Source of the DNA: a phage
DNA: 64,000 nt
Sequence record: PZ452596.1
Strand: one strand, 5' to 3'
In this document: piece after piece, positions 1 through 64,000 of the stretch
How the letters are laid out: each line of letters begins with the position of its first letter
Numbering within the stretch: position 1 is the first letter of the stretch
Notes under the pieces: generated by a model
Database searches by the model: none
What the model saw: only the letters and a program-made list of their open reading frames with translations
Told to the model about the DNA's origin: nothing
Made by a program: the position numbers and the translations under genes

Positions 1-930
1 ACGAAGTTTATTAATAGGACCATCATACGGTAATTTACCTTTTTTGGTTTCATGTTGAGCAACTGATTCCAAAGAGAATGACGGCAAATTAGTAAAAGCG
101 AATTTCTTGTACAAATCTAAATAATCAAGAATAGATACGCCATCAATAGAATAAATTTCTTTGCTACCGTACATGTTTTGAATTAGTTTAGATTTTACTC
201 GACCGATTGGAGAAAAGCGTTTCATACTGCGTTCACCGAGAACCATTTTAACGCGATTCATGATATACGGAACGTCAAATCCCTCAATATTCCAACCGGT
301 AAAAATAGCAGGTCGTTTCTGTTCCCAGAGATTGATATATTCCATGAGCATATCACGCTCATTATCAAATGGCATATAAATTACTCGGTCAAGAATTTCT
401 TGAGGAACTTCATCGCCACCTTCACAGTCAAGCTTAGCAGCTAACTTTGCATCCCATTTTGATACTGAACCGTACATTGAATTCAAAAGGTCGAAAACAT
501 AAAAACGATCATCAATTGAATCGTAATGAGTGATAGCATCAATTTCATATTCAGCTTTCATTGGGTCAGGAAATTTATCACCAGTAACCTCAATGTCACA
601 GTTAGCTACACGAACAAATTTTCGGTCATAAACAATTTCTGAACCATATGTATCACTGATATAAGCGAGTTTAAAATCGTTCATACCGAGAGCTTCGAGA
701 CCGATGTCTTCCATTCGCTTCATCCAATCTCGTGCATCTTTCATTGATGGAAATTTTTGAGGAGTGCAGTTTTTACCATAAATGTCTTTGTATTTTGACT
801 CTTCCTTACAATGCCTAAACATAGTTGGAAGATATTCTACTTCACGAGTACGTTCCTTTCCGTTTTCATCAATATAACGTTCAACAATGTTATTTCCGAC
901 TGTTTCAATAGAGATATAAAATTCTTTCAT
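1..930 (-). CDS. 43: DNA polymerase gp43, N-terminal ~310 codons (rest of gene lies left of the window)
   Basis: Reverse strand open from window edge to ATG at 928-930; translation starts MKEFYISIETVGNNIVERYIDENGKE and contains the exonuclease DIE motif; matches the T4-type family B polymerase N-terminus from memory. Confidence 0.9.
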   Translation of the reverse strand, partial: MKEFYISIETVGNNIVERYIDENGKERTREVEYLPTMFRHCKEESKYKDIYGKNCTPQKFPSMKDARDWMKRMEDIGLEALGMNDFKLAYISDTYGSEIVYDRKFVRVANCDIEVTGDKFPDPMKAEYEIDAITHYDSIDDRFYVFDLLNSMYGSVSKWDAKLAAKLDCEGGDEVPQEILDRVIYMPFDNERDMLMEYINLWEQKRPAIFTGWNIEGFDVPYIMNRVKMVLGERSMKRFSPIGRVKSKLIQNMYGSKEIYSIDGVSILDYLDLYKKFAFTNLPSFSLESVAQHETKKGKLPYDGPINKLR

Positions 931-985
931 AGATATTCCTTAGTTTATAGCCCGAGTTATTAGGCTCTTGATATATTATACTCCA
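931..985 (-). promoter_or_regulatory. Gene 43 leader with operator-like hairpin and a GGGGC-UUCG-GCCCC tetraloop hairpin (approx 968-985)
   Basis: Minus-strand RNA reads GGGGCUUCGGCCCC...GAGCCUAAUAACUCGGGCUAUAAACUAAGGAAUAUCUAUG; resembles the T4 gp43 autogenous translational operator as remembered. Confidence 0.45.
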
Positions 986-1008
986 ATTAAGGGGCCGAAG
1001 CCCCTTGC

Positions 1009-1377
1009 TTAATTACCAATCGTATATTTAGGAACGAGTTTCCATTCATGTTTTTGTTTAAAAGAAATAACTCGGAAATTATTAGTTAAATCTTTCATAA
1101 AAGTTCTTTGACCAGGAACGATTTCAATCAGTCCCCAATCTTCTAACAACCATGCAATCGAATCACGACGAACTTCATCTTCTTCTGTCATTTCAACCTG
1201 GCGACCATCCATACGAAGCATTTCTTTAAAATGAACGATATAGTATAGTCCTTTTTTCTGAAGAATATGACAGGACTGATACAGAACTTTATCTTTATTA
1301 TTAGCAATTCCCATACGAGTCAAAGTTTCTTTTACTTTCAGAAAATCTTCAGGTTTTTTAAGAGTAATTTCAATCAT
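1009..1377 (-). CDS. regA: RegA translational repressor
   Basis: 122-aa ORF MIEITLKKPEDFLK...; ATG verified; position between 62 and 43 as in T4. Confidence 0.9.
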   Translation of the reverse strand: MIEITLKKPEDFLKVKETLTRMGIANNKDKVLYQSCHILQKKGLYYIVHFKEMLRMDGRQVEMTEEDEVRRDSIAWLLEDWGLIEIVPGQRTFMKDLTNNFRVISFKQKHEWKLVPKYTIGN

Positions 1378-1378
1378 T

Positions 1379-1942
1379 TTACCATTCCAATGCTAGTTTT
1401 TTGAGTTGTTTCTGTTCTTTTACGTTCTTAGTCACTTCTTTCAAAAAATCATCCGTGACTAAACCTTTTAGTTCTTTTAATACTAAAGGAAGTTTTCCAT
1501 TTTTAGTAAGAATTGATTTATAGTTAATTGCATCATTTGTATTAACTTGATACCGCTTAGCAAGTAACTTAATAATCAATACTTCGGTGGAATCTTCAAC
1601 CAGTTTTGCCCATTTACCATATCTTTTACCACGAGGAACTGCAGCCATTAGATAATTAAAATGAGCTTCATCACTTAAACCTGATCCAATTAAATTCATA
1701 GCATATACAGCTGGCATGCACTCTGGAAATTGTGATAATGCATTTTCAACCATGAATTTTGAATAATCTTTTTGAGCAATAGAGCATTTAGTTTTATTAT
1801 TAATAGCTCCAATTATTTCAAAAAACTCATTTTCAGCTTTTTCTTTAAAAGAATCAGCAGCGGATTGGACAGCTGTCCAATCTTTTGAATACCAAGCAAC
1901 TTGATGCTCGTTTAATTGAATATCATCTTCAAATAAGCTCAT
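1379..1942 (-). CDS. 62: Clamp loader small subunit gp62
   Basis: Track ORF 1379..1963 trimmed to internal Met ([20 protein letters not shown]), 187 aa; stop/start coupled with gene 44. Confidence 0.85.
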
Positions 1943-1943
1943 A

Positions 1944-2903
1944 TCACTTCCACTGCATTTCACATGCTAATTGAATGAAAAGATAAGCTAAATGCAATTC
2001 AGTATTAGCTGCAATACCATGATACTGATTATTTTCGCCGACAATTTCGTACATACGAATAATACTCTGTGGAGTTACACGTGAATAGATTTCTTCGGCA
2101 AGTTTACCCACGAACCACGAATAATCGGCTGCATATTTTGGTGCTAAAGCTCTGAGTTGTTTAACATCTTTATTTTTGAGAGACTCAAGAACATCATCAA
2201 TAGCACCACGATCGTTAGTAACCAGTGATAAAATACCAGCATCCAAAACACCTTTAGATGAATAACTATCGAGCTCGCCAATAGTTTTACGAAAATCAGG
2301 AAAATTCTTTTTAACCAAAGCTGCTACAACTTTCATATCAGCTATAGCAATACCTTCATGCTTGCAGATTTCAGTCAATCGACGAATCATCTGCTTCATC
2401 ATTTCAATTTTATCTTCATCGGTCGGTTGACCGAATGTAATAACTCGGCAGCGTGACTGGAGAGGTTTAATAATACCATCAATATTGTTAGCAGTAATAA
2501 TAATACTACAGTTTGAACTATAAGCTTCCATAAAGGAACGAAGATGTCGCTGAGACTCTGCTAACCCTGAACGGTCAAATTCATCAATAACGATTACTTT
2601 TTGACGACCATCAAATGAAGCTGCACTGGCAAAATTAGTCAAAGGACCACGAACGAAATCAATTTTACAATCTGATCCATTCACAAACATCATATCAGCA
2701 TTTACATCATGACACAATGCTTTTGCTACAGTTGTTTTACCTGTTCCTGGAGAAGGAGAATGAAGAATAATATGTGGAATCTTACCTTTACTTGTAATAG
2801 ATTTAAAGGTTTCTTTATCAAAGGCGGGAAGAATACATTCATCGATAGTAGATGGACGATATTTCTGTTCAAGAATGTGTTCTTTTTCATTTACGGTAAT
2901 CAT
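1944..2903 (-). CDS. 44: Clamp loader large subunit gp44 (AAA+ ATPase)
   Basis: Track ORF trimmed to [17 protein letters not shown]; Walker A SPGTGKTT; 319 aa. Confidence 0.9.
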
Positions 2904-2935
2904 AATTTCCTCATTCAAGTTTTAGTGTAAATTAT

Positions 2936-2953
2936 AAAGGGCCGAAGCCCTTT
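2936..2953 (-). other. Intercistronic stable hairpin AAAGGGC-UUCG-GCCCUUU between genes 45 and 44
   Basis: Perfect inverted repeat with UUCG tetraloop on the transcribed strand; no U-run follows. Confidence 0.5.
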
Positions 2954-2954
2954 A

Positions 2955-3641
2955 TTAAAAATCGTGGGTAGAATCAGCTTCAAGAGCTACTACATAATTC
3001 GCATGTTCACCTTCAAATTTAGCAGCGCCTTGTTTACCTTTTGCCCAGAGCAGAAGTTTATAATTTCCTGGTTGCATTTTCATATTTGCCATATTGATAA
3101 TGAAATTAAATGTATTTTCACCATCATAATCACCAAGAGTCAAAGAATATTTAACACGGGTCAGAGCAGAATCTTCTACTTTATTAAAACCGTTAATTAC
3201 GATTTTACCTTCTTTTACTGTGATAGCAATTGTATCAATTTGCAGACCACGAGATACACGCAACAGTTGTTGAAGGTCTTCAGCTTTAATTTCAGTAACA
3301 ACAGATGCTACCGGGAATGGAATTGGTTTATTAGGAGCAACTACTGTACTCGGATCGGCTGCTGGCCAAAAAATTGTTGAACGAGCATCAGCAATTTTAA
3401 TATTTCCATCTTCTGACTGGGAAATTTCTGCATCATCATTAACTAGAGACAGAATACCGAGAAAACCGTTCAAATCGTAAATTGCTACATCAAAATCAAT
3501 AACGTCAGAAATATTTGCTTCCGCGTAAGTTGTACCATTAACTGCGCGAGTCATAATAAATTGACCGGATTTAAGCATAATGCCAGAGTTAATAGTAGCG
3601 AAATTTTTAAGCAGAGCAGTAGTATCTTTAGACAGTTTCAT
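2955..3641 (-). CDS. 45: Sliding clamp gp45
   Basis: 228-aa ORF MKLSKDTTALLKNFATINSGIMLKSGQ...; ATG verified. Confidence 0.9.
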   Translation of the reverse strand: MKLSKDTTALLKNFATINSGIMLKSGQFIMTRAVNGTTYAEANISDVIDFDVAIYDLNGFLGILSLVNDDAEISQSEDGNIKIADARSTIFWPAADPSTVVAPNKPIPFPVASVVTEIKAEDLQQLLRVSRGLQIDTIAITVKEGKIVINGFNKVEDSALTRVKYSLTLGDYDGENTFNFIINMANMKMQPGNYKLLLWAKGKQGAAKFEGEHANYVVALEADSTHDF

Positions 3642-3670
3642 GTAATTTCCTTCAATTCAAATGAGATTTA

Positions 3671-3695
3671 ATTTTATAACTAATTTAATAAAGCA
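3671..3695 (-). promoter_or_regulatory. Middle (MotA-dependent) promoter upstream of gene 45
   Basis: Minus strand TGCTTTA (MotA box) - 12 nt - TAAAAT, about 30 nt upstream of gene 45 ATG. Confidence 0.5.
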
Positions 3696-3696
3696 A

Positions 3697-4086
3697 TTAA
3701 CGATTAAAATCAGCCACAATTGTTTCCGCAACAATTTGAGCAGCAACAATTAGACGTTCATCTGCATTACCACAATAATCATCTTCAAGACGTTCACCAC
3801 ATGAAGTCATAATAAATTTAGCACCGGCGTTTAGAGATTCTGTAGTATGTTTGCGCATTAGTTCAATCCATTTATTACTTACTTCACGATCGATAGCTTC
3901 ATAATACGCATGACGAGCAGGTGCAGATTTAATTTTGTTCTGAATAACTTCCATTGCGTTATCAGAAAGAGACAAAACCCATGCTCGACGAATTTTATTT
4001 TGGTTTTGTGGATTTGATTCAGAACGCACGTGTTTTGGCTGAATATCTTTTACATCAACAGTATAATTCACAGTAATTTTAGTCAT
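3697..4086 (-). CDS. rpbA: RNA polymerase binding protein RpbA
   Basis: 129-aa [21 protein letters not shown]...; T4 order 45-rpbA. Confidence 0.75.
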
Positions 4087-4095
4087 AATACACCT

Positions 4096-4284
4096 TTAGT
4101 CATAATAATCAGTAACAGTCCAAGCTTCATTTCTATTGGACATTATTTTTGTATATTCTGCTTTAAATGCATTCCTAAGCATAGATTCAGTAACTATATG
4201 CTCTTCATTAGAAAAATTATTTCTCAGAATATATCGTTTTATTTCAGGAATAGTTAATAGATGTTGTCCAGTTGAATATTCCAT
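4096..4284 (-). CDS. Hypothetical protein (T4 45.2 position), 62 aa
   Basis: Track ORF with ATG; RBS GGAGGAAA upstream. Confidence 0.55.
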   Translation of the reverse strand: MEYSTGQHLLTIPEIKRYILRNNFSNEEHIVTESMLRNAFKAEYTKIMSNRNEAWTVTDYYD

Positions 4285-4289
4285 GTTTT

Positions 4290-4313
4290 TCCTCCACAGA
4301 GATTATACTCTAA
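4290..4313 (-). promoter_or_regulatory. Middle promoter upstream of the 45.2-like gene
   Basis: Minus strand ATGCTTTA - 11 nt - TATAAT, then RBS GGAGGAAAAACATG. Confidence 0.5.
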
Positions 4314-4339
4314 TAAATTAAAGCATAATCTCTTATAAA

Positions 4340-6022
4340 TTAAACCATTACAGTAAATCGACCAACTTTCTTCATTTGAAGATGCTGACCATATGCTTGC
4401 GGGTCATGGTCTCTATGTGAAATAACAAAAACATTAGTATTTTTTAAACTATCTAAAATAGTTGAAATAGCTTTTACACCTTCAACGTCGGTCGCTGAAT
4501 CAAAAACTTCATCAAGAATTAGTGTGTTTATTTTAACACCTGAAACTTTTTCAGCAATATCACGCCAAGTAAATAAAAGAGCAATATCAATTCGTGCTTT
4601 TTCACCTTGACTGAATGAAGCATAACTAAAATCTTCACGACCACGGGATTTAATTGTCTCATTAAATTCTTCATCTAATGTAAACACATAATCCGCTTCC
4701 ATTATTTTAAGATAATGGTTAATCTGCTTATTAAATAATGGAATGTACTTTTTAATAATAGCACCTTTAATACCAGAATCTTTGAGCATATCAGTCAAAA
4801 TTCCTCGGTGGTATTTTTCCATTACTAAATTAGTTTTTGTCTTAACAATTTTATCAAGTTCTTCTTGAAGCAATGCTATTTCATCAGCGTGGTCAATAAA
4901 CTCAGAAGATGCTTTTTCTATAGCCGCTTTAACTTTTTTAGCTTTATCTACCGTCGTGATTAGAGATTGCTTTTTATTGCGAATATCATTTGCCAACGAC
5001 TGTTGGGTTTTAATATTATCTCGGTATTCATCAACAAGAACTTTTAAATTATCACGATGCGTTGAAAGCTGTTCAAATGAATGTGTGCATTCAGAAACTT
5101 TATCTTTAATTTTAGAAACAACTTTATCACCGGAACTTAATTGTGACAAACAGGTTGGGCATAATCCACCTTCGTGATACATATTAATGACTTTATTATA
5201 CGAGTCAATTTTTGATTTAATTAAAACTGCTTCTTGACCGATTTTATTAAATGCATCAGTCGGGTCTTCATCCAAAACAATATTAACTAATCTTTCATTA
5301 GCTTCTTCTATTTCCGATTTTAGCGTTCTAGCTTCTTTTGCCAAATCATCATACATATTTTGAAGACGTGTAAGGTTGTCACCCGTTAATTTTTTCTGGC
5401 GTTCAACGTTATCATTATATATTTTAATTTGTTGGATAATACTATCTTTTTTAACATCAAGCACTTGGTTTTGTGAATTTAATTCACGTATTAGTGCTTT
5501 ATTAAGCTTATCCATTTCAGCTAATGTTCCTACCTCGAGCAGGTCTTCCACAAGCTTTCTTCGCGCAGGGGTCGACAAACCCATGAAAGGGGTATACCCT
5601 GCTGTACCAAGGACAACAATCTGCTTGAAACTGGCATATGACATTCCGATAAGCTGTTCAAATTCTGCTTGGAAATCTTTACTGCTGGCAGATTCATTAA
5701 GACGTGTACCGTTAACGGTGATTTCGAAAACGTTCGGTTTTTGTCCTCTTTTGATATAGTACTTTTTCTCATCATATTCCATCCACAGTTCAACTAAAAG
5801 TTCTTTCTTATTTGTGCTGTTTATTAATTGGCCTTTCTTTACGTCACGAAATGGTTTGCCAAAAAGCCCAAATGTGATGGCTTCTAACATAGTAGACTTA
5901 CCACCGCCATTTCGGCCAGTAATAAGAGTTTTTTGAACCTTATCTAATTGAATGTCAATAGGATTTCCACCTACTGACATTATATTTTGATACCTAACTC
6001 GGTTTAGTTTAAAATTCTTCAC
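4340..6022 (-). CDS. 46: Recombination endonuclease subunit gp46 (SbcC/Rad50-like ATPase)
   Basis: 560-aa ORF; Walker A GRNGGGKST; apparent GTG start. Confidence 0.9.
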   Translation of the reverse strand: MKNFKLNRVRYQNIMSVGGNPIDIQLDKVQKTLITGRNGGGKSTMLEAITFGLFGKPFRDVKKGQLINSTNKKELLVELWMEYDEKKYYIKRGQKPNVFEITVNGTRLNESASSKDFQAEFEQLIGMSYASFKQIVVLGTAGYTPFMGLSTPARRKLVEDLLEVGTLAEMDKLNKALIRELNSQNQVLDVKKDSIIQQIKIYNDNVERQKKLTGDNLTRLQNMYDDLAKEARTLKSEIEEANERLVNIVLDEDPTDAFNKIGQEAVLIKSKIDSYNKVINMYHEGGLCPTCLSQLSSGDKVVSKIKDKVSECTHSFEQLSTHRDNLKVLVDEYRDNIKTQQSLANDIRNKKQSLITTVDKAKKVKAAIEKASSEFIDHADEIALLQEELDKIVKTKTNLVMEKYHRGILTDMLKDSGIKGAIIKKYIPLFNKQINHYLKIMEADYVFTLDEEFNETIKSRGREDFSYASFSQGEKARIDIALLFTWRDIAEKVSGVKINTLILDEVFDSATDVEGVKAISTILDSLKNTNVFVISHRDHDPQAYGQHLQMKKVGRFTVMV

Positions 6023-6234
6023 AAAAGATTCCTTTTAATGTATCTTTTAGACCATTCTATCATATCATCATAATCTAAAAAGTATTCATCAAATTCAGCC
6101 ATGCAAACAACGCCTTGTGCTGTTTTTGATGTAATGTAAATTATTCCAACATATCTAGAATCTTCTTCGATATAATCAATATTTGCTATGAATTCATCAT
6201 TAATGTCAAATGTCGAAAACTTCACAGTATGCAT
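6019..6234 (-). CDS. Hypothetical protein (46.1 position)
   Basis: Track ORF 6019..6282 trimmed to internal ATG; stop overlaps gene 46 start. Confidence 0.45.
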   Translation of the reverse strand: MHTVKFSTFDINDEFIANIDYIEEDSRYVGIIYITSKTAQGVVCMAEFDEYFLDYDDMIEWSKRYIKRNLL

Positions 6235-6469
6235 CCTTAATACAAGATACAGCCATATCTCGCAATGATTTAGGTGTGTCATTATCTAAAATGTTGAAGT
6301 TAAAAGATACAGCCCAGTCAGTGCAGACCGTAACCTTTTTAATACAATTATCTTCAACCTCTAACGGTTCAAACCAATATTCAATAATTTCTTTATGCCC
6401 AATATCATCCTTTACTTCGCATTCAAAATGCTGACTCATCATAACATTTTTAAATTCATCAAAAGTCAT
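6206..6469 (-). CDS. Hypothetical protein (46.2 position), 87 aa
   Basis: Track ORF; start overlaps gene 47 stop. Confidence 0.5.
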   Translation of the reverse strand: MTFDEFKNVMMSQHFECEVKDDIGHKEIIEYWFEPLEVEDNCIKKVTVCTDWAVSFNFNILDNDTPKSLRDMAVSCIKDAYCEVFDI

Positions 6470-7485
6470 TGTGTTGCCTCTACATATAGCTGATTTGCAT
6501 ATTGAATAAGTGCTTCACGATCAGAATCAGTGATGTCTGGAATTGCATTAATATACTCTTCCATTAATGTCTGAAGCGATTGAACTTCAACTTCTTCACT
6601 GTCATCTGACTCAACAGAGTTATCAATCTTTGACACAACTCGTAATGAATGCACAACTTTTTCTAGTTCAGATTCGAACTTCGTCAGATTTTTGTCTACT
6701 TCAGTTACTATAACACGTACTGATAGATTTGTAAAATCTTTATAGTCAATTTTTCCCTTAAATGGATAATGAATTCGACGATGCCAGGTAGTGTTGTTTG
6801 GAATAAATTCCATTCGTTCTGTTTCTGTATCAAACATCCAGAACCCACGAGGGTCATTCTCGTCACCTGCAGTTAGTGTCCATGGTGTCCCAATATATCT
6901 GACGTTAGCAGCCTCAGAGATAGTATGGAAGTGACCAGACCACACCTCTTTATAAGTCTTAAGGAAATCAGGTTCAAGACCGTGAGATTTCATTCCTTTA
7001 TAAAAATAAAATCCATTCAGTTCCCAATGACCAACACAAAAAGAAGCAGATGAAGTTTTGATATGCTCAAGAATTTCACCAGTATTTTCTTCGCACATCC
7101 AAGGAATCAAATCAATCAAACACCCGTCAAAATCTACTGTAGTAGGCTTATCATATACTTTAACATTAGGATATTTAGCCAAAAGCTCAGTAGAGGCATT
7201 TGGATGCATTACATTTTTATAGTGGAGATCGTGATTTCCTACAATAGTATGTAATGTAATTCCAGCATCATCAAGCGTTTGAACTATTTCACGGGCGAAC
7301 TCCATAGTTTTGTGTGTGATTGCTTTTCGCACATCAAAAATATCACCGTATTGAATCCAGGTAGTAATTCCATTTTTCTTAGAATATTCTATTGCTTGTT
7401 TAATTCCATCAATTTGAATACCGCGAATCCACTCATCATCAGCTTTAACGCCTAAATGCCAATCACCTAAATTTAAAATTTTCAT
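6466..7485 (-). CDS. 47: Recombination endonuclease subunit gp47 (Mre11-like phosphoesterase)
   Basis: 339-aa ORF with GDWHLG and GNHDLH phosphoesterase motifs. Confidence 0.9.
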   Translation of the reverse strand: MKILNLGDWHLGVKADDEWIRGIQIDGIKQAIEYSKKNGITTWIQYGDIFDVRKAITHKTMEFAREIVQTLDDAGITLHTIVGNHDLHYKNVMHPNASTELLAKYPNVKVYDKPTTVDFDGCLIDLIPWMCEENTGEILEHIKTSSASFCVGHWELNGFYFYKGMKSHGLEPDFLKTYKEVWSGHFHTISEAANVRYIGTPWTLTAGDENDPRGFWMFDTETERMEFIPNNTTWHRRIHYPFKGKIDYKDFTNLSVRVIVTEVDKNLTKFESELEKVVHSLRVVSKIDNSVESDDSEEVEVQSLQTLMEEYINAIPDITDSDREALIQYANQLYVEATQ

Positions 7486-7620
7486 ATATCAAGAACCGTC
7501 ATTGAAATGCAAAATAAAATTATTGAAATAAATCCATCTGGAGTACTAAAGAACCCAATCCAACATGCTCTAGTGAATAGATAAAATGCAAGAAAAAGTA
7601 TCACATATCCAAGAAATATC

Positions 7621-7646
7621 ATTATATCAAACTCCGTATAAAGCTA
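7621..7646 (-). promoter_or_regulatory. Candidate middle promoter with variant MotA box upstream of the gene 47 leader
   Basis: Minus strand AGCTTTA - 12 nt - TATAAT. Confidence 0.3.
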
Positions 7647-7663
7647 AAGGGCCGAAGCCCTTT
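7646..7663 (-). other. Stable hairpin AAAGGGC-UUCG-GCCCUUU overlapping the a-gt stop codon
   Basis: Same repeated hairpin as at 2936; no U-run after it. Confidence 0.5.
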
Positions 7664-8864
7664 ATTTTGTAATAATGTCAAACTGTTCTTTAAAACAGAA
7701 GCTTGAATCTTGATGCTGATACAAAAATTCATATGCTTTTTCTCGCTCACGGTCATAAAGAGCTCGGTCAGATGACAGTTCTTTAATACGCTCGAATGTT
7801 GATTCCATATCATTTTCATCAAACCAAACGATACCGCTATCATGCGAGGTCAAAGGAGTATTATCAACACGGAATTTTAAATTTTCGCCAGTAGATTTCC
7901 AAAATACCGGAATTGTTCCACATGCACCAAGCTCGAGATGAGTATATTCTAAAGAACGTTGTAGATATTTTTTATCCAACTTACTCAACTGATAACCAAA
8001 TCCGGATTTACTCATACGTTCAAGCATTTCGCTATTTACATAACGGTCAAGAATTTGCGTTGGCAAATTAGGAGCAATTTTAATTTGGTCTACTTGATGA
8101 AGACGATAATACTCGTATGGAATTCCTTTTTCTTTAATAGGAATGAACGCTGGAGAACGTTCCAGACCTTCCATAATAGTACTTAGTCCTGCAGGTTTAA
8201 GATGTTTTTCGTGAAAATCAAACATCTGATAAAAACCTTTCCATGTAGTCGTACGACCAATCCAACGGTTGATATTCATGTTAATTTCAGAAACATCTTT
8301 CCAGTAGGTTGATCGAACCTTTGCAATATCCATCGGAGGCTGAAAGTTATATACGGTCGGTGCTTCTTCAATATCATCAAACAGAGAAACAGTTTCTGGA
8401 TACCATTCTTTCATCAGAACTTTATTAAAATCACCATTATCAGAATGGCTAAAAATAACATCAGCTCGACGAACAGTTTCTTCTAATCCCAAATTTCGGC
8501 GCAAAGAAAGAGAAGAATGGTCATGTTGATAAACTACAACACGAACCGAAGGTTTAATGTTATCAATAATTTTTTTATAGTTATTAATAGTGTCTTCTTC
8601 AACTGAAGTAGCAGGAACTGAATTGATAATTAGAATATCACAATCATTTACCAGCTTAAGTGTTTTATCGTATTCTTTTGCCAATAAAACCGGAATTGAA
8701 AATGATTTATAATCATGCGCGCAATTACGAGTAAATGATTTATCTTTAGCATAAACCAAAGTTACTTCATGACCATTTTTAATAAACCAATCACGTTGCT
8801 CAAGAGAAAATTTAGTTACACCGCAACCTTCAAGACCTCGAGCCATAAAAATACATACTTTCAT
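7662..8864 (-). CDS. a-gt: DNA alpha-glucosyltransferase
   Basis: 400-aa ORF MKVCIFMARGLEGCGVTKFSLEQRDWFIKNGHEVTLVYAKDK...; matches remembered T4 alpha-GT. Confidence 0.85.
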   Translation of the reverse strand: MKVCIFMARGLEGCGVTKFSLEQRDWFIKNGHEVTLVYAKDKSFTRNCAHDYKSFSIPVLLAKEYDKTLKLVNDCDILIINSVPATSVEEDTINNYKKIIDNIKPSVRVVVYQHDHSSLSLRRNLGLEETVRRADVIFSHSDNGDFNKVLMKEWYPETVSLFDDIEEAPTVYNFQPPMDIAKVRSTYWKDVSEINMNINRWIGRTTTWKGFYQMFDFHEKHLKPAGLSTIMEGLERSPAFIPIKEKGIPYEYYRLHQVDQIKIAPNLPTQILDRYVNSEMLERMSKSGFGYQLSKLDKKYLQRSLEYTHLELGACGTIPVFWKSTGENLKFRVDNTPLTSHDSGIVWFDENDMESTFERIKELSSDRALYDREREKAYEFLYQHQDSSFCFKEQFDIITK

Positions 8865-8888
8865 TTAATATCCTCTTTGTTTTGGTTT

Positions 8889-8912
8889 ATTTTACCAAAA
8901 ATTTATAAAGCA
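8889..8912 (-). promoter_or_regulatory. Middle promoter upstream of a-gt
   Basis: Minus strand TGCTTTA - 11 nt - TAAAAT. Confidence 0.45.
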
Positions 8913-8914
8913 AT

Positions 8915-8934
8915 ATAGGAGCCGAAGCTCCTAT
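8915..8934 (-). other. Hairpin AUAGGAGC-UUCG-GCUCCUAU
   Basis: Inverted repeat seen directly; overlaps the stop of a small upstream ORF. Confidence 0.4.
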
Positions 8935-9104
8935 CCGCATAATACGCCATACAGAGGCTCATTAGAGCTTCTAAATTTTATGCGCTTATATGTTATAGTT
9001 CCTTCTGCTTTAGCTTTATCATGAGACTCTTTAAAGCGTCTCATCATTTCCTCTTTAGAGGAACGAATTTTATTATAATCTATTTCAGAAGTCTGGGTGT
9101 TCAT
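8931..9104 (-). CDS. Small hypothetical ORF, 57 aa (MNTQTSEIDYNKIRSSKEEMMRRFKES...)
   Basis: Hand-translated; below the ORF-track size cutoff; 3 nt after the upstream stop. Confidence 0.3.
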   Translation of the reverse strand: MNTQTSEIDYNKIRSSKEEMMRRFKESHDKAKAEGTITYKRIKFRSSNEPLYGVLCG

Positions 9105-9107
9105 CTT

Positions 9108-9314
9108 TCATAACTGCCACCATTTTTTGACTTGATAAGAATCAACCCACACTTTCATATTAGGGTCTGCTCTTACAATAGGAGGATTAACTTCTTTAAT
9201 TGAACTATCATGGTATTCTTTTTCAGAAATTTTCACACAAAGATGACCATTCAAAGATTCAGTAAATCCTGCATTAATTTTAAGACGCTTGAATTTTACG
9301 TGTGTAAGCATCAA
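9108..9314 (-). CDS. Hypothetical protein, 68 aa
   Basis: Track ORF. Confidence 0.45.
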   Translation of the reverse strand: MMLTHVKFKRLKINAGFTESLNGHLCVKISEKEYHDSSIKEVNPPIVRADPNMKVWVDSYQVKKWWQL

Positions 9315-9597
9315 TCATATCCTCAATCTGCGATCTAGTAGTCTTCCAAAGAATACTGATGAGTTCATCGTTATATGGCTGTTTTAGAATATCCCGACTT
9401 TTCTTGATAGCATATTCGTATTGAGCAAAATTATTATTTTCAGCTGCAATCTGAGCGTGCTTATAAAGACGATTCAGTTCACGTTTGTTTTTAGACAATA
9501 ACTTATTTGCTTTTCTTTCTGCTTCAAGACGGTTCTTTTCTTCAATAGAAGAAATAAGCTTTTCCACTTCATCATTAATTTCGGGTTTATCAGTCAT
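9280..9597 (-). CDS. Hypothetical protein, 105 aa
   Basis: Track ORF. Confidence 0.5.
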   Translation of the reverse strand: MTDKPEINDEVEKLISSIEEKNRLEAERKANKLLSKNKRELNRLYKHAQIAAENNNFAQYEYAIKKSRDILKQPYNDELISILWKTTRSQIEDMIDAYTRKIQAS

Positions 9598-9598
9598 A

Positions 9599-9817
9599 TT
9601 ATTTCTCTAATATAAAATAAAAATCATCATCTGTTAAATGATACCGATAGTTTAATTCTACACCATTAGATTTAAAAGCGGTATCATACGGATTTTCTGG
9701 ATCAATATCAATGTCAAGAGCTAAAACTTCCCTGAGATACATTTTAAGTAAATAGGGAATAGCTTCAACTTCAGGTATTTCTTCCAAGAATCCGGAGAGG
9801 TTAATCGTTAGCCTCAT
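9599..9817 (-). CDS. Hypothetical protein, 72 aa
   Basis: Track ORF; start overlaps gene 55 stop. Confidence 0.5.
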
Positions 9818-10358
9818 ATAAAAAATCCAAACTAGGAGAATCGTCTACAACACTTTTCTTTTCAGCCCCCGGTGTTCTATAGGTTGATTCTTCGTAATGC
9901 GTCATTTTATCATAGATGTCTTGAATAAAAGTTTCATCTACTAACGCAACCATATCGTCGTCACGACTGTCATAGACATTGTGAACGAAGTAACTATATT
10001 TCTTTGCAACTTCCTTACGTTCTTTTTTAATACGTTGGACAAATGCATTAAAACAAGCTTGAGTTATATACGCATGTGGGTTTTTATATTTCGTTTCATC
10101 AAAATTGTGAAGCCCCTTAATAGAAGCTTCTATACCATCTGCAATCATTTCTTGTTTCCAAGACTGGGTGTATCCTGAAAAGTTGAAACGTTTAGATAAG
10201 CCTTCTGCAATAAGCATAATGGCTAATCCGATAGTATCATTCTGACGAACTACTTTATTTGGGTCTTTATTATTTGCTAATTCTGTTTTCCAATCAATAA
10301 TAGCTTGTAAAAGCTCTTTATTGTTTACGTAATTATATTTAGGCTTAGTTTCTGACAT
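9801..10358 (-). CDS. 55: Late-transcription sigma factor gp55
   Basis: Track ORF trimmed to [24 protein letters not shown] (185 aa). Confidence 0.9.
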
Positions 10359-10438
10359 TTTCACCTCTTAGCTCAATTCATAGATCTATTATATCATAAT
10401 ATTTGAAGATCTATCTTAAAGCACAGAGGATGAATCAG

Positions 10439-10708
10439 TTATCTAAGTAAACAGTATGCTTGGAACACTTTCTCCATCATCTTTTTAAATTCATGAATAT
10501 CTATATAATGACTAGTTAAATCAGCATGATATAAAAAGTCTAAAAACTTTTCATGTGTGCTAACATATTCACTTTCATTTAATTCAGAAACATGACTTTC
10601 CCAATATCCAACACCAGTCTTATTTGGGAAAAATGAAATTTTCATGTATTGGTCAACATAGAAAATGCCATAATTTTCAATAGTAATAGAAATATTAATA
10701 AATTTCAT
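10439..10708 (-). CDS. Hypothetical protein, 89 aa
   Basis: Track ORF. Confidence 0.5.
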   Translation of the reverse strand: MKFINISITIENYGIFYVDQYMKISFFPNKTGVGYWESHVSELNESEYVSTHEKFLDFLYHADLTSHYIDIHEFKKMMEKVFQAYCLLR

Positions 10709-10920
10709 ACATTCATCAACTTAGCCGCTTCAAGAGCTGCATCTAGTGAATCAAATTGGTCAACATATTCAATCAATTCGCCATAATTGGCATATAACCA
10801 CCATTGGCTAAATTCATACTCAAGGATGAATCCGTTTCCTTCAATTTGAGTTAAACCAATGCCATTTGTATTTACTTCATACCCAGCAAGACGTAAATCG
10901 TTAATAAGAGCTTCGTTCAT
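10705..10920 (-). CDS. Hypothetical protein, 71 aa
   Basis: Track ORF; 4-nt start/stop overlap. Confidence 0.5.
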   Translation of the reverse strand: MNEALINDLRLAGYEVNTNGIGLTQIEGNGFILEYEFSQWWLYANYGELIEYVDQFDSLDAALEAAKLMNV

Positions 10921-10922
10921 AA

Positions 10923-11249
10923 TTATACCTTAGTAATTTTCAGGTCTGCAAATTTTTTCTTGCGTTGATTTTTCATGCGACGAATAGTTTTATCGGAAAT
11001 TTCATGCTTTTGATAAGCTTTAGATTCTACACCAAAAGCTTTAACATCAAATTCTGACAAGATATATTGAACTAACAATTCACGGATAGTATTACGTCCA
11101 ATCTTCTGTTCATTCTGTTTCATCGTCTGATGAAGCTCTTTTTCCCATTTATCCAAAATTTGAGGAGTTACAATATCGCCTTTTTCTAGCAAAGAAACTA
11201 CTTTATCATATGCGAAATTATTGATGGCGTTTTTAATTTGAATAGTCAT
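10923..11249 (-). CDS. Hypothetical protein, 108 aa
   Basis: Track ORF. Confidence 0.5.
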   Translation of the reverse strand: MTIQIKNAINNFAYDKVVSLLEKGDIVTPQILDKWEKELHQTMKQNEQKIGRNTIRELLVQYILSEFDVKAFGVESKAYQKHEISDKTIRRMKNQRKKKFADLKITKV

Positions 11250-11270
11250 ACATTATCCTCAATTACGTTA

Positions 11271-11304
11271 AAATTTTATTATCCAAAAAAGGGCCGAAGC
11301 CCTT
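11271..11304 (-). terminator. Rho-independent terminator (GGGC-UUCG-GCCC hairpin plus UUUUUGG)
   Basis: Hairpin overlapping the stop of ORF 11303..11503, followed by a T-run on the transcribed strand. Confidence 0.45.
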
Positions 11305-11503
11305 AGCTAAACTTTTTGGCACCCTTCCAGCCTTCATACATCATTGCGACTGACAATGACAAAGCTCCTTCACATGCTGCATACTTATTATTCCAGAACC
11401 AATTTAGAAAAACTTCATCCTCAATACCATTGTGTTTCATGTTCTGGAAAAATTTGGCGCGTTCTTCACGAAGCTTTTGCGATAACATAGATTCAGGATT
11501 CAT
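11303..11503 (-). CDS. Hypothetical protein, 66 aa
   Basis: Track ORF. Confidence 0.5.
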   Translation of the reverse strand: MNPESMLSQKLREERAKFFQNMKHNGIEDEVFLNWFWNNKYAACEGALSLSVAMMYEGWKGAKKFS

Positions 11504-11635
11504 TTAAATTTTCCAATTACCGTTTTCATCAATGAATTTAATCCAGTCATTTACTGACCACTTAGTTGTATCACCTTTTGGAGTAACATTTAAAGTGTAT
11601 AGCCCTTGCTTAAAAAGCATTCGTTTGATATTCAT
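11504..11635 (-). CDS. Small hypothetical protein, 43 aa (MNIKRMLFKQGLYTLNVTPKGD...)
   Basis: Internal ATG of track ORF 11504..11719, preceded by RBS GAGGAA. Confidence 0.3.
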   Translation of the reverse strand: MNIKRMLFKQGLYTLNVTPKGDTTKWSVNDWIKFIDENGNWKI

Positions 11636-11642
11636 AATTTCC

Positions 11643-11936
11643 TCAGCTATAACGATAACACTCGTTTGATTTACGTTTAGCAACTCGTTGAGAAGTATTA
11701 TAATCAAAATCATCGTCAATGTAAACTGATTTTTTCAACTTTCTTACTTCACCACGTAATTGGCGATTTAGCTCATCTTTAACTTCTGAATCAATACCTT
11801 TCATTCTACGCCATTTATCTGAGCGAAAAATGTTTTCAACCATATCTTTATGACTTACACCGTCTGGAGCTTTACGCTTTCCAAAATAGTCATAATCACG
11901 CACTTTTAAGTCTTTACGACGATACGTTTTACCCAT
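11643..11936 (-). CDS. Hypothetical basic protein, 97 aa
   Basis: Track ORF 11643..11981 trimmed to MGKTYRRKDLKV. Confidence 0.45.
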   Translation of the reverse strand: MGKTYRRKDLKVRDYDYFGKRKAPDGVSHKDMVENIFRSDKWRRMKGIDSEVKDELNRQLRGEVRKLKKSVYIDDDFDYNTSQRVAKRKSNECYRYS

Positions 11937-12104
11937 GGAGTTTAATTTCCTTAGCAACTGAACTAAATACAGCACGATCACAAATCATACGTTTGTTCCA
12001 TTTAATCACAGTATAATGAACATCTAAATCATCGACTGCTGTAACAATAACGATATGTCCGTTAACACGATAGTACTGGTCAATTTTAATCTCTTTATCA
12101 ACCA
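11928..12104 (-). CDS. Small hypothetical ORF, 58 aa (MVDKEIKIDQYYRVNGHIVIV...)
   Basis: Hand-translated; RBS GAGGA; immediately downstream of the early promoter at 12136-12165. Confidence 0.4.
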
Positions 12105-12135
12105 TATCAATTCCTCAAAGGTAATTCATATGTTA

Positions 12136-12165
12136 ATAATACCACGGTTTGAACTTGTTGTAAAC
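12136..12165 (-). promoter_or_regulatory. T4-type early promoter (GTTTACA - 17 nt - TATTAT)
   Basis: Sigma70-like -35/-10 with T4 early-promoter GTTTAC -35 on the minus strand. Confidence 0.5.
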
Positions 12166-12227
12166 AACTTTGTGAAAAATATTTTAGGGAATGACAAGAA
12201 GGGAACGATAGCTTAGAATGGTAATAT

Positions 12228-12260
12228 ACAGAATGCGAGAAAGAAAGGCCCAGAGGGCCC
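12228..12260 (-). terminator. Rho-independent terminator after nrdH
   Basis: GGCCC-loop-GGGCC hairpin followed by UUUCUUUCU on the transcribed strand. Confidence 0.4.
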
Positions 12261-12263
12261 GTC

Positions 12264-12572
12264 TTAATCTTCTATGATATCTCTATCATATCCAAGTGAA
12301 ATGAGAGTTTCTTTGAAGTGTTTAATGTTCTTTTGTCTAGAATCATTAATGAAAATGACTGGATAACGAATGTTAAGAGATGTGAATCCAGCGCGTTTAG
12401 CAAGAGATACAATCAGTGGACGATCATACTCAATCTTACCGTTATTTGTAAGAACTTTATAGAAAGTAAAAGGAGCATTGAGCTCCTTTAGAAGTTTTGT
12501 AACTGATTGACATCCAGGACAACGACCTACTTCATCTGGAATTCCATAGACTTCAATCTTATTTTGTTTCAC
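12264..12572 (-). CDS. nrdH: Glutaredoxin-like protein NrdH
   Basis: 102-aa ORF with CPGC redox motif; apparent GTG start; next to nrdG. Confidence 0.75.
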   Translation of the reverse strand: MKQNKIEVYGIPDEVGRCPGCQSVTKLLKELNAPFTFYKVLTNNGKIEYDRPLIVSLAKRAGFTSLNIRYPVIFINDSRQKNIKHFKETLISLGYDRDIIED

Positions 12573-12574
12573 AA

Positions 12575-12787
12575 CTATTCCTTACTAAGAGCAGCATTCA
12601 GCTTGTTAGTAATTTTATCCAGACGCTCATTAAACTCACTAGAAGATAAGCCCTTTTCTGGAGAAATTAAACTAATCACGAAAAATATAGCAATAAAAGG
12701 AATAAGGAAAATAGCTCCAACTGCCATAAACAGAAAGAATGTTACAGTTGTAAGAAAATCAGCTAAACCTTTACGAAATTTATACAT
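12575..12787 (-). CDS. Small hydrophobic membrane protein, 70 aa
   Basis: Track ORF; long hydrophobic segment. Confidence 0.5.
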   Translation of the reverse strand: MYKFRKGLADFLTTVTFFLFMAVGAIFLIPFIAIFFVISLISPEKGLSSSEFNERLDKITNKLNAALSKE

Positions 12788-12902
12788 ATTTTACCCTTAA
12801 TTGATTAACCAAGCATTGATAAGCACTAAACTATATTGGGAATAAAATTCTGGACCAAAATGAAAAATCATATCATTTATAGTATCCATAATATAATTCA
12901 AT

Positions 12903-13373
12903 TTAATCATGTTTCCACACCCCATCGGTATTTGACCAAAGTCGCTGATTGTCTGATCCTCGCCACAGCTTTTTGGTCGGAAGATTTTTCTCATACTTCC
13001 CATCAATAATAACATCAACATATTTAAGCATTTCTAGTTGTTTAATATCTTCAAACTTATATCCTGTCCACAACCAAATGCTTTTATTGGGATAAAGATT
13101 TTTTACTGTTTGAACGATGCAATGAATAACATCTCGGTTATCAGGATAGAGAGGGTCACCTCCGGTTATAGTCAATCCTTCTATATAATCATTATTCAAA
13201 CATTCAATTAATTGTTCTAGTGTCTCTCCAGTGAATGGAACACCATTTCTAGCATTCCATGTTGATTTATTATAACACCCTTCGCATTTATGCAAACAAC
13301 CTGTAACGAAAAGAACGACCCTGCAACCAGGGCCATTAACAAAATCGCAAGGATAAAATCTATCATAATTCAT
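12903..13373 (-). CDS. nrdG: Anaerobic ribonucleotide reductase activase NrdG (radical SAM)
   Basis: 156-aa ORF with CLHKCEGC (CxxxCxxC) motif. Confidence 0.9.
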   Translation of the reverse strand: MNYDRFYPCDFVNGPGCRVVLFVTGCLHKCEGCYNKSTWNARNGVPFTGETLEQLIECLNNDYIEGLTITGGDPLYPDNRDVIHCIVQTVKNLYPNKSIWLWTGYKFEDIKQLEMLKYVDVIIDGKYEKNLPTKKLWRGSDNQRLWSNTDGVWKHD

Positions 13374-15187
13374 TGGTGCTTAACCCTATGCATGATTTCT
13401 TTATTTTTACCGAGATTAAATCCGCGTTCGTTCGGATTTCCCAAATAACCACATGTTCTTCTTATGGTATTCATCTTTTTAGGATCAGTTTCTCCACAAA
13501 TAGAACAAACAAATCCGTTTTCAGTAGGAGTCATTTCATGGGTACTTCCGCATGTAAAACATTTATCTACCGGCATGTTAACACCAAAATAATCTAAATG
13601 TTGTGCAGCATAATCCCATACGGCCTCAAGGCCTTTCAAGTTATTTTTCATATCAGGAAGTTCAACATAAGAAATGTGACCACCTGTCGCAATGAAATGA
13701 TATGGCGCTTCACGAGAAATCTTTTCAAACGGAGTAATATTTTCTTCTACTGAAACATGGAAACTGTTAGTGTACCAGCCTTTATCGGTAACATCTTTTA
13801 CGCTTCCATATTTTTCTGTATCGAGTTTACAGAAGCGATAACAAAGGTTTTCAGCAGGAGTCGAATATAAACTAAAAGCAAATCCAGTTCTTTCAGTCCA
13901 CTGTTTAAGATGAGCATTCATTTTAGTTAAAATTTCTTGTCCAATATCACGACCGACAAGAATATTCAATTCGTGAATACCAATGTATCCCAAAGACACT
14001 GAACTTCTGCCGTTTTTAAATAACTCAATTATATCGTCATCAGGTTTAAGACGAACCCCAAATGCACCTTCTTGGTAAAGAATAGGAGCAACAGTAGCTT
14101 TAACTCCTTTTAAGGAACTAATTCTACACATCAAAGCTTCAAAACACAGATCCATTCGTTCATTGAATAATTCAACAAATTTCTGTTCATTGAACTGTGT
14201 TCCAATATAAGAATCTAACGCGATGCGAGGAAGATTCAGTGTTACAACACCAAGATTATTACGTCCATCAAGAATTTCATTACCAGTCGAATCTTTCCAT
14301 ACGCTCAAGAAACTACGGCATCCCATCGGAGAAACAGGAACAGATGAACCAGTGATAGCTTTATTGTTCTTAGCTGAAATAATATCAGGATACATCCTTT
14401 TGCTTGCACACTCTAGAGCAAGCTGCTTAATATCATAGTTCGGATCGTCTTTGTAAAGATTAACGCCTTCTTCGACGAACATAACAAGCTTAGGAAAAAT
14501 AGGAGTTATCCCATCACGACCAAGACCTTTAATACGATTTTTCAGAATTGCTTTCTGAATCATTCGTTCAGTCCAGTCAGTTCCCGTACCAAATGTAATT
14601 GTTACAAAAGGTGTTTGTCCGTTTGAACTAAAGAGAGTATTTACTTCATATTCATAAGCTTGGAATGCATCGTATACGTCTTTTTCTGTTTTAGATTGAG
14701 CATAATTCAACGCATCAGCGATTTGCCATTTTTCTGCATCCTCAATATGTTTTGCATAGGTGCGTTTAACATAAGGAGAAAGTACTTTATCTACATTCGC
14801 AAAAGTCGTTCCGCCATATTGATGGGAAGCAACTTGCGCAGTAATTTGTGCCATAATTGCAGTAGCAACACCGATTGATTTAGGAGTTTCAATCTGCGCA
14901 TTACCAAGCTTAAATCCGTTCTCAAGCATTCCTTTTAAATCTACTAAACAACAATTAGTAAATGGAAGAGCAGGGGAATAATCAATATCATGGAAATGAA
15001 TAATTCCGCTTTCATGCGCTTTCATAATAAAAGACGGGACCATATTTTTGGCAATGTGTTTAGACACAATACCAGCCATAAGGTCCCGTTGAGTTGGAAA
15101 AACACGAGAATCTTTATTAGCATTCTCGTTTAAAAGGTCTTTATTAGTTTTATGAATCAATCCTTCAATTTCTTTTTCAATTGTCAT
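13370..15187 (-). CDS. nrdD: Anaerobic (class III) ribonucleotide reductase NrdD, uninterrupted ORF
   Basis: 605-aa ORF with C-terminal glycyl-radical motif RRTCGYLG; no intron-like interruption. Confidence 0.9.
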   Translation of the reverse strand: MTIEKEIEGLIHKTNKDLLNENANKDSRVFPTQRDLMAGIVSKHIAKNMVPSFIMKAHESGIIHFHDIDYSPALPFTNCCLVDLKGMLENGFKLGNAQIETPKSIGVATAIMAQITAQVASHQYGGTTFANVDKVLSPYVKRTYAKHIEDAEKWQIADALNYAQSKTEKDVYDAFQAYEYEVNTLFSSNGQTPFVTITFGTGTDWTERMIQKAILKNRIKGLGRDGITPIFPKLVMFVEEGVNLYKDDPNYDIKQLALECASKRMYPDIISAKNNKAITGSSVPVSPMGCRSFLSVWKDSTGNEILDGRNNLGVVTLNLPRIALDSYIGTQFNEQKFVELFNERMDLCFEALMCRISSLKGVKATVAPILYQEGAFGVRLKPDDDIIELFKNGRSSVSLGYIGIHELNILVGRDIGQEILTKMNAHLKQWTERTGFAFSLYSTPAENLCYRFCKLDTEKYGSVKDVTDKGWYTNSFHVSVEENITPFEKISREAPYHFIATGGHISYVELPDMKNNLKGLEAVWDYAAQHLDYFGVNMPVDKCFTCGSTHEMTPTENGFVCSICGETDPKKMNTIRRTCGYLGNPNERGFNLGKNKEIMHRVKHQ

Positions 15188-15657
15188 TTTAAACTCTTTC
15201 TAAGCTGCTTCTTAAATGAAGCTATTAACTGTGTTTTGGTGTCAGATTCATTATATTCAAATCCTCTTTGAAGCATCTCGGCCATCATTTCCTCTTTTCC
15301 TAAACGAGAAAATTCCTTTGATTTATCTCCAACAAAGTTAGGGTGAATATTATTTTGGGTGTAATCGGATTTTAAATAAGTAAGTAAATTTTCTAACCAT
15401 TCAAGATAATCAACACCCTGTCCCTTTAAGCCAGAACGATTAAATTTATGCTTCATTTGACCTTCTGCGGCATTGCAGAGATTACAAAGCAATCCACGTA
15501 CCTTTCCTGCTTTTGGTCCATTTAATTCATGGTCATGGTCGAGGTGATTAGCTTGAACATCAGGATTTAGTTCTCGTTGGCAAATTAAGCATTTACCGTT
15601 TTGTGCATTATAAAATTTTTGTTTTTCTTCTTTGTATAATTTGCCAGTCAATAACAT
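15184..15657 (-). CDS. 49: Endonuclease VII (Holliday junction resolvase) gp49
   Basis: 157-aa ORF MLLTGKLYKEEKQKF...CLICQRELNPDVQANHLDHDHELNGP...; matches remembered T4 endo VII almost exactly. Confidence 0.9.
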   Translation of the reverse strand: MLLTGKLYKEEKQKFYNAQNGKCLICQRELNPDVQANHLDHDHELNGPKAGKVRGLLCNLCNAAEGQMKHKFNRSGLKGQGVDYLEWLENLLTYLKSDYTQNNIHPNFVGDKSKEFSRLGKEEMMAEMLQRGFEYNESDTKTQLIASFKKQLRKSLK

Positions 15658-15698
15658 AATAAACCCTTACCTTAAATAGATAAGGGTATTTATTATTT

Positions 15699-16184
15699 TC
15701 AAGTATTGTAAAACATTTGATGCAATCGCTTATATTGCCGAATCTTTTGGTCAGAAAAAGAAATTTGAGTTTCAAGCCATTCAATGTACTCTGCGGCAGC
15801 TTGCATTAAATTTCCTTCATAGCCATCGTTATTTTCTTGTGCAGCTAATTTAGCTAATGCGTATGAAATACGTTCACCTTGAAAATCGGCTTTAGGCTTC
15901 TGAACAACTTGATTAGTTCGCTCTACAACTTCTTCAATTTCGCCGTTTTCGACTGATTCAGTATTCCACAAACACCAATACGTAATTGGCTTATCGTAGA
16001 TGTTAATAATCTTTCCGTCGGAAAGTTCAATTTCAATAATTCCAGTATCAGGTTCTATATCATCTTCACATTCTTTTGCAAGTTCACGAACTTTAAAGAC
16101 AGTACCTGCACTAAGTTCCGGCCAGTAATTACACAGCCCTGTATCAACACGATTAATTCTAAACCACTTATCTACTGTAATCAT
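15699..16184 (-). CDS. pin: Pin-like protein (Lon protease inhibitor position), 161 aa
   Basis: Track ORF trimmed to MITVDKWFRINRVDTG; assigned by size and position between 49 and nrdC. Confidence 0.45.
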   Translation of the reverse strand: MITVDKWFRINRVDTGLCNYWPELSAGTVFKVRELAKECEDDIEPDTGIIEIELSDGKIINIYDKPITYWCLWNTESVENGEIEEVVERTNQVVQKPKADFQGERISYALAKLAAQENNDGYEGNLMQAAAEYIEWLETQISFSDQKIRQYKRLHQMFYNT

Positions 16185-16307
16185 GTCCCATCTCCATATC
16201 AATTATGTCATTTATTGTAGGTTCATTATATACTGTTTCTTCATCAGTGTAAACCGGTTCTTCCGGCTCTGGCTCTACAGTTTCCCATCTAGCCGCCCAC
16301 CAGGGTT

Positions 16308-16628
16308 TTATAGCGTAATCCATTCTCGTACTGTCTGAGTTACTACACGTTCTCGAGGTTCGACTAGTTCAACAGTCGGAACTGCATAATACCAGTCAGA
16401 ATGATAAGAACCTGAACGGCATTCATTTACGGAAACATGTACATTATGTTTTGGACTAAAATAAACACACTGACGATATTGGCATTTACCGTCTTGCACC
16501 CAGTCTTCTATTTCGACAGGTTTAAGATAATCGGAAAAATCGAAATCATAGTTTTCTGAAAATGCATCATGGTCTTCAATGATTTCACTCAGAACTGCAT
16601 CAACATCTAATTTATTTTCAATAGTCAT
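16308..16628 (-). CDS. Hypothetical protein, 106 aa
   Basis: Track ORF. Confidence 0.5.
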   Translation of the reverse strand: MTIENKLDVDAVLSEIIEDHDAFSENYDFDFSDYLKPVEIEDWVQDGKCQYRQCVYFSPKHNVHVSVNECRSGSYHSDWYYAVPTVELVEPRERVVTQTVREWITL

Positions 16629-16638
16629 TTTTCACCAA

Positions 16639-16809
16639 TTAATTTCGCAATTTATTAAGTTCTTCATCATCAATCCAGGATTCTAGTCCTGATGGCAGGT
16701 CACATTCAATTTCCCAAAGAAGTTCTTCAATTTTCTGAAGACGTTCTAGTTCTTCGGCTGGAATAGTAACCATTGACGGAGCTCGTGATACATTAATATC
16801 GTAAATCAT
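16639..16809 (-). CDS. Small hypothetical ORF, 56 aa (MIYDINVSRAPSMVTIPAEELERLQK...)
   Basis: Hand-translated; fills the gap between track ORFs. Confidence 0.3.
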   Translation of the reverse strand: MIYDINVSRAPSMVTIPAEELERLQKIEELLWEIECDLPSGLESWIDDEELNKLRN

Positions 16810-16811
16810 AT

Positions 16812-17027
16812 TTACCCCAATTTAACCATACAATCGCCGTATTTCCACTTAGAAATAGACTTTTCACCATTAGAATAATAAACTTCGAGTTTAGCACGAT
16901 TATTTTTAATTTGAATAACCTTTGCTGTCATCAAAGTTCCATACCCATAATAAACTGCAACTTCATCACCTACATATACCGCGCTTCCGCGGTAATCGTG
17001 AATATAGTCAGTTCCTTCGAGCATCAT
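16812..17027 (-). CDS. Hypothetical protein, 71 aa
   Basis: Track ORF; 4-nt overlap with nrdC start. Confidence 0.5.
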   Translation of the reverse strand: MMLEGTDYIHDYRGSAVYVGDEVAVYYGYGTLMTAKVIQIKNNRAKLEVYYSNGEKSISKWKYGDCMVKLG

Positions 17028-17287
17028 TTAAAATATTCTCGCAGTTGGTCAAATCCACCAATATGACTTCCATCAGGAGCAAATACCTGGGGCATTGTCA
17101 AGCCGATTTGAGTATCACGACCTAGTTTAGTCAGAAGCTCAGCGATTTTCTCATCATCAAAAACACCTTTTTCCGGCATAATGTTGATAAATTCAAACGG
17201 CTGTTTCTTCACGGTCAAAAGACGTTTTGCATTATCGCAATACACACATTTATGGATGTTGCTATCATAACCATATACTTTAAACAT
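17024..17287 (-). CDS. nrdC: Thioredoxin/glutaredoxin NrdC
   Basis: 87-aa ORF MFKVYGYDSNIHKCVYCDNAKRLL... with CVYC redox motif. Confidence 0.85.
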   Translation of the reverse strand: MFKVYGYDSNIHKCVYCDNAKRLLTVKKQPFEFINIMPEKGVFDDEKIAELLTKLGRDTQIGLTMPQVFAPDGSHIGGFDQLREYFK

Positions 17288-17288
17288 A

Positions 17289-17531
17289 TTATTCCTTAAT
17301 TCCTAGTACTTGTTTAAAAGTCTCGTCGTAATCAAGACTTTGGCCCGTTTGTTCTTTATGTTTGTATATAATATCACTTACTTCTGATAGCATATTTTTA
17401 TATGAACGAGTTAAAGCTGATTTAAGCACGCTGTATCTATCAGGAAATTTACCATGTTCATTATAATAAGCTATTGCTAATTCGCGGACTGCCTTTTCAG
17501 CAGTCTCCATATATTCTTTACGCTTTGTCAT
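17289..17531 (-). CDS. Hypothetical protein, 80 aa
   Basis: Track ORF 17289..17672 trimmed to [13 protein letters not shown]. Confidence 0.4.
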
Positions 17532-17832
17532 TTTCTTCTTGGTCAAATCGGTGTTTACAATGGCGGCATTTATAACGAAGATTATTAGTCTGCCAATGGA
17601 CCAATTGCACCTGTTCAGTTCCACATTCAGGGCAATTAGGAACGTTTTTAGAAGCCCTTTCGCGACGTTCAACCATGACCATTACAGAATCCCAATTAAT
17701 AGGGCTGCTATAATCATCACAACCGTGAATCTTTCCACGCATTTCCAAATTGTCTTCTTCACCAGCCATAATAATTTTAATTAGACTAGAATTACTTGAA
17801 GCTGCAATGTCTTCTAATAGACGCTTTTTCAT
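17518..17832 (-). CDS. Small zinc-ribbon protein, 104 aa
   Basis: CPECG...CRHCKH Cys4 pattern. Confidence 0.5.
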
Positions 17833-18755
17833 TTCAATACCTCAATAGCATTACGTAAACCATTTGCTTTTGCATTAAGAGCTTTTAACAATTTGGTGTG
17901 TTCTGCAATTTGGGCTTCAACTTCAATCAAACGAGCATTGAGATATTCGCGTTCTTCTTTCATAGTATCATTCTCATGATTGGATTTTGGCGTAGGTTTA
18001 AATTCACTAGGGTCCTTTAATTTAATAACAAATTTAGTTTCAAACAGTGAAAGACCATAATTCGTATTATCATCAAAGGATTTGACTACATCCATATCAG
18101 ATAATAACACGTGTAAATTATAAGCCAAAGAACTAATAGTTTTATTGTGTTTATTAGCTTCGCGTGGTTTCATATACGGAAGATTTTTATATATCTCATG
18201 CGGAGCGCAAACGATAATTGACAATTCAAATTGTCCATTCTGGGACGATGGAGTGAATTTAGCCGTAACCCAGTCTTTTACATTCACATTAATAGTACGG
18301 TTATCACCATGACAAAACAGTCTACGAGAATGCTTAAAAAGCATATTCACATTATTATTAAATTCGTGTGAAAACTCACTGGCAAATTTTTCTTTACTAT
18401 TTTTAGAAAACCATTCTTCTAAATAAGTTCTTTTCACGTCATTAATAATATTAAATGTAACAACACTAGCATTTGATACATTAGTCTCAATGTAGCTTGG
18501 ATACATAAATTTTTTAACATTATTAACAGCTATCACAGAAGATAGTAATCGGGAACGTTTGAACCACTCGAGCAAAGAACCAAGAGAATGTGAATACGCA
18601 TTTTGTGTATCTTTACAAATATGGTTTTCCCATCCAATATAGTCTAAAAAATCACGAAGAATATTATTGATTACTGCTCTGTGTCCTATCTGATAATTAC
18701 GATATTTAGTAATAAGACTGTCAAAATAATCAATATAATGTTTACGAGTTTTCAT
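17829..18755 (-). CDS. Paralog family member P1: 308-aa protein with C-terminal coiled coil
   Basis: Track ORF; shares the SRRL...GD block and heptad-rich C-terminus with the next three genes. Confidence 0.6.
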   Translation of the reverse strand: MKTRKHYIDYFDSLITKYRNYQIGHRAVINNILRDFLDYIGWENHICKDTQNAYSHSLGSLLEWFKRSRLLSSVIAVNNVKKFMYPSYIETNVSNASVVTFNIINDVKRTYLEEWFSKNSKEKFASEFSHEFNNNVNMLFKHSRRLFCHGDNRTINVNVKDWVTAKFTPSSQNGQFELSIIVCAPHEIYKNLPYMKPREANKHNKTISSLAYNLHVLLSDMDVVKSFDDNTNYGLSLFETKFVIKLKDPSEFKPTPKSNHENDTMKEEREYLNARLIEVEAQIAEHTKLLKALNAKANGLRNAIEVLK

Positions 18756-18807
18756 GTTCTTCTCACTTGGTTAATGATTTATACTCCGAGCCATCCTTGG
18801 CTTTAAA

Positions 18808-19809
18808 TTACTTAATTAACTGTAAAGCTTGTTCCAGACGATCAAGACGATTAACAGATTCTTCCCAAATCTTTTTAGCCTGCTCATATTCTTTCTGCGC
18901 TTTATTAGAAATTTCTAGAACTTCTTTATAAGCTTTTTCTAGTGCAATAACTTCTGGACGAATTTCTATCGGTTCAGGTGAATCGTCAAGACATTCCATT
19001 AGTTCCTCAAGGGTAGTTTCTTCTTTAGGAGTATTCACAATTTCATCACATTTTTGTTGATAAATTTCTTTATCAGTAGGTGAGTACGCGCACTTTACTT
19101 CACGAAGACTAATTACAATTTTATATCCTTCCCAGCCGCATATATTCTTAAAAGGATATGTATGAATATTTTCTACTGTTTCCATACAAAGTAATGCGGT
19201 CTCTAATTGACGAGTTATAGTGCTAGCAATTGAGAAAAATTTATTAATGTTCTTTTGGTTAGTTTCTGGTGTAAAAAATCCATAATTCACAAAAATAGCT
19301 GCTTTATTTTTATCAAGTTCATATTCTTTTATGATAATCATATCAGAAGCCCAAGGATGAATTTGACGATAATCGCCATAGCATAATTTAGAAGCTGATT
19401 TTAAAATTTGCTTTTTGAAAAGTCTGAAATTACTGATCCAACGACGAGTAAAAATATTCTCAGGGTCTTCTTTATTATTAAGATGATAAGAATTAACATC
19501 ACCGAACCAATTATATCCTACTACATCTTTAGTTCGTTTAATTTCTTTCCCAAAATTACCAAGAATATCCCGATTAACCAAATATGAAAGAAGACGAGAC
19601 TCTTTAAAGGTTTTCTTGATAACATCTTTATCTACACGGCTAGAAATTTTATGAATTTCATGAATAAATTTAGTAGAAGAAACAATACTTGCATCAACAC
19701 TATTGAGCCATTGATTGATAATAGAAAGAACGACATTTTGACCAAACATCGGTATAGCTTTATCATCAATAACGCTATTGAATGATTTGATATATTCGTT
19801 ACGAGTCAT
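18808..19809 (-). CDS. Paralog family member P2, 333 aa
   Basis: Track ORF trimmed to MTRNEYIK (RBS GAGGAG, directly downstream of the early promoter at 19848-19876). Confidence 0.6.
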   Translation of the reverse strand: MTRNEYIKSFNSVIDDKAIPMFGQNVVLSIINQWLNSVDASIVSSTKFIHEIHKISSRVDKDVIKKTFKESRLLSYLVNRDILGNFGKEIKRTKDVVGYNWFGDVNSYHLNNKEDPENIFTRRWISNFRLFKKQILKSASKLCYGDYRQIHPWASDMIIIKEYELDKNKAAIFVNYGFFTPETNQKNINKFFSIASTITRQLETALLCMETVENIHTYPFKNICGWEGYKIVISLREVKCAYSPTDKEIYQQKCDEIVNTPKEETTLEELMECLDDSPEPIEIRPEVIALEKAYKEVLEISNKAQKEYEQAKKIWEESVNRLDRLEQALQLIK

Positions 19810-19847
19810 ATTAATCTCCTCAGTAGAAAGTAAGAACATTATACCAC

Positions 19848-19876
19848 ATCCTTGTGGCAAAGTAAACTAGTTCAGT
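19848..19876 (-). promoter_or_regulatory. T4-type early promoter (TTTACT - 17 nt - TATAAT)
   Basis: Seen on the minus strand just upstream of the P2 RBS. Confidence 0.5.
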
Positions 19877-20886
19877 GCATTTAGTGCATTGTTCAGTTTA
19901 GAACGTTGCTTTGTCAGATTTTGAACCCTTGACTGAGCTTGTTCTAACGCCTTTTCAGCTTCTAGCACTTCATTGGTCGCTTTAATGAGTTCATCATCTA
20001 CTGCCTTAAGAGACTTCTCAATCGCGTCAGCGTGCCATTTTTCTACAGGTTTAAAATTTGAATTTTCAGTAGGAAGAAAACTCACTTTATTAAGTTTACA
20101 TGCATCTATATTGCTTGAGCTATACATCCAAAATTTAGGATCGTTTGATAAGTAATTGGATAAATTTAAGTTATCTTGCACTTCCTGCTTTTTCTCTTGC
20201 GGGACTTCGTCCTTTCTCAAAAAATCGTATTTAAATGAAACGATCATATCAAGTTCATATGATGTTGTATCTAACTTAAATCGTTCAAAACGAGGTAAAA
20301 TCTTAGATTGAACAGCAGCAACAACATCCATATACTTAAATGCTTCTGTCAACTGTGATTTAAGGCATTCACAAATTGAAAGAGAATTTTTTGTATTAGG
20401 TTTAAAGCTAATTCGTGCAGTTCTATTATTTTCTTTTAATGGTCTTACTTCCATTTGAAGAGTATAACAATCAAATTTCAGATTCTTTAAGTTAATATCA
20501 GAACCTTTTAATCGACTAGCCGTCGACAAAATTTGCTTCAATTGTTTACGGAATAGAGCAATAAATCTCCATTCAATACGATAATGATTTGGATTAAAAA
20601 ATCCAGATGATAAATCGACCTTACTCTGACCAACGCCTTGAACAAATAGAGGATTTTTATAATCAATAGTTTTACAGAAATCGGTGAGCTGCTCACGAGC
20701 AGTCATTTGTGTAATATACCCCGCTTTACTAAAATGACGTAACAATTCACTGCTATTTAGATATTTAAAGTGAATAGCACGATTAACTTTATCAGGGTCT
20801 AAATTATTTTCACACAAAAATGTCATAACATTACGAGTATCGCTGGCAGTACGAACCATATCTTCAATTTGAGAACGAGTTTTCAT
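19867..20886 (-). CDS. Paralog family member P3, 339 aa
   Basis: Track ORF; motif FRKQLKQILSTASRLKGSD matches P2 FKKQILKSASKLCYGD. Confidence 0.6.
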   Translation of the reverse strand: MKTRSQIEDMVRTASDTRNVMTFLCENNLDPDKVNRAIHFKYLNSSELLRHFSKAGYITQMTAREQLTDFCKTIDYKNPLFVQGVGQSKVDLSSGFFNPNHYRIEWRFIALFRKQLKQILSTASRLKGSDINLKNLKFDCYTLQMEVRPLKENNRTARISFKPNTKNSLSICECLKSQLTEAFKYMDVVAAVQSKILPRFERFKLDTTSYELDMIVSFKYDFLRKDEVPQEKKQEVQDNLNLSNYLSNDPKFWMYSSSNIDACKLNKVSFLPTENSNFKPVEKWHADAIEKSLKAVDDELIKATNEVLEAEKALEQAQSRVQNLTKQRSKLNNALNALN

Positions 20887-20894
20887 GGTGTTCC

Positions 20895-21782
20895 TTAAGA
20901 TTTAAGTAAATCAACAATTTTAATTAACTTTTCACGCTCAGATTTAGCTTTACTACTCAATCCGGATAGTCTAAAGATTTCATCGTCATATTGTTGAATA
21001 GAAATATTCAGCTCTTCAATTTGCTTATTAAAATAATCAATTTGCTCAGAATGTTTTTCGTTACTACGAACTGGTACAGGTTTTGTAGGCAATTTAGTTG
21101 AACTGGATTCATTCGGGCGATAAATTAAAATGCAATTTGAACCAATCGGGCATTTAGCACCAGATGAATATTCTAATGTTCCGGCTTCTTTTAAAACTTC
21201 AAAAGCTAAACAGAGATGATACCCCATATTAACATAATCTGTAGAGTGAGCTCTGATATAATAATCATCGCCGCGAATACTAAATTTAAAGCATTTAAGG
21301 TCTTCTGTATTATTGGTCTTAAAAATCATTTGTTTATCTAGACCTTTAGCTAATCGAGCGCCTAATGCTAATAATCGTCGTTGATTTTCCCACAAATCCG
21401 CAATCATTTGGTCAAATGATAATTTTGGCATTAGTCGACCATAAAGGTCATATCCTTTATTATAATTACGAAGGATTTCACTCGCATTAATACGAGACAA
21501 CGCTCCAATTTTATTAAGGGCTTTCATGATGCGATTAGATAAACCCATTCCAGACCCGTTTGTTCGTTGTAAATGTTTATCTAATCCAAACCCAATATCA
21601 ACTTTAAATTTATCTAAAATTTCAGCATGAACATCTCTGTCAATAACATTCAAATCCAAAGTTGGGTTAAATCTATGAAAAAATTTATCTGGCTCTCCAC
21701 GACGAAGTACAGTCCATTCATTCAATTTTTTATTAACTAAAGATTTAATTACTGCATTGACATTATTAATTACTACTGACAT
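20895..21782 (-). CDS. Paralog family member P4, 295 aa
   Basis: Track ORF (TTG start) trimmed to ATG MSVVINNVNAV. Confidence 0.55.
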   Translation of the reverse strand: MSVVINNVNAVIKSLVNKKLNEWTVLRRGEPDKFFHRFNPTLDLNVIDRDVHAEILDKFKVDIGFGLDKHLQRTNGSGMGLSNRIMKALNKIGALSRINASEILRNYNKGYDLYGRLMPKLSFDQMIADLWENQRRLLALGARLAKGLDKQMIFKTNNTEDLKCFKFSIRGDDYYIRAHSTDYVNMGYHLCLAFEVLKEAGTLEYSSGAKCPIGSNCILIYRPNESSSTKLPTKPVPVRSNEKHSEQIDYFNKQIEELNISIQQYDDEIFRLSGLSSKAKSEREKLIKIVDLLKS

Positions 21783-21793
21783 ATTTTTCTCAC

Positions 21794-21973
21794 TCAATTT
21801 TCAATTTTACTAAATACACAGAATATGATTGAAAAGACTATATAAGCACCGCACACAGATTGAACTAATACCATTCCAAAGAACCAAATAATATTATCAA
21901 ACAGTGTCTGTTTTACGTCGAAAGGACGTAAACTTACAGTAATATTATCACCTTTTTCTATTGAAGAATACAT
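21794..21973 (-). CDS. Small membrane ORF, 59 aa (possible C-terminal half of a frameshifted gene)
   Basis: Hand-translated MYSSIEKGDNITVSLRPFDVKQTLFDNIIWFFGMVLVQSVCGAYIVFSIIF...; overlaps the 3' end of ORF 21958..22200 in another frame. Confidence 0.3.
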   Translation of the reverse strand: MYSSIEKGDNITVSLRPFDVKQTLFDNIIWFFGMVLVQSVCGAYIVFSIIFCVFSKIEN

Positions 21974-22200
21974 CTCTGGTGAAATATATTCACTAAATCT
22001 ATAACCGTCTTTGAGTTCATATACAGAGCAATAAACGATAAACTAGACCCCTTTCCTTGAGTTCCTGTAAGGGTATTAACTACAGTAACATCATAATCTT
22101 TATAATGCATATAATCATTAATTGCGTAATAACCATATGCAACTACTACACATAAACAACATATCAATAAATTCAATCTTTTAATTATCAACTGTTTCAT
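21958..22200 (-). CDS. Hypothetical membrane/secreted protein, 80 aa
   Basis: Track ORF with hydrophobic N-terminus. Confidence 0.4.
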   Translation of the reverse strand: MKQLIIKRLNLLICCLCVVVAYGYYAINDYMHYKDYDVTVVNTLTGTQGKGSSLSFIALYMNSKTVIDLVNIFHQRCILQ

Positions 22201-22255
22201 AATAATCTCAATTAAAAGGGCTTAGAACCATTATACCATCCTTGGTATAAAGCGG

Positions 22256-22783
22256 TTATGCGAGTACCGTCTTTAACCGTTCTTCAAACTTCCGAAGAGT
22301 ATTCTGGCGTTCAGCTCTTTGCTTTTTGTAAGTTTCAATACGCTCTGAAATGAGAGTGTATCGTTCATTTACTGATTCTTTCATAAAATCAGGAATTTCA
22401 CGAGAAGCTTTAATCTCGTCAAATTTATCAATAACAGCTTGCTCTTCAGCAATTAAATTATCATACATCAAAATATCTTTCTTGATGAACTCAATATCTT
22501 CTTGAGTTACACGAGATAATTTAGATGCTTTATCCTTTTTGTACTGTTCGTTAGTATCACGAGACCAGTGTAATGTACGATTTTTATTCGTATTCTTATA
22601 AATTTCTACAATACCGATCTCGTCAATAATAACGATCCAATTCCAACAGGATTTGTAAATTTGTCCTCCATCAACTGTGATTTCACCACCAATTGAGACA
22701 TCATTAAAGAACTTGCTTTGAGCTTCAGATTTAAATTTACCATCGTTATAATTTACCAGGTTGAAAATATCTTTAGCGTTCAT
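22256..22783 (-). CDS. Hypothetical protein, 175 aa, coiled-coil C-terminus
   Basis: Track ORF; RBS GGAGG; directly downstream of early promoter. Confidence 0.55.
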   Translation of the reverse strand: MNAKDIFNLVNYNDGKFKSEAQSKFFNDVSIGGEITVDGGQIYKSCWNWIVIIDEIGIVEIYKNTNKNRTLHWSRDTNEQYKKDKASKLSRVTQEDIEFIKKDILMYDNLIAEEQAVIDKFDEIKASREIPDFMKESVNERYTLISERIETYKKQRAERQNTLRKFEERLKTVLA

Positions 22784-22810
22784 TTTTGTTCCTCCGCAGT
22801 TGATAGTTGT

Positions 22811-22840
22811 ATAGTACCACAGAGGAACGGTCTTGTAAAC
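22811..22840 (-). promoter_or_regulatory. T4-type early promoter with conserved leader module
   Basis: GTTTACA - 17 nt - TACTAT, then conserved ACAACTATCAACT leader. Confidence 0.5.
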
Positions 22841-22842
22841 AA

Positions 22843-23157
22843 CTAAAAGAAACTTCTTTCACAATTTTTTCCACTGAACCAAGCGCTCACTGCTTTCTTA
22901 GTCTCAGGAGCAGTGTTATCCATAAACCATTCAAAGGCAGCCTTTTTATGATTCTGGAGGGCTTCTCGGGCTTTAATCTGCTCACGGTCTATTAACACTA
23001 ACATATGAGCCTTTCTTGTCACCAAGGGCTTCTTATGATTTTTTGAATACTCCCAGTCATTTGTCCAACGCATTGTCGTTGCGAACTGATGAACCGCGTC
23101 TTTAATTTTAGTTTCATAAATTTCACGAGCCTTTGAGTATAACATCATTACCTCCAT
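22843..23157 (-). CDS. Hypothetical protein, 104 aa
   Basis: Track ORF, ATG verified. Confidence 0.5.
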   Translation of the reverse strand: MEVMMLYSKAREIYETKIKDAVHQFATTMRWTNDWEYSKNHKKPLVTRKAHMLVLIDREQIKAREALQNHKKAAFEWFMDNTAPETKKAVSAWFSGKNCERSFF

Positions 23158-23246
23158 CTACCAGTTTAATTCTAGTCATCTTTTTGATGGCAGTCCATAT
23201 AATCTATTTCTGAACTGCCTTTTTATCTTAGAAGGCCTCTTATGAA

Positions 23247-24215
23247 TTATTTCAGAAGAGTAACCTCAGCGATTTCTTCCCAACCGTTTTTGTCGGTCAT
23301 AATAAAGTCAGCAAGATAAAGAGCAGTACGCAGTGAAACATTGCGTAAACGATTAACATTGACTTTCATCCATGATAATGCTTTATAAGTTTCTTCATCA
23401 GAAAGACCGCGCTTTTGCATCATGTCAGTTGAAAGAATAACATCTTCAACCCTGACCATAATTTCTTCATTAGTGTGAACACCCAAATCCAAATAAACCG
23501 AGCGGGACACTAATGCTTGTAAATGTGGAGCAAGTTTAGTACCACGGTCTAATTCGCGGTCAATGTCAACGTTTGTGATAAAAACAATCGTTCCTTTAAA
23601 TTCAAACTCACGCTCAATGCCTTTTTCTTCTAAGTAAGAAGATGCAGTGCTCCAGCAGACTTTACGGGTCTCTCCAGTGTCCAGAGCAGCTTTCAGAAGA
23701 TTAAGAATGTCCATATCAGAGAAAACATCCACATCGTCAATCAAAAGGACAGAATTCTCTTCACGATTATTCCAAAGCTGCTCATAAAGACCAATACCAG
23801 AGATTTTACCATTAATACTTTTATATTCAATGTATCCAACATCATTTGCTTTATTTAAAGCTTTATCTAAAGAATATGTTTTACCTATACCTGCCGCACC
23901 AGAGATAATTAATGAACGAATGTTTCCGTTAATAATACCATTCGTCATCATTCCCATAACATTAAATCTTTTATTAATGCGGGTTTTCATATCTTCATAT
24001 GATTCTTTAACTTCTTCAACTTTTACACCATCATATGAAATGTCTGATTTGTAAACCCAAACACCGCGACGTTTACCGTCAATTTCAACAAAAACTTTAC
24101 CATCTCCTTGTGCATCTACCGGAGCATTATCCGGGAACCATTCGCCTAAGAGCTCAAAAGTTCCAGAGATTTCTTTACCGAAGTAGATACCCTTATTGAT
24201 AGTTACAGTTTTCAT
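23247..24215 (-). CDS. P-loop NTPase (AAA-like), 322 aa
   Basis: Walker A GAAGIGKT, Walker B LLIDDVD; track ORF trimmed to MKTVTINKG because the early promoter overlaps the longer ORF. Confidence 0.6.
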   Translation of the reverse strand: MKTVTINKGIYFGKEISGTFELLGEWFPDNAPVDAQGDGKVFVEIDGKRRGVWVYKSDISYDGVKVEEVKESYEDMKTRINKRFNVMGMMTNGIINGNIRSLIISGAAGIGKTYSLDKALNKANDVGYIEYKSINGKISGIGLYEQLWNNREENSVLLIDDVDVFSDMDILNLLKAALDTGETRKVCWSTASSYLEEKGIEREFEFKGTIVFITNVDIDRELDRGTKLAPHLQALVSRSVYLDLGVHTNEEIMVRVEDVILSTDMMQKRGLSDEETYKALSWMKVNVNRLRNVSLRTALYLADFIMTDKNGWEEIAEVTLLK

Positions 24216-24252
24216 TTTATTCTCCAAATCTGTATCAGTAGTTGATAGTTGT

Positions 24253-24282
24253 ATAGTACCATAAAGCTTTATGCTTGTAAAC
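24253..24282 (-). promoter_or_regulatory. T4-type early promoter with conserved leader module
   Basis: GTTTACA - 17 nt - TACTAT, then ACAACTATCAACTACTGA, RBS GGAGA, ATG. Confidence 0.5.
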
Positions 24283-24300
24283 AACTTTGTGAAAAATTTT

Positions 24301-24331
24301 TGAAATAAAAAAGGGAGCCCGAAGGCTCCCT
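24301..24331 (-). terminator. Rho-independent terminator after the nucleotidyltransferase gene
   Basis: AGGGAGCC-UUCG-GGCUCCCU hairpin followed by UUUUUAUUU. Confidence 0.55.
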
Positions 24332-24332
24332 A

Positions 24333-25346
24333 TCATTTATAATAACTTCGATGGTTTTCAAGATAGACCTTCTCAAGGAAGTCATCCCAGAAACTCATGT
24401 CTACTTTTTGCTGCATACCGTTCTTAGAAGCTTCAGTAGATGCTGCTTCTACTTGATCGACCACATCTTCCAAAAACTCTTGAACTGTTTTAAATGGATG
24501 CTTACCCAACTTCACGTCGAGAATAAATGGAGCGTCTTGAAGTGGATAAACCAAGTCGCCAGTTTTGTAAATTTCCAATAGTTGAAGTCCACCACGACAG
24601 GCATGGCTCAGAGCTTTCCAGTCAATGCCTTCGTTGGCTTCGGCCTTACGAGCGCGTTCACCATATTCAGCATCTAATTTGTTCAGTGACTGCTTAAGCT
24701 CAATAAGAGAAAGAGTTGTCTGATATTTACGACCCAACACAGTGTAGAACGTTTGTGGGCCTGTTTTCTCATGATTATGGAACACCCATTCACAGAATTC
24801 GTTTTCTGGAAGACGATGCTTAATATCTTCAACTTTAGTGCGACGCTGCTTAATAGAACCATCTTCTTGGTAATCAACCCATTGCTCAGGGATTTGATTA
24901 ACTACTTTCAATACATCGCGTAATGCAGCCAAACGAGAACCCTTGACACCGTATTTAGAAGCTTGCTTGCGAACATATCCTAAATAGGATTTCATGTTAG
25001 TCGTATAAAAACGAGAACGGTTGTCTTGAATAAACTTCCACACATCAGGCAAATCAGATTTAACCACTAGTTCAGGTGGAGTGTGAAGCATATCCAATGC
25101 TACAGTTTCACCATCTGCTGCTAATTTAAAGAAATATTTAAGACTGTATAGTTCATGGTCAATATCATCTTTAGTGTTTTTAGATGATGTGTTGTTAGTG
25201 TTTTTACTCATATGCTCTTTAACATTTCCGATAAGAATATCGCGAGCAGGAGGAACAAAAATTTCTTTAAAATCTACATCAGATTCTGGGGTAGAAGTTC
25301 CATAAAGATGACTACCAAAATAGCTTTTCATTACTGTTTTCATCAT
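24333..25346 (-). CDS. Pol-beta superfamily nucleotidyltransferase-like protein, 337 aa
   Basis: N-terminal FGSHLYGTSTPESDVDF fits hG[GS]-x9-13-DhDh; large helical C-terminal region. Confidence 0.55.
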   Translation of the reverse strand: MMKTVMKSYFGSHLYGTSTPESDVDFKEIFVPPARDILIGNVKEHMSKNTNNTSSKNTKDDIDHELYSLKYFFKLAADGETVALDMLHTPPELVVKSDLPDVWKFIQDNRSRFYTTNMKSYLGYVRKQASKYGVKGSRLAALRDVLKVVNQIPEQWVDYQEDGSIKQRRTKVEDIKHRLPENEFCEWVFHNHEKTGPQTFYTVLGRKYQTTLSLIELKQSLNKLDAEYGERARKAEANEGIDWKALSHACRGGLQLLEIYKTGDLVYPLQDAPFILDVKLGKHPFKTVQEFLEDVVDQVEAASTEASKNGMQQKVDMSFWDDFLEKVYLENHRSYYK

Positions 25347-25804
25347 TCAGCCTTATATTCAATAACAGGACACACTTTAGCTTTACGAGCCTTTAAAAAT
25401 TCAACGATAATCGATTTCTTGGGTTGAATAGGAGGTAAACCTTTATACGCTCTATCAATATTTTCTACGTGTAAAGCATAATCCTTTTTCCATTTATAAT
25501 CTTTATATTTTTCACGCAAATGTGCAGGAATAACAAATGAACCGATAATAAGTAAAACAACCAAAAGCGCAAGTATAAATGCCGATGGAAGAAGAGTCCA
25601 TAAACTACCGAAAATAAGCCAACGTTGTAGGCTTTCTGCACAAATAATTGTTAGCCCTACGAGTATAGTACATCCAAAAATAGAAACGAAAAATGTAGGA
25701 ATGGCAATAGACCAAAAATATGCGCATAGTGTCTTAGGTCGTTGCCATTCATCGTTAAACAATTTGAATAATTTATAATGCCAAGAGTTTTCATTAATAA
25801 TCAT
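25343..25804 (-). CDS. Integral membrane protein, 153 aa
   Basis: Track ORF with several hydrophobic helices; 4-nt overlap with downstream gene. Confidence 0.55.
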   Translation of the reverse strand: MIINENSWHYKLFKLFNDEWQRPKTLCAYFWSIAIPTFFVSIFGCTILVGLTIICAESLQRWLIFGSLWTLLPSAFILALLVVLLIIGSFVIPAHLREKYKDYKWKKDYALHVENIDRAYKGLPPIQPKKSIIVEFLKARKAKVCPVIEYKAE

Positions 25805-25806
25805 AA

Positions 25807-26328
25807 TTATCCTTTCATTGAAGGCGTAACAGTTGTTAAATACTTAATCATAGCTTCAGCTTCTGATTTTGATAATGAAATTTCTCCATTGTTTTGACGA
25901 ATAGAAATAAAATCCGGATGACGGTCACCACCAGCTTTTAAAACACACATATAAGTATCAACTTCGCCTTCAATATTTGAAATGATTGAAGCAGTTCCAC
26001 ATGAATGTGGTTTTTGATAAATCAATACAGCTTTTCTTCCGCCATTTGACTGCTCATAGGCTTTTAATACATCAAGCAAATCAGTTCTTTTATCAATAGC
26101 TAAAATGTTATTTTCATCTTCAATGTTAAATCCTTCGGATACTTCATAAAGTGTCACCCATAAATCGCCAATATCAATAACAGCATTTACGTTTCCACGG
26201 CTTTCAAGAGCATGACAAATTTTCTTGATTTCGTCATAACTCATTTTAATAATATCATCTCCTTGAATAAGAAAGATGTCATTTTTAAATTCAACACGAA
26301 TTAAACCACTTCCACTTGAAATAAACAT
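25807..26328 (-). CDS. Hypothetical protein, 173 aa (paralog of 26335..26877)
   Basis: C-terminus AEAMIKYLTTVTPSMKG resembles neighbour's AIALKTYLDSVIPTMISK. Confidence 0.55.
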   Translation of the reverse strand: MFISSGSGLIRVEFKNDIFLIQGDDIIKMSYDEIKKICHALESRGNVNAVIDIGDLWVTLYEVSEGFNIEDENNILAIDKRTDLLDVLKAYEQSNGGRKAVLIYQKPHSCGTASIISNIEGEVDTYMCVLKAGGDRHPDFISIRQNNGEISLSKSEAEAMIKYLTTVTPSMKG

Positions 26329-26334
26329 ATTTCC

Positions 26335-26877
26335 TCACTTTGAAATCATAGTTGGAATGACAGAATCAAGATAAGTCTTTAGCGCAATAGCTTCGTCTTT
26401 GGTAAATGTGACAATATGCGCTCGAGAATCATCAATTTGGCGAACAAGTACGACATCGCCATCTTCATAAGAAGTCTTGACATCCAAAGTCGTAGTATAA
26501 TTTGCAGCTACTGGATTAATAATGTTAGCGCCGCGGTCTTTAGCCCATTGAAGTTTAGCCTTTTCGGATGTTTCGACTGTTTCAGATTCCAAGAATTCTT
26601 TCACCTTGACAACGAATGTTGCCCAATTGTTGATAGAAAGACACATAAATTCAGTTTCAATATTACCGCCGTAAAGGCCACGATAAAAACGAACTTGGAG
26701 GTCGTCTGTAATATTAGTTACACCGGTAACTCCTGAGGGAGCATAAGATAAAATCGCAGCCAGTTCCATAGGAAGAATAGTAATACTATCGTCTTCCTGC
26801 GTCAGAACGTATACATTACCACGTTTTTCGATAACCAGGTCACCGAACAAATCAGTTGTTTCAATTACAGCTTTCAT
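26335..26877 (-). CDS. Hypothetical protein, 180 aa (paralog of 25807..26328)
   Basis: Track ORF (TTG start) trimmed to ATG MKAVIETTDLF. Confidence 0.55.
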   Translation of the reverse strand: MKAVIETTDLFGDLVIEKRGNVYVLTQEDDSITILPMELAAILSYAPSGVTGVTNITDDLQVRFYRGLYGGNIETEFMCLSINNWATFVVKVKEFLESETVETSEKAKLQWAKDRGANIINPVAANYTTTLDVKTSYEDGDVVLVRQIDDSRAHIVTFTKDEAIALKTYLDSVIPTMISK

Positions 26878-26878
26878 A

Positions 26879-27064
26879 TTATTTACCAATTAAAGTTTCA
26901 ATATAAGAATCAAGATTTACTTTAGCTTCTTCCATAAGAGTTTTGTATTTAATCTTGTTAGCATGTCCGGAGAAAGCTGATTCATCAATAACTGTTGCTG
27001 TATGAACAGCTTTGCTATATGTTTCAATTAATTCTCTTAATTTAAAAGCCTGCTCACTTGTCAT
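26879..27064 (-). CDS. Small helical protein family member, 61 aa (MTSEQAFKLRELIETYSKAVH...)
   Basis: Track ORF 26879..27067 (GTG) with ATG one codon in; shares the M-x-S/T-x-EQ start and DLxxYxE end with five other small ORFs. Confidence 0.5.
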   Translation of the reverse strand: MTSEQAFKLRELIETYSKAVHTATVIDESAFSGHANKIKYKTLMEEAKVNLDSYIETLIGK

Positions 27065-27168
27065 CACATACTCCTCTGAATCATATCAATAATGTTGTTC
27101 ACCAGATTATAAGTAAACATTGGGTAATTATATTGAATCATCACATACACAACAAACAAAACTTTCAT
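27064..27168 (-). CDS. Small hydrophobic peptide ORF, 34 aa
   Basis: Hand-translated MKVLFVVYVMIQYNYPMFTYNLVNNIIDMIQRSM; RBS AAGGAGAAGAGA just downstream of the early promoter. Confidence 0.3.
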   Translation of the reverse strand: MKVLFVVYVMIQYNYPMFTYNLVNNIIDMIQRSM

Positions 27169-27196
27169 TCTCTTCTCCTTGGCAGCTGACAAGATT

Positions 27197-27225
27197 ACTA
27201 TACCATAACCTTGCCAACTTGTAAA
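27197..27225 (-). promoter_or_regulatory. T4-type early promoter (GTTTACA - 17 nt - TATAGT)
   Basis: Seen on the minus strand; heads the operon ending at the 24301-24331 terminator. Confidence 0.5.
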
Positions 27226-27228
27226 CCA

Positions 27229-27402
27229 TTAAATGATGTTTTCAATAAAATTCTGAAGCTTTGTGTGAGCATCAACCATGATTTTCAATTCTTCTTTAGC
27301 GAAAGCTGTACCTCTTTCCCGAGAAGAACACTCATAGTCAGAAACTGCATTAGCATATTCTTCAATTAGTTTCATTAAAAACATCTGCTTTTCAGTTTTC
27401 AT
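27229..27402 (-). CDS. Small helical protein family member, 57 aa (MKTEKQMFLMKLIEEYANAV...)
   Basis: Hand-translated; ATGA overlap with the upstream stop. Confidence 0.4.
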   Translation of the reverse strand: MKTEKQMFLMKLIEEYANAVSDYECSSRERGTAFAKEELKIMVDAHTKLQNFIENII

Positions 27403-27586
27403 TATTCCACCTAATCATTTCAAGATATTGAACTAACTTAGCTTTAGATTTATCCAAATCCTTTTTAGCTGCTTCTATACCGTCGTATGAATATCCTTCA
27501 CAATGCTCAACTGCTAATTGATATGAATCTATTTCAACATCACGTGCTAATTTAATGATTTTTTCAAACTGTTCACATGTTAGCAT
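27392..27586 (-). CDS. Small helical protein family member, 64 aa
   Basis: Track ORF MLTCEQFEKIIKLARDV... Confidence 0.5.
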   Translation of the reverse strand: MLTCEQFEKIIKLARDVEIDSYQLAVEHCEGYSYDGIEAAKKDLDKSKAKLVQYLEMIRWNNEN

Positions 27587-27588
27587 AC

Positions 27589-27792
27589 TTAAACTCTCGT
27601 ATTATGATCGATAATTTCATCAAGAAACATATCTAACGCTTCTATAGCATTATCAACTTTAGCTTCAAGTTCATCAATACCTTTATTTGCAATGCCTGAC
27701 GAAAACCAAGCAAAGTCACTAAGTTCCTCGTCTGCTTTACGAATTAAAGCTACTAATTCCTTAATTTTATCCGCTTGTTCGATACTAATCAT
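27589..27792 (-). CDS. Small helical protein family member, 67 aa
   Basis: Track ORF trimmed to [17 protein letters not shown]; TAATG coupling. Confidence 0.5.
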   Translation of the reverse strand: MISIEQADKIKELVALIRKADEELSDFAWFSSGIANKGIDELEAKVDNAIEALDMFLDEIIDHNTRV

Positions 27793-27977
27793 TATTCCAC
27801 CACATATGAAAGAGAGAATATTGCACACGCCATGTGAGTTGCAACTTCATCACACATATTATAACGTTTCTTAAGAAGTTCTACAAGTTCTTCACTAGTA
27901 ACTTCATCCATGTCGACGAAAAAATCACCATTAATGATGACGTAAATATTTCCTTCTTGATTGAGTGCTTCAATTTT
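27792..27977 (-). CDS. Hypothetical protein, 61 aa
   Basis: Track ORF trimmed to [10 protein letters not shown] (RBS GAGGAG downstream of early promoter). Confidence 0.5.
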
Positions 27978-27997
27978 CATGATGTTCTCCTCTTTAT

Positions 27998-28026
27998 CCG
28001 ATAGTTGTATAGTATCACAGCTCAAA
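27998..28026 (-). promoter_or_regulatory. T4-type early promoter with conserved leader module
   Basis: TTTACT - 17 nt - TACTAT, then ACAACTATC. Confidence 0.5.
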
Positions 28027-28040
28027 CGGAAAGTAAACCG

Positions 28041-28070
28041 GTAAAATGAAAAAAGTCTCCCGAAGGAGAC
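28041..28070 (-). terminator. Rho-independent terminator after the rI.-1-like gene
   Basis: GUCUCC-UUCG-GGAGAC hairpin followed by UUUUUUCAUUUU. Confidence 0.55.
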
Positions 28071-28075
28071 TAATG

Positions 28076-28462
28076 TTATTCGAGGGAAAGAAGATACTTA
28101 CTCTGGTAAAACATCCCAGTAATATCATCTATCGTGCTTTGAATGGCTGGAGGCATTTCTTTATAAATGCTGTTAGATTGGTCTAGTATGCGATCAATCA
28201 TTTTAATTGTGTCGGTAGGAAGTTTACTGGCATCTGGAATTGAAGGTGTGTATTTTCTACCAGAATACCCCAAATATTGCTCACCAAATTTATCAATCAA
28301 ATCTGGTAACTCGGAGAAAATAAAATCGTATGCTTTGTGTCTAGCATAACTTTTAGTTTCAAAATGTGCAGAATGAAAATAAGCTTGTGCAGCCATTAAT
28401 AAACCTAAGTATTCATCTGCCTTTGAAGGTTTTCCACTTTGTGAAAAGTCGCTGAATTTCAT
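28076..28462 (-). CDS. Hypothetical protein (T4 rI.-1 position), 128 aa
   Basis: Track ORF; 4-nt overlap with rI stop. Confidence 0.55.
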
Positions 28463-28752
28463 TCAGTCTCCAATTTAATGTTCATAATTCTAGCGTATGA
28501 TTGTGCCATCTCCGCGCCTCGTTCTATACATTCAAAATCAGAAGAGCACGGGTCATTTTTATAGGTCGTTCTCATAAAACTATAGAATTGTTCAGACGAT
28601 TCTACGCTTTTATTTTCAAAAAGCATATAAACGTGCCTAATACCAGATTCCATAAATTTATCAAAATGAGGATCGACATTCGCTTCAATTGGTGGAGATA
28701 AAGCAAATGACAATCCTAGCATGGCAAATAGTGCCGTTGCTTTTAAGGCCAT
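28459..28752 (-). CDS. rI: Lysis-inhibition regulator RI (periplasmic antiholin)
   Basis: 97-aa ORF MALKATALFAMLGLSFALSPPIEANVDPHFDKFMESGIRHVYML...; matches remembered T4 RI. Confidence 0.85.
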   Translation of the reverse strand: MALKATALFAMLGLSFALSPPIEANVDPHFDKFMESGIRHVYMLFENKSVESSEQFYSFMRTTYKNDPCSSDFECIERGAEMAQSYARIMNIKLETE

Positions 28753-28764
28753 AAAGGCCTCCTA

Positions 28765-28977
28765 TCATTTTTGTCCTGTATTTACTTTATGCCGATGCAC
28801 GGCCTTAACTTTATCAAGGTATTTTTCAAAATTTCGCAATCTAGTATAGTCTGCCGGAGATTGGTTGAGTGATACTTCTCGACGCAAAGCTGAAATGATA
28901 TTTCCAACTTCCCTACGAATTTCATCTAATTGAAGAACAGTAAGATTGCGAAGTTGCTTTTCAGTTAATTGTAGCAT
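28765..28977 (-). CDS. Hypothetical protein (rI.1 position), 70 aa
   Basis: Track ORF. Confidence 0.5.
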
Positions 28978-29019
28978 ATATACCCCTTTAGTTAGATAAA
29001 CCTATTTATAACTTTTGCA

Positions 29020-29601
29020 CTAACCGAGCTTTTTAGTTAATTCATTCCAATGTTTTCTACACAAAGAAACATAAATTTCATCGCCAATACAGATTTGATT
29101 ACCCTCTTTAACTGGTGTTCCATCTTCCATTAATCGAGCTGTCATAATCGCTTTTTTACCACAGTGACAAACTGCTTTTAGTTCAATAAGTTTATCTGCA
29201 ATCGCCAAAAGTTCTTTAGAACCTTCAAATAATTTTCCAGCGAAATCAGTCCTTAATCCATAAGCCATAACAGGAACATTATATGTATCAACAATTCGGC
29301 TCAATTGATGCACTTGTTCAGTTTTTAAAAACTGAGCTTCATCTACAAATACACAATGAATATCTTTTTGTGCTTCAGCCCATTTATAGAACTCGAAAAT
29401 ATCCATATCATCTGTAATAATATTCGCTTCCTGCTTAATTCCAATGCGAGAAACGACTTCACAGACAGAATCGCGAGTATCAATAGCAGGCTTAAGAACT
29501 AATACGCTCATTCCACGTTCTTTATAATTATGTGCAGCAGTCAAAAGAGAAGCAGATTTTCCAGCATTCATTGCTGCATAAGTAAAAATTAAACTCGCCA
29601 T
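29020..29601 (-). CDS. tk: Thymidine kinase
   Basis: 193-aa ORF with P-loop MNAGKSASLL and C-terminal Cys cluster. Confidence 0.85.
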   Translation of the reverse strand: MASLIFTYAAMNAGKSASLLTAAHNYKERGMSVLVLKPAIDTRDSVCEVVSRIGIKQEANIITDDMDIFEFYKWAEAQKDIHCVFVDEAQFLKTEQVHQLSRIVDTYNVPVMAYGLRTDFAGKLFEGSKELLAIADKLIELKAVCHCGKKAIMTARLMEDGTPVKEGNQICIGDEIYVSLCRKHWNELTKKLG

Positions 29602-29602
29602 C

Positions 29603-29791
29603 TTAGTCCTTAGTTAAATTTTCTAAATATGTTTCTAAATCATTTTCAGCTTTATCGATAGATTTTACTAATTCGTAATATGTTTCGGCATCTCCATAAT
29701 CAGAAGATAATTCAAAAGACAAATCCTTTTCTAAACTAATAATTTCACCAACTAAAAATAATATTTCGTTCTTTTGTTCGCGAGTAATCAT
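29603..29791 (-). CDS. Small helical protein family member, 62 aa
   Basis: Track ORF MITREQKNEILFLVGEI... Confidence 0.5.
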   Translation of the reverse strand: MITREQKNEILFLVGEIISLEKDLSFELSSDYGDAETYYELVKSIDKAENDLETYLENLTKD

Positions 29792-29973
29792 AAGGAATTT
29801 ATATAATTAATAAGTTCTTGTTCTTTATTATCGAATTCTTTAGAAAGTTCTTCGTACTCGTTTGCATTAAAAGGACCGCATTCATCACAAACTTTTTCCA
29901 ATTCACTGTTTTTATCCATAACTTCGTGGATAAGAGAAAAGAGTTTGTCTTTTTGTTCTTTGCTTAGGCTCAT
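29788..29973 (-). CDS. Small helical protein family member, 61 aa
   Basis: Track ORF MSLSKEQKDKLFSLIHEV... Confidence 0.5.
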   Translation of the reverse strand: MSLSKEQKDKLFSLIHEVMDKNSELEKVCDECGPFNANEYEELSKEFDNKEQELINYINSL

Positions 29974-30143
29974 ATATTAATTTCCAGAAGTTTTAAAATA
30001 ATTCGCTTTTGCTTAAATATTTCAATAGTTAAATGATCAGTATCTTTTTGACCAATTCCAATGGCAAAACCTTTATTAGCAGCGAGTTCAATTAAATTAT
30101 CAAGTTCACGTAACACTTCGTACTGTAACTCATAACTATTCAT
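29970..30143 (-). CDS. Small hypothetical ORF, 57 aa
   Basis: Hand-translated MNSYELQYEVLRELDNLIELAANKGF...; ATGA overlaps at both ends. Confidence 0.35.
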   Translation of the reverse strand: MNSYELQYEVLRELDNLIELAANKGFAIGIGQKDTDHLTIEIFKQKRIILKLLEINI

Positions 30144-30367
30144 TTCGGTTTACCTTCTTTAACGAAATCTGGATAAGGATAAAATCCCGAATAAAATCCT
30201 TCACCTTTATGATTGATGCATCCTTTATTAGAACAATAGCACCAATAATCGAAATCACAAGCCATTTCATCGTTGCATAAAGCAAAAACAACCGGCCACT
30301 TACACTTTTCGCAGTGGGCATTTTTAAGAATACTAGTTTGGCTCATAACCATGTAACCTTTAAGCAA
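30140..30367 (-). CDS. Cysteine-rich small protein, 75 aa
   Basis: Track ORF with HCEKCKW...CNDEMACDFDYWCYCSNKGC. Confidence 0.5.
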   Translation of the reverse strand: MLKGYMVMSQTSILKNAHCEKCKWPVVFALCNDEMACDFDYWCYCSNKGCINHKGEGFYSGFYPYPDFVKEGKPK

Positions 30368-30555
30368 TATTCTTCTACATGTTGTTTACGACCTTTCTTA
30401 TCAATAAAGGTATATTCAACGAATGTTCCAATGTAGTCTTTATCTACATCATGTGGACTATTAATTGGACATTTAGTACGGCAAATGCGTTCCCATTGAC
30501 GAATAATTACTGCCTTATTCTTTGGGTCATACGGATGTGGATAATGTATATTCAT
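30343..30555 (-). CDS. Hypothetical protein, 70 aa
   Basis: Track ORF 30343..30570 trimmed to MNIHYPHPYD; ATGA overlap with the macro-domain gene stop. Confidence 0.45.
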   Translation of the reverse strand: MNIHYPHPYDPKNKAVIIRQWERICRTKCPINSPHDVDKDYIGTFVEYTFIDKKGRKQHVEEYCLKVTWL

Positions 30556-31019
30556 AATAACGGTTCCCAATCAACAATCACAATTTCTAATTTAGAAGAA
30601 TATGTATCTAAAATCCCCTCAATAATATCCCAGTTCCCTTTACCTATGCCTGCACCAATCCTAGGCATATAGATTGTGGGTTTAATCAGTTTATTTTCAC
30701 CAAACTCATTTAATTCTAACATACAATTCATTAAAGCGGAATACTCAAAATTTGGCCCTGGTTGAAATTGAGTATAAAGGTTGAAGCAATACGCTTTATG
30801 AGTCCTAAAGTATTTTTCATAGACTGAGTAAGAACCGAGTTTAGTTACATCACCCCATTCAGTCTGTAATTTATCAGCTTCCAAAATTTTAGGGAAAGCT
30901 TTGGTTAATTGACCCGCTACGCCTGAACCCATAGTATGAAAACAATTGCATCCATGCGCAATATTTTTACCTTCAGCGAAAAGGGCGACAATATCGCCCT
31001 TGATATATTTTACAATCAT
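30552..31019 (-). CDS. Macro-domain-like protein, 155 aa
   Basis: GDIVALFAEGKNIAHGCNCFHTMGSGVAGQL and YMPRIGAGIGKG resemble macro-domain signature blocks. Confidence 0.5.
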   Translation of the reverse strand: MIVKYIKGDIVALFAEGKNIAHGCNCFHTMGSGVAGQLTKAFPKILEADKLQTEWGDVTKLGSYSVYEKYFRTHKAYCFNLYTQFQPGPNFEYSALMNCMLELNEFGENKLIKPTIYMPRIGAGIGKGNWDIIEGILDTYSSKLEIVIVDWEPLL

Positions 31020-31363
31020 CTAGTACTCAATCCTCGATTATAAGAATCTACCAAACGGTCAACCATTGAATGACAAGCGGCTTTATCTTTCTCCTCCGCA
31101 ACTGAGCATTCTAAGGTATTCCACTTTTTAGCATATCGTTTTAATAATGTATCGTTTTTGTATCTGCTTGATTTATCTCTTTCTCCGTCTTTATATGCAT
31201 ATATTAATTTCTGTGCAAATTCAGCTTGGCATGCTTTATTTTTCCCACAATAATCTGCCGCAGTGCGGTTTACATATTCTCTAATTTCAGTATATGATGT
31301 ATCTGCTGATGCAGAAGCAGAAAATGAAATTAATCCTATACATAAAACCAAAATTTTAGTCAT
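31016..31363 (-). CDS. Small secreted Cys-containing protein, 115 aa
   Basis: N-terminal signal-peptide-like MTKILVLCIGLISFSASASA; four Cys. Confidence 0.5.
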   Translation of the reverse strand: MTKILVLCIGLISFSASASADTSYTEIREYVNRTAADYCGKNKACQAEFAQKLIYAYKDGERDKSSRYKNDTLLKRYAKKWNTLECSVAEEKDKAACHSMVDRLVDSYNRGLSTR

Positions 31364-31901
31364 TTACTATTTCCAAAAGTTTATTATTTTTAAGGTAATT
31401 AGCCTTTTCTAGGACTTCAGAAGCATATTTAGAACCTGCTTTAACATTCCATCCCGAATTATAAGAGGATATTGCTTTTCTTATATCGCCCTTATGTATA
31501 TTTAACCAATAAGAAAGTTCAATGTACGCCCAGGAAGCTGAATTGGATCGTTTATTCAACATTCTTTTTATTTCAGCATCAGTCATATTATAACCAAGTT
31601 CCTTAACTCTCGCTCGCATAGTAGGCAAATAATTTTGGAACATTCCATAAGCGTGATGCTTTGGTTTAGATTTTAAATTAACTCCGCCAGAGCTTTCTTG
31701 CCATAAAATGGCTGCCATTATATGACCTAATCCGCTCTTGTGGATATTTTTATGTGTTTTATATTTTCCATCCTTAGAAAATTGTTCCCCGAATTGATAC
31801 GCGTAACGCATGTTATCGAGTTGGACATTACTGAAAGTATGCTCGGAGCTATGTGCCATCATTGAAATGGCCAATAGACCAGCGAGTAGTGCTTTTCTCA
31901 T
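31356..31901 (-). CDS. Secreted lytic transglycosylase (SLT)-like protein, 181 aa
   Basis: Signal peptide MRKALLAGLLAISMMAHS; SLT-type AILWQESSGG motif. Confidence 0.55.
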   Translation of the reverse strand: MRKALLAGLLAISMMAHSSEHTFSNVQLDNMRYAYQFGEQFSKDGKYKTHKNIHKSGLGHIMAAILWQESSGGVNLKSKPKHHAYGMFQNYLPTMRARVKELGYNMTDAEIKRMLNKRSNSASWAYIELSYWLNIHKGDIRKAISSYNSGWNVKAGSKYASEVLEKANYLKNNKLLEIVND

Positions 31902-31908
31902 GCTTACC

Positions 31909-32370
31909 TCATTGAGTTTTAATTACTGCTTTAGAAGCCTTTCCTGGTAAACGACGACTGTTAATAATTGCCATCCTACATTGAAGTGACGGGTCTTTGA
32001 ACTTCTCGTTAGGTTTACAAACTGTAAATCCAAGCCAAAGATTTCCATCTGTGATTTCTAAACGTCCAGGACGATATTCAACCCCATCAATAAAATCCTC
32101 GTCAATGTCAGGACGCGGAGGCATACTCAGGAATTCATTAACTTCTAAAACATGGTCTTTTATTTTATGGAATAATTCAAAAACGTATGTCTCATCAATC
32201 TCCCGTTGAATTGCGCGATCAAGAAGATGTTGAGAATATTTTAGATGAAACGATGAGACCCCTGCTGCTTTTGATGCCTCACGAATCTCATTGTTAATTT
32301 GACGAAACTCCGACTCAAAGTGACGACGGAGCTTATTTCGACGGATAAAAACTTCTGTGTTGATAGTCAT
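31909..32370 (-). CDS. regB: RegB endoribonuclease
   Basis: 153-aa ORF MTINTEVFIRRNKLRRHFESEFRQINNEIREA...; early promoter directly upstream. Confidence 0.8.
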   Translation of the reverse strand: MTINTEVFIRRNKLRRHFESEFRQINNEIREASKAAGVSSFHLKYSQHLLDRAIQREIDETYVFELFHKIKDHVLEVNEFLSMPPRPDIDEDFIDGVEYRPGRLEITDGNLWLGFTVCKPNEKFKDPSLQCRMAIINSRRLPGKASKAVIKTQ

Positions 32371-32398
32371 GTTATTCTCCTCTTAACTGATAGAAAAA

Positions 32399-32428
32399 TT
32401 ATACCACAGTCAAGAGGAAAAGTAAACA
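32399..32428 (-). promoter_or_regulatory. T4-type early promoter upstream of regB (TTTACT - 17 nt - TATAAT)
   Basis: Seen on the minus strand. Confidence 0.5.
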
Positions 32429-32429
32429 G

Positions 32430-32708
32430 TTATTCTTTAAATCTGATCAATTTATTCATAGACTTTGAAACTTCTGCACGAACCTCATGTAGATTTTTGA
32501 GCTGTTCAAGACGCTGCGTATAGTAAGCAATTTCATCTTCTTCGAGACAGTCCTGCGAATCTTCTTTAAGATAACGTGCATAGTCCTGAAAAGCGTTACG
32601 GATTACTTCCTGGAAGTCATCAAGACTTTGAATTTTCTTAGGAGCAGCAGATACACGACGAGGGGCAGTATAATACTCATAACCAAACCCTGCGCTTAAT
32701 TGAGCCAT
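32430..32708 (-). CDS. Hypothetical protein, 92 aa
   Basis: Track ORF 32430..32750 trimmed to [13 protein letters not shown]. Confidence 0.45.
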
Positions 32709-32974
32709 TAGTATTTTTCCTCTGGTTGGAACACTGCACGACAAGCCCACATACTGGCTTCTTTGAGTTTCGTTTTAGCAATAGTTAACTGATCGAGGCT
32801 TTCGGAGTAATTCTTCGCGAGTTCATCATCTTCACAGCTATCAAATGCTTCCCAAAATTCATCGTATAAAGCATCAAAGATAAGTCCTAAACGAACTTCA
32901 GCGTCTTTAATAGCATTTACTTTACCGATTTTTTCGTCGGTATGTGGCTTATAACCTTTAATATCTTCAATCAT
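32708..32974 (-). CDS. Acb2-like (T4 Vs.4-type) candidate anti-CBASS nucleotide sponge, 88 aa
   Basis: Track ORF trimmed to [15 protein letters not shown] (RBS GAGGAA); C-terminal [10 protein letters not shown] resembles the Acb2 family; position in the vs cluster. Confidence 0.45.
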
Positions 32975-33188
32975 ATTTGACTTCCTCACCAGTACATAAA
33001 TCGTATTCAACTAAACGAATAGGTTCATGAATGCCATATCCCTGAACAGAAATTTCTGTCGTAGGATAAATTCCACTAATATCACCCATGTTCCACGCTT
33101 CATTAAATTGCTGTTCGCCTGAATTACTAAACCATTCTGCGAAAGCATTTAGCACATCTTTAGAACCTTCAATAATTATCTTTGCCAT
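32967..33188 (-). CDS. Hypothetical protein, 73 aa
   Basis: Track ORF. Confidence 0.5.
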   Translation of the reverse strand: MAKIIIEGSKDVLNAFAEWFSNSGEQQFNEAWNMGDISGIYPTTEISVQGYGIHEPIRLVEYDLCTGEEVKYD

Positions 33189-33550
33189 TACAGACTCTCA
33201 GTAAAGGTACGAGCGATAACGTCGCGCTGCTGTTCCGGAGTCAGAGAGTTAAAGCGAACTGCATAACCGGATACACGGATGGTCAGCTGCGGATATTTTT
33301 CCGGATGCTTAACTGCATCTTCCAGAGTTTCACGACGCAGAACGTTAACGTTCAGATGTTGACCACCTTCAATTTTAACTGTAGGCTGTGGCTCAATTTC
33401 AATTTCACGGGCATGCAAACCGTAGAAAATTTCTGGGTCTACAAAAGAGTCCTCTTTAAAGGTTTTAGAGACAATAATTCGTGCTTGAATACCATCTTCA
33501 AAATAAATAGTGCCTTTGTGTGTGCCTTCAAGAATTTGATATGCTTTCAT
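33188..33550 (-). CDS. GrcA/YfiD-like autonomous glycyl-radical cofactor protein (T4 Y06I type), 120 aa
   Basis: C-terminal glycyl-radical domain with [27 protein letters not shown]. Confidence 0.8.
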
Positions 33551-33557
33551 ATAAACC

Positions 33558-33887
33558 TCAATTAGAAAATAAATTTATCCAAGATTGTTCTTTAATTAAA
33601 AATGGCTCAGAATCATATGCCATTAAACTTTGCGTAATTAATCCTTTAAAAGGTCCATCAATAAATTCCATGGTAAAATATGGAATTTTATTCATTAGCC
33701 GTGCATTAGGAGCAGTACACAAAACTCTGCATCCTTTGAATACGCCTTTTTGTAATTTGTATTGCTTAGGATAAAATTCGCTCAAGACGTTGTTATTTGC
33801 CAAAATTTCAAAATGATTCACCAATTTATTTTTAATAGTTTTTGGCGAAAAATAAAGATATTCGAAAAGCTGAGTGTCTGTCATCAT
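33558..33887 (-). CDS. Hypothetical protein, 109 aa
   Basis: Track ORF 33558..33938 trimmed to [10 protein letters not shown]; ATGATGA overlap with the upstream stop. Confidence 0.45.
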
Positions 33888-34471
33888 TGCATTCCGATTA
33901 CGAAAAACTGTGGACGAGTAATACCACCAATACAACATTTAATATTACAGCAGCAGTGTACAGTGTCAATATGGACACTATAAATCTTATCCATATCAGG
34001 AGATTTGACAGGCTCATCAATTATATACAAAATTCGCGAAAGCGATAAACCTCTGAACTTGCTTCCTTTATTACCAATAAAACTGCGCACAGAATCAGTA
34101 AATAAACGAAAACGTATATCATCATTAGAATAACGCGAAAATTCCTTTTTAATGTTATTTGCAGAAATTTTAGCGTAAGCTGAAGTATTAGAAAGAACAA
34201 TAACTGTTCCGCCATCATACAACCAATTAGCAGCAAAATTAGTTACTGCAGTTGATTTACCGGATTGACGTCCACCATCTAGTCGAAGTGTGCAGTACTG
34301 TTTAAGTAATTCTTCAAATGGCGGGATATATTCGTTTTTACAAATTTCTTCTACTCTAGCATCAGAATGGTGTGTAAAAGCATTCATCAGGGATAGATAA
34401 GGACCAGTTAAAAATGTTCTCATTTTATTCTCTCTAAATTTGGGCCATTCCATGGCGCATGAATTGTCCAT
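33884..34471 (-). CDS. P-loop NTPase-like protein, 195 aa or shorter
   Basis: Walker A GGRQSGKST, Walker B-like LYIIDE; occupies the position where T4 has denV. Confidence 0.5.
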   Translation of the reverse strand: MDNSCAMEWPKFRENKMRTFLTGPYLSLMNAFTHHSDARVEEICKNEYIPPFEELLKQYCTLRLDGGRQSGKSTAVTNFAANWLYDGGTVIVLSNTSAYAKISANNIKKEFSRYSNDDIRFRLFTDSVRSFIGNKGSKFRGLSLSRILYIIDEPVKSPDMDKIYSVHIDTVHCCCNIKCCIGGITRPQFFVIGMQ

Positions 34472-34563
34472 TTCTGTATTTATCCATTACCGCACTCAGG
34501 CTCGACCTTATTACAGGTTGGCGGAATCCCTCATAGAATCATGAGGTCCAGGTTGTTCCCATA

Positions 34564-35037
34564 TTATTTGAACGATTTAACGTACTGAATAGAACCTTTA
34601 CTATTCACAAAGGCAATTTTACCATTTTTGTTATACATGGTAGCAGTACGTTGATAGCCATAAGTTTGTTTACCAGATTGATAACCAACTAATGCAAAAT
34701 TATCTTCACCCATTTTATTCTGTTTAGCGCGAATACGTTCATGACCATGTGCCATAAGAACCTTAGCATCACCAGTTGCAATGGATCGACGAGTTTTTTC
34801 ATCTTCAACTGTATTAACAAAGTCGTCAAATGAATCAAATTTAGCATGAGATTTATTATATAGTTTTCCATCTACTGCATAATTATATCCTTGTACATCC
34901 ATCTCAACTTCTGTACCATCATCCAGTACAGCAGTGATTTTCTGTCCTTTTTTAAATTTCAAAAGATCAGTAAAAGATTCAGCAATAATTTGAGAACTAA
35001 TAGCTGCTTCAGTAATAAATTCTTGATATGTTTTCAT
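34564..35037 (-). CDS. Internal-protein-like protein with capsid-targeting N-terminus, 157 aa
   Basis: N-terminus MKTYQEFITEA matches the T4 internal-protein targeting sequence with ITE cleavage motif; adjacent to gene e as ipII/ipIII are in T4. Confidence 0.65.
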   Translation of the reverse strand: MKTYQEFITEAAISSQIIAESFTDLLKFKKGQKITAVLDDGTEVEMDVQGYNYAVDGKLYNKSHAKFDSFDDFVNTVEDEKTRRSIATGDAKVLMAHGHERIRAKQNKMGEDNFALVGYQSGKQTYGYQRTATMYNKNGKIAFVNSKGSIQYVKSFK

Positions 35038-35107
35038 GTGTATCCTTTAAATGTAAATATTTTAATTAATAATTTATCTCTTCAAGTAACTGTGAATATA
35101 CTATCAC

Positions 35108-36100
<993 letters not shown>

Positions 36101-36104
<4 letters not shown>

Positions 36105-36589
36105 TTTAATTTCCTGCATTCAGTGATAAAGTTATTTAAATTTTGAGTATATTTCTTTTCATCAAAAATCTTTTGCTGTCTGCGTAACCGCCATGGCATT
36201 TCAATGAACGCGCACCATATCCCAGATAATATTGCTGCTGTCAAAATATTAACAAGCATAATTAAAAGAATCCAATCTCCTATTCTGTCTATTGGATTTT
36301 TTATAAAAAAGTAAAATACGAATGATGTCACAGGAAGACTAATAATATACCACAGAATCATAATTTTATCTGTGAACCAATCAGCGTTCGTTAACTTAGC
36401 GCGACCATTATGAATACACACGAATTTATCATCTGTTATAATAGATGGCTTAGCTGCTTGATATCCCATTCTAAACTCCCTAATCAACAAATTTTTCATA
36501 TCTTCGGAACAACCATTCCAGTCAACTCTATCAACTGAAATGCCATCATCCCCATCATCTAAATCATACCAGCGAGTTTTTAAAATCAT
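36101..36589 (-). CDS. Membrane protein, 162 aa
   Basis: Track ORF; hydrophobic helices; C-terminus ECRKLK. Confidence 0.5.
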
Positions 36590-36948
36590 TTAATTTTCCT
36601 ACAATCACTCACAAACTCTTCCATTGATTCTTTTTCAATATAAGACATGTAGCTATTATATTCTTTTAATTGTATTTTGTAATCTTTTTTTCTTTGCCAA
36701 TTTATTTTAAAATTATCATAATGAAAATATAACATGGTACCAAAGAATGAAAATAATGAAATAATTTTAGTATAGTGAAGTTCACTCCAAACTTCTATTA
36801 TATTTACTGTGCCGTCAATGTTTAAAATAAGACAGTCAATTAACAATCCAAAAAGACTACCCGCAAGAGCTGCAGCCAACGCCACAGCAAAAATTAAAAA
36901 TGACTCAGGAAGCGAATATTTGACTTTATTTAGTTTTGGCTTTTGCAT
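36586..36948 (-). CDS. Membrane protein, 120 aa
   Basis: Track ORF; C-terminus DCRKIK. Confidence 0.5.
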   Translation of the reverse strand: MQKPKLNKVKYSLPESFLIFAVALAAALAGSLFGLLIDCLILNIDGTVNIIEVWSELHYTKIISLFSFFGTMLYFHYDNFKINWQRKKDYKIQLKEYNSYMSYIEKESMEEFVSDCRKIK

Positions 36949-37322
36949 CGTGATTCCTTAACAAATTTCATAATTTCATCAAATTCATACGCAGCAAGTT
37001 TAAGCTGATGTTCCTTTTTAATCTTTTTACACTGTGCTTTCCAATCACGTACGCGTTTACGATAATGCCTTCCTTGATACCAGTATCCTACCCAATTTAC
37101 AGGTACTAATAAAAATGGAACTATCATTGGAAGAATTAGTGTTGACGCAAATATTATATTAGATTCAATATTAGTCATAACATCTATAACTATTCCAACC
37201 CCCAGTAGAATTACAAATGATACAGCTATTACAGGACCTATTAATACATCAGTAGAAATTATCTGACGCTTTAATTCATACTTTAAGGGTTTACTTGGAA
37301 GATACATTGATGGCTTTGACAT
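36930..37322 (-). CDS. Membrane protein, 130 aa
   Basis: Track ORF; C-terminus ESRCKSQN. Confidence 0.5.
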   Translation of the reverse strand: MSKPSMYLPSKPLKYELKRQIISTDVLIGPVIAVSFVILLGVGIVIDVMTNIESNIIFASTLILPMIVPFLLVPVNWVGYWYQGRHYRKRVRDWKAQCKKIKKEHQLKLAAYEFDEIMKFVKESRCKSQN

Positions 37323-37899
37323 ATTCTCTGCATTCCTTCACAAATTTTTCTAGTAATAAATCGCTTTCAAAATTGGGATTTTCTACGAATTTATCAAAAA
37401 GATCATCAACAATAGTTAAGATATTCTTTTTACTAAGAATACGTTTATTTTCATGCTTCGTTTCAGAATCAACTATAAGAGTAAAGAAATATTTCTTTCC
37501 CTGAAATTTTACCGTAGTATCAATATAGAATAAATTTGACTTTTGTAAGTTACGTTTAAACCATGCGTCACTTAAACTATAAACGCCAAGATAATCATAA
37601 TCGTCGTTTAAATAACAAACTGTCCATTCAGGAGAAATGAAATCAGTAAATTCAACATCAAAATCACATGTTAATAAATGAATTGATTCAATACTGTTAA
37701 TAAGTATTCCAGGACGTATTAAAGACTTTTTACCTCTAGAAAATCTTCCAGAAAGACTTTCATCAGTTTCATATGAAGAACCCCAATAATAATTACGCCC
37801 TTCTGCCATACGTTTAAGAGCATTTAATAATTGGTCTGGAACATCAACCTGTCTTTGGAACTCTTCAAACATTGAATTGAAATCACTTTGCATTTTCAT
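37291..37899 (-). CDS. Hypothetical protein, 202 aa
   Basis: Track ORF; C-terminal KFVKECREYVK similar to neighbours. Confidence 0.5.
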   Translation of the reverse strand: MKMQSDFNSMFEEFQRQVDVPDQLLNALKRMAEGRNYYWGSSYETDESLSGRFSRGKKSLIRPGILINSIESIHLLTCDFDVEFTDFISPEWTVCYLNDDYDYLGVYSLSDAWFKRNLQKSNLFYIDTTVKFQGKKYFFTLIVDSETKHENKRILSKKNILTIVDDLFDKFVENPNFESDLLLEKFVKECREYVKAINVSSK

Positions 37900-37918
37900 T
37901 CCTACTTACTCCAAGTAA

Positions 37919-37937
37919 TAGGGGCCGAAGCCCCTTA
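37919..37937 (-). other. Stable hairpin AGGGGC-UUCG-GCCCCU
   Basis: Inverted repeat between ORFs; no U-run. Confidence 0.45.
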
Positions 37938-37940
37938 TCA

Positions 37941-38534
37941 TTATTTCAGAGAATTAATATATTCCTGAACATCGGCAGAGGTAGTTTCAACCCCAGAAAT
38001 ATTACCATTAAAGGTTTCAACTCGAGCAAGAGTATCTTCAATATCAACCTTAGTCAGTGCTGCAATTTCAACTACATCATCAGCAGTACTAATTCCGAGA
38101 GCATTTGCTGCGCGAGTTTCACGGATATATTCCAATTTAACTGCAAGTTCTTGACGAGCATCATCTAACTCAACTACTTTCTTGGCGATTTCAATTCGCA
38201 TTTCAGCATACCCATCAGCTTTAGTAGTCAACTGCTCAGCTGTTCGACGATATAGCAAACCGAGCTTAGCGTGCATTGTTACATCTTGACCTTCAGAAAG
38301 GAGCTTGCGAATTTCGCGCTCTTTTGATTCGGCTTGTCGATTCTTTTCAATAACAAGTTCACGAATACGTTTTTCTTCATTAATAGATTTAACAGAAGCA
38401 GTTTTTAGGTCTTTAATTTTATCAAGTAATTTTGCTGCTGCAGCAGTGTACTGTTCTTCAACAGATAGATTTTTAGCCATAGCAGAACCAAGTTTAGTGC
38501 GAATAAACTCAACAATTTTCTTCAGCATGTTCAT
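37941..38534 (-). CDS. Coiled-coil protein, 197 aa
   Basis: Track ORF; early promoter upstream. Confidence 0.55.
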
Positions 38535-38569
38535 AGCATTTCCTTTAGTTAATTAAGGGTTTTATAATC

Positions 38570-38598
38570 CGTGGGAGTATTATACTCTACTCCCAAGA
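38570..38598 (-). promoter_or_regulatory. T4-type early promoter (GTTTACA - 17 nt - TATAAT)
   Basis: Seen on the minus strand; flanked by GGGAGTA/TACTCCC inverted repeat. Confidence 0.5.
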
Positions 38599-38608
38599 GT
38601 TTGTAAAC

Positions 38609-38941
38609 TTATTCTTCGTCCAATTCATCAATAAATTTATCGATACTACTAATAATAGACTCATCGATAATTAACAAAGCATCATCATCCATAATATTAA
38701 TATTTTCTAAAGCATCAATATAAGCTTGATTGACTATAGACCATGCCCTTTGAAAATATGGGGCTTCATCATCAGGACAAATATCCCGCACGCCTTCAAA
38801 GATACGTTTGGCATAATCTAACACCCATTGTACAGGCATGTTTTGAGAACGTTCGTTAAACTCTTTAAAGTCCTTAGATTCAAAAAGCTCTTCAGGATAA
38901 TAATTTCTATTACAAAAAGCTTTACTAAAGTTACGTTTCAT
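38609..38941 (-). CDS. Hypothetical acidic protein, 110 aa
   Basis: Track ORF. Confidence 0.5.
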   Translation of the reverse strand: MKRNFSKAFCNRNYYPEELFESKDFKEFNERSQNMPVQWVLDYAKRIFEGVRDICPDDEAPYFQRAWSIVNQAYIDALENINIMDDDALLIIDESIISSIDKFIDELDEE

Positions 38942-38967
38942 AATGTTCTCCTCAAAGTTATAGGCTC

Positions 38968-38996
38968 ATAATATCTCAATCATGAGCCTGTGTAAA
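38968..38996 (-). promoter_or_regulatory. T4-type early promoter (GTTTACA - 17 nt - TATTAT)
   Basis: Seen on the minus strand. Confidence 0.5.
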
Positions 38997-38997
38997 C

Positions 38998-39261
38998 TTA
39001 TTTCATATTATTGAAATATTCTTCAGCAATTTCATCATTATCATGATAAACTTTAGAAGACAGTTTAACATAACCTTCTGCTGCGAACATGTTAATCACA
39101 ACCTTTACAGTATACCACTGACCGTCTTCATTACCCATTACTGCATAGGTTTCAAACATCGGATGATCAGGACCGATAACTTTAATATCATTCACTGTAC
39201 GACCAAAATCTTCTGAAACACATTTCATAAAGAAGTTGAACAGTTCGCCGTAATTATCCAT
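38998..39261 (-). CDS. Hypothetical protein, 87 aa
   Basis: Track ORF 38998..39324 trimmed to MDNYGELFNF (RBS GGAGAA); the longer ORF would overlap the promoter. Confidence 0.5.
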   Translation of the reverse strand: MDNYGELFNFFMKCVSEDFGRTVNDIKVIGPDHPMFETYAVMGNEDGQWYTVKVVINMFAAEGYVKLSSKVYHDNDEIAEEYFNNMK

Positions 39262-39304
39262 TTCATTCTCCAAGTTGTTTTCTATATCAGTAGTTGATAT
39301 TGAT

Positions 39305-39333
39305 ATAGTACCATGGAAGGACAAGGATGTAAA
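39305..39333 (-). promoter_or_regulatory. T4-type early promoter with conserved leader module
   Basis: GTTTACA - 17 nt - TACTAT, then ATCAATATCAACTACTGA. Confidence 0.5.
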
Positions 39334-39452
39334 CCGTTTTGTGAAAAAATTTTTAAAAAGTTTTGGGGAATTCTAGGGCAGGGAGAGGAAATTAAAAGGT
39401 AGGATAATATATTATAAAGGGTATAAACTAAATGATGCCTAGAGAGGCCCGG

Positions 39453-39487
39453 AAAGGCCTAGATACCAAAAAGCCCCAACCTTTCGG
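39453..39487 (-). terminator. Rho-independent terminator, copy A of a 36-bp direct repeat
   Basis: GCCCUAGCC-GAAA-GGUUGGGGC hairpin followed by UUUUUGG; 35/36 identical to copy B. Confidence 0.55.
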
Positions 39488-39502
39488 CTAGGGCTAAGAA
39501 TG

Positions 39503-39964
39503 TTATTTGATTTGTTTAGCAGACCAAATGCGGTCTTTGATGATTTTTTGGAGGTCTTCAACATACTCTAGGTCATGAGCATGTGGATTATCTTTGAAAC
39601 TATGAGCTCGCGCAAGTTTCTGGCCTTCGGTCTTAATTATCAAAAGTTCTTTAAGAATTGCTTCATACCTAGAGATAATTCCTTTAGCAATATTTTTTTC
39701 TTGTGCTGCTTTAGGGTCAGCCTTAGGAGCAGGTTTACCAGAAGGTTTTTCGAAAGCCGCGCCAGTAGCAACCAGGCTTTTCCAGGCGGTGGTAACATAG
39801 TTACCCACAAAGCCTTCAGCTCTCATATCGTCGTAGAACTTGTACCGAGATTCGTCAGAAGCATCTTTATAAGAATATTTACCAGCTTTAATAGCAGCAG
39901 TTGCTACAGCGCGAACATCTGAAGCGGATGCTTCGGTCATTAAAAATTGAGCATAAGTTTTCAT
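39503..39964 (-). CDS. Internal-protein-like late gene with capsid-targeting-like N-terminus, 153 aa
   Basis: MKTYAQFLMTEA N-terminus; own TATAAATA late promoter; flanked by near-identical terminators. Confidence 0.6.
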   Translation of the reverse strand: MKTYAQFLMTEASASDVRAVATAAIKAGKYSYKDASDESRYKFYDDMRAEGFVGNYVTTAWKSLVATGAAFEKPSGKPAPKADPKAAQEKNIAKGIISRYEAILKELLIIKTEGQKLARAHSFKDNPHAHDLEYVEDLQKIIKDRIWSAKQIK

Positions 39965-39992
39965 TGTTATTTCCTGTGTTAATTAACTCATC

Positions 39993-40000
39993 TATTTATA
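39993..40000 (-). promoter_or_regulatory. Late promoter TATAAATA for the IP-like gene
   Basis: Minus strand TATAAATA about 29 nt upstream of ATG, directly abutting terminator copy B. Confidence 0.5.
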
Positions 40001-40033
40001 CCAAAAAGCCCCAACCTTTCGGCTGGGGCTAAG
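39998..40033 (-). terminator. Rho-independent terminator, copy B (end of the tRNA transcription unit)
   Basis: GCCCCAGCC-GAAA-GGUUGGGGC hairpin followed by UUUUUGG. Confidence 0.55.
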
Positions 40034-40078
40034 CCTTGCGGCAACCTTGTCGGGGTTCCACCTGCTAAGGCAAGTGTT

Positions 40079-40240
40079 TGTACGAAACGCCGGGATTCGA
40101 ACCCGGTTATTAAGCAGTTGACGCTACTCAATATTTTTAAAAGGCCATATCTCGACCATATCCGAACGTTCCGTCAAAAACGCTACTCGGCTTACGGCAA
40201 AGATATTTCCTCGAATCGATAATTCGGTGCGCCGTTTCTG
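40079..40240 (-). ncRNA. Probable stable structured RNA downstream of tRNA-Arg (T4 species 1/2 RNA position)
   Basis: tRNA-like T-arm CCGGG-UUCGAAU-CCCGG and terminal acceptor-like pairing; between tRNA-Arg and the terminator. Confidence 0.3.
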
Positions 40241-40346
40241 CTGTGATATAAGAGGACATTAACAAAACATAAAGATTTATTAATGCCAGTCCTTAAACAG
40301 GGAACATCAGTCCGACGACTTGCCGGTAGCGACCCGGCTTCTTGTC

Positions 40347-40422
40347 TGGTCGAGGCAGTAGGGATCGAACCTACGACCCAGGACTTAGAAGGTCCTTGCT
40401 CTTCCTTCTGAGCTATGCCTCG
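40347..40422 (-). tRNA. tRNA-Arg (anticodon UCU), CCA encoded
   Basis: Hand-folded cloverleaf: 7-bp acceptor, T-loop UUCGAUC, anticodon loop CUUCUAA. Confidence 0.8.
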
Positions 40423-40426
40423 GATT

Positions 40427-40501
40427 TGGCGGACGTGATAGGATTCGAACCTATAACCAATCGCTTAACAGGCGATCGCTCTGCCATTGAGCTACACATC
40501 C
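40427..40501 (-). tRNA. tRNA-Asn (anticodon GUU), CCA encoded
   Basis: Hand-folded cloverleaf; anticodon loop CUGUUAA; T-loop UUCGAAU. Confidence 0.75.
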
Positions 40502-40505
40502 AAAT

Positions 40506-40592
40506 TGGTGGGGAGTGATGGAGTCGAACCACCCGAGTCGCAATGACAATGGATTTACAGTCCACACCGCTACCTCTACGGGATAACTCCCC
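40506..40592 (-). tRNA. tRNA-Tyr (anticodon GUA), long variable arm, CCA encoded
   Basis: Hand-folded; anticodon loop CUGUAAA; 15-nt variable arm; T-loop UUCGACU. Confidence 0.75.
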
Positions 40593-40601
40593 TAATTAAT
40601 T

Positions 40602-40676
40602 TGGTGGCCCTGGGTGGAATTGAACCACCATCTGGCGATTATGAGTCGCTTGCTTGAACCTTCCAGCTACAGGGCC
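40602..40676 (-). tRNA. tRNA with CAU anticodon (Ile2/AUA-reading type as in T4, or elongator Met)
   Basis: Hand-folded; anticodon loop CUCAUAA; anticodon stem lacks initiator-type GGG/CCC pairs. Confidence 0.7.
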
Positions 40677-40677
40677 T

Positions 40678-40753
40678 TGGTGCTGATTGACGGAATCGAA
40701 CCGCCGACCTTCTCATTACAAGTGAGTTGCTCTACCTACTGAGCTAAATCAGC
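40678..40753 (-). tRNA. tRNA-Thr (anticodon UGU), CCA encoded
   Basis: Hand-folded; anticodon loop CUUGUAA. Confidence 0.8.
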
Positions 40754-40758
40754 AAAAC

Positions 40759-40848
40759 TGGCGGAGGCGATAGGATTTGAACCTATGAGTCGCCGGAGCG
40801 ACTGCCGGTTTTCAAGACCGGTGCATTAAACCACTCTGCCACGCCTCC
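40759..40848 (-). tRNA. tRNA-Ser (anticodon UGA), long variable arm, CCA encoded
   Basis: Hand-folded; anticodon loop CUUGAAA; 18-nt variable arm. Confidence 0.8.
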
Positions 40849-40850
40849 AG

Positions 40851-40924
40851 TCTCCATACAAGGATTTGAACCTTGGACCTCCTGATCCCAAATCAGGCGC
40901 TCTACCAAACTGAGCTACACGGAG
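40851..40924 (-). tRNA. tRNA-Pro (anticodon UGG), CCA not encoded
   Basis: Hand-folded; anticodon loop UUUGGGA. Confidence 0.75.
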
Positions 40925-40934
40925 TAAATTAAAT

Positions 40935-41008
<74 letters not shown>

Positions 41009-41013
41009 AAATT

Positions 41014-41100
41014 TGGTGCGAGAAGTGGGACTCGAACCCACAAGGAAATCATTCCGCAGCATTTTAAGTGCTGTGCCTTTACCAATTTGACCATTCTCGC
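41014..41100 (-). tRNA. tRNA-Leu (anticodon UAA), long variable arm, CCA encoded
   Basis: Hand-folded; anticodon loop CUUAAAA. Confidence 0.8.
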
Positions 41101-41101
41101 G

Positions 41102-41174
41102 CTGGGAATAAAGGACTCGAACCTTTGCATCTAGCAGTCAAAGTGCTATGCCTTACCAACTTGGCTAATTCCCA
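41102..41174 (-). tRNA. tRNA-Gln (anticodon UUG), CCA not encoded
   Basis: Hand-folded; anticodon loop CUUUGAC. Confidence 0.75.
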
Positions 41175-41260
41175 ATTATTAACAAAGGCTCTCTAACAAG
41201 AACCCTTGATGATAGAGGGTATTAATCAGTGCGGTATGAGTTAATAATAACAAATATTTC

Positions 41261-41776
41261 TTAAAGCAAATCAACCATTTTAACAGTCGGCAAAACAATT
41301 TCTTCTTCGATATAAGCAAATTCTACATGTTCAACTACACGCAAGAAATCATATTCATAGTATTCAGAAGCATGACCAAGAATATCAATGAGGCCTTCAG
41401 ATATCTTATTACCATTCACAAAGAATAAATCAAATACACGTTCTTCATCTTCTTCGGATTTATTACCAAGGTCAACTTCTATATCAAAGACCTTTTTAAT
41501 GAATTCTGGATAAAGTTGGTCTGAGAACAGTCCTTCAACCAAATATTCATATATAAAAAGCTCTTGCTCGCTGAACAACCCATTACCACAATAACGGTCA
41601 GCTTTAGTACTAGAATGACGACTCTTAAACTTCTTCAAAAGATATTTAAATTGTTGGAGCTCATGCTCTTCTACGCCAAACAGTGTTTTGGTTTTATAGT
41701 TATCACCATCATTTTCCCAGGTAGTGACATCAATTACGTAACCCTTAGGAATTGTGCTGCCTAAACGAATATACAT
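41261..41776 (-). CDS. Hypothetical acidic protein, 171 aa
   Basis: Track ORF; ATG overlaps the end of the upstream ORF in another frame. Confidence 0.5.
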   Translation of the reverse strand: MYIRLGSTIPKGYVIDVTTWENDGDNYKTKTLFGVEEHELQQFKYLLKKFKSRHSSTKADRYCGNGLFSEQELFIYEYLVEGLFSDQLYPEFIKKVFDIEVDLGNKSEEDEERVFDLFFVNGNKISEGLIDILGHASEYYEYDFLRVVEHVEFAYIEEEIVLPTVKMVDLL

Positions 41777-42066
41777 TTGTTCACCATATTAATGTAAGTA
41801 TATTTAATACATTCAAGACCCAAAGGATTCTTGAAAATATCATATTCAAGAGGACCTTTTTCTGTTTCAATAAAGAAATCAAAATTTACTGTATTAAATT
41901 TACGGTCTTCCTTCACTAATTTAACTTGAGAAGATGAACGGTCAATGTAAACCTTTTCAACTTCAAAACATGTTAAAATGCCATAATCATCAATCAAGGC
42001 TTTAGCCGCATCTTGATCATATTTATATCCATTTTCAACGGACGATACTTTCGCATAAAGAATCAT
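41761..42066 (-). CDS. Hypothetical protein, 101 aa
   Basis: Track ORF. Confidence 0.5.
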   Translation of the reverse strand: MILYAKVSSVENGYKYDQDAAKALIDDYGILTCFEVEKVYIDRSSSQVKLVKEDRKFNTVNFDFFIETEKGPLEYDIFKNPLGLECIKYTYINMVNKCIFV

Positions 42067-42068
42067 TA

Positions 42069-42449
42069 TTAGCCTTCATCAACAATAGTATGAGTATGGG
42101 CATTTACAATTTGCCACCAATCAAAGCGATTGGAACCATACATTGGTTTGTTTTCATTTTCTTTGATAATATCACGAAGTTCATCTTCGGTAGCGGCTTT
42201 CGCGATTAAATCAGCATATCCACCACGAGGATAATAATTATCACCTGCAAAAAGTAAAAAATTTGGTTTAATATTATTAAACTCTTCAAGAGTAATAACT
42301 GTTCCACCAGGTTGAACAATATCTACATAACTATATCCTAATTTTTGAGCAGCATCTACTGCTTCAAGCAGGGTATCATGAGCCCATCCAATTTGGCAAT
42401 CTGGCTTTTCAGATGGATTAGCTTGATAATCTGCATACACTTTATACAT
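42069..42449 (-). CDS. Hypothetical protein, about 126 aa
   Basis: Track ORF 42069..42458 (GTG) trimmed to ATG MYKVYADYQ. Confidence 0.5.
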   Translation of the reverse strand: MYKVYADYQANPSEKPDCQIGWAHDTLLEAVDAAQKLGYSYVDIVQPGGTVITLEEFNNIKPNFLLFAGDNYYPRGGYADLIAKAATEDELRDIIKENENKPMYGSNRFDWWQIVNAHTHTIVDEG

Positions 42450-42450
42450 T

Positions 42451-42636
42451 CTATTCACCTTTAGAAATTTTATCCATAACGATAGCGATTAAACCAATTA
42501 AAAATGCTACTACAAGTGAAAAAACATTTTCTGCTGTAGTCAATAATCCGCATATAAATCCAACAAACATTGAAAAACTAAAAGCAGAAGCAGAAATTGC
42601 AATAGCAACATTTCGAATTAATTCACAACGTTTCAT
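42451..42636 (-). CDS. Small membrane protein, 61 aa
   Basis: Track ORF, hydrophobic; directly downstream of early promoter. Confidence 0.5.
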   Translation of the reverse strand: MKRCELIRNVAIAISASAFSFSMFVGFICGLLTTAENVFSLVVAFLIGLIAIVMDKISKGE

Positions 42637-42664
42637 TTTATTCTCCTCAGTAGTTGATAGGGTA

Positions 42665-42693
42665 ATAGTATCACTACTAAAACCCTATGTAAA
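42665..42693 (-). promoter_or_regulatory. T4-type early promoter with conserved leader module
   Basis: GTTTACA - 17 nt - TACTAT, then CCCTATCAACTACTGAGGAGAATAAAATG. Confidence 0.5.
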
Positions 42694-42713
42694 CAACTTT
42701 GTGAAATTGTTTA

Positions 42714-43004
42714 TTACAAAAGATTTTTAGCAATAATCTTGAGATGTGCTGCAGAAATGTGTTTAGCTTTAAACAACGCAGTTTCTTCAGCAGGAGAGAT
42801 AACGATTGTAGCACCATCCTTTTTAGCAGACCACCCATCACCTAAGTAAACAGTACCTTTGATTTCTTCGCCATCAACCAGACTAATCATTGGTTTACCT
42901 TCTCGTCCTTTATTTGCTTTAATAACTTCAGAAGTAAGAGTAGCTTCGGTAATGGTAGAAACCGGGGTAGTTGTAGTAGAAGTAAATTCTTTAAATGTTT
43001 TCAT
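42714..43004 (-). CDS. Internal protein I-like protein with capsid-targeting N-terminus, 96 aa
   Basis: MKTFKEF...STITEA N-terminus; position between the tRNA region and 57B as for T4 ipI. Confidence 0.6.
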   Translation of the reverse strand: MKTFKEFTSTTTTPVSTITEATLTSEVIKANKGREGKPMISLVDGEEIKGTVYLGDGWSAKKDGATIVISPAEETALFKAKHISAAHLKIIAKNLL

Positions 43005-43034
43005 TTTATTTTCCTAATTAATTTTGATGAGGTA

Positions 43035-43063
43035 ATAGTATCACTACCTCATCAACGTGTAAA
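43035..43063 (-). promoter_or_regulatory. T4-type early promoter upstream of the ipI-like gene
   Basis: GTTTACA - 17 nt - TACTAT; flanked by inverted repeat TTGATGAGGTA/TACCTCATCAA. Confidence 0.5.
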
Positions 43064-43076
43064 CAACTTTGTGAAA

Positions 43077-43773
<697 letters not shown>

Positions 43774-43774
<1 letters not shown>

Positions 43775-44499
43775 TATAGTACCTTTAGTGTATTTTTAAT
43801 TTTAGAAAAAAGTTCTTCAAGAGAACCATCGTTTGTAATTACTAAATCGCCATCACGAATTGGCAATCCAGCTTCTGTAATATGTGTATCATTGGATTTT
43901 TGACCAGGACGAACTACATGAATTACTGTAGCACCCATCGCCCTAGCCGCATCCATTTCATGATCTTGACGGGTATCAGGAACGATATAATAATCATAAC
44001 CTGAGTTAAATTTATCAAGATAATCTAAAGCAAATAATTTTACCCAGTACATGCGGTCGAAGTTATTAACAATCAAATCCGTACCTAGGGCTTGCATCAG
44101 ACGACGGACTGACCATTGATCTTCAATATTATTTATAACGTCAATAATCTTGTTAAATGCTACGGAATTAACTGATTCTTGTCCTTCGTCATCAAAAACA
44201 AACACACCCTTAATTGGGCTTTTACCGTTAAGATAGCAAAATGCTTGTTCCATAATCGTGATTACTTCTGATTTAGTCAGATTTAAATTAGTCTCACGAT
44301 CATAGTCAATTCCTTCAAACTCTTTACGAGTTAAGCAAGGATAGTCAGTGTTTGCTGCAAATACTCCCCATGCATAAGCCAATGCATCCTTAATAGGACC
44401 AGCAAGTTGATATTTAACTGCAGAATAATTATTCATGATAAAATCTGCAGTAGTATCTTTTCCACTACGCTTTACACCACTTAAAAAGATTAGTTTCAT
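43774..44499 (-). CDS. 1: Deoxynucleoside monophosphate kinase gp1
   Basis: 241-aa ORF MKLIFLSGVKRSGKDTTADFIMNNYS... with P-loop. Confidence 0.9.
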
Positions 44500-44524
44500 A
44501 TGTTTCTCCTCAAATTTAGTTAAG

Positions 44525-44548
44525 ATTATAACACATGAAACTGAAGCA
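44525..44548 (-). promoter_or_regulatory. Middle promoter upstream of gene 1
   Basis: Minus strand TGCTTCA - 11 nt - TATAAT, then RBS GAGGAG. Confidence 0.5.
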
Positions 44549-45079
44549 TTAAACTTCTGCTATAATTTTTCCATCTTTTTCTACTTGAAAATAGGTGTAA
44601 GGAATCGTTGCAGTACATACTAAAGCCGGGTCTGAATCTTCTGTGTAGCTAAATTCTACTTCAGATAGGTCAGAAACCCAAGGCTTATAAAAATTTATTG
44701 ACATCACGATTTCAGTTTTACTATTATCTAAAATGTAAAGCGTAATGTATTCAGGGCCTGTTTTTTGGGCAGTATTTTCACCTGTAAGATAGTTACTAGT
44801 TCCTAACATCCATTCATACATTCCTATCCACGACTTAAGTTCTTCATCAACTATAAATCTCACAATGAGTGGATCATACTCAAATGTAACACCTGGACGT
44901 TGTGCTCGACCCAGGCCAAATGGCCCAGTCACGGTATCAGTAACAGGTATTCTAATTCCTGGAATAGGAACTGACTGAGCATTTAAAGTAAAAGCAGATG
45001 TAGTATTACTATGTGGTATTGATACTACAAAGTTAGTTGTATTTGCTTGGTTAAAAATTTGTTGCAGAGCTTGCGACAT
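44549..45079 (-). CDS. 3: Tail completion/sheath stabiliser protein gp3
   Basis: Track ORF 44549..45160 (non-ATG start) trimmed to MSQALQQIFNQ (176 aa). Confidence 0.8.
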   Translation of the reverse strand: MSQALQQIFNQANTTNFVVSIPHSNTTSAFTLNAQSVPIPGIRIPVTDTVTGPFGLGRAQRPGVTFEYDPLIVRFIVDEELKSWIGMYEWMLGTSNYLTGENTAQKTGPEYITLYILDNSKTEIVMSINFYKPWVSDLSEVEFSYTEDSDPALVCTATIPYTYFQVEKDGKIIAEV

Positions 45080-45185
45080 ATATTCCTCATAATGCTTTAT
45101 AACTGTTGGTGGTATAATGGGTCTAAGTCCCTTCCATTCAATTCCATTTAGAACAAACAACAGAAAAGAATGGAAGATAATAGAA

Positions 45186-46010
45186 TTAGATATTTGACCA
45201 GACTTTGTTTGCAGAGAAACGTTTTCCTTTTGAAACGAACTGCTGAAGTGGCATCAACACAACGTTCGCCCAGTCTTTCGGGGCGATTTCAACAAGGCTA
45301 CCCATAATATTACCAGGTATATATGCCTTAATCATTTGGTCTGCACCCCTAAATCCTTTCACTTGACTCCAATCAATTTTTAATTTCGTTTTATTAGTAA
45401 TAGTAGGTGTATTTGCATATTGCTTTAAAAGCTCTTCTAGGAATTGCTGACGAGCTTTAGGTGGAATATAGTGCAAGTTTAATCCGTACATTAAATTATG
45501 CTTACCTAAACCAAGGTAAATTATCAAAGGAAATTTATCCCAGTAAGGAAGAGTTTCCTTGTGTTTAGCATCATAAGCAAAAGCATATATTCGTCCCGGC
45601 TGCGGGCGAACAACTTTATGTCCTTTTACTTGCTTAATAGTTTCAGCAAACCACTTTCTGGTTTTATTATTAATTGCTGCGCCTTCATTACGAATTTTAT
45701 CACGCAATGTTTGTCTGAATGAATTTATCATAAGCAGTTGTCTTTCTTGCTTATTGAGTTTATTCATTGGTTTTGATTCAAGTTTTTGAATCTTTTCAGC
45801 CGTTTTAATTCCTGAAGCATATTTTGACATTGCTGAAGTAAACGTAGAGTATTTGATTCCTCTTTCTTCGGCAAATTGCTTTCCTGTCATTCCTTTTGCT
45901 TTGGCCTTTTTATACTCAAGACCTATCTGAATCCATTTCTTTTCGTTTAATGATTGCTTAACCTTTGGAACTTGGGGAGTGCTTTCATTAATTATTTGAA
46001 AAATAGCCAT
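45186..46010 (-). CDS. 2: DNA end protector protein gp2
   Basis: 274-aa ORF, ATG verified; order 4-2-3-1 as in T4. Confidence 0.8.
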
Positions 46011-46462
46011 TATGCCCCCTTAAAGCCAAGAGCTCGTAATCCATCTTCTGTTAGAATTCTAAATTTTATTCCACGCTTTTCAGCTAAAGATTGTGCTGCT
46101 TTCCATTTGTCAGTATTAACAGAATATGTATAAATTTCATTCATAAATCTTTTCTTCGCTGCGGTTGTTAGATGCGCCGGTTTAACTGGTGGTTGTGTTT
46201 CTTTTTTAGGTTTTATTTCAATAAAAAATTCTTGTCCAGAAGAATCTTTCATCCAAATATCCATGAAGTATCTACGTTTTTTCCCTTCTGCATTACAAAA
46301 ATAAGGAATTACTGCTGTTTCACTACCCCATGCAATAATTTCTGGATTTTTATCTAACCATTCAAAAAAGAATTTTTCCCAATTTGATCTATACGTAATT
46401 TTTTTAGGGTCACCTCTATACTTTGATATATTTTTAGGAACCCATTTTCCAGAATATGCCAT
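46010..46462 (-). CDS. 4: Head completion protein gp4
   Basis: 150-aa ORF; late promoter upstream. Confidence 0.8.
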
Positions 46463-46473
46463 TGGATTCTCCT

Positions 46474-46481
46474 TATAAATA
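46474..46481 (+). promoter_or_regulatory. Late promoter TATAAATA for gene 53
   Basis: Plus strand TATAAATA about 28 nt upstream of gene 53 ATG. Confidence 0.55.
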
Positions 46482-46488
46482 GATAATA

Positions 46489-46496
46489 TATTTATA
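46489..46496 (-). promoter_or_regulatory. Late promoter TATAAATA for gene 4 (divergent from the gene 53 promoter)
   Basis: Minus strand TATAAATA about 27 nt upstream of gene 4 ATG. Confidence 0.55.
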
Positions 46497-46509
46497 AACA
46501 GGAGGGCCC

Positions 46510-47100
46510 ATGCTCTTTACATTTTTTGATCCGATTGAATATGCGGCCAAAACGGTGAATAAAAACGCGCCGACTATTCCTATGACAGATATTTTTAGAA
46601 ACTATAAAGACTATTTTAAACGCGCTCTTGCGGGATACCGCTTACGTACTTATTATATCAAAGGTTCACCACGCCCGGAAGAATTAGCAAATACTATATA
46701 TGGAAATCCACAGTTGTATTGGGTTTTATTGATGTGTAATGATAATTATGACCCGTATTATGGATGGATTACTTCGCAAGAAGCTGCTTATCAAGCATCT
46801 ATACAAAAATATAAAAACGTAGGTGGAGACCAAATAGTATATCATGTGAATGAGAACGGTGAAAAATTTTATAATTTAATATCATACGATGATAATCCAT
46901 ATGTTTGGTATGATAAAGGCGATAAAGCTAGAAAATATCCTCAATATGAAGGAGCACTTGCTGCGGTCGATACGTATGAAGCGGCTGTTCTTGAAAATGA
47001 AAAACTTCGTCAAATAAAAATAATAGCAAAATCCGACATTAATTCATTTATGAACGACCTTATACGTATAATGGAGAAATCTTATGGAAATGATAAGTAA
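46510..47100 (+). CDS. 53: Baseplate wedge protein gp53
   Basis: 196-aa ORF; RBS AGGAGGG. Confidence 0.85.
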   Translation: MLFTFFDPIEYAAKTVNKNAPTIPMTDIFRNYKDYFKRALAGYRLRTYYIKGSPRPEELANTIYGNPQLYWVLLMCNDNYDPYYGWITSQEAAYQASIQKYKNVGGDQIVYHVNENGEKFYNLISYDDNPYVWYDKGDKARKYPQYEGALAAVDTYEAAVLENEKLRQIKIIAKSDINSFMNDLIRIMEKSYGNDK

Positions 47101-48811
47101 TAACCTTAATTGGTTTGTTGGTGTTGTTGAAGATAGAATGGACCCATTAAAATTAGGTCGTGTTCGTGTTCGTGTGGTTGGTCTGCATCCACCACAAAGA
47201 GCACAAGGTGATGTAATGGGTATTCCAACTGAAAAATTACCATGGATGTCAGTTATTCAACCTATAACTTCTGCAGCAATGTCAGGAATTGGAGGTTCTG
47301 TTACAGGGCCAGTAGAAGGAACTAGAGTTTATGGTCATTTTTTAGACAAATGGAAAACTAACGGAATTGTCCTTGGCACGTATGGTGGAATAGTTCGCGA
47401 AAAACCGAATAGACTTGAAGGATTTTCTGACCCAACTGGGCAATATCCTAGACGTTTAGGAAATGATACTAACGTACTAAACCAAGGCGGAGAAGTAGGA
47501 TATGATTCCTCTTCTAACATTATTCAAGATAGTAACTTAGACACTGCAATAAATCCCGATGATAGACCACTATCAGAGATTCCAACCGATGATAATCCAA
47601 ATATGTCAATGGCTGAAATGCTTCGCCGTGATGAAGGATTAAGATTAAAAGTTTATTGGGATACCGAAGGATATCCGACAATTGGTATTGGTCATCTTAT
47701 CATGAAGCAGCCAGTTCGTGATATGGCTCAAATTAATAAAGTTTTATCAAAACAAGTTGGTCGTGAAATTACAGGAAATCCAGGTTCTATTACAATGGAA
47801 GAGGCGACGACTTTATTTGAGCGTGATTTGGCTGATATGCAACGTGACATTAAATCGCATTCTAAAGTAGGACCAGTCTGGCAAGCTGTCAACCGTTCTC
47901 GTCAAATGGCATTAGAAAATATGGCATTTCAGATGGGTGTTGGTGGTGTAGCTAAATTTAACACAATGTTAACTGCTATGTTAGCAGGAGATTGGGAAAA
48001 AGCGTATAAAGCCGGTCGTGATTCATTATGGTATCAACAAACAAAAGGCCGTGCATCCCGTGTTACCATGATTATTCTTACGGGAAATTTAGAATCATAT
48101 GGCGTTGAAGTGAAAACCCCAGCTAGGTCTCTATCAGCAATGGCTGCTACTGTAGCTAAATCTTCTGACCCTGCTGACCCTCCTATTCCAAATGACTCGA
48201 GAATTTTATTCAAAGAACCAGTTTCTTCATATAAAGGTGAATATCCTTATGTGCATACAATGGAAACTGAAAGTGGACATATTCAGGAATTTGATGATAC
48301 CCCTGGGCAAGAACGATACAGATTAGTTCATCCAACTGGAACTTATGAAGAAGTATCACCGTCAGGAAGAAGAACAAGAAAAACTGTTGATAATTTGTAT
48401 GATATAACCAACGCTGATGGTAATTTTTTGGTAGCCGGTGATAAAAAGACTAACGTCGGTGGATCAGAAATTTATTACAACATGGATAATCGTCTTCACC
48501 AGATAGATGGAAGCAATACAATATTTGTACGTGGCGACGAAACGAAAACTGTTGAAGGTAATGGAACTATCCTAGTTAAAGGTAATGTTACTATTGTAGT
48601 TGAAGGCAATGCTGACATTACAGTTAAAGGAGATGCTACCACTTTAGTTGAAGGAAATCAAACTAATACAGTAAATGGAAATCTTTCTTGGAAAGTTGCT
48701 GGGACAGTTGATTGGGACGTTGGTGGTGATTGGACAGAAAAAATGGCATCTATGAGTTCTATTTCATCTGGTCAATACACAATTGATGGATCGAGGATTG
48801 ACATTGGCTAA
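47084..48811 (+). CDS. 5: Baseplate hub/tail lysozyme gp5
   Basis: 575-aa ORF; lysozyme block MAEMLRRDEGLRLKVYWDTEGYPTIGIGHL; C-terminal VxGNxT beta-helix repeats. Confidence 0.95.
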   Translation: MEMISNNLNWFVGVVEDRMDPLKLGRVRVRVVGLHPPQRAQGDVMGIPTEKLPWMSVIQPITSAAMSGIGGSVTGPVEGTRVYGHFLDKWKTNGIVLGTYGGIVREKPNRLEGFSDPTGQYPRRLGNDTNVLNQGGEVGYDSSSNIIQDSNLDTAINPDDRPLSEIPTDDNPNMSMAEMLRRDEGLRLKVYWDTEGYPTIGIGHLIMKQPVRDMAQINKVLSKQVGREITGNPGSITMEEATTLFERDLADMQRDIKSHSKVGPVWQAVNRSRQMALENMAFQMGVGGVAKFNTMLTAMLAGDWEKAYKAGRDSLWYQQTKGRASRVTMIILTGNLESYGVEVKTPARSLSAMAATVAKSSDPADPPIPNDSRILFKEPVSSYKGEYPYVHTMETESGHIQEFDDTPGQERYRLVHPTGTYEEVSPSGRRTRKTVDNLYDITNADGNFLVAGDKKTNVGGSEIYYNMDNRLHQIDGSNTIFVRGDETKTVEGNGTILVKGNVTIVVEGNADITVKGDATTLVEGNQTNTVNGNLSWKVAGTVDWDVGGDWTEKMASMSSISSGQYTIDGSRIDIG

Positions 48812-48845
48812 TATACTTCCAATGAGCGCTGATTTAGGAGAATCC

Positions 48846-49340
48846 ATGGAAGGTTCTTCTATCGACGTCACCTTTACCGCTCAATTAGAAACGGGTGAAA
48901 CGTTAGTATCTATAAATATAACTAGTTACGAAGAAACTCCTGGGGTTTTAGTAGAAGAAAATCGCTTATATGGAACATATGAATCTGTATTTGGTTTCGG
49001 AAATGACGCGTTGAAATATCGTTTAGGCGATGAATTTAAAACTGCTGCTTCATGGGAAGAACTTCCTACTGATTCTGATACTCAGTTGTATTTGTGGAAA
49101 GCTCCTCAAAATCTCCAGAAGACATTCACTTACGAAGTAACATTAATATATGACTACCAAGAACAAAGTGAATCTGGGGGTTCTGGCAGTAATTCTAGGT
49201 CATCTTCTGATACTACTGAACCGACGGATCCTCCTGCTCCAGTAAGAAAAACTCTCGTTAAAAATTATACTAAAACTATAGTTGGAAATTGGAGTCGTTG
49301 GGCTAATAAATTGAGAAGCTATGTGTATGAGAGGCCATAA
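48846..49340 (+). CDS. Hypothetical baseplate-region protein (T4 5.1 position)
   Basis: Track ORF 48783..49340 trimmed to [10 protein letters not shown] (RBS GGAGAA); start uncertain. Confidence 0.5.
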
Positions 49341-49634
49341 ATGTCAGGATTAAGTTATGATAAGTGTGTTACTGCTGGCCATGAAGCGTGGCCTCCAACA
49401 GTTGTGAATGCTACACAAAGTAAAGTATTCACTGGAGGAATTGCTGTTCTAGTAGCAGGCGATCCAATTACAGAACATACAGAAATTAAAAAGCCATATG
49501 AAACACATGGCGGAGTGACACAACCCAGAACTTCTAAGGTATATGTCACTGGAAAGAAAGCTGTTCAAATGGCTGATCCAATATCATGCGGTGATACTGT
49601 GGCTCAGGCATCATCTAAAGTATTCATTAAATAG
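49341..49634 (+). CDS. 5.4: PAAR-repeat spike tip protein gp5.4
   Basis: 97-aa [36 protein letters not shown]... Confidence 0.85.
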
Positions 49635-49642
49635 GATTTAAA

Positions 49643-51625
49643 ATGGCAAATACCCCTGTAAATTATCAATTAACAAGAACAGCAAATGCTATTCCCGAGA
49701 TATTCGTCGGGGGTACATTTGCTGAAATAAAACAAAACCTCATTGAATGGCTTAATGGCCAAAATGAATTTTTGGATTATGATTTTGAAGGCTCAAGATT
49801 AAACGTTCTGTGTGACCTTTTGGCTTATAATACGCTGTACATTCAACAGTTTGGTAATGCTGCTGTGTATGAAAGCTTTATGCGTACTGCTAACTTACGA
49901 AGTTCAGTTGTTCAAGCTGCACAAGATAACGGATATTTACCTACTTCAAAATCCGCTGCACAGACCGAAATTATGTTAACGTGTACAGACGCATTGAATA
50001 GAAATTACATTACTATTCCTCGTGGTACTCGCTTTTTAGCATATGCAAAAGATACTTCTGTTAATCCATATAACTTCGTTTCTACCGAAGACGTTATTGC
50101 TATTCGTGATAAAAATAACCAATATTTTCCACGTTTAAAACTTGCTCAAGGACGTATCGTAAGAACTGAAATCATTTATGATAAATTGACACCTATTATC
50201 ATTTATGATAAAAATATTGATAGAAACCAGGTTAAATTATACGTTGATGGAGCGGAATGGATTAACTGGACAAGAAAGTCAATGGTTCATGCTGGTTCTA
50301 CATCAACAATTTACTACATGCGTGAAACTATTGATGGAAACACTGAATTCTATTTTGGCGAAGGTGAAATTTCTGTTAATGCGGCAGAAGGAGCTCTAAC
50401 TGCTAACTATATTGGAGGTCTTAAACCTACCCAGAACTCTACTATTGTTATTGAGTACATCAGTACTAACGGCGCAGATGCGAACGGCGCAGTCGGATTT
50501 TCATATGCAGATACATTGACAAATATAACTGTCATCAATATTAATGAAAATCCAAACGATGACCCAGATTTTGTTGGTGCTGATGGTGGTGGTGATCCAG
50601 AAGATATTGAACGTATTCGTGAATTGGGTACTATTAAGCGTGAAACTCAGCAGCGATGTGTAACTGCGACAGATTATGATACATTTGTCTCAGAAAGATT
50701 TGGTTCTATTATTCAAGCCGTTCAGACTTTCACTGATTCTACTAAACCTGGTTATGCATTTATTGCTGCTAAACCTAAATCAGGATTGTATTTAACTACT
50801 GTGCAGCGTGAAGATATTAAAAATTATCTCAAAGATTATAATTTAGCACCTATTACACCATCAATTATTTCTCCTAATTATCTTTTCATTAAGACTAATT
50901 TAAAAGTCACATATGCTTTAAATAAACTGCAAGAATCCGAGCAGTGGCTTGAAGGTCAAATAATTGATAAAATTGACCGCTATTATACCGAAGATGTAGA
51001 AATTTTTAACTCATCTTTCGCTAAGTCTAAGATGTTAACTTATGTAGATGATGCAGATCATTCTATCATTGGTTCATCAGCGACTATTCAAATGGTTCGT
51101 GAAGTACAAAACTTCTATAAAACTCCTGAAGCTGGTATTAAATACAATAATCAAATAAAAGACCGTTCTATGGAATCTAATACGTTTTCATTTAATTCTG
51201 GACGAAAGGTTGTAAATCCTGATACTGGTTTAGAAGAAGATGTATTATATGACGTTCGTATAGTATCAACAGACCGAGATTCTAAAGGAATTGGCAAAGT
51301 TATTATTGGTCCATTTGCTTCTGGCGATGTTACAGAAAATGAAAACATTCAACCATATACAGGCAATGATTTTAATAAATTGGCAAGTTCCGATGGACGT
51401 GACAAATACTATGTTATCGGTGAAATAAATTATCCAGCTGACATGATTTATTGGAATATCGCTAAAATTAATTTAACATCCGATAAATTTGAGGTTCAGA
51501 CTATTGAGTTATATTCTGATCCAATAGACGATGTTATTTTCACACGCGATGGTTCACTGATTGTATTTGAAAATGATTTACGTCCACAATACTTAACTAT
51601 CGATTTGGAGCCTATATCACAATGA
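49643..51625 (+). CDS. 6: Baseplate wedge protein gp6
   Basis: 660-aa ORF, size and order as in T4. Confidence 0.9.
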   Translation: MANTPVNYQLTRTANAIPEIFVGGTFAEIKQNLIEWLNGQNEFLDYDFEGSRLNVLCDLLAYNTLYIQQFGNAAVYESFMRTANLRSSVVQAAQDNGYLPTSKSAAQTEIMLTCTDALNRNYITIPRGTRFLAYAKDTSVNPYNFVSTEDVIAIRDKNNQYFPRLKLAQGRIVRTEIIYDKLTPIIIYDKNIDRNQVKLYVDGAEWINWTRKSMVHAGSTSTIYYMRETIDGNTEFYFGEGEISVNAAEGALTANYIGGLKPTQNSTIVIEYISTNGADANGAVGFSYADTLTNITVININENPNDDPDFVGADGGGDPEDIERIRELGTIKRETQQRCVTATDYDTFVSERFGSIIQAVQTFTDSTKPGYAFIAAKPKSGLYLTTVQREDIKNYLKDYNLAPITPSIISPNYLFIKTNLKVTYALNKLQESEQWLEGQIIDKIDRYYTEDVEIFNSSFAKSKMLTYVDDADHSIIGSSATIQMVREVQNFYKTPEAGIKYNNQIKDRSMESNTFSFNSGRKVVNPDTGLEEDVLYDVRIVSTDRDSKGIGKVIIGPFASGDVTENENIQPYTGNDFNKLASSDGRDKYYVIGEINYPADMIYWNIAKINLTSDKFEVQTIELYSDPIDDVIFTRDGSLIVFENDLRPQYLTIDLEPISQ

Positions 51626-54600
51626 CAGTAAAAGCACCTTCAGTCACTAGTCTCAGAATTTCCAAGTTATCCGCAAATCAGGTGCAAGTACGCTGGGATG
51701 ACGTTGGTGCTAATTTCTACTATTTTGTAGAAATCGCTGAGACAAAAACAAACTCGGGAGAAAATCTCCCGAGCAATCAATACAGATGGATTAACTTAGG
51801 ATATACTGCAAATAACAGCTTCTTTTTTGATAATGCTAATCCATTAACATCGTACATTATTAGAGTAGCTACAGCTGCGCAGGATTTTGAGCAGTCTGAT
51901 TGGATTTATACTGAAGAGTTTGAAACTTTTGCTACAAACGCTTATACATTTCAAAACATGATTGAAATGCAATTAGCTAATAAATTCATTCAGGAAAAAT
52001 TTACTCTTAATAATTCTGACTATGTCAATTTTAACAATGACACTATAATGGCTGCATTGATGAATGAATCGTTTCAATTCAGCCCATCATATGTTGATGT
52101 TTCATCAATAAGTAATTTTATTATTGGTGAAAATGAGTATCATGAAATACAAGGTTCTATTCAGCAAGTATGTAAGGATATTAACCGCGTTTATTTGATG
52201 GAATCAGAAGGGATTCTATATCTTTTTGAGCGCTATCAACCCGTAGTTAAAGTATCTAATGATAAAGGACAAACCTGGAAAGCTGTAAAGCTCTTCAATG
52301 ACCGCGTAGGATATCCTTTATCTAAGACTGTATATTACCAATCTGCAAACACAACATACGTTCTAGGATACGACAAGATTTTCTATGGCCGCAAATCTAC
52401 TGATGTTAGATGGTCAGCTGATGATGTCAGATTTAGTTCGCAGGATATAACATTTGCTAAACTTGGCGACCAATTACATCTAGGATTTGATGTAGAAATT
52501 TTTGCCACTTACGCGACTTTGCCAGCTAATGTATACCGCATTGCAGAAGCTATTACTTGCACCGATGATTACATTTACGTTGTCGCCAGAGACAAAGTTA
52601 GATACATAAAAACGAGTAATGCACCTATAGATTCTGATCCATTATCTCCAACATATTCGGAAAGACTTTTTGAACCTGATACAATGACTATAACTGGAAA
52701 TCCTAAAGCAGTATGCTATAAAATGGATTCTATCGGTGATAAAGTTTTTGCTCTTATTATTGGTGAAGTTGAAACATTAAATGCCAATCCGAGAACTTCA
52801 AAAATAATTGATTCTGCCGATAAAGGAATATATGTTTTAAATCATGCCACGAAAACATGGAAAAGAGTTTTTGGCAACACTGAAGAAGAAAGAAGACGTA
52901 TTCAACCTGGATATGCAAATATGTCAACTGACGGTAAATTAGTTTCTCTATCTTCGAGTAATTTTAAATTTTTAAGTGATAACATTGTTAATGACCCTGA
53001 AACTGCAGCGAAATATCAGTTAATTGGTGCTGTTAAATATGAATTTCCTCGTGAATGGCTAGCTGATAAGCATTATCATATGATGGCATTTATAGCAGAT
53101 GAAAAATCTGATTGGGAAACTTTTACGCCTCAGCCGATGAAATACTATGCAGAACCATTCTTTAACTGGTCTAAAAAATCTAACACACGCTGTTGGATAA
53201 ACAACTCTGACAGAGCTGTAGTAGTTTATGCTGATTTAAAATACACCAAAGTTATAGAAAATATTCCGGAAACATCACCAGATAGATTAGTTCATGAATA
53301 CTGGGATGATGGTGATTGTACGATAGTAATGCCAAATGTTAAATTCACGGGATTTAAAAAATACGCGTCTGGGATGCTTTTTTATAAGTCTTCTGGTGAA
53401 ATAATTTCTTACTATGATTTTAACTATCGAGTGAGAGACACAGTTGAAATAATTTGGAAGCCAACTGGAATATTTTTAAAAGCATTTTTACAAAACCAAG
53501 AGCGTGAAACTCCTTGGTCCCCGGAAGAAGAGCATGGATTAGCTGATCCTGATTTAAGACCATTGATTGGCACAATGATGCCTGATTCTTATTTGCTACA
53601 GGATTCTAATTTTGAGGCATTCTGCGAAGCATATATTCAGTATCTTTCCGATGGATATGGAACTCAGTATAATAATTTACGAAATTTAATTCGTAATCAA
53701 TATCCGCGAGAAGAGCACGCGTGGGAATATTTGTGGTCAGAGATATATAAAAGAAACATTTATTTAAATGCTGATAAACGTGATGCTGTTGCAAGATTTT
53801 TTGAATCACGTAGCTATGATTTTTATTCTACTAAAGGAATTGAAGCATCATACAAATTTCTTTTTAAAGTTCTTTATAATGAAGAAGTTGAAATTGAAAT
53901 TGAATCTGGGGCTGGTACTGAATATGATATAATCGTTCAATCTGATTCTTTGACCGAAGACTTAGTAGGACAAACGATTTATACAGCTACAGGAAGATGT
54001 AATGTTACTTATATAGAAAGAAGCTATTCTAATGGTAAATTGCAATGGACCGTAACTATTCATAATCTTTTGGGAAGATTAATTGCCGGTCAAGAAGTTA
54101 AAGCAGAAAGACTCCCTAGTTTCGAAGGCGAAATTATTCGCGGGGTTAAAGGAAAGGATTTGCTTCAAAATAATATAGACTATATTAATAGAAGTAGATC
54201 ATATTATGTAATGAAAATTAAATCCAATTTACCTTCTTCCCGCTGGAAATCTGACGTTATTCGTTTTGTTCATCCAGTAGGATTTGGATTTATAGCAATT
54301 ACCCTTTTAACAATGTTTATTAATGTTGGTTTAACTCTTAAACATACAGAGACTATAATTAATAAATACAAAAACTATAAATGGGATTCTGGATTGCCTA
54401 CTGAATATGCTGATAGAGTAGCCAAATTGACTCCAACCGGTGAAATTGAGCATGATTCAGTAACAGGCGAAGCAATTTATGAACCTGGCCCAATGGCTGG
54501 TGTAGAATATCCTCTTCCTGATGACTATAATGCTGAAAATAATAATTCAATATTTCAAGGTCAATTGCCATCTGAACGACGTAAATTAATGAGTCCTCTA

Positions 54601-54720
54601 TTTGATGCATCTGGAACAACATTTGCACAATTTAGGGATTTAGTTAATAAACGTCTAAAAGATAATATAGGAAATCCAAGAGACCCTGAAAATCCAACAC
54701 AGGTTAAAATAGATGAATGA
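51622..54720 (+). CDS. 7: Baseplate wedge protein gp7
   Basis: 1032-aa ORF. Confidence 0.9.
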   Translation: MTVKAPSVTSLRISKLSANQVQVRWDDVGANFYYFVEIAETKTNSGENLPSNQYRWINLGYTANNSFFFDNANPLTSYIIRVATAAQDFEQSDWIYTEEFETFATNAYTFQNMIEMQLANKFIQEKFTLNNSDYVNFNNDTIMAALMNESFQFSPSYVDVSSISNFIIGENEYHEIQGSIQQVCKDINRVYLMESEGILYLFERYQPVVKVSNDKGQTWKAVKLFNDRVGYPLSKTVYYQSANTTYVLGYDKIFYGRKSTDVRWSADDVRFSSQDITFAKLGDQLHLGFDVEIFATYATLPANVYRIAEAITCTDDYIYVVARDKVRYIKTSNAPIDSDPLSPTYSERLFEPDTMTITGNPKAVCYKMDSIGDKVFALIIGEVETLNANPRTSKIIDSADKGIYVLNHATKTWKRVFGNTEEERRRIQPGYANMSTDGKLVSLSSSNFKFLSDNIVNDPETAAKYQLIGAVKYEFPREWLADKHYHMMAFIADEKSDWETFTPQPMKYYAEPFFNWSKKSNTRCWINNSDRAVVVYADLKYTKVIENIPETSPDRLVHEYWDDGDCTIVMPNVKFTGFKKYASGMLFYKSSGEIISYYDFNYRVRDTVEIIWKPTGIFLKAFLQNQERETPWSPEEEHGLADPDLRPLIGTMMPDSYLLQDSNFEAFCEAYIQYLSDGYGTQYNNLRNLIRNQYPREEHAWEYLWSEIYKRNIYLNADKRDAVARFFESRSYDFYSTKGIEASYKFLFKVLYNEEVEIEIESGAGTEYDIIVQSDSLTEDLVGQTIYTATGRCNVTYIERSYSNGKLQWTVTIHNLLGRLIAGQEVKAERLPSFEGEIIRGVKGKDLLQNNIDYINRSRSYYVMKIKSNLPSSRWKSDVIRFVHPVGFGFIAITLLTMFINVGLTLKHTETIINKYKNYKWDSGLPTEYADRVAKLTPTGEIEHDSVTGEAIYEPGPMAGVEYPLPDDYNAENNNSIFQGQLPSERRKLMSPLFDASGTTFAQFRDLVNKRLKDNIGNPRDPENPTQVKIDE

Positions 54721-55717
54721 TTCAAGTGTTATCTATCGTGCGATAGTTACTTCAAAATTTAGAACAGAAAAAATGTTGAATTTTTATAATTCAATTGGAA
54801 GTGGTCCGGATAAAAACACTATCTTTATTACATTTGGAAGATCAGAACCGTGGTCATCAAACGAAAATGAGGTGGGATTTGCCCCACCTTATCCCACCGA
54901 TTCTGTGTTAGGTGTAACTGACATGTGGACTCATATGATGGGAACAGTGAAGGTTCTTCCATCTATGCTTGATGCAGTTATTCCTCGTCGAGATTGGGGA
55001 GATACTAGATATCCGGATCCATACACATTTAGAATTAACGATATTGTAGTGTGTAACTCAGCTCCTTACAACGCTACCGAATCAGGCGCAGGCTGGTTAG
55101 TATATCGTTGTTTAGATGTTCCTGATACTGGAATGTGCTCAATTGAGTCTTTAACTAATAAGGATGAATGCCTTAAGCTAGGTGGAAAATGGACTCCTTC
55201 TGTTAGGTCAATGACTCCTCCTGAAGGTCGAGGAGACGCGGAAGGAACAATCGAATCTGGAGACGGGTATGTATGGGAATATCTATTTGAGATTCCGCCT
55301 GATGTATCTATAAATAGATGTACGAATGAATATATCGTAGTTCCTTGGCCTGAGGAATTAAAAGAAGACCCGACTAGATGGGGGTATGAAGATAATCTCA
55401 CTTGGCAGCAAGATGATTTTGGATTAATTTACCGGGTTAAGGCAAATACTATTCGTTTTAAAGCATACTTAGATTCAGTTTATTTTCCTGAAGCTGCATT
55501 GCCAGGAAATAAAGGATTTAGACAAATATCGATAATCACGAATCCTCTTGAAGCTAAAGTTCATCCAAATGACCCAAACGTTAAAGCTGAAAAGGATTAC
55601 TATGATCCGGAAGATTTAATGAGGCATTCGGGCGAAATGATTTATATGGAAAATAGGCCACCTATTATTATGGCAATGGATCAAACAGAAGAAATCAATA
55701 TTCTGTTTACATTTTAA
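54713..55717 (+). CDS. 8: Baseplate wedge protein gp8
   Basis: 334-aa ORF. Confidence 0.9.
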   Translation: MNDSSVIYRAIVTSKFRTEKMLNFYNSIGSGPDKNTIFITFGRSEPWSSNENEVGFAPPYPTDSVLGVTDMWTHMMGTVKVLPSMLDAVIPRRDWGDTRYPDPYTFRINDIVVCNSAPYNATESGAGWLVYRCLDVPDTGMCSIESLTNKDECLKLGGKWTPSVRSMTPPEGRGDAEGTIESGDGYVWEYLFEIPPDVSINRCTNEYIVVPWPEELKEDPTRWGYEDNLTWQQDDFGLIYRVKANTIRFKAYLDSVYFPEAALPGNKGFRQISIITNPLEAKVHPNDPNVKAEKDYYDPEDLMRHSGEMIYMENRPPIIMAMDQTEEINILFTF

Positions 55718-55722
55718 ATTAA

Positions 55723-55748
55723 GGGAGCCCATGGGCTCCCTTTTTCTT
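55723..55748 (+). terminator. Rho-independent terminator after gene 8
   Basis: GGGAGCCCAUGGGCUCCC hairpin followed by UUUUUCUUU. Confidence 0.6.
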
Positions 55749-55756
55749 TATAAATA
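55749..55756 (+). promoter_or_regulatory. Late promoter TATAAATA for gene 9
   Basis: Plus strand TATAAATA 25 nt upstream of gene 9 ATG. Confidence 0.55.
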
Positions 55757-55780
55757 CTATAAACTCATAAGGAAACCGCT

Positions 55781-56647
55781 ATGTTCATTCAAGAACCAAA
55801 GAAATTGATTGATACCGGCGAAATTGGTAACGCTTCTACTGGTGATATCTTATTCGACGGTGGTAATAAAATTAATAGTGATTTTAACGCAATTTATAAT
55901 GCGTTTGGCGATCAGCGTAAAATGGCAGTAGCAAATGGTACTGGTGCTGACGGCCAAATTATCCATGCTACTGGATATTATCAAAAGCATTCTATCACAG
56001 AGTACGCAACTCCGGTGAAAGTTGGTACTAGGCATGATATTGATACCTCTACTGTTGGTGTTAAAGTTATCATTGAAAGAGGAGAACTCGGTGACTGTGT
56101 TGAATTCATTAATTCTAATGGATCGATATCAGTTACTAATCCTTTAACAATTCAAGCTATTGATTCAATTAAAGGTGTTTCGGGTAATTTGGTAGTAACT
56201 AGCCCATATAGTAAAGTAACTTTGCGCTGTATTTCATCTGATAATTCTACGTCAGTTTGGAATTATTCTATTGAAAGTATGTTTGGCCAAAAGGAATCAC
56301 CGGCCGAAGGTACATGGAATATTTCTACATCTGGATCAGTTGACATTCCATTATTTCATCGTACTGAATACAATATGGCTAAATTGCTAGTTACTTGTCA
56401 ATCGGTAGATGGAAGAAAAATTAAAACGGCAGAAATAAATATTCTTGTAGATACTGTTAATTCAACGGTCATTTCTTCTGAATATGCTGTCATGCGGGTT
56501 GGGAATGAAACTGAAGAAGACGAAATCGCTAATATTGCATTTAGTATTAAAGAAAATTATGTAACGGCGACTATAAGTTCTTCAACTGTCGGTATGAGAG
56601 CAGCAGTTAAAGTTATCGCTACGCAGAAAATCGGGGTGGCTCAATAA
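55781..56647 (+). CDS. 9: Baseplate wedge / long tail fibre socket protein gp9
   Basis: 288-aa ORF MFIQEPKKLIDTGEIGNASTGDILFDGG... Confidence 0.9.
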   Translation: MFIQEPKKLIDTGEIGNASTGDILFDGGNKINSDFNAIYNAFGDQRKMAVANGTGADGQIIHATGYYQKHSITEYATPVKVGTRHDIDTSTVGVKVIIERGELGDCVEFINSNGSISVTNPLTIQAIDSIKGVSGNLVVTSPYSKVTLRCISSDNSTSVWNYSIESMFGQKESPAEGTWNISTSGSVDIPLFHRTEYNMAKLLVTCQSVDGRKIKTAEINILVDTVNSTVISSEYAVMRVGNETEEDEIANIAFSIKENYVTATISSSTVGMRAAVKVIATQKIGVAQ

Positions 56648-58452
56648 TGAAACAAAATATTAATATCGGTAATGTTGTTGATGATGGTACCGGTGACTAC
56701 CTGCGTAAAGGTGGTATAAAAATAAATGAAAACTTTGATGAACTTTATTATGAACTTGGTGATGGAGATGTTCCATATTCAGCCGGTGCCTGGAAAACTT
56801 ATAATGCTTCATCTGGACAAACACTAACGGCAGAATGGGGAAAATCATATGCCATTAATACTTCGTCTGGAAGAGTAACTCTACAACTTCCTAAAGGAAC
56901 TGTTAATGATTACAACAAGGTAATTAGAGCTAGAGACGTATTCGCTACATGGAACATCAATCCAGTTACTTTAGTAGCTGCTTCTGGAGATACAATTAAA
57001 GGGTCGTCATCGTCAGTTGAAATTAATATTCAATTTAGTGATTTAGAACTCGTTTATTGCGCTCCAGGACGCTGGGAGTATGTCAAAAATAAGCAAATTG
57101 ATAAAATTATCAGTTCAGACATTAGTAATGTAGCTCGTAAAGAATTTTTAGTCGAAGTTCAAGGGCAAACAGACTTTTTAGATGTTTTTAATGGAACTAG
57201 TTATAATGTCAATAACATCAGAGTAAAACATCGTGGTAACGAATTGTATTACGGCGATGTATTTAGCGAAAACAGTGACTTTGGCTCTCCTGGAGAAAAT
57301 GAAGGCGAATTAGTTCCTCTTGATGGATTTAACATTCGATTAAGACAGCCTTGTAATATTGGTGACACTGTTCAAATTGAAACATTTATGGATGGTGTAT
57401 CACAATGGAGAAGTTCATATACAAGACGCCAAATAAAAGTACTGGATTCAAAACTAACATCAAAGACTTCTTTAGAAGGAAGCATTTATGTTACTGATTT
57501 ATCAGCGATGAAATCAATTCCATTTTCTGCATTTGGATTAATTCCTGGTGAACCCATTAATCCTAACTCTCTTGAGGTTCGTTTTAATGGAATTTTACAG
57601 CAGCAGGCTGGAACAGCTGGATATCCTCTGTTTTTGTGTGAAGGCGCTAATTCAGATACGCAAGAAGGATGTATATCTCTTGGTGGCGAATGGAAAGAAT
57701 CAAACACCGATTATTCTATAGAATATGAAGACGGAAAACCTATCAGTCTTTTATTTGATAGAAAATTTGAATCCGGTGACATTATCGTTATAACATGGTT
57801 CAATAATGATTTAGGAACTCTTTTAGAAAAAGATGACATCATTGAATTGACTGATGACCGTTATGTTAGTAAAGGATCATCTACTGAAGTTACTGGTGAT
57901 GTGGCCTTAACAGATTTTGATAAAATCGGTTGGCCAAATGTTGAAAAAGTTGATTCTTATACTAGAACGTATAATTCAATATCATCTATTTTCGACAGCA
58001 TTTATCCTGTTGGTTCAATTTATGAAAATGCTATAAACCCAAATAATCCGGTGACTTATATGGGATTTGGTTCATGGAAATTATTTGGTAAAGGGCAGGT
58101 TTTAGTAGGATGGAATGATGATGTTACAGATCCAAACTTTGCATTAAACAATAATGATTTAGATTCTAGCGGAAATCCTTCACATACCGCCGGTGGAACA
58201 GTTGGTACAACATCAGTAACGCTTGAAAACGCAAATCTTCCTGCGACTAAAACTGATGAAAGAGTTTTAATTGAAGACGAAAATGGATCAGTTATTATTG
58301 GAGGATGTCAATATGACCCAGACGAAACTGGTCCTATATATACAAAATATCGTGAAGACTACGCAACAACAAACTCTTCACATACTCCTCCTACTAATAT
58401 TAGTAATATTCAACCGTCTATTACTGTATACCGTTGGATAAGGATTGCATAA
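56647..58452 (+). CDS. 10: Baseplate wedge protein gp10
   Basis: 601-aa ORF; TAATG coupling with gene 11. Confidence 0.9.
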
Positions 58453-59111
58453 TGAGTTTACTTAATAATAAAGCGGGAGTTATTTCCCGCTTAGCAGATT
58501 TTCTTGGTTTTAGAACTAAGAAAAATGATATTTCGGTTATGAATAATCAGCCGGTAGGCGCTGTAACAATTTCACAAATAGCAAAAGGTTTTTATGACCC
58601 AAATGTAGAATCTGCTATCAATGATGTTAGAAATATGGCAGAGCAACAGGTTGGAGCTGTATTAATTAATATAAGTGGCGTATCTCCTACCGGAGTGCAA
58701 CAAACAGACTATTGGTCATTTGAAGGAACTGTTACTGATACTTCAGCCAAACCAGGTGACCCAGTTATTGTTAACATGTTTGGTATTCCGGTTAAAGCTA
58801 CTAACGGAATGACTTCAATTGAATTTACCAGTGCCGTTAGAATAGCTCTACAGGAAATGGTTGCAAAATTTATTGCAATTGATTCATTTGAAGACCATCC
58901 TACCATAGGAAATAAAATACAAGTTAAGTATTTAGATAACCAAGAACATATCTTAGAGCAATACTCTGATAAAGGAATTACTTTCAAACAAGAAATAATT
59001 TCTCCTTCTAAACCCGGATACGGAACTTGGCAATTATTAGGTGCGCAAACTGTTACGCTAGATAGTCACACACAACCTACGGTATTTTATTATTTTGAGA
59101 GAATAGCATGA
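58452..59111 (+). CDS. 11: Baseplate wedge / short tail fibre attachment protein gp11
   Basis: Track ORF 58434..59111 trimmed to [17 protein letters not shown] (219 aa). Confidence 0.85.
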
Positions 59112-60658
59112 GTAACAATACATATCAGCACGTATCAAATGAATCAAAATATGTTAAATTCGATCCTACTGGATCGAATTTTCCTGACACTGTCACGACA
59201 GTGCAGTCTGCATTATCAAAAATAAGTAATATCGGCGTAAATGGTATTCCTGATGCAACTATGGAAGTTAAAGGAATAGCAATGATTGCGTCAGAGCAAG
59301 AGGTTTTAGATGGAACTAATAATTCTAAAATCGTTACACCAGCTACATTAGCAACAAGATTATTGTATCCAAATGCTACTGAAACTAAGTATGGTTTAAC
59401 GCGCTATTCAACAAATGAAGAAACATTAGAAGGCTCAGATAATAATTCATCAATAACGCCGCAAAAACTGAAATACCATACTGACGATGTGTTCCAAAAT
59501 AGATATTCGTCTGAGTCATCAAACGGGGTTATTAAAATATCATCTACACCTGCAGCTTTAGCTGGAGTTGATGATACTACGGCAATGACTCCACTGAAAA
59601 CACAAAAACTTGCAATAAAATTAATTTCACAAATAGCTCCTTCCGAAGATACTGCATCAGAATCTGTGAGAGGTGTAGTTCAATTATCTACTGTTGCGCA
59701 AACACGTCAAGGAACTCTCCGCGAAGGATATGCAATTTCTCCGTATACATTTATGAATTCTGTTGCAACACAAGAATATAAGGGCGTTATACGTTTAGGA
59801 ACACAATCGGAAATTAACAGTAATTTAGGAGATGTTGCAGTAACAGGTGAAACACTAAATGGTCGAGGAGCTACCGGTTCTATGCGTGGGGTAGTAAAAT
59901 TAACGACGCAAGCCGGTATTGCCCCTGAAGGTGATAGCTCTGGAGCATTAGCATGGAACGCAGATGTAATTAATACTCGTGGTGGACAAACTATTAATGG
60001 TTCTTTAAATTTAGACCATCTTACAGCAAACGGAATTTGGTCGCGCGGCGGAATGTGGAAAAATGGCGATCAACCTGTTGCCACTGAAAGATATGCGTCC
60101 GAAAGAGTTCCAGTTGGAACTATTATGATGTTTGCGGGTGATTCAGCACCTCCGGGTTGGATTATGTGCCACGGTGGAACAGTGTCAGGAGATCAATATC
60201 CTGATTATAGAAACACAGTTGGAACAAGATTTGGTGGTGATTGGAATAACCCTGGCATTCCTGATATGAGAGGTCTTTTTGTTAGAGGAGCTGGCACGGG
60301 CGGTCATATTTTAAATCAACGTGGACAAGATGGTTATGGGAAGGATAGACTTGGTGTAGGATGTGACGGAATGCATGTTGGTGGCGTTCAAGCACAACAA
60401 ATGTCATACCATAAACACGCTGGTGGTTGGGGGGAATATAACAGAAGTGAAGGTCCATTTGGCGCGTCCGTTTATCAAGGATATCTTGGAACTAGAAAAT
60501 ATTCCGACTGGGATAATGCTTCATACTTCACTAATGATGGATTTGAATTGGGTGGACCGAGAGATGCCCTTGGTACACTTAATCGTGAAGGATTAATTGG
60601 TTATGAAACTAGACCATGGAATATATCATTAAACTATATTATTAAAATTCATTACTAA
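59108..60658 (+). CDS. 12: Short tail fibre protein gp12
   Basis: 516-aa ORF; slightly shorter than the remembered T4 length. Confidence 0.85.
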
Positions 60659-60667
60659 GGATTACAA

Positions 60668-62125
60668 ATGATTGAATTAAAAGAGTTACCTTTTGTTGAT
60701 AGCGTTCCTGGCGAAGGTCAGGAGCGTATTTCATGGATTAAAAATGGTGAAGAAATATTAGGAGCTAGTACTAAGTATGGAAACGATGGATCAATGAATA
60801 GACCAACTGTTTCCGTGTTTAAAAATGTTGAGGTTCTTGACGAAAATATAGGAATTCTTAAAACAGCATTAGAAACATCCCAGGAAGATATTAAAACCAT
60901 TCAGGGTATCTTAGATGTATCTGGTGATATAGAAGCTTTATCGCAAATAAGTATCAATAAAAAGGATATCACTGATCTTAAAACGCTTACGAGTGAACAT
61001 ACCGAAATATTAAATGGAACTAATAATACTGTCGATAGCATTCTTGCTGACATTGGTCCATTTAATTCGCAAGCAAATTCAGTTTATAGAACGATTAGAA
61101 ATGATTTGTTATGGATTAAAAGGGAATTAGGACAATATGCTGGGCAAGACATTAACGGTCTTCCTGTTGTAGGAAATAGCAGCACGGGTATGAAGCACCG
61201 TATCATTAATAATACAGATGCTATAACTTCCCAAGGAATACGTCTAAGTGATTTGGAAGAAAAATTTATTGAATCTGATGTAGGTTCACTGACAATTGAA
61301 GTCGGAAATCTTAGACAAGAACTTGGACAAAGACCATCTTCATTTAGTGAAAGCATATATTCACGTGTGCATAATTTAGATCAATCACAGATTAATCTTA
61401 GTTCCGAAATTAAATCTATCAAAACTTCTATTGGATATCCAGGAAATACTTCAATAATCACAGATGTTAACACTAATACACGAGAAATTTCAGCTTTAAA
61501 TGATGAACTAAATAAAAGCGGAGGTATTAAACAACGATTGACTGTCATTGAAACATCAATTGGCTCAGATGATATTCCTTCTAGTATTAAAGGTCAAATT
61601 AAAGATAATACCACATCAATTGAGTTTTTAAATGGAATTGTTGGTGAAAACACTTCATCTGGACTACGAGCAAATGTTTCATGGCTAAACCAAATCGTTG
61701 GAACTGATTCTAGTGGAGGTCAGCCTTCTCCTCCTGGGTCTCTTTTAAATAGGGTTTCAACTATTGAAACTTCCGTTAATAGATTGAACAATGATGTTCA
61801 AAACTTACAAGTTGAAATTGGTAATAACAATTCCGGAATTAAAGGACAAGTTGTAGCATTAAATAAATTAGTAAATGGAACAAATCCAAATGGTTCAACT
61901 GTCGAAGAACACGGATTGACTAATTCAATAAAAGCTAATGAGACTAACATTGCTTCAATTAATCAAGAAATGCGTAGTATTAAAAGTAATGTATCTTCAT
62001 TACAGGGGGATGTTCAGACTTTGCAGGAAGCAGGTTATATTCCTGAAGCTCCAAAAGATGGTCAAGCTTACGTTCGTAAAGACGGCGAATGGGTATTACT
62101 TTCTACCTTTTTATCACCAGCATAA
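60668..62125 (+). CDS. wac: Fibritin (whisker) Wac
   Basis: 485-aa ORF with heptad-rich coiled coil and C-terminal foldon [27 protein letters not shown]. Confidence 0.9.
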
Positions 62126-62128
62126 CAT

Positions 62129-62144
62129 GGGGCCGCAAGGCCCC
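62129..62144 (+). other. Hairpin GGGGCC-GCAA-GGCCCC after wac
   Basis: Perfect inverted repeat with GNRA-type loop; no strong U-run. Confidence 0.4.
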
Positions 62145-62156
62145 AAAGGATTTTAA

Positions 62157-63858
<1,702 letters not shown>

Positions 63859-63899
63859 TAAATATTATAAACTAATTAAAGCCCAGATTAGGAGAAATC

Positions 63900-64000
63900 A
63901 TGTTTGGTTATTTTTATAATTCGTCTTTTAGACGATATGCTACCTTGATGGGCGATTTGTTTTCAAATATCCAAATCAAACGTCAGTTAGAATCTGGTGA
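63900..64000 (+). CDS. 15: Tail sheath stabiliser/terminator gp15, first ~33 codons (gene continues right of window)
   Basis: ATG at 63900 after RBS AGGAGAAA; MFGYFYNSSFRRYATLMGDLFSNIQIKRQLESG. Confidence 0.75.
   Translation, partial: MFGYFYNSSFRRYATLMGDLFSNIQIKRQLESG

Follow-up and report, generated by a model that had tools for sequence, protein, structure and literature searches.

The closest described system for the genes considered here is that of phage T4, in which the early gene nrdC.5 was published as counteracting Dsr1, a SIR2 defence protein, and in which expression of nrdC.5 allows a T4 deletion mutant to form plaques again on dsr1 cells (Srikant et al. 2022, PMC9391042). The genes nrdC.3, nrdC.4 and nrdC.6 were not treated as relatives of nrdC.5 in that paper, besides which nothing was found in the literature on the function of these three genes, on the anti-Dsr1 mechanism or on DUF7235. 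A comparable case is DSAD1, by which phages inhibit the SIR2 protein DSR2; it is likewise phage-encoded and non-enzymatic and neutralises a defence-associated sirtuin. The likeness is functional only. DSAD1 comes from Bacillus phages and acts on DSR2, a tail tube sensor, whereas what Dsr1 of E. coli senses is the major capsid protein (PMC13581612). For their putative core fold, the proteins of the cluster were also compared with phage tail terminator/tail completion proteins (lambda gpU, T5 p142, SPP1 gp17-like, DUF3168). Instead of the late, structural gene context expected of such proteins, nrdC.3 to nrdC.6 have a place among the early genes, on the minus strand.

In this study, we analysed a 64,000-nucleotide stretch of phage DNA (sequence record PZ452596.1, hereafter the window), which is Enterobacteria phage RB27 (100% match), with emphasis on four consecutive ORFs that a preliminary description had taken for a family of tandem paralogs.

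Results

Identity of the four genes

In RB27, the four ORFs correspond as orthologs to T4 nrdC.3, nrdC.4, nrdC.5 and nrdC.6 (referred to as A, B, C and D, respectively, in the profile comparisons). Their coordinates are correct as first described, and all four are on the minus strand (Table 1). The DNA is 95% identical to that of T4 across the entire 4.8 kb, and the order of the cluster is that of the T4 annotation (AF158101), with synteny from nrdC.2 to nrdC.7. These genes are already known, being long-annotated T4 genes with existing Pfam and PHROG families. ORF1 and ORF2 match phrog_1435 over their full lengths (E 9e-100 and 3e-168), and all database relatives of ORF2 carry the PF26897 label; ORF3 scores 381.7 bits against the Pfam family DUF7235 (PF23882; cut-off 30) and matches this profile throughout (positions 1-307 of 307); ORF4 matches phrog_2257 over its full length (E 7.5e-153), and its relatives are labelled PF26899.

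The probability that the ORFs are pieces of one larger frameshifted gene, or chance ORFs, is practically nil. Adjacency on the same strand is all that speaks for it, and the four are not one frameshifted gene because each has its own ATG, Shine-Dalgarno-like sequence and stop codon and because they are kept as separate genes in hundreds of phage records (tblastn: 654 for ORF1, 554 for ORF2, 544 for ORF3 and 742 for ORF4; full length in more than 500 for each). The intergenic gaps of 52, 57 and 8 nt, one with a promoter-like site inside, and the family model that every ORF has of its own argue the same way. The check for fragments of a single gene, raised in the preliminary description, therefore leaves four separate intact genes.

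Table 1. Features of the nrdC.3-nrdC.6 region of RB27 (positions in the window)
Feature	Position	Strand	Details
ORF1, nrdC.3 ortholog, 308 aa	17829..18755	-	90% aa identity to T4 NrdC.3
ORF2, nrdC.4 ortholog, 333 aa	18808..19809	-	98% aa identity to T4 NrdC.4
ORF3, nrdC.5 ortholog, 339 aa	19867..20886	-	93% aa identity to T4 NrdC.5
ORF4, nrdC.6 ortholog, 295 aa	20895..21782	-	98% aa identity to T4 NrdC.6 over 258 aa
ORF1 internal block FKHSRRLFCHGDN, residues 140-152	18300..18338	-	hhalign with ORF2 block; alignment A2
ORF2 internal block FKKQILKSASKLCYGD, residues 131-146	19372..19419	-	hhalign A-B and B-C; alignment A2
ORF3 internal block FRKQLKQILSTASRLKGSD, residues 112-130	20497..20553	-	hhalign B-C
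ORF4 internal block RRLLALGARLAKGLDKQ, residues 135-151	21330..21380	-	D-family HMM, against IME523 segment NYNWRMILTLGSRL
ORF1 C-terminal heptad-rich helix, about residues 262-308	17832..17972	-	heptad window from residue 278; score reached by 0.7% of shuffles
ORF2 C-terminal long helix, residues 285-332	18814..18957	-	AlphaFold; heptad score reached by 1% of shuffles
ORF3 C-terminal long helix, residues 280-338	19873..20049	-	AlphaFold; heptad score reached by 0.3% of shuffles
ORF4 C-terminal helical tail, about residues 245-295	20898..21050	-	best heptad window; score reached by 12% of shuffles
Early-type promoter-like site upstream of ORF2	19838..19866	-	TTTACT, 17-nt spacer, TATAAT, extended -10 TG; GTTTAC at -35
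Degenerate copy of the ORF2 promoter module, upstream of ORF1	18778..18807	-	ATTTAAAG-CCAAGGATGG-CTCGGAG-TATAAA, read from sequence
Promoter-like site upstream of nrdC.7	22230..22253	-	GCTTTA, 12 nt containing CCAAGGATGG, TATAAT; read from sequence

Relationship among the four proteins

In an all-versus-all BLASTP comparison of the four ORFs, only the ORF1-ORF2 pair was significant (E 3e-4, 23% over 275 aa). With shallow profiles, the signal was weak and limited to the B-C and A-D pairs; more diverse members from other genera were needed. With such diverse families, hhalign yielded 98.4% for A-B, 83% for A-C over 279 columns and 76% for B-C over 248 columns. Profile-profile scoring was then evaluated with the coiled-coil tails removed and with column-shuffled profiles as nulls (30 shuffles for C-D). 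The scores were 102 for A-B (null 15±2.7), 40.8 for B-C (null 13.9±2.5), 33.1 for A-C (null 14.3±2.3) and 24.4 for C-D (null 13.3±1.8), and the globular parts of the significant pairs scored 6-30 SD over the nulls. Similarity of the globular parts without the tail was thus found for A-B, A-C, B-C and C-D, and not directly for A-D and B-D. Iterative HMM searches seeded with A, B or C all arrived at the same 23 proteins among 352 ORFs and picked up no false positives. When 1.84 billion representative proteins were searched with the A/B-family HMM, there were 10 matches, none of them C or D members, and the search gave the bridging protein P0234. In Foldseek, the ORF2 model matches NrdC.3 (E 1e-7). 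Taken together, the profile comparisons, the iterative searches and two single-copy proteins of T4-like Klebsiella and Enterobacter phages, which act as bridges, put all four into one superfamily. NrdC.3, NrdC.4 and NrdC.5 are homologous, and NrdC.6 is probably homologous to them.

NrdC.6 is the most divergent paralog and the weakest link, its tie to the others being transitive or structural. Only nrdC.3, nrdC.4 and nrdC.5 might be paralogous, with nrdC.6 unrelated and alike by chance in size, position and helical tail, as would fit its null-level direct scores against A and B (17.7 and 19.6 versus 14-15±2.5), the failure of the D-seeded iterative search of the 352 ORFs to reach any A/B/C member, the lack of the N-terminal M(K)TR motif and a heptad score that is not significant. 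We regard this as unlikely, since the D-C score exceeds all 30 shuffles (maximum 17.0), since an Enterobacter phage IME523 single-copy protein is picked up in the searches from all four seeds, and since the NrdC.4 (ORF2) model matches JS10 NrdC.6 over its full length in Foldseek (E 5e-5, probability 1.0, TM-scores 0.39/0.45). The IME523 protein is also linked to ORF4 by phmmer (E 1e-5), and the D-family HMM covers its residues 146-333, internal block included. Four diverged paralogs, as originally proposed, is thus the reading we retain, with ORF4 joined through C-D, IME523 and Foldseek.

The internal block noted earlier proved to be a genuine conserved motif that is aligned column for column in the profile and HMM alignments; the C-family HMM pairs the ORF3 block with the same IME523 segment, NYNWRMILTLGSRL, as is aligned with that of ORF4. 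At the DNA level, there was no repeat among the paralogs beyond a single 19-nt match (ATGAAAACTCGT), shared by ORF1 and ORF3 at their start codons, and the duplication is therefore not recent. In the databases, DUF7235, phrog_1435/PF26897 and phrog_2257/PF26899 are three distinct families; joining them into one superfamily, together with the fold, may be new.

Two further observations were made. Pairwise BLASTP, used by itself, would have led to a wrong rejection of paralogy. The similar QR..L tail of nrdC.8 made this gene a candidate for a fifth, truncated member, but it was discarded, as hhalign gave probabilities of 1.2% or less.

Domain architecture

AlphaFold models of nrdC.4 and nrdC.5 have a common layout, comprising a helical domain at the N-terminus, a disordered linker and one C-terminal helix of 48-59 residues. 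The ORF2 model has a pLDDT of 82.5 and that of ORF3 a modest 67.7; because the alignment used for ORF3 included the A/B family, its fold is not independent evidence. Each protein is predicted to consist of four parts: a helical N-terminal domain that is variable, an alpha/beta core whose fold is putatively tail-terminator-like, a disordered linker and a long, strongly conserved C-terminal helix. Searches of Pfam, PHROG and the PDB gave no sequence matches to tail terminators, and single-protein and profile queries gave no PDB match by sequence.

Coiled-coil tails had been predicted for all four proteins. When the best 28-residue window of each ORF was compared with the shuffled sequence, it fell within the tail in all four. 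The heptad periodicity of these long helices, which are free of proline, was significant for ORF1-3 (reached by 1% of shuffles or fewer) and not for ORF4 (12%). Among orthologs, variability is highest in the N-terminal domain and linker and lowest in the C-terminal helix, which is the least variable part of the ORF2 orthologs; the ORF4 tail has no variable column among 12 orthologs.

The absence of a catalytic motif, remarked upon before, is borne out: catalytic residues are not conserved, the only invariant positions across the A/B/C superfamily alignment are T3, R4, F70 and V189, and there were no matches to enzyme families. Scans with Pfam, NCBIfam and PADLOC returned no enzyme, defence or other informative domains.

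Promoters

A region-wide promoter scan was at chance level (29 sites versus 30.5 expected), and only the intergenic site upstream of ORF2, conserved across genera, was kept from it. This site, located inside the 57-nt gap, matches the sigma-70/T4-early-type consensus at 10 of 12 positions and is retained in T4, RB6, YenM_P8, VR26, Bp7 and CJ20, which include Dhakavirus and Gaprivervirus. Judged from sequence and conservation, the second member would indeed have its own early promoter, in agreement with the preliminary description. The -10 element overlaps an upstream ATG, at which some databases start a 343-aa form. An intact module (GTTTACAA-CCAAGGATGG-TTGGAG-TATAAT) corresponding to the degenerate copy in front of ORF1 is found upstream of an nrdC.3-like gene in Mosigvirus ZQ3. 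ORF4 is probably co-transcribed from the nrdC.7 upstream site, which has a geometry that we take to fit the T4 middle (MotA-box) promoter consensus and is a candidate for such a promoter. A search of both strands of the region against Rfam gave nothing credible, the lone match being Hovlinc (E 0.11, below the gathering score).

Distribution and selection

Members of the family occur across many genera of T4-like phages, the hosts of which differ widely. There is one copy in Marfavirus and Kanagawavirus, two or three in Mosigvirus, three in Dhakavirus and Gaprivervirus and four in Tequatrovirus, while single-copy relatives are found in Klebsiella, Enterobacter, Acinetobacter and Aeromonas phages. 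Phage ACG-C40 carries a natural deletion running from nrdC.5 into nrdC.3, by which nrdC.4 and most of nrdC.5 and nrdC.3 are gone. The nrdC.3 genes of RB27 and RB6 are 62% identical when adjoining genes are 98-100% identical, and nrdC.3 shows allele replacement. The nrdC.3-nrdC.6 genes are dispensable, both in nature and in the laboratory.

Diversifying selection, which had been suggested for the cluster, finds no support in the gene-wide dN/dS values of 0.07-0.37, all below 1. For nrdC.4 and nrdC.6 the values are 0.07-0.21. The ratios for nrdC.3, nrdC.5 and partly nrdC.4 are above those of most flanking genes; that of nrdC.6 is not, and its constraint is on par with housekeeping neighbours. 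Low dN/dS in all four genes and the constraint on nrdC.6 are unlike an arms-race gene and count against the main reading presented below.

Discussion

Our main reading, in which we place somewhat more belief than doubt, is that the RB27 genes nrdC.3 to nrdC.6, with the domain layout predicted above, are ancient paralogs confined to T4-like phages and encode non-enzymatic, early binding inhibitors of host immune proteins. They would be tandem duplicates of one gene restricted to these phages, and the expansion to four copies would predate the split of the T-even coliphage genera, with differential loss thereafter. The products would bind host proteins stoichiometrically early in infection, thereby neutralising immune proteins; target specificity would come from the variable N-terminal domain and the core, and the C-terminal helix may serve in oligomerisation or a common docking function.

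The anti-defence role put forward for the cluster is substantiated for one member, as T4 nrdC.5, whose product is 93% identical to that of ORF3, rescues infection on dsr1 cells (PMC9391042); for nrdC.3, nrdC.4 and nrdC.6, we infer that they also target defence systems. ORF3 is the ortholog of T4 NrdC.5 by its amino acid identity, its matching neighbours and its full-length DUF7235 match. The anti-Dsr1 activity belongs to the T4 protein, not to the RB27 allele, which by its sequence may be expected to keep it. Inhibition of Dsr1 presumably occurs by direct binding.

Alternatively, the family could consist of early host-takeover or phage-physiology factors that bind non-immune host or phage proteins, the effect on Dsr1 being incidental or specific to NrdC.5. 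We consider this rather doubtful, although the strong conservation of nrdC.6 and nrdC.4, the almost invariant C-terminal helix, the spread over genera with widely different hosts and the published defence phenotype of just one of the four members would all suit it. What weighs against such factors is that the genes are dispensable, that copy number and alleles differ between close relatives and that the sole tested member has a defence-specific phenotype.

A more speculative extension of the immune-inhibitor reading, which we hold to be decidedly improbable, is that the superfamily comprises early mimics of a virion-protein fold (tail terminator/completion) that would act as decoys or plugs for shape-sensing immune receptors (Dsr1/Avs7-type; the Avs family sensing tail terminators), each paralog being tuned by its N-terminal domain to a different receptor and multimerised by its C-terminal helix. 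If this were true, nrdC.3, nrdC.4 and nrdC.6 would be three undiscovered anti-defence genes.

As the genes were annotated long ago, the gain lies in organising existing knowledge rather than in discovery. Even in T4, which serves as the reference among lytic phages, three of the four have no assigned function. Should all of them derive from one gene, of which one copy is a proven counter-defence factor, nrdC.3, nrdC.4 and nrdC.6 become candidate anti-defence proteins, and so do the relatives present as single copies in phages of Klebsiella, Enterobacter, Acinetobacter and Aeromonas. The predicted domain map, with its variable N-terminal domain, putative tail-terminator-like core and invariant C-terminal helix, can guide experiments, and the question is relevant to the host range of phages and to therapeutic cocktails based on T-even phages.

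Identity and integrity of the four genes

The region from 17500 to 22300 is 100% identical to Enterobacteria phage RB27 (KM607000) and approximately 95% identical to T4, and according to the T4 annotation (AF158101) its four ORFs (ORF1 to ORF4) are nrdC.3, nrdC.4, nrdC.5 and nrdC.6, respectively. They are flanked by nrdC.2 and nrdC.7 within the block extending from nrdD/gp49/pin/nrdC to nrdC.11, and all four are on the minus strand together with the neighboring genes of this block. We reproduced the coordinates, frames and lengths (308, 333, 339 and 295 aa) given in the preliminary description, and its observation of a four-gene cluster is confirmed. Every ORF is equipped with a start, a ribosome-binding site and a stop, and is found as a separate full-length gene in 544 to 742 phage records, which excludes the idea of a single frameshifted gene. 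The four genes are already known and catalogued, one of them with a published function.

Positions of the features discussed in the text
Feature	Position	Strand
ORF1 (nrdC.3)	17829-18755	minus
ORF2 (nrdC.4)	18808-19809	minus
ORF3 (nrdC.5)	19867-20886	minus
ORF4 (nrdC.6)	20895-21782	minus
N-terminal M(K)TR, ORF1	18744-18755	minus
N-terminal M(K)TR, ORF2	19798-19809	minus
N-terminal M(K)TR, ORF3	20875-20886	minus
Promoter-like site before ORF2	19866-19838
Spacer motif upstream of nrdC.3	18791-18800	minus
Spacer motif upstream of nrdC.4	19842-19855	minus
Spacer motif upstream of nrdC.7	22236-22245	minus
nrdC.7, split	21794-22200	minus
Frameshift in nrdC.7	near 22021-22027
nrdD	13370-15187	minus
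Two small ORFs	16639-17027	minus
Segment compared with the T4 nrdC.6 3' end	20895-21100
Local GC peak	40001-42000
GC skew sign change	near 46 kb

Paralogy of the four families

When all pairs were compared by BLASTP, ORF1 and ORF2 formed the sole link (E = 3e-4, 23% identity over 275 aa), the remaining pairs giving E values of at least 0.08. In PHROGs, ORF1 and ORF2 both belong to phrog_1435, ORF3 to phrog_2351 (and to Pfam DUF7235) and ORF4 to phrog_2257. Alignments of the NrdC.3, NrdC.4, NrdC.5 and NrdC.6 families (A, B, C and D, respectively) were made from database relatives and the same locus of eleven other phages. With these, hhalign gave 98.4% for A-B, 83% for A-C (over 279 columns) and 76% for B-C (over 248 columns), and at most 2% for D against each of A, B and C. 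Profile scores were also obtained with the C-terminal tails removed and compared with column-shuffled nulls: A-B scored 102 (null 15±2.7), B-C 40.8 (13.9±2.5), A-C 33.1 (14.3±2.3) and C-D 24.4 (13.3±1.8, null maximum 17.0), while B-D and A-D were at the null level.

Two single-copy proteins, each from the corresponding locus of another genus, bridge the families. The protein of Klebsiella phage P545 (315 aa, similar to the Klebsiella single-copy protein P0234) is matched by the HMMs of A (E = 1.5e-5), B (7e-11) and C (3e-15), and that of Enterobacter phage IME523 (335 aa) by those of C (7e-11) and D (3e-10), the D match spanning positions 117 to 290 and including the internal block. In iterative HMM searches of 352 ORFs, with spurious ORFs as decoys among them, seeds A, B and C each reached the same 23 proteins and seed D reached the D family plus IME523; none of the searches recruited an unrelated ORF. 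A Foldseek search with the ORF2 model retrieved NrdC.3 (E = 1e-7) and the NrdC.6 protein of phage JS10 (E = 5e-5, probability 1.0). By these profile and structure comparisons, the four database families would unite into one superfamily, a unification that we did not find in the searchable literature.

Shared motifs and predicted structures

The internal block noted in the preliminary description (F..Q/K.IL..A.+L..GD) proved to be a genuine set of conserved columns in the family comparisons. Aligned family members also have in common the colinear motifs F+.SR.LS....AR..L..FG and QL..AL..M..V, and a further one, L..AL..L+, with which the proteins end. At the N-terminus, M(K)TR has invariant T3 and R4 residues in A, B, C and P0234, and is missing from the nrdC.6 family; at the DNA level, the string ATGAAAACTCGT is common to the gene starts of ORF1 and ORF3. 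Heptad-rich, coiled-coil tails had been proposed for all four proteins. The best window does fall within the tail in every case, and it is significant for ORF1 to ORF3 but not for ORF4. In NrdC.6 of Shigella phage Sf25 (P0122, 378 aa), a segment of approximately 83 aa (IRAHSTDYVNMG...FNKQIEEL) is present twice, as an internal tandem duplication directly before the C-terminal helix.

The NrdC.4 model (pLDDT 82.5, pTM 0.67) consists of helices (residues 3-84), an alpha/beta region (88-235), a low-confidence linker with helices at 246-259 and 267-272 (pLDDT < 50 at 261-265 and 276-280), and a single C-terminal helix (285-332). In the NrdC.5 model (pLDDT 67.7) the elements follow one another in the same order, up to a helix at 280-338; as A/B sequences were part of the alignment used for this model, its fold is not independent evidence. 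The possible likeness of the alpha/beta core to phage tail terminators is a fold-level lead; family membership is not claimed. No sequence similarity to tail terminators was found, and the genes are early. We did not find this putative tail-terminator-like core described in the searchable literature.

Promoter-like sites and a recurrent spacer motif

For the early promoter ascribed to the second gene, a candidate was located: TTTACT and TATAAT, separated by 17 nt and with a TG extension, lie in the 57-nt gap before ORF2. This promoter-like site is kept as GTTTAC(T/A)T..CCAAGGA(T/C)GG..GTATAAT in T4, RB6, and Dhakavirus and Gaprivervirus phages. Its -10 element overlaps an upstream ATG, the start of a 343-aa form in some databases, which makes the 333-aa start taken in the preliminary description the sensible choice. 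ORF3 and ORF4 lack promoters of their own and are probably read from the promoter-like site upstream of nrdC.7.

Between the -35 and -10 elements of the promoter-like sites upstream of nrdC.3, nrdC.4 and nrdC.7, there is a motif, CCAAGGATGG or its variant CCACAAGGATGTGG, the latter able to form a small hairpin. The motif recurs upstream of nrdC.3/nrdC.4-type genes in other genera (comparison loci L003 and L005-L010), and the exact 10-mer occurs at only two sites in the 64 kb, both within the nrdC cluster. One possibility is duplication of the promoter module along with the genes; another is that the spacer motif is a regulatory element.

Other observations in the neighborhood

Relative to RB27, the T4 reference (AF158101) lacks 1 nt at the 3' end of nrdC.6 (gagctg-atattt), and the resulting frameshift shortens the protein to 275 aa with loss of the conserved C-terminal helix. 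The full 295-aa gene is present in other T4 records, and the deletion reflects either an error of sequencing or a mutation in a laboratory strain. A frameshift splits RB27 nrdC.7 into ORFs of 80 and 59 aa; T4 nrdC.7 is a 133-aa predicted membrane protein. RB27 nrdD is a single uninterrupted 605-aa ORF; T4 nrdD is split by an intron carrying I-TevII. RB27 and RB6 have small ORFs of 56 and 71 aa in place of T4 gene 49.3. Farther along, GC content peaks locally at 0.42, and the GC skew changes sign, possibly where the prevailing direction of transcription switches.

Distribution and copy number

In a set of 1.84 billion representative proteins, the A/B profile matched no more than 10 clusters, and by sequence the family is limited to T-even-type phages. 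Full-length structural relatives (300-375 aa) are found in T4-like phages of Pectobacterium, Enterobacter, Acinetobacter, Erwinia, Serratia, Yersinia, Klebsiella, Citrobacter, Salmonella and Aeromonas. Among the BFVD matches, E5EYP0 (318 aa) was retrieved with the NrdC.4 model and E5EYP1 (348 aa) with the NrdC.5 model; these are consecutive UniProt accessions, which points to neighboring tandem genes in another T4-like phage.

Members of the family by phage group
Phages	Members
Tequatrovirus	nrdC.6, nrdC.5, nrdC.4, nrdC.3
Gaprivervirus (VR26, CJ20), Dhakavirus (Bp7), unclassified YenM_P8	nrdC.6, divergent nrdC.5, nrdC.4; without nrdC.3
Mosigvirus (G2285, ESCO47)	divergent nrdC.6, nrdC.3
Mosigvirus (ZQ3)	divergent nrdC.6, nrdC.3, divergent nrdC.5
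Marfavirus, Kanagawavirus	single copy

Every one of the four types is found in two genera or more, which makes it most likely that duplication came before these genera diverged and that losses occurred afterwards. Phage ACG-C40 (L004, 5802-6213) carries a natural deletion: nrdC.6 is kept, nrdC.4 is absent, nrdC.5 is reduced to a 216-nt remnant and nrdC.3 to its final ~70 codons. P0120 (299 aa) is a natural fusion in which the central part of NrdC.5 runs into the C-terminal half of NrdC.3, with nrdC.4 lost.

Evolutionary rates and allele replacement

Gene-wide dN/dS of the four genes
Gene	RB27 vs T4	RB27 vs RB6
nrdC.3	0.26	0.37
nrdC.4	0.10	0.21
nrdC.5	0.22	0.26
nrdC.6	0.07	0.08

Most flanking genes have dN/dS values of 0-0.12. 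Between RB27 and RB6, nrdC.3 is 62% identical (dS 0.8), and its immediate neighbors, nrdC.1 and nrdC.2, are 98-100% identical (dS 0.04-0.13). Across the records, which are of otherwise near-identical Tequatrovirus and Mosigvirus genomes, nrdC.3 falls into three classes of amino acid identity (at least 90%, ~61% and ~56%). This divergence amid near-identical neighbors, together with the three classes, shows that the pattern is one of allele replacement. Variability among Tequatrovirus orthologs is highest in the N-terminal helical domain and the linker and lowest in the C-terminal helix (8-12% variable columns; 0% in nrdC.6). Diversifying selection had been suggested for the cluster. With gene-wide values of 0.07-0.37, positive selection is not demonstrated; what is seen is faster evolution and allele swapping of some members, and the earlier interpretation is, overall, partly supported.

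Function

Srikant et al. (2022) described an evolved T4 clone from which a compensatory deletion had removed nrdC.5; neither ECOR17 nor MG1655 with dsr1 of ECOR17 allowed this clone to plate, and plating was regained when nrdC.5 alone was expressed (PMC9391042). Dsr1 is a SIR2-domain defense protein (PMC9391042), and a 2026 study reported that its sensor recognizes the phage major capsid protein (PMC13581612). The mechanism of nrdC.5, and any function of nrdC.3, nrdC.4 or nrdC.6, were not found in the searchable literature.

Neutralization of an immune protein would be the best explanation for ORF3, given its orthology to nrdC.5; for ORF1, ORF2 and ORF4, homology, dispensability and variability suggest the same role. 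The explanation that we favor is that the four proteins are non-enzymatic, probably oligomeric, products of early genes; that they would bind host immune proteins and neutralize them; and that their targets would differ from paralog to paralog.

Follow-up and report, generated by a model that had tools for sequence, protein, structure and literature searches.

The RlaP family (PF10127) was reportedly predicted by Burroughs and Aravind in 2016 to have a role in RNA repair. According to a December 2025 preprint, Pseudomonas RlaPs add one to two NMPs to the 3′-OH of RNA, prefer nicked tRNA mimics, are stimulated by Mn2+, and are inactive on DNA and protein, leaving E. coli proteins unlabelled (PMC12776372). 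The same preprint names T4 NrdC.11 as an RlaP member within SSN cluster 5. The T4 gene had been assigned to the COG3541 nucleotidyltransferase (NTase) domain in 2006 (PMC1524935), and its deletion is viable on a laboratory host (PMC9825161). In jumbo phages, the distribution of RlaP parallels that of RNA ligases (PMC7824862). RloC, in turn, excises the wobble nucleotide, an activity proposed to defeat phage repair (PMC2610378).

We analysed a window of 64,000 nucleotides (PZ452596.1) that derives from the T4-like Enterobacteria phage RB27. Within it, an early unit encoded entirely on the minus strand runs from a mobD.2 homolog to NrdC.11 and is followed by the separately promoted nrdC.10:

27197..27225, minus strand: early promoter heading the mobD.2-to-nrdC.11 unit (GTTTACA...TGGTATAGT; 10 of 12 sigma-70 positions matched, extended TG)
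27064..27168, minus strand: mobD.2 homolog, a 34-aa hydrophobic peptide (phrog_3515, E 2.8e-22; RefSeq note 'mobD.2')
26879..27067, minus strand: DUF7438 protein, 62 aa (PF24219, E 1.1e-15)
26335..26877, minus strand: y05I-like paralog A, 180 aa (PF24449 and PF24448)
25807..26328, minus strand: y05I-like paralog B, 173 aa (PF24449 and PF24448; phrog_1502)
25343..25804, minus strand: integral membrane protein, 153 aa (phrog_944 'membrane protein', E 8e-50)
24333..25346, minus strand: NrdC.11, an RlaP-family (PF10127) Pol-beta-fold nucleotidyltransferase, 337 aa
24302..24331, minus strand: intrinsic terminator closing the unit (8-bp stem with six G-C pairs, then the T-run TTTTTTATTT)
24253..24281, minus strand: early promoter driving nrdC.10, the equivalent of T4 'early promoter 54.4' (GTTTACA...TGGTACTAT)
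23247..24215, minus strand: NrdC.10, an AAA+ ATPase, 322 aa (phrog_1250, E 1.6e-166)

A sequence-only reading of the window had placed ORFs, promoters, a terminator and motifs in this stretch, and all of them were found where it had put them. Its description of a tightly coupled operon is borne out as well: the genes are tightly packed, since their junctions span only −4 to +6 nt, and the stop codon of the membrane protein gene overlaps the nrdC.11 start (ATGA). The two proteins of ~175 aa that it called paralogous share 28% identity (E 1e-6) and the Pfam domains T4_y05I_N and T4_y05I_C. The 62-aa DUF7438 protein is one of four local paralogs; its RefSeq name 'helicase loader' is unsupported, with phrog_4859 as the sole source, and Pfam and PHROG matches mark the 'thioredoxin' and 'helicase loader' labels on homologs as annotation artefacts. 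NCBIfam and PADLOC searches returned nothing useful for any gene of the unit.

The control elements have direct counterparts in T4 (U76612), where they were annotated back in the 1990s. In the promoter heading the unit, the hexamers GTTTACA and TGGTATAGT are identical to the annotated −35 and −10 signals before mobD.2, with two differing spacer bases, and the promoter of nrdC.10 is identical to T4 'early promoter 54.4'. The terminator, located directly 3′ of the nrdC.11 stop codon, is likewise identical to the annotated T4 element; the NTase gene does close the early unit, as had been read from the sequence. Promoter-like sites as a class showed no enrichment in the region: 24 were counted, against an expectation of 26. 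While nrdC.11 ends an early unit in both phages, its upstream genes differ: T4 carries mobD.1 and the mobD homing endonuclease gene, whereas RB27 carries the DUF7438 gene, the two y05I paralogs, and the membrane protein gene.

The 337-aa protein is orthologous to NrdC.11 of T4 and belongs to the RlaP family, with a Pol-beta-type NTase fold. It is 98.5% identical to the T4 protein (COG3541/PF10127) over 337 aa—the RefSeq entry starts at the second methionine and has 336 aa—and the expectation that T4 homologs would carry nrdC.x names proved right for both nrdC.11 and nrdC.10. PF10127 was the sole Pfam family above threshold (44.6 bits versus a cutoff of 23, covering residues 7–135 only) and was matched by all 60 diverse homologs searched, and phrog_388 'nucleotidyltransferase' matched at E 6e-137. 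The Pol-beta-superfamily assignment made from the sequence is supported by conservation: in alignments of 60 homologs (35–54% identity) and of 57 sequences, G11, S12, D23, D25, N57, D63, Y132, R231, K244, H248, and R251 were invariant, and D61, D85, and R138 were invariant in the latter, with conservation of 90% or more in the former. These positions include the hG[GS] motif (G11-S12) and the three conserved catalytic aspartates (D23xD25; D63), which an AlphaFold2 (AF2) model places on the beta1-loop, beta2, and a third strand. The model (pLDDT 89.2) consists of an NTase core and a helical domain. Of the claim that the C-terminal ~200 aa are helical, the helical domain stands, yet the region is not purely helical, as it contains a beta-rich subdomain at about residues 155–209.

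[quoted passage not shown] The hhalign and AF2 results together delimit a clade-specific insert of ~95 residues (about 146–239) that holds the beta subdomain. A 338-aa Deferribacter homolog aligned with NrdC.11 from end to end (hhalign probability 99.9%). PfRlaP and PaRlaP, whose genes lie in RtcB-RtcA operons (PMC12776372), share with NrdC.11 the PF10127 domain, the layout of NTase and C-terminal helical domains, the Asp triad, and the KNTxDDxD motif, but they belong to SSN cluster 1a rather than 5, are devoid of the insert, and, unlike NrdC.11, are encoded beside an RNA ligase gene. Searching the PDB by sequence, with either the single protein or a 60-sequence profile as the query, revealed no RlaP structure, the copy searched apparently not including the PfRlaP crystal structure. 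Enzymes such as CCA-adding enzymes or poly(A) polymerases, named beforehand as housekeeping matches to check for, were not recovered: PolyA_pol, CCA-enzyme and tRNA nucleotidyltransferase models in Pfam, NCBIfam, and PHROG gave no match to NrdC.11, and PAP, Cid1, and TUT structures reached a probability of 0.14 at most.

The genomic surroundings of NrdC.11 homologs connect some of them to RNA repair genes. RB27 carries both pseT and rnlA, the genes for Pnk and Rnl1, at a distance of ~80 kb from nrdC.11, as does T4; around nrdC.11 itself lie unrelated small genes and the membrane protein gene, plus a homing endonuclease gene in T4. A homolog of this membrane protein is encoded directly upstream of the NTase in 40 of 78 viral loci. 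In Deferribacter, RtcB precedes the homolog by 2.6 kb in the same orientation, and RNA ligase genes occur within 7 kb of distant phage homologs in five loci, among them that of phiM19. In six distinct contigs, distant phage homologs are immediately followed by an HD phosphohydrolase gene; the HD proteins fall into two families, and for several of them the match is to the HD region of phrog_2244, a phage 'tRNA nucleotidyltransferase'. Three of nine distinct metagenomic contexts, and the majority of the distant viral loci that were examined, had no HD, RNA ligase or Pnk neighbour.

We consider it fairly likely that NrdC.11 is an early-expressed, template-independent NTase that would restore nucleotides on broken RNA together with Pnk and Rnl1, the classical T4 enzymes of healing and sealing. 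What the comparisons show is membership of the family, the conserved catalytic residues, the fold, the arrangement of genes and control elements, and the RNA-repair-type neighbours of distant homologs; the enzymatic activity, the RNA substrate, and the anti-defence role are what we infer. In such a pathway, Pnk (pseT) would first clear the 2′,3′-cyclic phosphate or 3′-phosphate; NrdC.11 would then refill the nucleotide excised by a host nuclease such as RloC, adding one or two NMPs to the 3′-OH at the break, above all in tRNA with a nick in its anticodon loop, and Rnl1 (gene 63) would finally close the break. By analogy with the Pseudomonas enzymes, the residues responsible for NMP addition would be D23, D25, and D63, together with a pair of divalent metal ions, Mn2+ being preferred in the family. 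Several points weigh against this reading: NrdC.11 is only ~25–30% identical to canonical RlaPs, has the additional insert, and falls into an SSN cluster different from that of the assayed enzymes; its gene is remote from pseT and rnlA in RB27 and T4, sits among unrelated genes there, and is dispensable in T4 on a laboratory host; and many distant homologs have no RNA-repair-type neighbour. Besides, the assayed Pseudomonas RlaPs show little NTP specificity, which leaves the faithful restoration of a specific nucleotide unexplained.

We also put forward, tentatively, a broader proposal that we regard as rather unlikely: phages may have a 'heal-and-add' module for RNA 3′-end repair in which insert-bearing NrdC.11-type RlaPs add the nucleotides, while the healing half is supplied by a separate HD phosphohydrolase in many phages or by Pnk in T-even phages, with the conserved upstream membrane protein or the downstream NrdC.10 as possible accessories. 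This would in effect be a split CCA-enzyme-like system. Bacterial class II CCA-adding enzymes combine an NTase head with an HD phosphohydrolase and are template-independent RNA 3′-end NTases, as proposed for NrdC.11, and distant NrdC.11-type genes have a stand-alone HD protein as their partner, one that matches the HD region of phrog_2244. Unlike these enzymes, however, NrdC.11 has no PolyA_pol or CCA match in Pfam, its head is of the KNTase/minimal-NTase type, and the RB27 unit has no HD gene.

The gene following nrdC.11 had been read as a separately promoted P-loop ATPase, and so it is: NrdC.10, transcribed from its own promoter (24253..24281), is a canonical AAA+ ATPase and belongs to the initiator/clamp-loader-like type. 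Its N-terminal beta domain (residues 1–61) is followed by an ASCE core, a lid, and C-terminal helices (AF2 pLDDT 89.6), and 36 homologs show no variation in Walker A (G106-A107-x-G109-x-G111-K112), Walker B (D160-D161), N215, or R238. It thus has Walker A and B motifs, sensor-1, an Arg finger, and an alpha/beta core with a helical lid. Pfam AAA models scored below their gathering thresholds, whereas Foldseek retrieved ORC/Cdc6, RFC, Hda, RuvB, ClpA, and dynein AAA modules with a probability of 1.0. ORC/Cdc6, RFC, Hda, and RuvB share with NrdC.10 the Walker motifs, the sensor-1 Asn, a conserved Arg, and the lid domain; TM-scores to them are only ~0.4, and the N-terminal beta domain is unique to NrdC.10.

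NrdC.10 could form a two-component machine with NrdC.11, in which the AAA+ protein would deliver or remodel the substrate of the NTase. The two genes are often neighbours: nrdC.10 lies on the same strand within 2.3 kb downstream in 37 of 78 viral loci, including Acinetobacter phages whose NTase is only 51–54% identical. Yet a terminator and a dedicated promoter separate them, three loci retain NrdC.11 without NrdC.10, and neither RB43-type nor more distant NTases have an NrdC.10 nearby. Moreover, the NrdC.10 of Vibrio phage K476 sits among replication genes without an adjoining NTase, and no AAA+ neighbour was seen beside the distant or bacterial RlaPs examined. As it was lost and relocated independently, we rejected NrdC.10 as an obligate partner of NrdC.11; it is probably a syntenic neighbour, and the two-component arrangement appears improbable to us.

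Other substrates were weighed against broken RNA. NrdC.11 might NMPylate a protein or small molecule in an MNT/KNTase-like fashion, for example AMPylating a host HEPN RNase toxin and so neutralising it. This is quite improbable, given that the NCBIfam MntA equivalog scored 13.3 bits, below its cutoff of 60, that Pseudomonas RlaPs left E. coli proteins unlabelled (PMC12776372), and that the conserved basic C-terminal residues R138, R231, K244, H248, and R251 suit nucleic-acid or NTP binding, while the RNA ligase, RtcB, and HD neighbours suggest RNA ends as the substrate. The closest solved structures are those of Hailong HalB, the top match, and kanamycin nucleotidyltransferase (KNTase). An action like that of HalB—synthesis of short oligo(deoxy)nucleotides or DNA 3′ tailing, for instance as a decoy for a host sensor—is very unlikely. 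Neither protein has a detectable sequence relationship to NrdC.11, and the substrates are different as well, HalB oligomerising dATP and KNTase acting on aminoglycosides. Least credible is a cGAS/DncV-like CD-NTase that makes, mimics or depletes signalling nucleotides against CBASS, Thoeris or Pycsar-type immunity, a framing offered by the sequence-only reading that our results do not support: a generic hG[GS]...DxD Pol-beta signature is common to both and nrdC.11 is an early, non-essential phage gene, but PF10127 alone exceeded its Pfam threshold, PADLOC defence and CD-NTase models gave no match at E<=0.1, and the nearest structural relative was not of the cGAS/DncV/OAS type.

Both the candidate and the idea of a role in RNA repair had been published before (Burroughs & Aravind 2016; PMC7824862; PMC12776372), and the earlier remark that no function had been assigned was outdated in view of the COG3541 assignment of 2006 (PMC1524935), the RNA-repair prediction of 2016, and the family biochemistry (PMC12776372). 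Consequently, the present analysis mainly adds supporting context, namely the insert particular to this clade, the HD protein as a partner, and the evidence that NrdC.11 is independent of NrdC.10. Should the 'heal-and-add' module hold true, phages would be able to reverse tRNA lesions regarded as repair-proof, such as wobble-nucleotide excision by RloC or damage to the tRNA 3′ end. If NrdC.11 does restore excised nucleotides, it would be a third enzyme for the classic T4 Pnk/Rnl1 tRNA repair pathway, and a question dating from 2008, that of phage repair of RloC-type lesions (PMC2610378), would have its answer.

Region 23247–27225 of the window matched Enterobacteria phage RB27 (Tequatrovirus) at 100% identity and hundreds of T4-like phages at ~97%. 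The features that a sequence-only reading had described here are real: all of its listed open reading frames were found, every gene lies on the minus strand, and the junctions between genes vary between 4 nt of overlap and 6 nt of spacing.

Genes of the RB27 nrdC.11 locus
27064–27168, minus: 34-aa peptide, homolog of T4 mobD.2
26879–27067, minus: DUF7438 protein, 62 aa
26335–26877, minus: y05I-like paralog (Pfam T4_y05I_N and T4_y05I_C)
25807–26328, minus: y05I-like paralog (Pfam T4_y05I_N and T4_y05I_C)
25343–25804, minus: membrane protein, 153 aa (phrog_944)
24333–25346, minus: nucleotidyltransferase (NTase), 337 aa, nrdC.11 (RefSeq 'nucleotidyltransferase; nrdC.11')
23247–24215, minus: 322-aa protein, nrdC.10 (RefSeq 'nrdC.10')

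The two y05I-like proteins share 28% identity (E 1e-6). A consensus scan recovered the two promoters and the terminator of the earlier reading. Promoter-like sites as a class were not enriched over shuffled sequence, but these two sites and the terminator are each identical to an element marked in the first T4 record, U76612: the –35/–10 signals upstream of mobD.2, the terminator after nrdC.11 and, before nrdC.10, 'early promoter 54.4'. The observation is thus confirmed and repeats a T4 annotation of decades ago.

Several further features of the region were recorded. In 40 of 78 viral loci, with NTase identity as low as 51–54%, the gene directly upstream of the NTase encodes a homolog of the 153-aa membrane protein; in RB27 the membrane-protein stop codon overlaps the nrdC.11 start (ATGA), whereas T4 carries the mobD homing endonuclease at this position. 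The ~60-aa DUF7438 family forms four tandem paralogs within 1 kb (26879–27067, 27229–27402, 27392–27586 and 27589–27795), one of which bears the RefSeq name 'helicase loader', apparently derived from a PHROG label only. On the minus strand at 40347–41174 lies a cluster of ten tRNA genes (Arg, Asn, Tyr, Met(CAT), Thr, Ser, Pro, Gly, Leu and Gln).

The RB27 NTase is 98.5% identical to T4 NrdC.11, and the RefSeq labels agree with the proposed T4 nrdC.10/nrdC.11 counterparts. In Nolan et al. 2006, nrdC.11 was already given as a match to the COG3541 nucleotidyltransferase domain and nrdC.10 as a match to AAA ATPases (PMC1524935), and work on reducing the T4 genome yielded viable phage with nrdC.11–mobD.3 deleted (PMC9825161). 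Homologs of the NTase occur in 1518 phage records, and an exhaustive HMMER search retrieved 3444 representatives of 50%-identity clusters at E<=1e-3 (830 at E<=1e-30). In PHROGs, the protein matched phrog_388 'nucleotidyltransferase' (E 6e-137). The sole Pfam family above threshold was PF10127 RlaP (residues 7–135; 44.6 bits, cutoff 23), which was also matched by all 60 members of an alignment spanning 35–54% identity. Invariant in this alignment were G11, S12, D23, D25, N57, D63, Y132, R231, K244, H248 and R251, to which a 57-sequence alignment added D61, D85 and R138. An AlphaFold2 model from the latter (mean pLDDT 89.2) places the GS loop after β1 of an N-terminal α/β NTase core, D23/D25 at the opening of β2 and D63 at the opening of a later strand, followed by a β-rich subdomain (~155–209) and a C-terminal helical bundle. 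NTP_transf_2 stayed below the Pfam threshold, and NCBIfam MntA scored 13 bits (cutoff 60). The earlier call of a Pol-beta-type NTase fold was right. Its CD-NTase or signaling framing did not hold: RlaP was the one Pfam family above threshold, and a PADLOC search gave no defense or CD-NTase match at E<=0.1. The nrdC.11 gene is a known and already annotated member of the RlaP family. Separately, many T4-like GenBank records label nrdC.10 and nrdC.11 homologs 'thioredoxin'; neither protein has any thioredoxin family match, and the label looks like a name spread from 'nrdC.x'.

Neither sequence nor profile searches with the NTase turned up a solved RlaP structure. As the Pfam match covered the N-terminal part only, we compared bacterial plasmid homologs with the NrdC.11 profile using hhalign. 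A 252-aa Bacillus pumilus protein, itself a full-length PF10127 member (profile positions 21–248/249), aligned to residues 4–145 and 240–329 only (probability 99.7%, E 9e-27), so that residues ~146–239 are an insert of NrdC.11-type proteins that canonical 252-aa RlaPs lack. A 338-aa protein from a Deferribacter desulfuricans megaplasmid, likewise full-length PF10127, aligned end to end, insert included (probability 99.9%); RtcB is encoded 2.6 kb upstream of it in the same orientation. NrdC.11 is thus a genuine RlaP that carries an insert peculiar to its clade. The insert (~95 residues) contains the β subdomain (155–209), with conserved P180, E183, Y201, V203 and G205.

RlaPs were named by Burroughs & Aravind (2016) for their RNA ligase association and predicted there to put back nucleotides that RNA ends have lost (cited in PMC12776372 and PMC7824862). 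Carruthers, Fatma and Huang (bioRxiv, December 2025; PMC12776372) studied the P. fluorescens and P. aeruginosa enzymes, which label RNA and neither DNA nor protein, need a 3'-OH, favor Mn2+ and extend the RNA by one or two NMPs with low NTP specificity. These enzymes favor the nick-side 3' end in a cleaved-tRNA mimic and partly rescue aminoacylation of a tRNA missing one anticodon-loop nucleotide; the same study placed 'T4NrdC.11' in RlaP SSN cluster 5 and called its function unknown. RloC excises the wobble nucleotide, which has been proposed to defeat phage repair by Pnk and Rnl1 (PMC2610378). Genes for both repair enzymes, pseT (Pnk) and rnlA (Rnl1), are present in RB27, ~80 kb from nrdC.11.

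We examined nine distinct metagenomic contexts of NTase homologs at 37–43% identity. In four (L009, L010/L011, L012/L013 and L018), the NTase gene is followed at its 3' end by an HD phosphohydrolase gene that overlaps or touches it, and a fifth (L019) has an HD_4 gene 0.7 kb upstream. RNA ligase genes occur within 5 kb of the NTase in L008 and L019, and two do so in Sinorhizobium phage phiM19. In an IMG/VR scan of 78 loci with a limited query set, the 22 most distant (<=50% identity) included nine with an HD gene within 7 kb—three of them (L093, L095 and L096) abutting the NTase—and two each with RNA ligase and Pnk.

HD genes immediately after distant NrdC.11-type RlaPs
L009: 10939–11445
L010: 1913–2371
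L011: 2479–2910
L012: 2735–3244
L018: 6909–7424
L093, L095 and L096: just after 10940

The HD neighbors fall into two families, with four matching positions ~200–350 of phrog_2244 'tRNA nucleotidyltransferase'—taken to be the HD region of a CCA-enzyme-type family—and two matching phrog_990/HD_4. Since the HD-adjacent NTases share only 43–66% pairwise identity, the pairing is old. The arrangement is reminiscent of an NTase-plus-HD pair for 3'-end repair split over two genes, and an HD enzyme that can remove 2',3'-cyclic or 3'-phosphates beside the NTase would fit a 'heal, then add' step; in T-even phages, Pnk could provide the removal. On a Curtobacterium plasmid (L102), a canonical 252-aa RlaP (3956–4714) is directly followed from 4760 by a ~1590-aa 'methyltransferase domain-containing protein', which may be another RNA-repair-type pairing.

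In 37 of the 78 viral loci, some of them from Acinetobacter phages, NrdC.10 follows the NTase at a distance of up to 2.3 kb. Against an obligate partnership, close relatives in three loci (L028, L030 and L057) keep NrdC.11 without it, it is missing around RB43-type NTases, and in Vibrio phage K476 (L015, 3989–5002) a homolog sits amid genes for sliding clamp, clamp loader, regA, dUTPase and helicase, away from any NTase. Such independent loss and relocation, together with the terminator and promoter between the two genes, favors synteny over obligate partnership, and the K476 neighbors hint at a DNA-replication-related role. NrdC.10 belongs to phrog_1250, a family without assigned function in PHROGs, and has homologs in 1312 phage records. 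Invariant are its Walker A (G106–K112) and Walker B (D160, D161) motifs, N215, R238, R291 and R296. Its AlphaFold2 model (pLDDT 89.6) comprises an N-terminal β domain (1–61), AAA+ core, lid and C-terminal helices; Foldseek matched ORC/Cdc6, RFC, Hda, RuvB, ClpA and dynein modules with probability 1.0 and a TM of only ~0.4.

An RNA-repair role for NrdC.11 has already been published and, for the phage enzyme, is a prediction. To this, our analysis makes modest additions: the ~95-residue insert, a recurrent HD partner, a full-length bacterial homolog linked to RtcB, and the independence of NrdC.10.

What the first reader, a model, noticed from the sequence alone, without database searches (positions are those of the whole stretch)
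26879..29973. Family of at least six small (57-67 aa) helical proteins in two ATGA/TAATG-coupled clusters around rI and tk
ORFs 26879..27064, 27229..27402, 27392..27586, 27589..27792, 29603..29791 and 29788..29973 share an N-terminal M-x-(S/T)-x-EQ-x3-(I/L)-x2-L pattern and a C-terminal (D/N)-L-(D/E)-x-Y-(I/L)-(E/Q) pattern. Several fall below the 60-aa track cutoff or needed start correction. Expanded small-protein families in phage early regions are often host-takeover or anti-defence inhibitors that mimic or bind host factors.
Basis: seen in the sequence. Interest (0 to 1): 0.45.

Follow-up and report, generated by a model that had tools for sequence, protein, structure and literature searches.

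The report
Six-copy small helical-hairpin phage gene family
Six tiny early genes flanking the thymidine kinase gene of T4-like phage RB27 are true, diverged copies of one two-helix protein family that databases already list as DUF7438; T4 makes four of its five counterparts as protein, needs none of the five in the lab, and what they do is unknown.

Summary
The window is phage RB27 (Tequatrovirus). All six minus-strand ORFs match Pfam DUF7438 (PF24219) over its full length (E 1e-15 to 3e-19). Each also beats 1000 shuffles of itself against a profile built from the other five.

They correspond to T4 mobD.2a, mobD.3, mobD.4, tk.1 and tk.2, plus one gene that T4 lacks. AlphaFold2 predicts a two-helix hairpin for the two members modelled (pLDDT 90-93). 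All six lineages are under purifying selection (median dN/dS 0.07-0.30).

Published T4 data put the transcripts early. They detect MobD.3, MobD.4, Tk.1 and Tk.2 as proteins, and find no fitness cost when any of the five genes is knocked down.

The family is narrow: 43 clusters among 1.84 billion representative proteins, and every locus examined is T4-like. Copy number near tk ranges from 0 to 6, with a frameshifted copy in T4, a tk.2/tk.1 chimera, and divergent alleles swapped in beside an unchanged tk.

The conserved residues form the hairpin core, while the hairpin tips are specific to each lineage. The most likely role is a set of small early protein binders acting on host or defence factors; this is inferred, not shown.

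The family is already catalogued and its function is unknown. Interest is modest.

The parts
26879..27064 (-). m1: 61-aa DUF7438 member (RB27_102). No orthologue in T4. RefSeq and PHROG 4859 label it 'helicase loader', which nothing here supports.
   Evidence: - Pfam PF24219, E 1e-15, residues 1-58; PHROG 4859.
- GAGGAG lies upstream, and the ATG overlaps the mobD.2 stop as TGATG.
- No similarity to gp59 and no NCBIfam hit.
- In T4, mobD.2 abuts mobD.1 with no room for this gene.
27229..27402 (-). m2: 57-aa DUF7438 member, the intact form of T4 mobD.2a.
   Evidence: - Pfam E 4.9e-15; PHROG 2758.
- Median dN/dS 0.07.
- The T4 copy is split across two reading frames and gave no protein signal.
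27392..27586 (-). m3: 64-aa DUF7438 member, orthologue of T4 mobD.3.
   Evidence: - Pfam E 1.4e-16; PHROG 653.
- The hairpin tip AVEHCEGYSY-x-GIE is largely kept in orthologues at 63-71% identity.
- T4 MobD.3 is classed early RNA and early protein.
27589..27792 (-). m4: 67-aa DUF7438 member, orthologue of T4 mobD.4. Not annotated in RefSeq RB27.
   Evidence: - Pfam E 1.8e-15.
- RB27 annotation has a gap between mobD.3 and mobD.5 here.
- AF2 predicts a hairpin, H4-30 and H36-66, pLDDT 89.8.
- TAATG overlap with mobD.5.
- T4 MobD.4 is classed early RNA and early protein.
29603..29791 (-). m5: 62-aa DUF7438 member, orthologue of T4 tk.1. It ends 1 nt before the tk start codon.
   Evidence: - Pfam E 4.6e-15; PHROG 653.
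- Junctions.
- T4 Tk.1 is classed early RNA and middle protein.
29788..29973 (-). m6: 61-aa DUF7438 member, orthologue of T4 tk.2. RB27 RefSeq annotates only 43 aa.
   Evidence: - Pfam E 3.3e-19, residues 3-61.
- AF2 predicts a hairpin, H5-30 and H37-60, pLDDT 92.7.
- T4 tk.2 is annotated at 186 nt.
- ATGA overlaps on both sides.
28009..28038 (-). Promoter-like site of the T4 early type (GTTTAC, 16 nt, TGATACTAT). It would drive mobD.5-m4-m3-m2.
   Evidence: - Motif found; sequence.
- A mobD.5 promoter transcript, present 3 min after infection and insensitive to RegB, is reported for T4 (PMC1702504).
- The early-promoter consensus itself is from my own knowledge.
27197..27226 (-). Promoter-like site of the T4 early type (GTTTACA, then TGGTATAGT). 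It would drive mobD.2-m1 and the two y05I genes.
   Evidence: - Best promoter-scan hit in the region, 10 of 12 matches with TG; also found.
- By name and position it would correspond to T4 early promoters Pe57954/Pe57.9, reported in PMC6024815. T4 mobD.2 ends at 57932.
28054..28071 (-). Terminator-like hairpin followed by a T-run. It lies after rI.-1 and separates the tk-rI unit from the mobD.5 unit.
   Evidence: 7-bp stem with 4 G-C pairs, followed by TTTTTTCATTT.

Best explanation
The six ORFs are real, translated, early-expressed paralogues of one family restricted to T4-like phages (Pfam DUF7438; T4 mobD.2a, mobD.3, mobD.4, tk.1, tk.2, plus one gene that T4 lacks).

Each is predicted to fold into a soluble antiparallel two-helix hairpin of about 60 residues. 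That fold is modelled for two members and assumed for the rest by homology. The family-wide conserved residues form the heptad core and the N-terminal helix cap, so what all members share is a scaffold.

The loop and the residues next to it differ between paralogues. In several lineages they are conserved within the lineage.

My inferred mechanism is that each paralogue is a small, stoichiometric protein binder made in the first minutes of infection, probably as a dimer or higher oligomer. Each would dock onto a different host or defence protein, or possibly a phage protein, and block or retune it. This benefit would show only in some hosts or conditions. The phage population keeps the set diverse through tandem duplication, loss, recombination between paralogues and allele replacement.

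Shown: the homology and the purifying selection. Predicted: the fold. Shown in T4 only: expression timing, translation and dispensability. Inferred: the binding role, the oligomeric state and the kind of target.
For: **Homology.** Pfam full-length hits, PHROGs and the leave-one-out shuffle test.

**Fold.** Hairpin at pLDDT 92.7 and 89.8.

**Scaffold.** Conserved hydrophobic columns follow a 3-4 spacing on both helices, with a conserved Ala on each helix, and T-x-E-Q sits at the helix-1 N-terminus.

**Real genes.** Median dN/dS is 0.07-0.30 in all six lineages.

**Expression.**
- Early-type promoter motifs lie upstream.
- T4 has a mobD.5 promoter transcript (PMC1702504).
- T4 early promoters Pe57954/Pe57.9 are reported in PMC6024815.
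- In T4, mobD.3 and mobD.4 are early RNA and early protein; tk.1 and tk.2 are early RNA and middle protein (PMC9697503 supplement).

**Dispensability.**
- A T4 nrdC.11-mobD.3 deletion is viable (PMC9825161).
- All five T4 genes are classed 'Not Fit' under CRISPRi-ART knockdown (PMC11879866 supplement).

**Accessory-gene behaviour.**
- Only 43 clusters match among 1.84e9 representatives.
- There are 0 to 6 copies near tk across genera.
- T4 mobD.2a is frameshifted.
- P0034 is a tk.2/tk.1 chimera.
- Some loci carry a tk.2 allele only 54-56% identical to RB27's beside a 99-100% identical tk.

**Lineage-specific tips.**
- CEGYSY-x-GIE is kept in the mobD.3 orthologues.
- A motif close to W-E-x-S-x-W-[DS]-S-[ST] recurs in most tk-upstream genes of the more distant loci.
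- The middle third evolves faster than the ends in m4 (pN/pS 0.46 vs 0.19) and m6 (0.63 vs 0.27).

**Neighbourhood.** Acb2 (vs.4) and the macro-domain gene tk.4 lie nearby.
Against: - No target, interaction, toxicity or defence-escape phenotype is on record. Searches of the open literature found none, and the genes are listed as 'unknown function'.
- A two-helix hairpin is a generic fold. Foldseek found nothing at E <= 1e-3 in the PDB or BFVD. The fold therefore says little about function.
- In m3 and m5 the middle is more conserved than the ends. 'Hypervariable tip' is not a family-wide rule.
- Tight coupling to tk, kept across genera, could point to a role in phage nucleotide metabolism instead.
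- 'Not Fit' under knockdown could also reflect redundancy among paralogues rather than conditional use.
Confidence: 0.45

Rival explanations
1. They act on the phage's own metabolism. As small accessory subunits or assembly factors, they would tune thymidine kinase or the T4 dNTP-synthesising enzymes (or lysis-inhibition proteins), which is why one or two copies sit translationally coupled just upstream of tk.
For: - The position immediately upstream of tk is kept in Tequatrovirus, Mosigvirus, Gaprivervirus, Jiaodavirus and unclassified contigs of about 170 kb.
- m5 ends 1 nt before the tk start.
- T4 tk.1, tk.2 and tk share one expression class, early RNA and middle protein.
Against: - Many T4-like phages with a good tk have no copy nearby: Karamvirus, Krischvirus, a Slopek-like Klebsiella phage, Serratia 4S and Aeromonas 44RR.
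- Four of the six RB27 copies lie in separate transcription units behind their own early-type promoters.
- The tk-adjacent allele can be replaced by one only 54-56% identical while Tk stays 99-100% identical. That argues against a co-evolved Tk partner.
Confidence: 0.15
2. They are oligomeric sponges. Several hairpins would assemble into a ring or bundle whose interfaces trap an immune signalling nucleotide, as the hairpin-containing Acb2 and Tad1 proteins do, with different paralogues trapping different signals.
For: - The proteins are small, helical, early and dispensable.
- Acb2 (vs.4, PF24729 'Acb2/Tad1 hairpin domain') is encoded 2.7 kb upstream in the same early region.
- Neighbouring hydrophobic columns 14/15 and 58/59 give a face wider than a simple hairpin core would need, which hints at oligomerisation.
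Against: - No sequence similarity to Acb2 (hhalign probability 0.3%), and no PF24729 hit.
- Acb2, Tad1 and Tad2 structures are not among the listed Foldseek PDB matches, of which only the top 50 of 187 are shown.
- Family-wide conservation is confined to core positions. No conserved basic or aromatic pocket is visible.
- Most members are strongly acidic, with net charge down to -10.5, which is unfavourable for binding nucleotides.
Confidence: 0.08
3. The shared pattern is chance or a composition effect in AT-rich DNA, and some of the sub-60-aa ORFs are not genes.
For: - The ORFs are short, the region is about 34% G+C, and similar-sized ORFs occur on the opposite strand.
- Only three alignment columns are invariant among the six.
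Against: - Pfam E-values of 1e-15 to 3e-19.
- 0 of 1000 shuffles reach the real leave-one-out score for any member.
- dN/dS is well below 1 in the proposed frames.
- Orthologues are kept across genera.
- Four T4 orthologues are detected by mass spectrometry.
Confidence: 0.01

Closest known systems
Pfam DUF7438 (PF24219); PHROGs 653, 2758 and 4859; T4 genes mobD.2a, mobD.3, mobD.4, tk.1, tk.2
   Same: - Direct membership: full-length profile hits for all six ORFs.
- Same gene order as T4.
- Same expression class by orthology.
   Different: - RB27 carries a sixth copy (m1) that T4 lacks, and an intact mobD.2a where T4's copy is frameshifted.
- PHROGs splits the family into three groups, while Pfam keeps it as one.
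T4 PseT.1 family (PF26888)
   Same: - Same N-terminal M-[IT]-[ST]-x-x-Q start and the same C-terminal L-H-x-Y-I-x-S-L ending.
- The profile-profile alignment runs end to end: hhalign probability 86.5%, E 4.6e-6.
- It is also a small early-region gene.
   Different: - About 12 extra residues in the middle, including a conserved Pro-Pro.
- Catalogued as a separate Pfam family. The local Pfam scan returned no family at all for it.
- It lies outside this window.
Acb2 / Tad1 hairpin-domain sponges (PF24729; T4 Vs.4)
   Same: - Small, helical and early.
- Tad1 and Acb2 are dispensable accessory proteins (from my own knowledge).
- Acb2 is encoded in the same early region of RB27.
   Different: - No detectable sequence relationship.
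- Acb2 is larger (88 aa here).
- No evidence of nucleotide binding for DUF7438.
Generic helical-hairpin proteins found by fold search (Rop, FrmR/CsoR, Tsi2)
   Same: Same two-helix antiparallel architecture, with query TM-scores of 0.6-0.86. Several of these work as dimers or higher oligomers (from my own knowledge).
   Different: All matches have E > 0.8 and 6-22% identity. This is fold-level resemblance only and gives no basis for transferring function.

Membership tests
Pfam DUF7438 (PF24219) | Whole-protein score above the curated gathering cut-off (25 bits) | tested here: met
   The six ORFs score 56.1-69.4 bits.
Pfam DUF7438 (PF24219) | The match covers the whole 57-position model, meaning a single-domain protein of about 60 aa | tested here: met
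   Profile positions 1-57 of 57 are matched in all six ORFs.
Pfam DUF7438 (PF24219) | Two-helix hairpin fold shared by members | tested here: met
   AF2 models of m6 (H5-30, H37-60; pLDDT 92.7) and m4 (H4-30, H36-66; pLDDT 89.8). The other four were not modelled.
Replicative helicase loader (T4 gp59 or DnaC type), the label RefSeq and PHROG 4859 give to m1 | Sequence or profile similarity to a known helicase loader | tested here: not met
   - BLASTP of m1 against RB27 gp59 gives E >= 0.9.
- No loader family appears in Pfam or NCBIfam.
- At 61 aa, m1 is too small for either loader fold (from my own knowledge).
MobD molybdopterin-guanine dinucleotide biosynthesis protein, the label RefSeq gives to T4 mobD.4 and its orthologues | Match to a molybdenum-cofactor biosynthesis family | tested here: not met
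   No such hit in Pfam or NCBIfam. The name most likely comes from confusion with the T4 gene symbol mobD.4, where mobD is a homing endonuclease.
Acb2/Tad1 hairpin sponges (PF24729) | Profile match to the Acb2/Tad1 hairpin domain | tested here: not met
   No PF24729 hit for any member. hhalign of the family profile against RB27 Vs.4 gives probability 0.3%.
Anti-defence or host-takeover inhibitor (a functional class) | Binds and inhibits a host or defence protein, or rescues phage from a defence system | not testable with these tools
   Only indirect evidence exists: early expression, dispensability, narrow range and copy-number flux. The PADLOC scan gave no meaningful hit.

The most novel reading that the evidence does not exclude
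DUF7438 is a scaffolded binder family in an arms race. One conserved hairpin frame would display interchangeable tips, each neutralising a different host immune or stress protein. Paralogue recombination and allele replacement in T-even phages would be how new specificities spread. pseT.1 would be a further, remodelled member.
Probability: 0.25. Interest if true: 0.6.

Novelty: already known. Interest (0 to 1): 0.3.

Why it matters
T4 is the best-studied large lytic phage, yet about half of its genes have no known function. Here five T4 genes (six in RB27) reduce to one scaffold, so a single structural and interaction study could annotate them together.

If the paralogues target different host or defence proteins, they would form a compact natural library of small inhibitors. 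They would also explain why this accessory region keeps changing among T-even phages.

There are practical points for databases:
- RB27 RefSeq misses one member and truncates another.
- The circulating names 'helicase loader' and 'MobD molybdopterin...' find no support here and appear spurious.

Tried and rejected
**No functional lead from databases.**
- Sequence search of the PDB gave nothing below E 0.03.
- Foldseek against the PDB and BFVD gave nothing at E <= 1e-3. The hits were generic hairpins and other uncharacterised T4-like small proteins.
- PADLOC and NCBIfam gave nothing meaningful.

**Other candidate members in or near the window, rejected.**
- The 57-aa ORF at 29970-30143 next to m6: no DUF7438 hit, and hhalign probability 0.9%.
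- rI.1 and mobD.5: other PHROGs families.
- The ORF at 42454-42684: E 0.01 with the six-sequence profile only, not recovered with the broader profile or Pfam.
- The gene directly upstream of tk in Karamvirus EnC07 is a zinc-binding tk.3 homologue, not a family member.

**Ideas dropped.**
- A relationship to Acb2.
- A uniform DNA-mimic role, because net charge runs from -1.3 to -10.5.
- A CxxC motif at the tip of tk.2, which is absent from other tk.2 alleles.

**Literature.** Searches for DUF7438, mobD.x and tk.x found no functional study. The HIDEN-SEQ preprint and the main text of the CRISPRi-ART paper do not mention these genes.


Full report
**Identity of the window**

The region 26800-30200 is 100% identical to phage RB27 (NC_025448, Tequatrovirus) and 96-98% identical to hundreds of T4-like phages. 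All genes discussed here lie on the minus strand.

In T4 nomenclature the order, from high to low coordinates, is:
- tk.4, tk.3, a 57-aa ORF, tk.2 (m6), tk.1 (m5), tk;
- rI.1, rI, rI.-1;
- mobD.5, mobD.4 (m4), mobD.3 (m3), mobD.2a (m2), mobD.2;
- m1, then two mobD.1-like genes.

**Checking the observation**

- Every one of the six ORFs matches Pfam PF24219 (DUF7438) across the whole 57-position model, at 56-69 bits against a cut-off of 25 and E 1e-15 to 3e-19. The three neighbouring small ORFs tested alongside do not match.
- PHROGs places the six in groups 653, 2758 and 4859, with cross-hits between the groups.
- Pairwise identity is only 22-36%, but most pairs align co-linearly over nearly the full length. 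A few pairs give only short hits or none.
- Profiles built from any five members score the sixth at 13-29 bits. The best of 1000 shuffles of that sixth member reaches 9-14 bits.
m1, m2 and m6 are shifted or differ at the N-terminus, and the C-terminal consensus is L-x-x-[YF]-[ILV]-[END]-x-[LI]. The homology itself is not in doubt.
- Gene junctions are as described: ATGA, TAATG or TGATG overlaps, an 11-nt overlap, or gaps of 1-2 nt.
- The start corrections are right. In addition, RefSeq RB27 omits m4 and truncates tk.2 to 43 aa.

**Number of members**

Six-frame profile scans find six members in the window and six in the whole RB27 genome.

One further candidate lies outside the window: pseT.1 (RB27 132081-132311). 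It shares both termini and carries about 12 extra residues in the middle. The profile-profile comparison gives 86.5% probability and E 4.6e-6, aligned end to end.

**What the proteins look like**

- AlphaFold2 predicts a two-helix antiparallel hairpin for tk.2 (H5-30, H37-60; pLDDT 92.7) and for m4 (H4-30, H36-66; pLDDT 89.8).
- Across 33 diverse members, the conserved columns are hydrophobic positions with 3-4 spacing on both helices. There is one conserved Ala on each helix, a T-x-E-Q motif at the start of helix 1, and an S/T before helix 2.
- What the whole family shares is therefore the scaffold.
- The proteins have pI 4.2-6.1 and net charge from -1.3 to -10.5. I see no hydrophobic segment or signal peptide in the sequences; this is by eye, not a tool result.
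- There is no solved relative by sequence. Fold searches return only generic hairpins, or other uncharacterised small proteins of T4-like phages, at non-significant E-values.

**Are they real, expressed genes?**

- Median dN/dS among orthologues is 0.07-0.30 for all six lineages.
- Two promoter-like sites of the T4 early type (GTTTAC...TGnTAnnnT) sit at 28038-28009, upstream of mobD.5, and at 27226-27197, upstream of mobD.2. A terminator-like hairpin lies at 28071-28054.
- T4 literature reports a mobD.5 promoter transcript present 3 min after infection and insensitive to RegB (PMC1702504). It also reports early promoters Pe57954/Pe57.9 (PMC6024815).
- Time-resolved T4 omics class mobD.3 and mobD.4 as early RNA and early protein, and tk.1 and tk.2 as early RNA and middle protein. 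mobD.2a has early RNA but no protein value (PMC9697503 supplementary files 4 and 6).
- That last point fits my finding that T4 mobD.2a is split across two reading frames.
- The genes are dispensable in the laboratory. A T4 deletion spanning nrdC.11-mobD.3 is viable (PMC9825161). All five T4 genes are 'Not Fit' under CRISPRi-ART knockdown and are listed with unknown function (PMC11879866 supplement).

**Distribution and dynamics**

An exhaustive profile search of 1.84 billion representative proteins finds only 43 clusters at E <= 1e-3, nearly all 57-67 aa. The hits that carry source names or sit on long contigs come from T4-like phages or from contigs of about 165-173 kb.

| Phage or locus | Copies within 5-12 kb of tk |
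|---|---|
| RB27 | 6 |
| T4 | 4 intact + 1 frameshifted |
| Other Tequatrovirus-like loci | 4-5 |
| Mosigvirus | 2-3 |
| Gaprivervirus VR25 | 3 |
| Jiaodavirus JD18 | 1 |
| Sampled Karamvirus, Krischvirus, Slopek-like, Serratia and Aeromonas phages | 0 |

- One or two copies directly upstream of tk is the most widespread arrangement.
- The mobD-side cluster is absent from the more distant loci sampled, so I read it as a later expansion.
- Recombination is visible in two ways. P0034 from phage UFV-AREG1 is the N-terminal half of tk.2 joined to the C-terminal half of tk.1. Three loci whose Tk is 99-100% identical to RB27's carry a single tk.2 allele only 54-56% identical, with no tk.1.
- Tips are lineage-specific, and in several lineages conserved within the lineage. 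CEGYSY-x-GIE is kept in the mobD.3 orthologues. A motif close to W-E-x-S-x-W-[DS]-S-[ST] recurs in most tk-upstream genes of the more distant loci.
- The middle third evolves faster than the ends in m4 and m6, but slower in m3 and m5.

**Most likely mechanism**

Shown: a family restricted to T4-like phages, under purifying selection. Predicted: a two-helix hairpin. Shown in T4: early expression, translation of four members, and dispensability in the lab. Also shown: a high turnover of copies and alleles.

Inferred: each paralogue is a small stoichiometric binder, possibly oligomeric. It would use its lineage-specific surface to block or retune a host, defence or phage protein, with a pay-off only in particular hosts.

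The neighbourhood fits an accessory or counter-defence region. Vs.4 is an Acb2/Tad1-hairpin protein at 32708-32974, and Tk.4 is a macro-domain protein at 30552-31019. I put this mechanism at about 0.45.

Rivals:
- A role with Tk or dNTP metabolism (0.15). This is weakened by the absence of the family from many phages that have tk, and by allele replacement beside an unchanged tk.
- A nucleotide sponge like Acb2 (0.08). There is no similarity, the proteins are acidic, and no conserved pocket is visible.
- Chance (0.01). Refuted.

**Comparison with what is known**

The six ORFs are members of Pfam DUF7438 and of PHROGs 653, 2758 and 4859, and are orthologues of named T4 genes. The family is therefore already catalogued as 'function unknown'. 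I found no publication on it in the searchable library.

Two circulating product names find no support:
- 'helicase loader' for m1: no similarity to gp59 and no family hit;
- 'molybdopterin-guanine dinucleotide biosynthesis protein MobD' for mobD.4: most likely an artefact of the gene symbol.

**Verdict**

The helical-family reading is correct. The anti-defence or host-takeover reading is plausible but untested.

On novelty, the family is already known. The additions here are modest:
- a sixth copy and an intact mobD.2a in RB27;
- one unannotated and one truncated gene model;
- the likely remote link to pseT.1;
- the description of copy-number flux and allele mosaicism.

Interest: 0.3.

Noticed in passing
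window 27589-27792 (-) and 29788-29973 (-): RefSeq RB27 (NC_025448) does not annotate the mobD.4 orthologue at all. It also annotates tk.2 as a 43-aa fragment instead of 61 aa. Both full-length proteins match Pfam DUF7438 from the first residues.
   Followed up: yes
RB27 genome 132081-132311 (L009:3682-3912, minus strand; outside the window): pseT.1 (76 aa, PF26888) shares the N- and C-terminal motifs of the family and has about 12 extra residues in the middle. hhalign of the two family profiles gives 86.5% probability and E 4.6e-6, aligned end to end. It is probably a remote seventh relative.
   Followed up: partly
L002 (T4 NC_000866) 4997-5178, minus strand: T4 mobD.2a is split by a frameshift: the N-terminal and C-terminal halves match the family profile in different frames. 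The annotated 38-aa product is therefore a fragment. T4 proteomics gives no protein value for it.
   Followed up: partly
P0034 (phage UFV-AREG1); loci L018, L020 and L022 upstream of tk: - P0034 is a natural chimera: the N-terminal half of tk.2 joined to the C-terminal half of tk.1.
- In three loci, Tk is 99-100% identical to RB27's, but the single upstream family gene is only 54-56% identical to RB27 tk.2 and tk.1 is missing.
- Both point to recombination and allele replacement within the family.
   Followed up: partly
window 26335-26877 (-) and 25807-26328 (-): Two tandem paralogues of the T4 MobD.1 (y05I-like, 'putative transcription factor') family lie directly downstream of m1. T4 has one such gene here. 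It also carries the mobD homing endonuclease between nrdC.11 and mobD.1; no endonuclease gene is annotated at that position in RB27.
   Followed up: partly
window 26879-27064 (-); T4 mobD.4 in L002: Product names that are probably spurious are propagating in RefSeq: 'helicase loader' for m1 (from PHROG 4859) and 'molybdopterin-guanine dinucleotide biosynthesis protein MobD' for mobD.4 orthologues. No profile or pairwise similarity supports either name.
   Followed up: yes
window 32708-32974 (-), 30552-31019 (-), 30140-30352 (-): The same early region encodes three other recognisable genes: an Acb2/Tad1-hairpin protein (vs.4; Pfam E 1e-19), a macro-domain protein (tk.4), and a phage zinc-binding-domain protein (the 70-aa ORF RB27_114; a similarly sized neighbour carries the tk.3 note). 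This looks like an accessory or counter-defence gene neighbourhood.
   Followed up: partly
P0141 (117 aa) and P0142 (119 aa), from the representative search: Two longer proteins carry an N-terminal DUF7438-like hairpin fused to extra C-terminal sequence. P0142 matches the profile in two stretches. Their amino-acid composition (rich in R, A and P) suggests a source with higher G+C than T4-like phages. Their genomic context could not be retrieved.
   Followed up: no

Follow-up and report, generated by a model that had tools for sequence, protein, structure and literature searches.

What does a T4-like phage gain from the ORF at 30552..31019 of the window (the whole 64,000-nucleotide stretch of phage DNA analysed here, sequence record PZ452596.1), which an earlier note had read as a macro-domain-like protein coupled to a 70-aa partner? 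The window shows 100% nucleotide identity to phage RB27, a T4-like Tequatrovirus, and the 155-aa product of the ORF is identical to T4 Tk.4 (ORF 60.5; 155/155 residues, 100% amino acid identity). T4 Tk.4 has recently been renamed AdfM, for anti-DarT factor macrodomain; the protein and its flanking genes are the same, while the phage genome, RB27, differs from that of the published work (bioRxiv 10.1101/2025.11.20.689424). The locus comprises the following features:

31356..31901: vs.1, encoding an SLT domain, upstream of tk.4
31016..31363: vs, upstream of tk.4
31031..31035, minus strand: GAGGA resembling a Shine-Dalgarno site, 11 nt ahead of the tk.4 start codon
30552..31019, minus strand: tk.4 (adfM) CDS, a 155-aa ORF encoding a stand-alone macrodomain (Pfam, AF2, Foldseek)
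30343..30555, minus strand: tk.3, Pfam DUF7202, 70 aa, the downstream neighbour of tk.4

The order regB-vs.1-vs-tk.4-tk.3 is common to RB27 and T4. Downstream of tk.3, two extra small ORFs are present in RB27 and RB32 and absent from T4. The alternative-frame ORF at 30136..30321 was considered as the 61-aa T4 'ORF 59.9' and rejected, as ORF 59.9 corresponds to tk.2 (29788..29973 of the window). The GAGGA site coincides with the potential rRNA binding site of ORF 60.5 in the T4 record X04567. A promoter and terminator scan of 28900..33600 returned 17 matches against a shuffled expectation of 17.3, so that no promoter can be assigned to tk.4 specifically; on the minus strand, the best match is at 32398..32426, upstream of regB. 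An Rfam scan detected the tRNA cluster only, with no match in the tk.4 region. The location of tk.4 next to secreted proteins, to which the earlier note had drawn attention, holds at the level of inspection by eye, by which the N-termini of vs and vs.1 look Sec-signal-like; the two neighbours appear to reflect unrelated synteny.

Tk.4 matches the Pfam Macro family (PF01661) over model positions 2-113 of 118, with E = 2.9e-6 and a score of 27.7 bits, above the gathering cutoff of 22 bits. The AF2 model (pLDDT 95.4, pTM 0.90) has a macro fold with six strands and five helices. A Foldseek search of the PDB with this model returned 159 matches at E <= 0.001; the great majority of those listed are macrodomains or engineered proteins that use one as scaffold. 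The top matches are human TARG1/OARD1 (E = 3e-10, TM 0.74-0.82), yeast Poa1p, BT1257 from Bacteroides thetaiotaomicron, the DarG macrodomains from Thermus and M. tuberculosis, and SCO6735 from Streptomyces coelicolor; the Foldseek probability is 1.00 for TARG1, Poa1p, BT1257, and DarG. TARG1 and Poa1p, the best fold matches, are compact macrodomains of ~150 aa, as is Tk.4. In sequence, the best PDB match is BT1257 (2FG1; single-sequence E = 1.3e-9), and the Tk.4 family profile reaches E = 1.4e-18 for BT1257 and 4.7e-15 for TARG1. The macro resemblance is thus far beyond chance. Tk.4 is found in 2847 phage records, and its family is named 'phosphatase' (Poa1p-like) in PHROG 335 and RefSeq.

Three segments of the protein define the predicted active site:

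30906..30998, minus strand: N-terminal putative ADP-ribose-binding block, residues 8-38, with the pattern GD...HGCNC...MGSGVA; GDIVALFAEGKNIAHGCNCFHTMGSGVAGQL
30768..30776, minus strand: Y82-T83-Q84, located by HMM and MAFFT alignments
30636..30671, minus strand: second glycine-rich loop, putatively substrate/phosphate-binding, residues 117-128; YMPRIGAGIGKG

Both the conserved Asn25 and one of the two glycine loops, G31-x-G33, lie in the first block. In 119 aligned sequences, comprising Tk.4 and its homologues, Asn25 is kept in 118, while G33, A35, Y82, Q84, P119, I121, G122, and G124 are present in all 119. The macro signatures that the earlier note had recognised in the first and third segments are therefore conserved, and the family search and structure prediction that it had proposed both gave a macrodomain. 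Sequence, fold, and the conserved Asn and Gly-rich loops confirm Tk.4 as a macrodomain.

The antitoxin DarG has a macrodomain homologous to Tk.4 (profile E = 9.6e-14 and 1.8e-11; structures 5M31/5M3E from Thermus aquaticus and 5M3I from M. tuberculosis). The DarG macrodomains align with the Tk.4 model at TM 0.74-0.78, and the Asn and glycine loops are common to both. However, DarG is a protein of ~340 aa with a C-terminal DarT-binding domain, whereas Tk.4, with 155 aa, lacks that domain. The NCBIfam model antitoxin_DarG (NF048014) aligns with Tk.4 at positions 2-146 of 338 (E = 2.5e-7) and scores 30.3 bits, against a curated cutoff of 250 bits and 465.6 bits for a Meiothermus DarG; the PADLOC DarG model aligns at positions 2-145 of 329 (E = 1.3e-9). 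The Meiothermus DarTG, a bona fide system that came from a plasmid search and served as the alignment control, has darT directly upstream of darG. No darT lies beside tk.4, whose neighbours are vs and tk.3, and the catalytic Lys80 of Thermus DarG is replaced by Gln84 in Tk.4. In score, C-terminal domain, adjacent darT, and catalytic Lys, Tk.4 is thus not a DarG equivalog. The plasmid search was also directed at a cellular donor of tk.4. Its matches are distant (<=38% identity), bar one on an E. coli record that is 39% identical to Tk.4, and it yielded no recent DarG donor.

To compare the active sites, Tk.4, the bona fide DarG, TARG1, BT1257, and PhiKZ gp104 were aligned with MAFFT. Asn25 of Tk.4 aligns with N22 of DarG and N23 of PhiKZ gp104 (AdfM), whose N23A mutant has reduced activity (PMC13309987). 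Where TARG1 (K84), DarG (K80), and PhiKZ AdfM have their catalytic Lys, Tk.4 has Gln84; in the HMM alignment, the YTQ motif of Tk.4 pairs with IGQ in BT1257 and ITK in TARG1. TARG1 uses a Lys84/Asp125 dyad, whereas Tk.4 has Gln84/Gly126 at these positions, and since G126 aligns with D125, the Lys/Asp dyad is absent from Tk.4. In SCO6735, Gln85 has been stated to be equivalent to the catalytic-Lys position, and its replacement in Q85A abolishes dT-ADPr hydrolysis (PMC9411070). SCO6735 (5E3B) and BT1257 are Gln-type, ALC1-like, single-domain, stand-alone proteins, as is Tk.4. In contrast to Tk.4, they possess a mobile loop ~5 residues longer than that of DarG and TARG1 and carrying extra lysines; in our alignment, BT1257 has a six-residue insertion after the conserved Gln relative to Tk.4, TARG1, and DarG. 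As Tk.4 lacks the catalytic Lys, the TARG1 Asp, and the SCO6735/BT1257 mobile loop, the exact mechanism is not transferable from either relative. The two groups also differ in setting: Tk.4 is viral and directed against a host toxin, whereas the SCO6735/BT1257 class protects the cellular genome.

For T4, the function of tk.4 has been addressed by published genetics. A T4 lacking both adfA and adfN was still resistant to DarTG2, from which a further factor was predicted (PMC11825919). When T4 was screened by transposon mutagenesis on a DarTG2 host, tk.4 alone gave a significant hit, its depletion was reported specifically with DarTG2 present, and a clean tk.4 knockout was sensitised to DarTG2, upon which the gene was renamed adfM (bioRxiv 10.1101/2025.11.20.689424). 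This evidence comes from a 2025 preprint (bioRxiv 10.1101/2025.11.20.689424) and was obtained in T4 rather than RB27, the proteins being identical. By this genetic evidence, T4 Tk.4 and DarG share the same target, the thymidine ADP-ribosylation made by DarT2. PhiKZ gp104, from a chimallivirus, is likewise a phage orphan macrodomain that counters DarTG2 (PMC13309987). It is distant from Tk.4 (BLAST aligns 23 residues; Tk.4 family profile E = 2e-13) and is Lys-type, with a PTK motif, and DarG-like, whereas Tk.4 is Gln-type. It also differs in being imported into the phage nucleus and in its known in vitro activity, by which it strips DarT2-made ADP-ribose (PMC13309987). SCO6735, which also has Gln instead of the Lys, cleaves dT-ADPr in DNA and relieves the toxicity of DarT (PMC9411070). 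Removal of DarT2-made ADP-ribose from DNA is likewise published for DarG and TARG1.

Taken together, we consider it probable, at roughly 85%, that tk.4 (adfM) is an orphan DarG-like macrodomain used by T4-family phages to neutralise host DarTG2. The suggestion of the earlier note that the phage counters ADP-ribosylating defence toxins, with DarTG named, agrees with the T4 tk.4 genetics on the identical protein (bioRxiv 10.1101/2025.11.20.689424). Its two other suggestions, action on ADPR-based immune signals (Thoeris) and regulation of the phage's own ADP-ribosyltransferases, drew no support from the present analysis. The anti-DarTG2 function of T4 tk.4 is already published, and the present locus confirms it. 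As small additions, sequence comparison shows that Tk.4 corresponds to the macrodomain half only of DarG, and that it carries an invariant Gln84 in place of the catalytic Lys.

Enzymatic removal by Tk.4 'seems likely' according to the preprint (bioRxiv 10.1101/2025.11.20.689424), and by analogy with its relatives we infer that Tk.4 itself removes ADP-ribose from thymidine, with Gln84 as the key residue. On infection, DarT2 would ADP-ribosylate thymidines of single-stranded DNA at TNTC motifs and so block phage DNA replication. The ADP-ribose moiety would be bound in the macrodomain cleft by Asn25 and by the G31-x-G33 and I121-G122-x-G124 loops, and Gln84 may hold the distal ribose in place, a role that Gln85 has in SCO6735. 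Hydrolysis of the ribose-thymine bond by Tk.4 would then release ADP-ribose and restore the DNA. Because the C-terminal DarT-binding domain is absent, Tk.4 probably acts mainly as an enzyme and not by toxin sequestration.

The earlier note had treated the 70-aa ORF as a coupled partner, and it is very improbable that Tk.4 and Tk.3 form a two-protein module in which Tk.3 assists Tk.4 or sets its specificity and the ATGA overlap couples their translation. The overlap itself is real: at 30552..30555, the TGA stop of tk.4 overlaps the ATG of tk.3 (30555), as the note had described. Furthermore, tk.3 is the next gene after tk.4 in many Tequatrovirus genomes, T4 and RB32 among them, and the full activity of another anti-DarT factor, T4 AdfN, reportedly depends on a further T4 factor (PMC11825919). 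Overlaps of 4-8 nt, however, occur at seven consecutive gene junctions, from vs.1 through tk.1, and the tk.4/tk.3 overlap is not distinctive within this gene string. The two genes are also distributed differently: Tk.4 occurs in 2847 phage records and Tk.3 in 838. A Tk.4 homologue that has no Tk.3 within 3 kb is encoded by Klebsiella phage Roth04 and by Acinetobacter phage Kimel, and a Tk.3 homologue that lacks a Tk.4 within 2.5 kb by Serratia phage KKP_3264 and by Escherichia phage WPEC2. The proteins of phage vB_ECOLIGBLB0003 are 57% (Tk.4) and 93% (Tk.3) identical to those of RB27, indicating that the two genes recombine independently. Nor was tk.3 recovered in the DarTG2 screen, whose single match was tk.4 (bioRxiv 10.1101/2025.11.20.689424).

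Tk.3 itself is 100% identical to T4 ORF 60.1 and matches Pfam DUF7202 (E = 1.6e-38) and PHROG 2008. Its ORF can be extended to a TTG at 30570 (75 aa), but the 70-aa ATG form matches both the T4 annotation (ORF 60.1, AA 1-70) and DUF7202 positions 1-70 of 70. Its AF2 model (pLDDT 84.9) contains three long beta strands and matches nothing in the PDB at E <= 0.001, and searches of PADLOC and NCBIfam returned no match and no defence-related family, which also speaks against a joint module with Tk.4. Homologues form only 12 clusters among 5.8 billion proteins; H4, H7, and C29 are fully conserved and C64 almost fully, which hints at a candidate metal site. Accordingly, tk.3 is a separate gene and an ordinary operon neighbour of tk.4, and the proposed partnership is not supported.

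Other substrates may be considered for Tk.4. It is unlikely, in our estimate, that the protein mainly processes soluble ADP-ribose derivatives, such as ADP-ribose-1''-phosphate (as yeast Poa1p), O-acetyl-ADP-ribose, or immune or toxic ADPr metabolites, with DarTG2 protection being secondary; in such a role it might provide ADP-ribose for NAD+ reconstitution. The 'phosphatase' label in PHROG 335 and RefSeq would fit this role, as would the place of Poa1p, an ADPr-1''-phosphate phosphatase, among the best matches in sequence (E = 2.8e-6, N-terminal 96 residues) and fold (TM 0.80). In addition, H22 and T29 of Tk.4 align with Poa1p residues mutated in solved structures (H23A, S30A). Poa1p, however, has Ser and not Gln at the Gln84 position, and enzymes of the class with Gln or Lys there act on DNA-linked ADP-ribose. 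The sole known tk.4 phenotype is a loss specific to DarTG2 hosts, and no NAD-salvage genes lie beside tk.4 in T4 or RB27. In Vibrio phage Gary and an Acinetobacter Saclayvirus, by contrast, Tk.4 homologues with an identical set of active-site residues are flanked by a Prs-like and a Nampt-like gene, which suggests that some lineages, at least, act on soluble ADP-ribose. Arginine is the residue modified by the phage's own transferases Alt, ModA, and ModB, and it is ARH/DraG-type enzymes that normally reverse Arg-ADPr. TARG1-class macrodomains instead remove Glu/Asp-linked ADP-ribose, and within the window tk.4 is unlinked to alt or mod genes. That Tk.4 reverses or tunes ADP-ribosylation or RNAylation by these transferases is therefore hardly to be expected, even though T4-type phages carry three ADP-ribosyltransferases (PMC9503650), for which an eraser encoded by the same phage would make a natural regulator, and TARG1 and SCO6735 act on protein ADP-ribosylation too. 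The specificity of tk.4 depletion for the presence of DarTG2 also stands against this role (bioRxiv 10.1101/2025.11.20.689424). A broader proposal, which we regard as tentative and rather doubtful, is that the Tk.4 type represents a third catalytic solution in the DarG/TARG1 class, with an invariant Gln and no long mobile loop, and perhaps has a broader job than anti-DarT2 activity. Since the same enzyme is embedded in NAD+-salvage pairs in some phages, it could remove ADP-ribose from DNA and also provide free ADP-ribose for NAD+ reconstitution by the phage. In a weaker variant of this proposal, the conserved His/Cys-bearing Tk.3 would modulate Tk.4 in Tequatroviruses.

Neutralisation of host DarTG2 by tk.4 remains the reading that we prefer, and as the biology of the locus has already been described, the value of the finding lies in confirmation. 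Orphan antitoxin-like enzymes of phages illustrate how toxin-antitoxin defences that ADP-ribosylate DNA are disarmed, and at least three anti-DarT factors, AdfA, AdfN, and AdfM, are combined in T4-type phages. The Gln-type active site of Tk.4, which resembles SCO6735 and BT1257 and differs from DarG and PhiKZ AdfM, could guide the biochemistry of T4 AdfM, as could the NAD+-salvage contexts of family members in other phages.

Nucleotides 29000-32400 of the window match Enterobacteria phage RB27 at 100% identity and many Tequatrovirus genomes at 98-99%. Gene names were taken from the RefSeq annotation of RB32, a near-identical phage, where the minus strand carries regB, vs.1, vs, tk.4, tk.3, two unnamed small ORFs, tk.2, tk.1, and tk. 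The flagged ORF, both peptide blocks quoted from it, and the ATGA overlap between its stop and the following start are exactly as the earlier note described.

30552..31019, minus strand: tk.4, the flagged ORF, by the RB32 RefSeq annotation
30343..30555, minus strand: tk.3, the 70-aa ORF, starting with the ATG at 30555
30140..30346, minus strand: small Cys-rich ORF of 68 aa, Pfam Phage_zn_bind (PF23895, E = 2.3e-29)
29970..30143, minus strand: small ORF of 57 aa, between tk.3 and tk.2

The 70-aa reading of Tk.3 is the correct one: it matches T4 ORF 60.1 and covers the whole of Pfam DUF7202. Both small ORFs between tk.3 and tk.2 are present in RB27 and RB32, whereas T4 lacks them.

Tk.4 had been read as macro-domain-like, and this identity is borne out by sequence and fold. 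The protein scores 27.7 bits against Pfam Macro, above the gathering threshold of 22. As a single sequence, it matches the solved macrodomains BT1257 (1.3e-9), Poa1p, SCO6735, DarG, and TARG1, while a profile of 62 homologues matches BT1257 (1.4e-18), TARG1 (4.7e-15), SCO6735 (2.6e-14), and M. tuberculosis DarG (9.6e-14). An AlphaFold2 model built from the 62-homologue alignment has a mean pLDDT of 95.4, and its best fold matches in the PDB are TARG1, Poa1p, BT1257, the Thermus and Mycobacterium DarG macrodomains, and SCO6735, with TM of about 0.7-0.8. Among 119 aligned sequences (Tk.4 and homologues), Asn25 is kept in 118, and Gly33, Ala35, Tyr82, Gln84, Pro119, Ile121, Gly122, and Gly124 in all; the motifs quoted earlier rank among the most conserved columns. 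Neither a missing macro fold nor unconserved motifs were found, and thus the macrodomain call stands.

Tk.4 aligns only with the N-terminal macrodomain of DarG, at positions 2-145 of 329 in the PADLOC model and 2-146 of 338 in the NCBIfam antitoxin_DarG equivalog, where its score of 30 bits falls short of the cutoff of 250. The control, a gene located after a DarT gene on a Meiothermus plasmid, reaches 466 bits over the full antitoxin_DarG model. Since the match is confined to the macrodomain and, in NCBIfam, far below the cutoff, Tk.4 is an orphan macrodomain and not a DarG; it has neither the DarT-binding domain nor an adjacent toxin gene. In the control locus (L007:1348-3041, Meiothermus taiwanensis plasmid pMtWR-220), DarT and DarG form a bona fide pair, scoring 250 and 466 bits with the NCBIfam equivalogs; a type I restriction S subunit lies on one side and an AAA ATPase/DUF4276 pair on the other, surroundings that look like a defence island.

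RB27 Tk.4 is 100% identical to T4 Tk.4, and the Tk.3 proteins of the two phages are identical as well. T4 without adfA and adfN is reported to remain resistant to DarTG2, from which a further factor was predicted (PMC11825919). That gap was filled in November 2025 by a preprint that mapped phage gene essentiality with transposons and grew a T4 insertion library on a DarTG2-expressing host (bioRxiv 10.1101/2025.11.20.689424). According to this preprint, tk.4 was the only gene reported from the DarTG2 screen, and a clean knockout of tk.4 sensitised T4 to DarTG2. Its authors renamed the gene adfM, noted an AlphaFold likeness to M. tuberculosis DarG, and wrote that an enzyme activity taking ADP-ribose off DNA 'seems likely'. 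With an identical protein and a sensitised knockout, the earlier idea of trying the gene against DarTG proves right, and its answer is already in the literature. The evidence supports the macrodomain and anti-DarT reading, which was published earlier for the identical protein of T4. A 2026 preprint (bioRxiv 10.64898/2026.06.19.733364) that wrongly calls tk.4 a 'putative thymidine kinase' reports RIL-seq pairing of the T2 tk.4 transcript with the host sRNA ArcZ; it also detected Tk.4 protein in infected cells, at a level that an arcZ deletion left unchanged.

We aligned Tk.4 with the bona fide Meiothermus DarG, TARG1, BT1257, and PhiKZ gp104. Invariant Gln84 (motif YTQ) aligns with Lys80 of DarG, Lys84 of TARG1, and the lysine of the PTK motif in gp104, whereas BT1257 has Gln at this position, as in Tk.4; the position of TARG1 Asp125 is held by Gly126. 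SCO6735 is reported to carry the same substitution (Gln85), to lose hydrolysis of thymidine-linked ADP-ribose upon Q85A mutation, and to act on DNA with greater efficiency than DarG or TARG1 (PMC9411070). The SCO6735/BT1257 subclass is marked by a 'mobile loop' five residues longer, which Tk.4 lacks. We found no description of Gln84 in place of Lys in Tk.4 in those parts of the macrodomain literature that we consulted. The distant relative gp104 of jumbo phage PhiKZ, also named AdfM, is reported to strip an oligonucleotide of DarT2-made ADP-ribose in vitro and to rescue DarT2 toxicity, with lowered activity in N23A (PMC13309987). BLAST aligns only 23 residues of Tk.4 and gp104, while the Tk.4 family profile gives E = 2e-13. 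By these residues and the absence of the longer loop, T4 AdfM is assigned as Gln-type with a short loop and PhiKZ AdfM as Lys-type; the two share name and target but belong to different branches.

The 70-aa ORF had been proposed as a coupled partner of Tk.4, which our analysis leaves unsupported. The tk.4/tk.3 overlap is real yet uninformative: overlaps occur at seven junctions in a row between vs.1 and tk.1, six of them being ATGA and the remaining one 8 nt long. Homologues of Tk.4 occur in 2847 phage records versus 838 for Tk.3, and each gene can stand without the other: around the Tk.4 homologues of Klebsiella phage Roth04 and Acinetobacter phage Kimel no Tk.3 lies within 3 kb, and around the Tk.3 homologues of Serratia phage KKP_3264 and Escherichia phage WPEC2 no Tk.4 lies within 2.5 kb. 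In one Escherichia phage, where the two genes lie side by side, Tk.4 shares 57% identity with its RB27 counterpart and Tk.3 shares 93%, showing that they recombine as separate units. Tk.3 is also absent from the DarTG2 screen report. Tk.3 belongs to DUF7202 and has only 12 homologue clusters; in the family, His4, His7, and Cys29 are invariant and Cys64 nearly so, and these could form a small metal-binding site. The AlphaFold2 model of Tk.3 shows three long beta strands; it gave no fold match in the PDB.

Elsewhere in the locus, vs (31016..31363, minus strand) and vs.1 (31356..31901, minus strand) have Sec-signal-like N-termini, MTKILVLCIGLISFSASASA and MRKALLAGLLAISMMAHS, respectively, expected in the SLT-domain protein Vs.1 and odd in Vs, annotated as a modifier of cytoplasmic valyl-tRNA synthetase. 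In the HIDEN-SEQ preprint, vs is described as the T4 gene with the strongest depletion in minimal medium. The 120-aa vs.6 (33188..33550, minus strand) ends in a glycyl-radical-type motif, RVSGYAVRF, its Klebsiella phage Roth04 homologue is annotated 'glycine radical', and it looks like a stand-alone glycyl-radical cofactor-like protein. A tRNA cluster at 40350..41174 (minus strand) has ten tRNA matches, of which 40511..40590 is barely over the Rfam threshold (30.2 bits versus 29).

As a rival reading, a role on soluble ADP-ribose may apply in other lineages or be a second activity, and it fits a 2022 comparative-genomics argument (PMC9503650). Some support for it comes from two unrelated phages, where a homologue of Tk.4 with matching active-site residues sits between a Prs-like and a Nampt-like gene. 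The one known tk.4 phenotype is specific to DarTG2. These homologues, in Vibrio phage Gary (L008:3004-3480) and Acinetobacter phage vB_AbaM_B09_Aci01-1 (L009:3001-3474), are about 33-35% identical to Tk.4 and share its Asn, Y-x-Q, and Gly-loop residues. Each directly adjoins a gene annotated 'nicotinamide phosphoribosyl transferase', and a 'ribose-phosphate pyrophosphokinase' gene lies close by (in Gary, between the two). The setting is one of phage NAD+ salvage and suggests that, in some lineages, these proteins are linked to the metabolism of free ADP-ribose. The database label 'phosphatase' derives from likeness to yeast Poa1p, with which His22 and Thr29 of Tk.4 align while position 84 differs. 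Reversal of the arginine ADP-ribosylation made by the phage's own Alt/Mod is unlikely for an enzyme of this class.

The anti-DarT reading combines the fold, conservation, and T4 identity computed here with the reported genetic requirement for tk.4 and the chemistry reported for its relatives. We infer that Tk.4 is itself a hydrolase. During infection, host DarT2 would ADP-ribosylate thymidines in single-stranded DNA; Tk.4 would grip the ADP-ribose via Asn25 and two glycine loops and hydrolyse the ribose-thymine bond, the distal ribose probably being positioned by Gln84. Removal of ADP-ribose by Tk.4 would make the phage's DNA replicable again.
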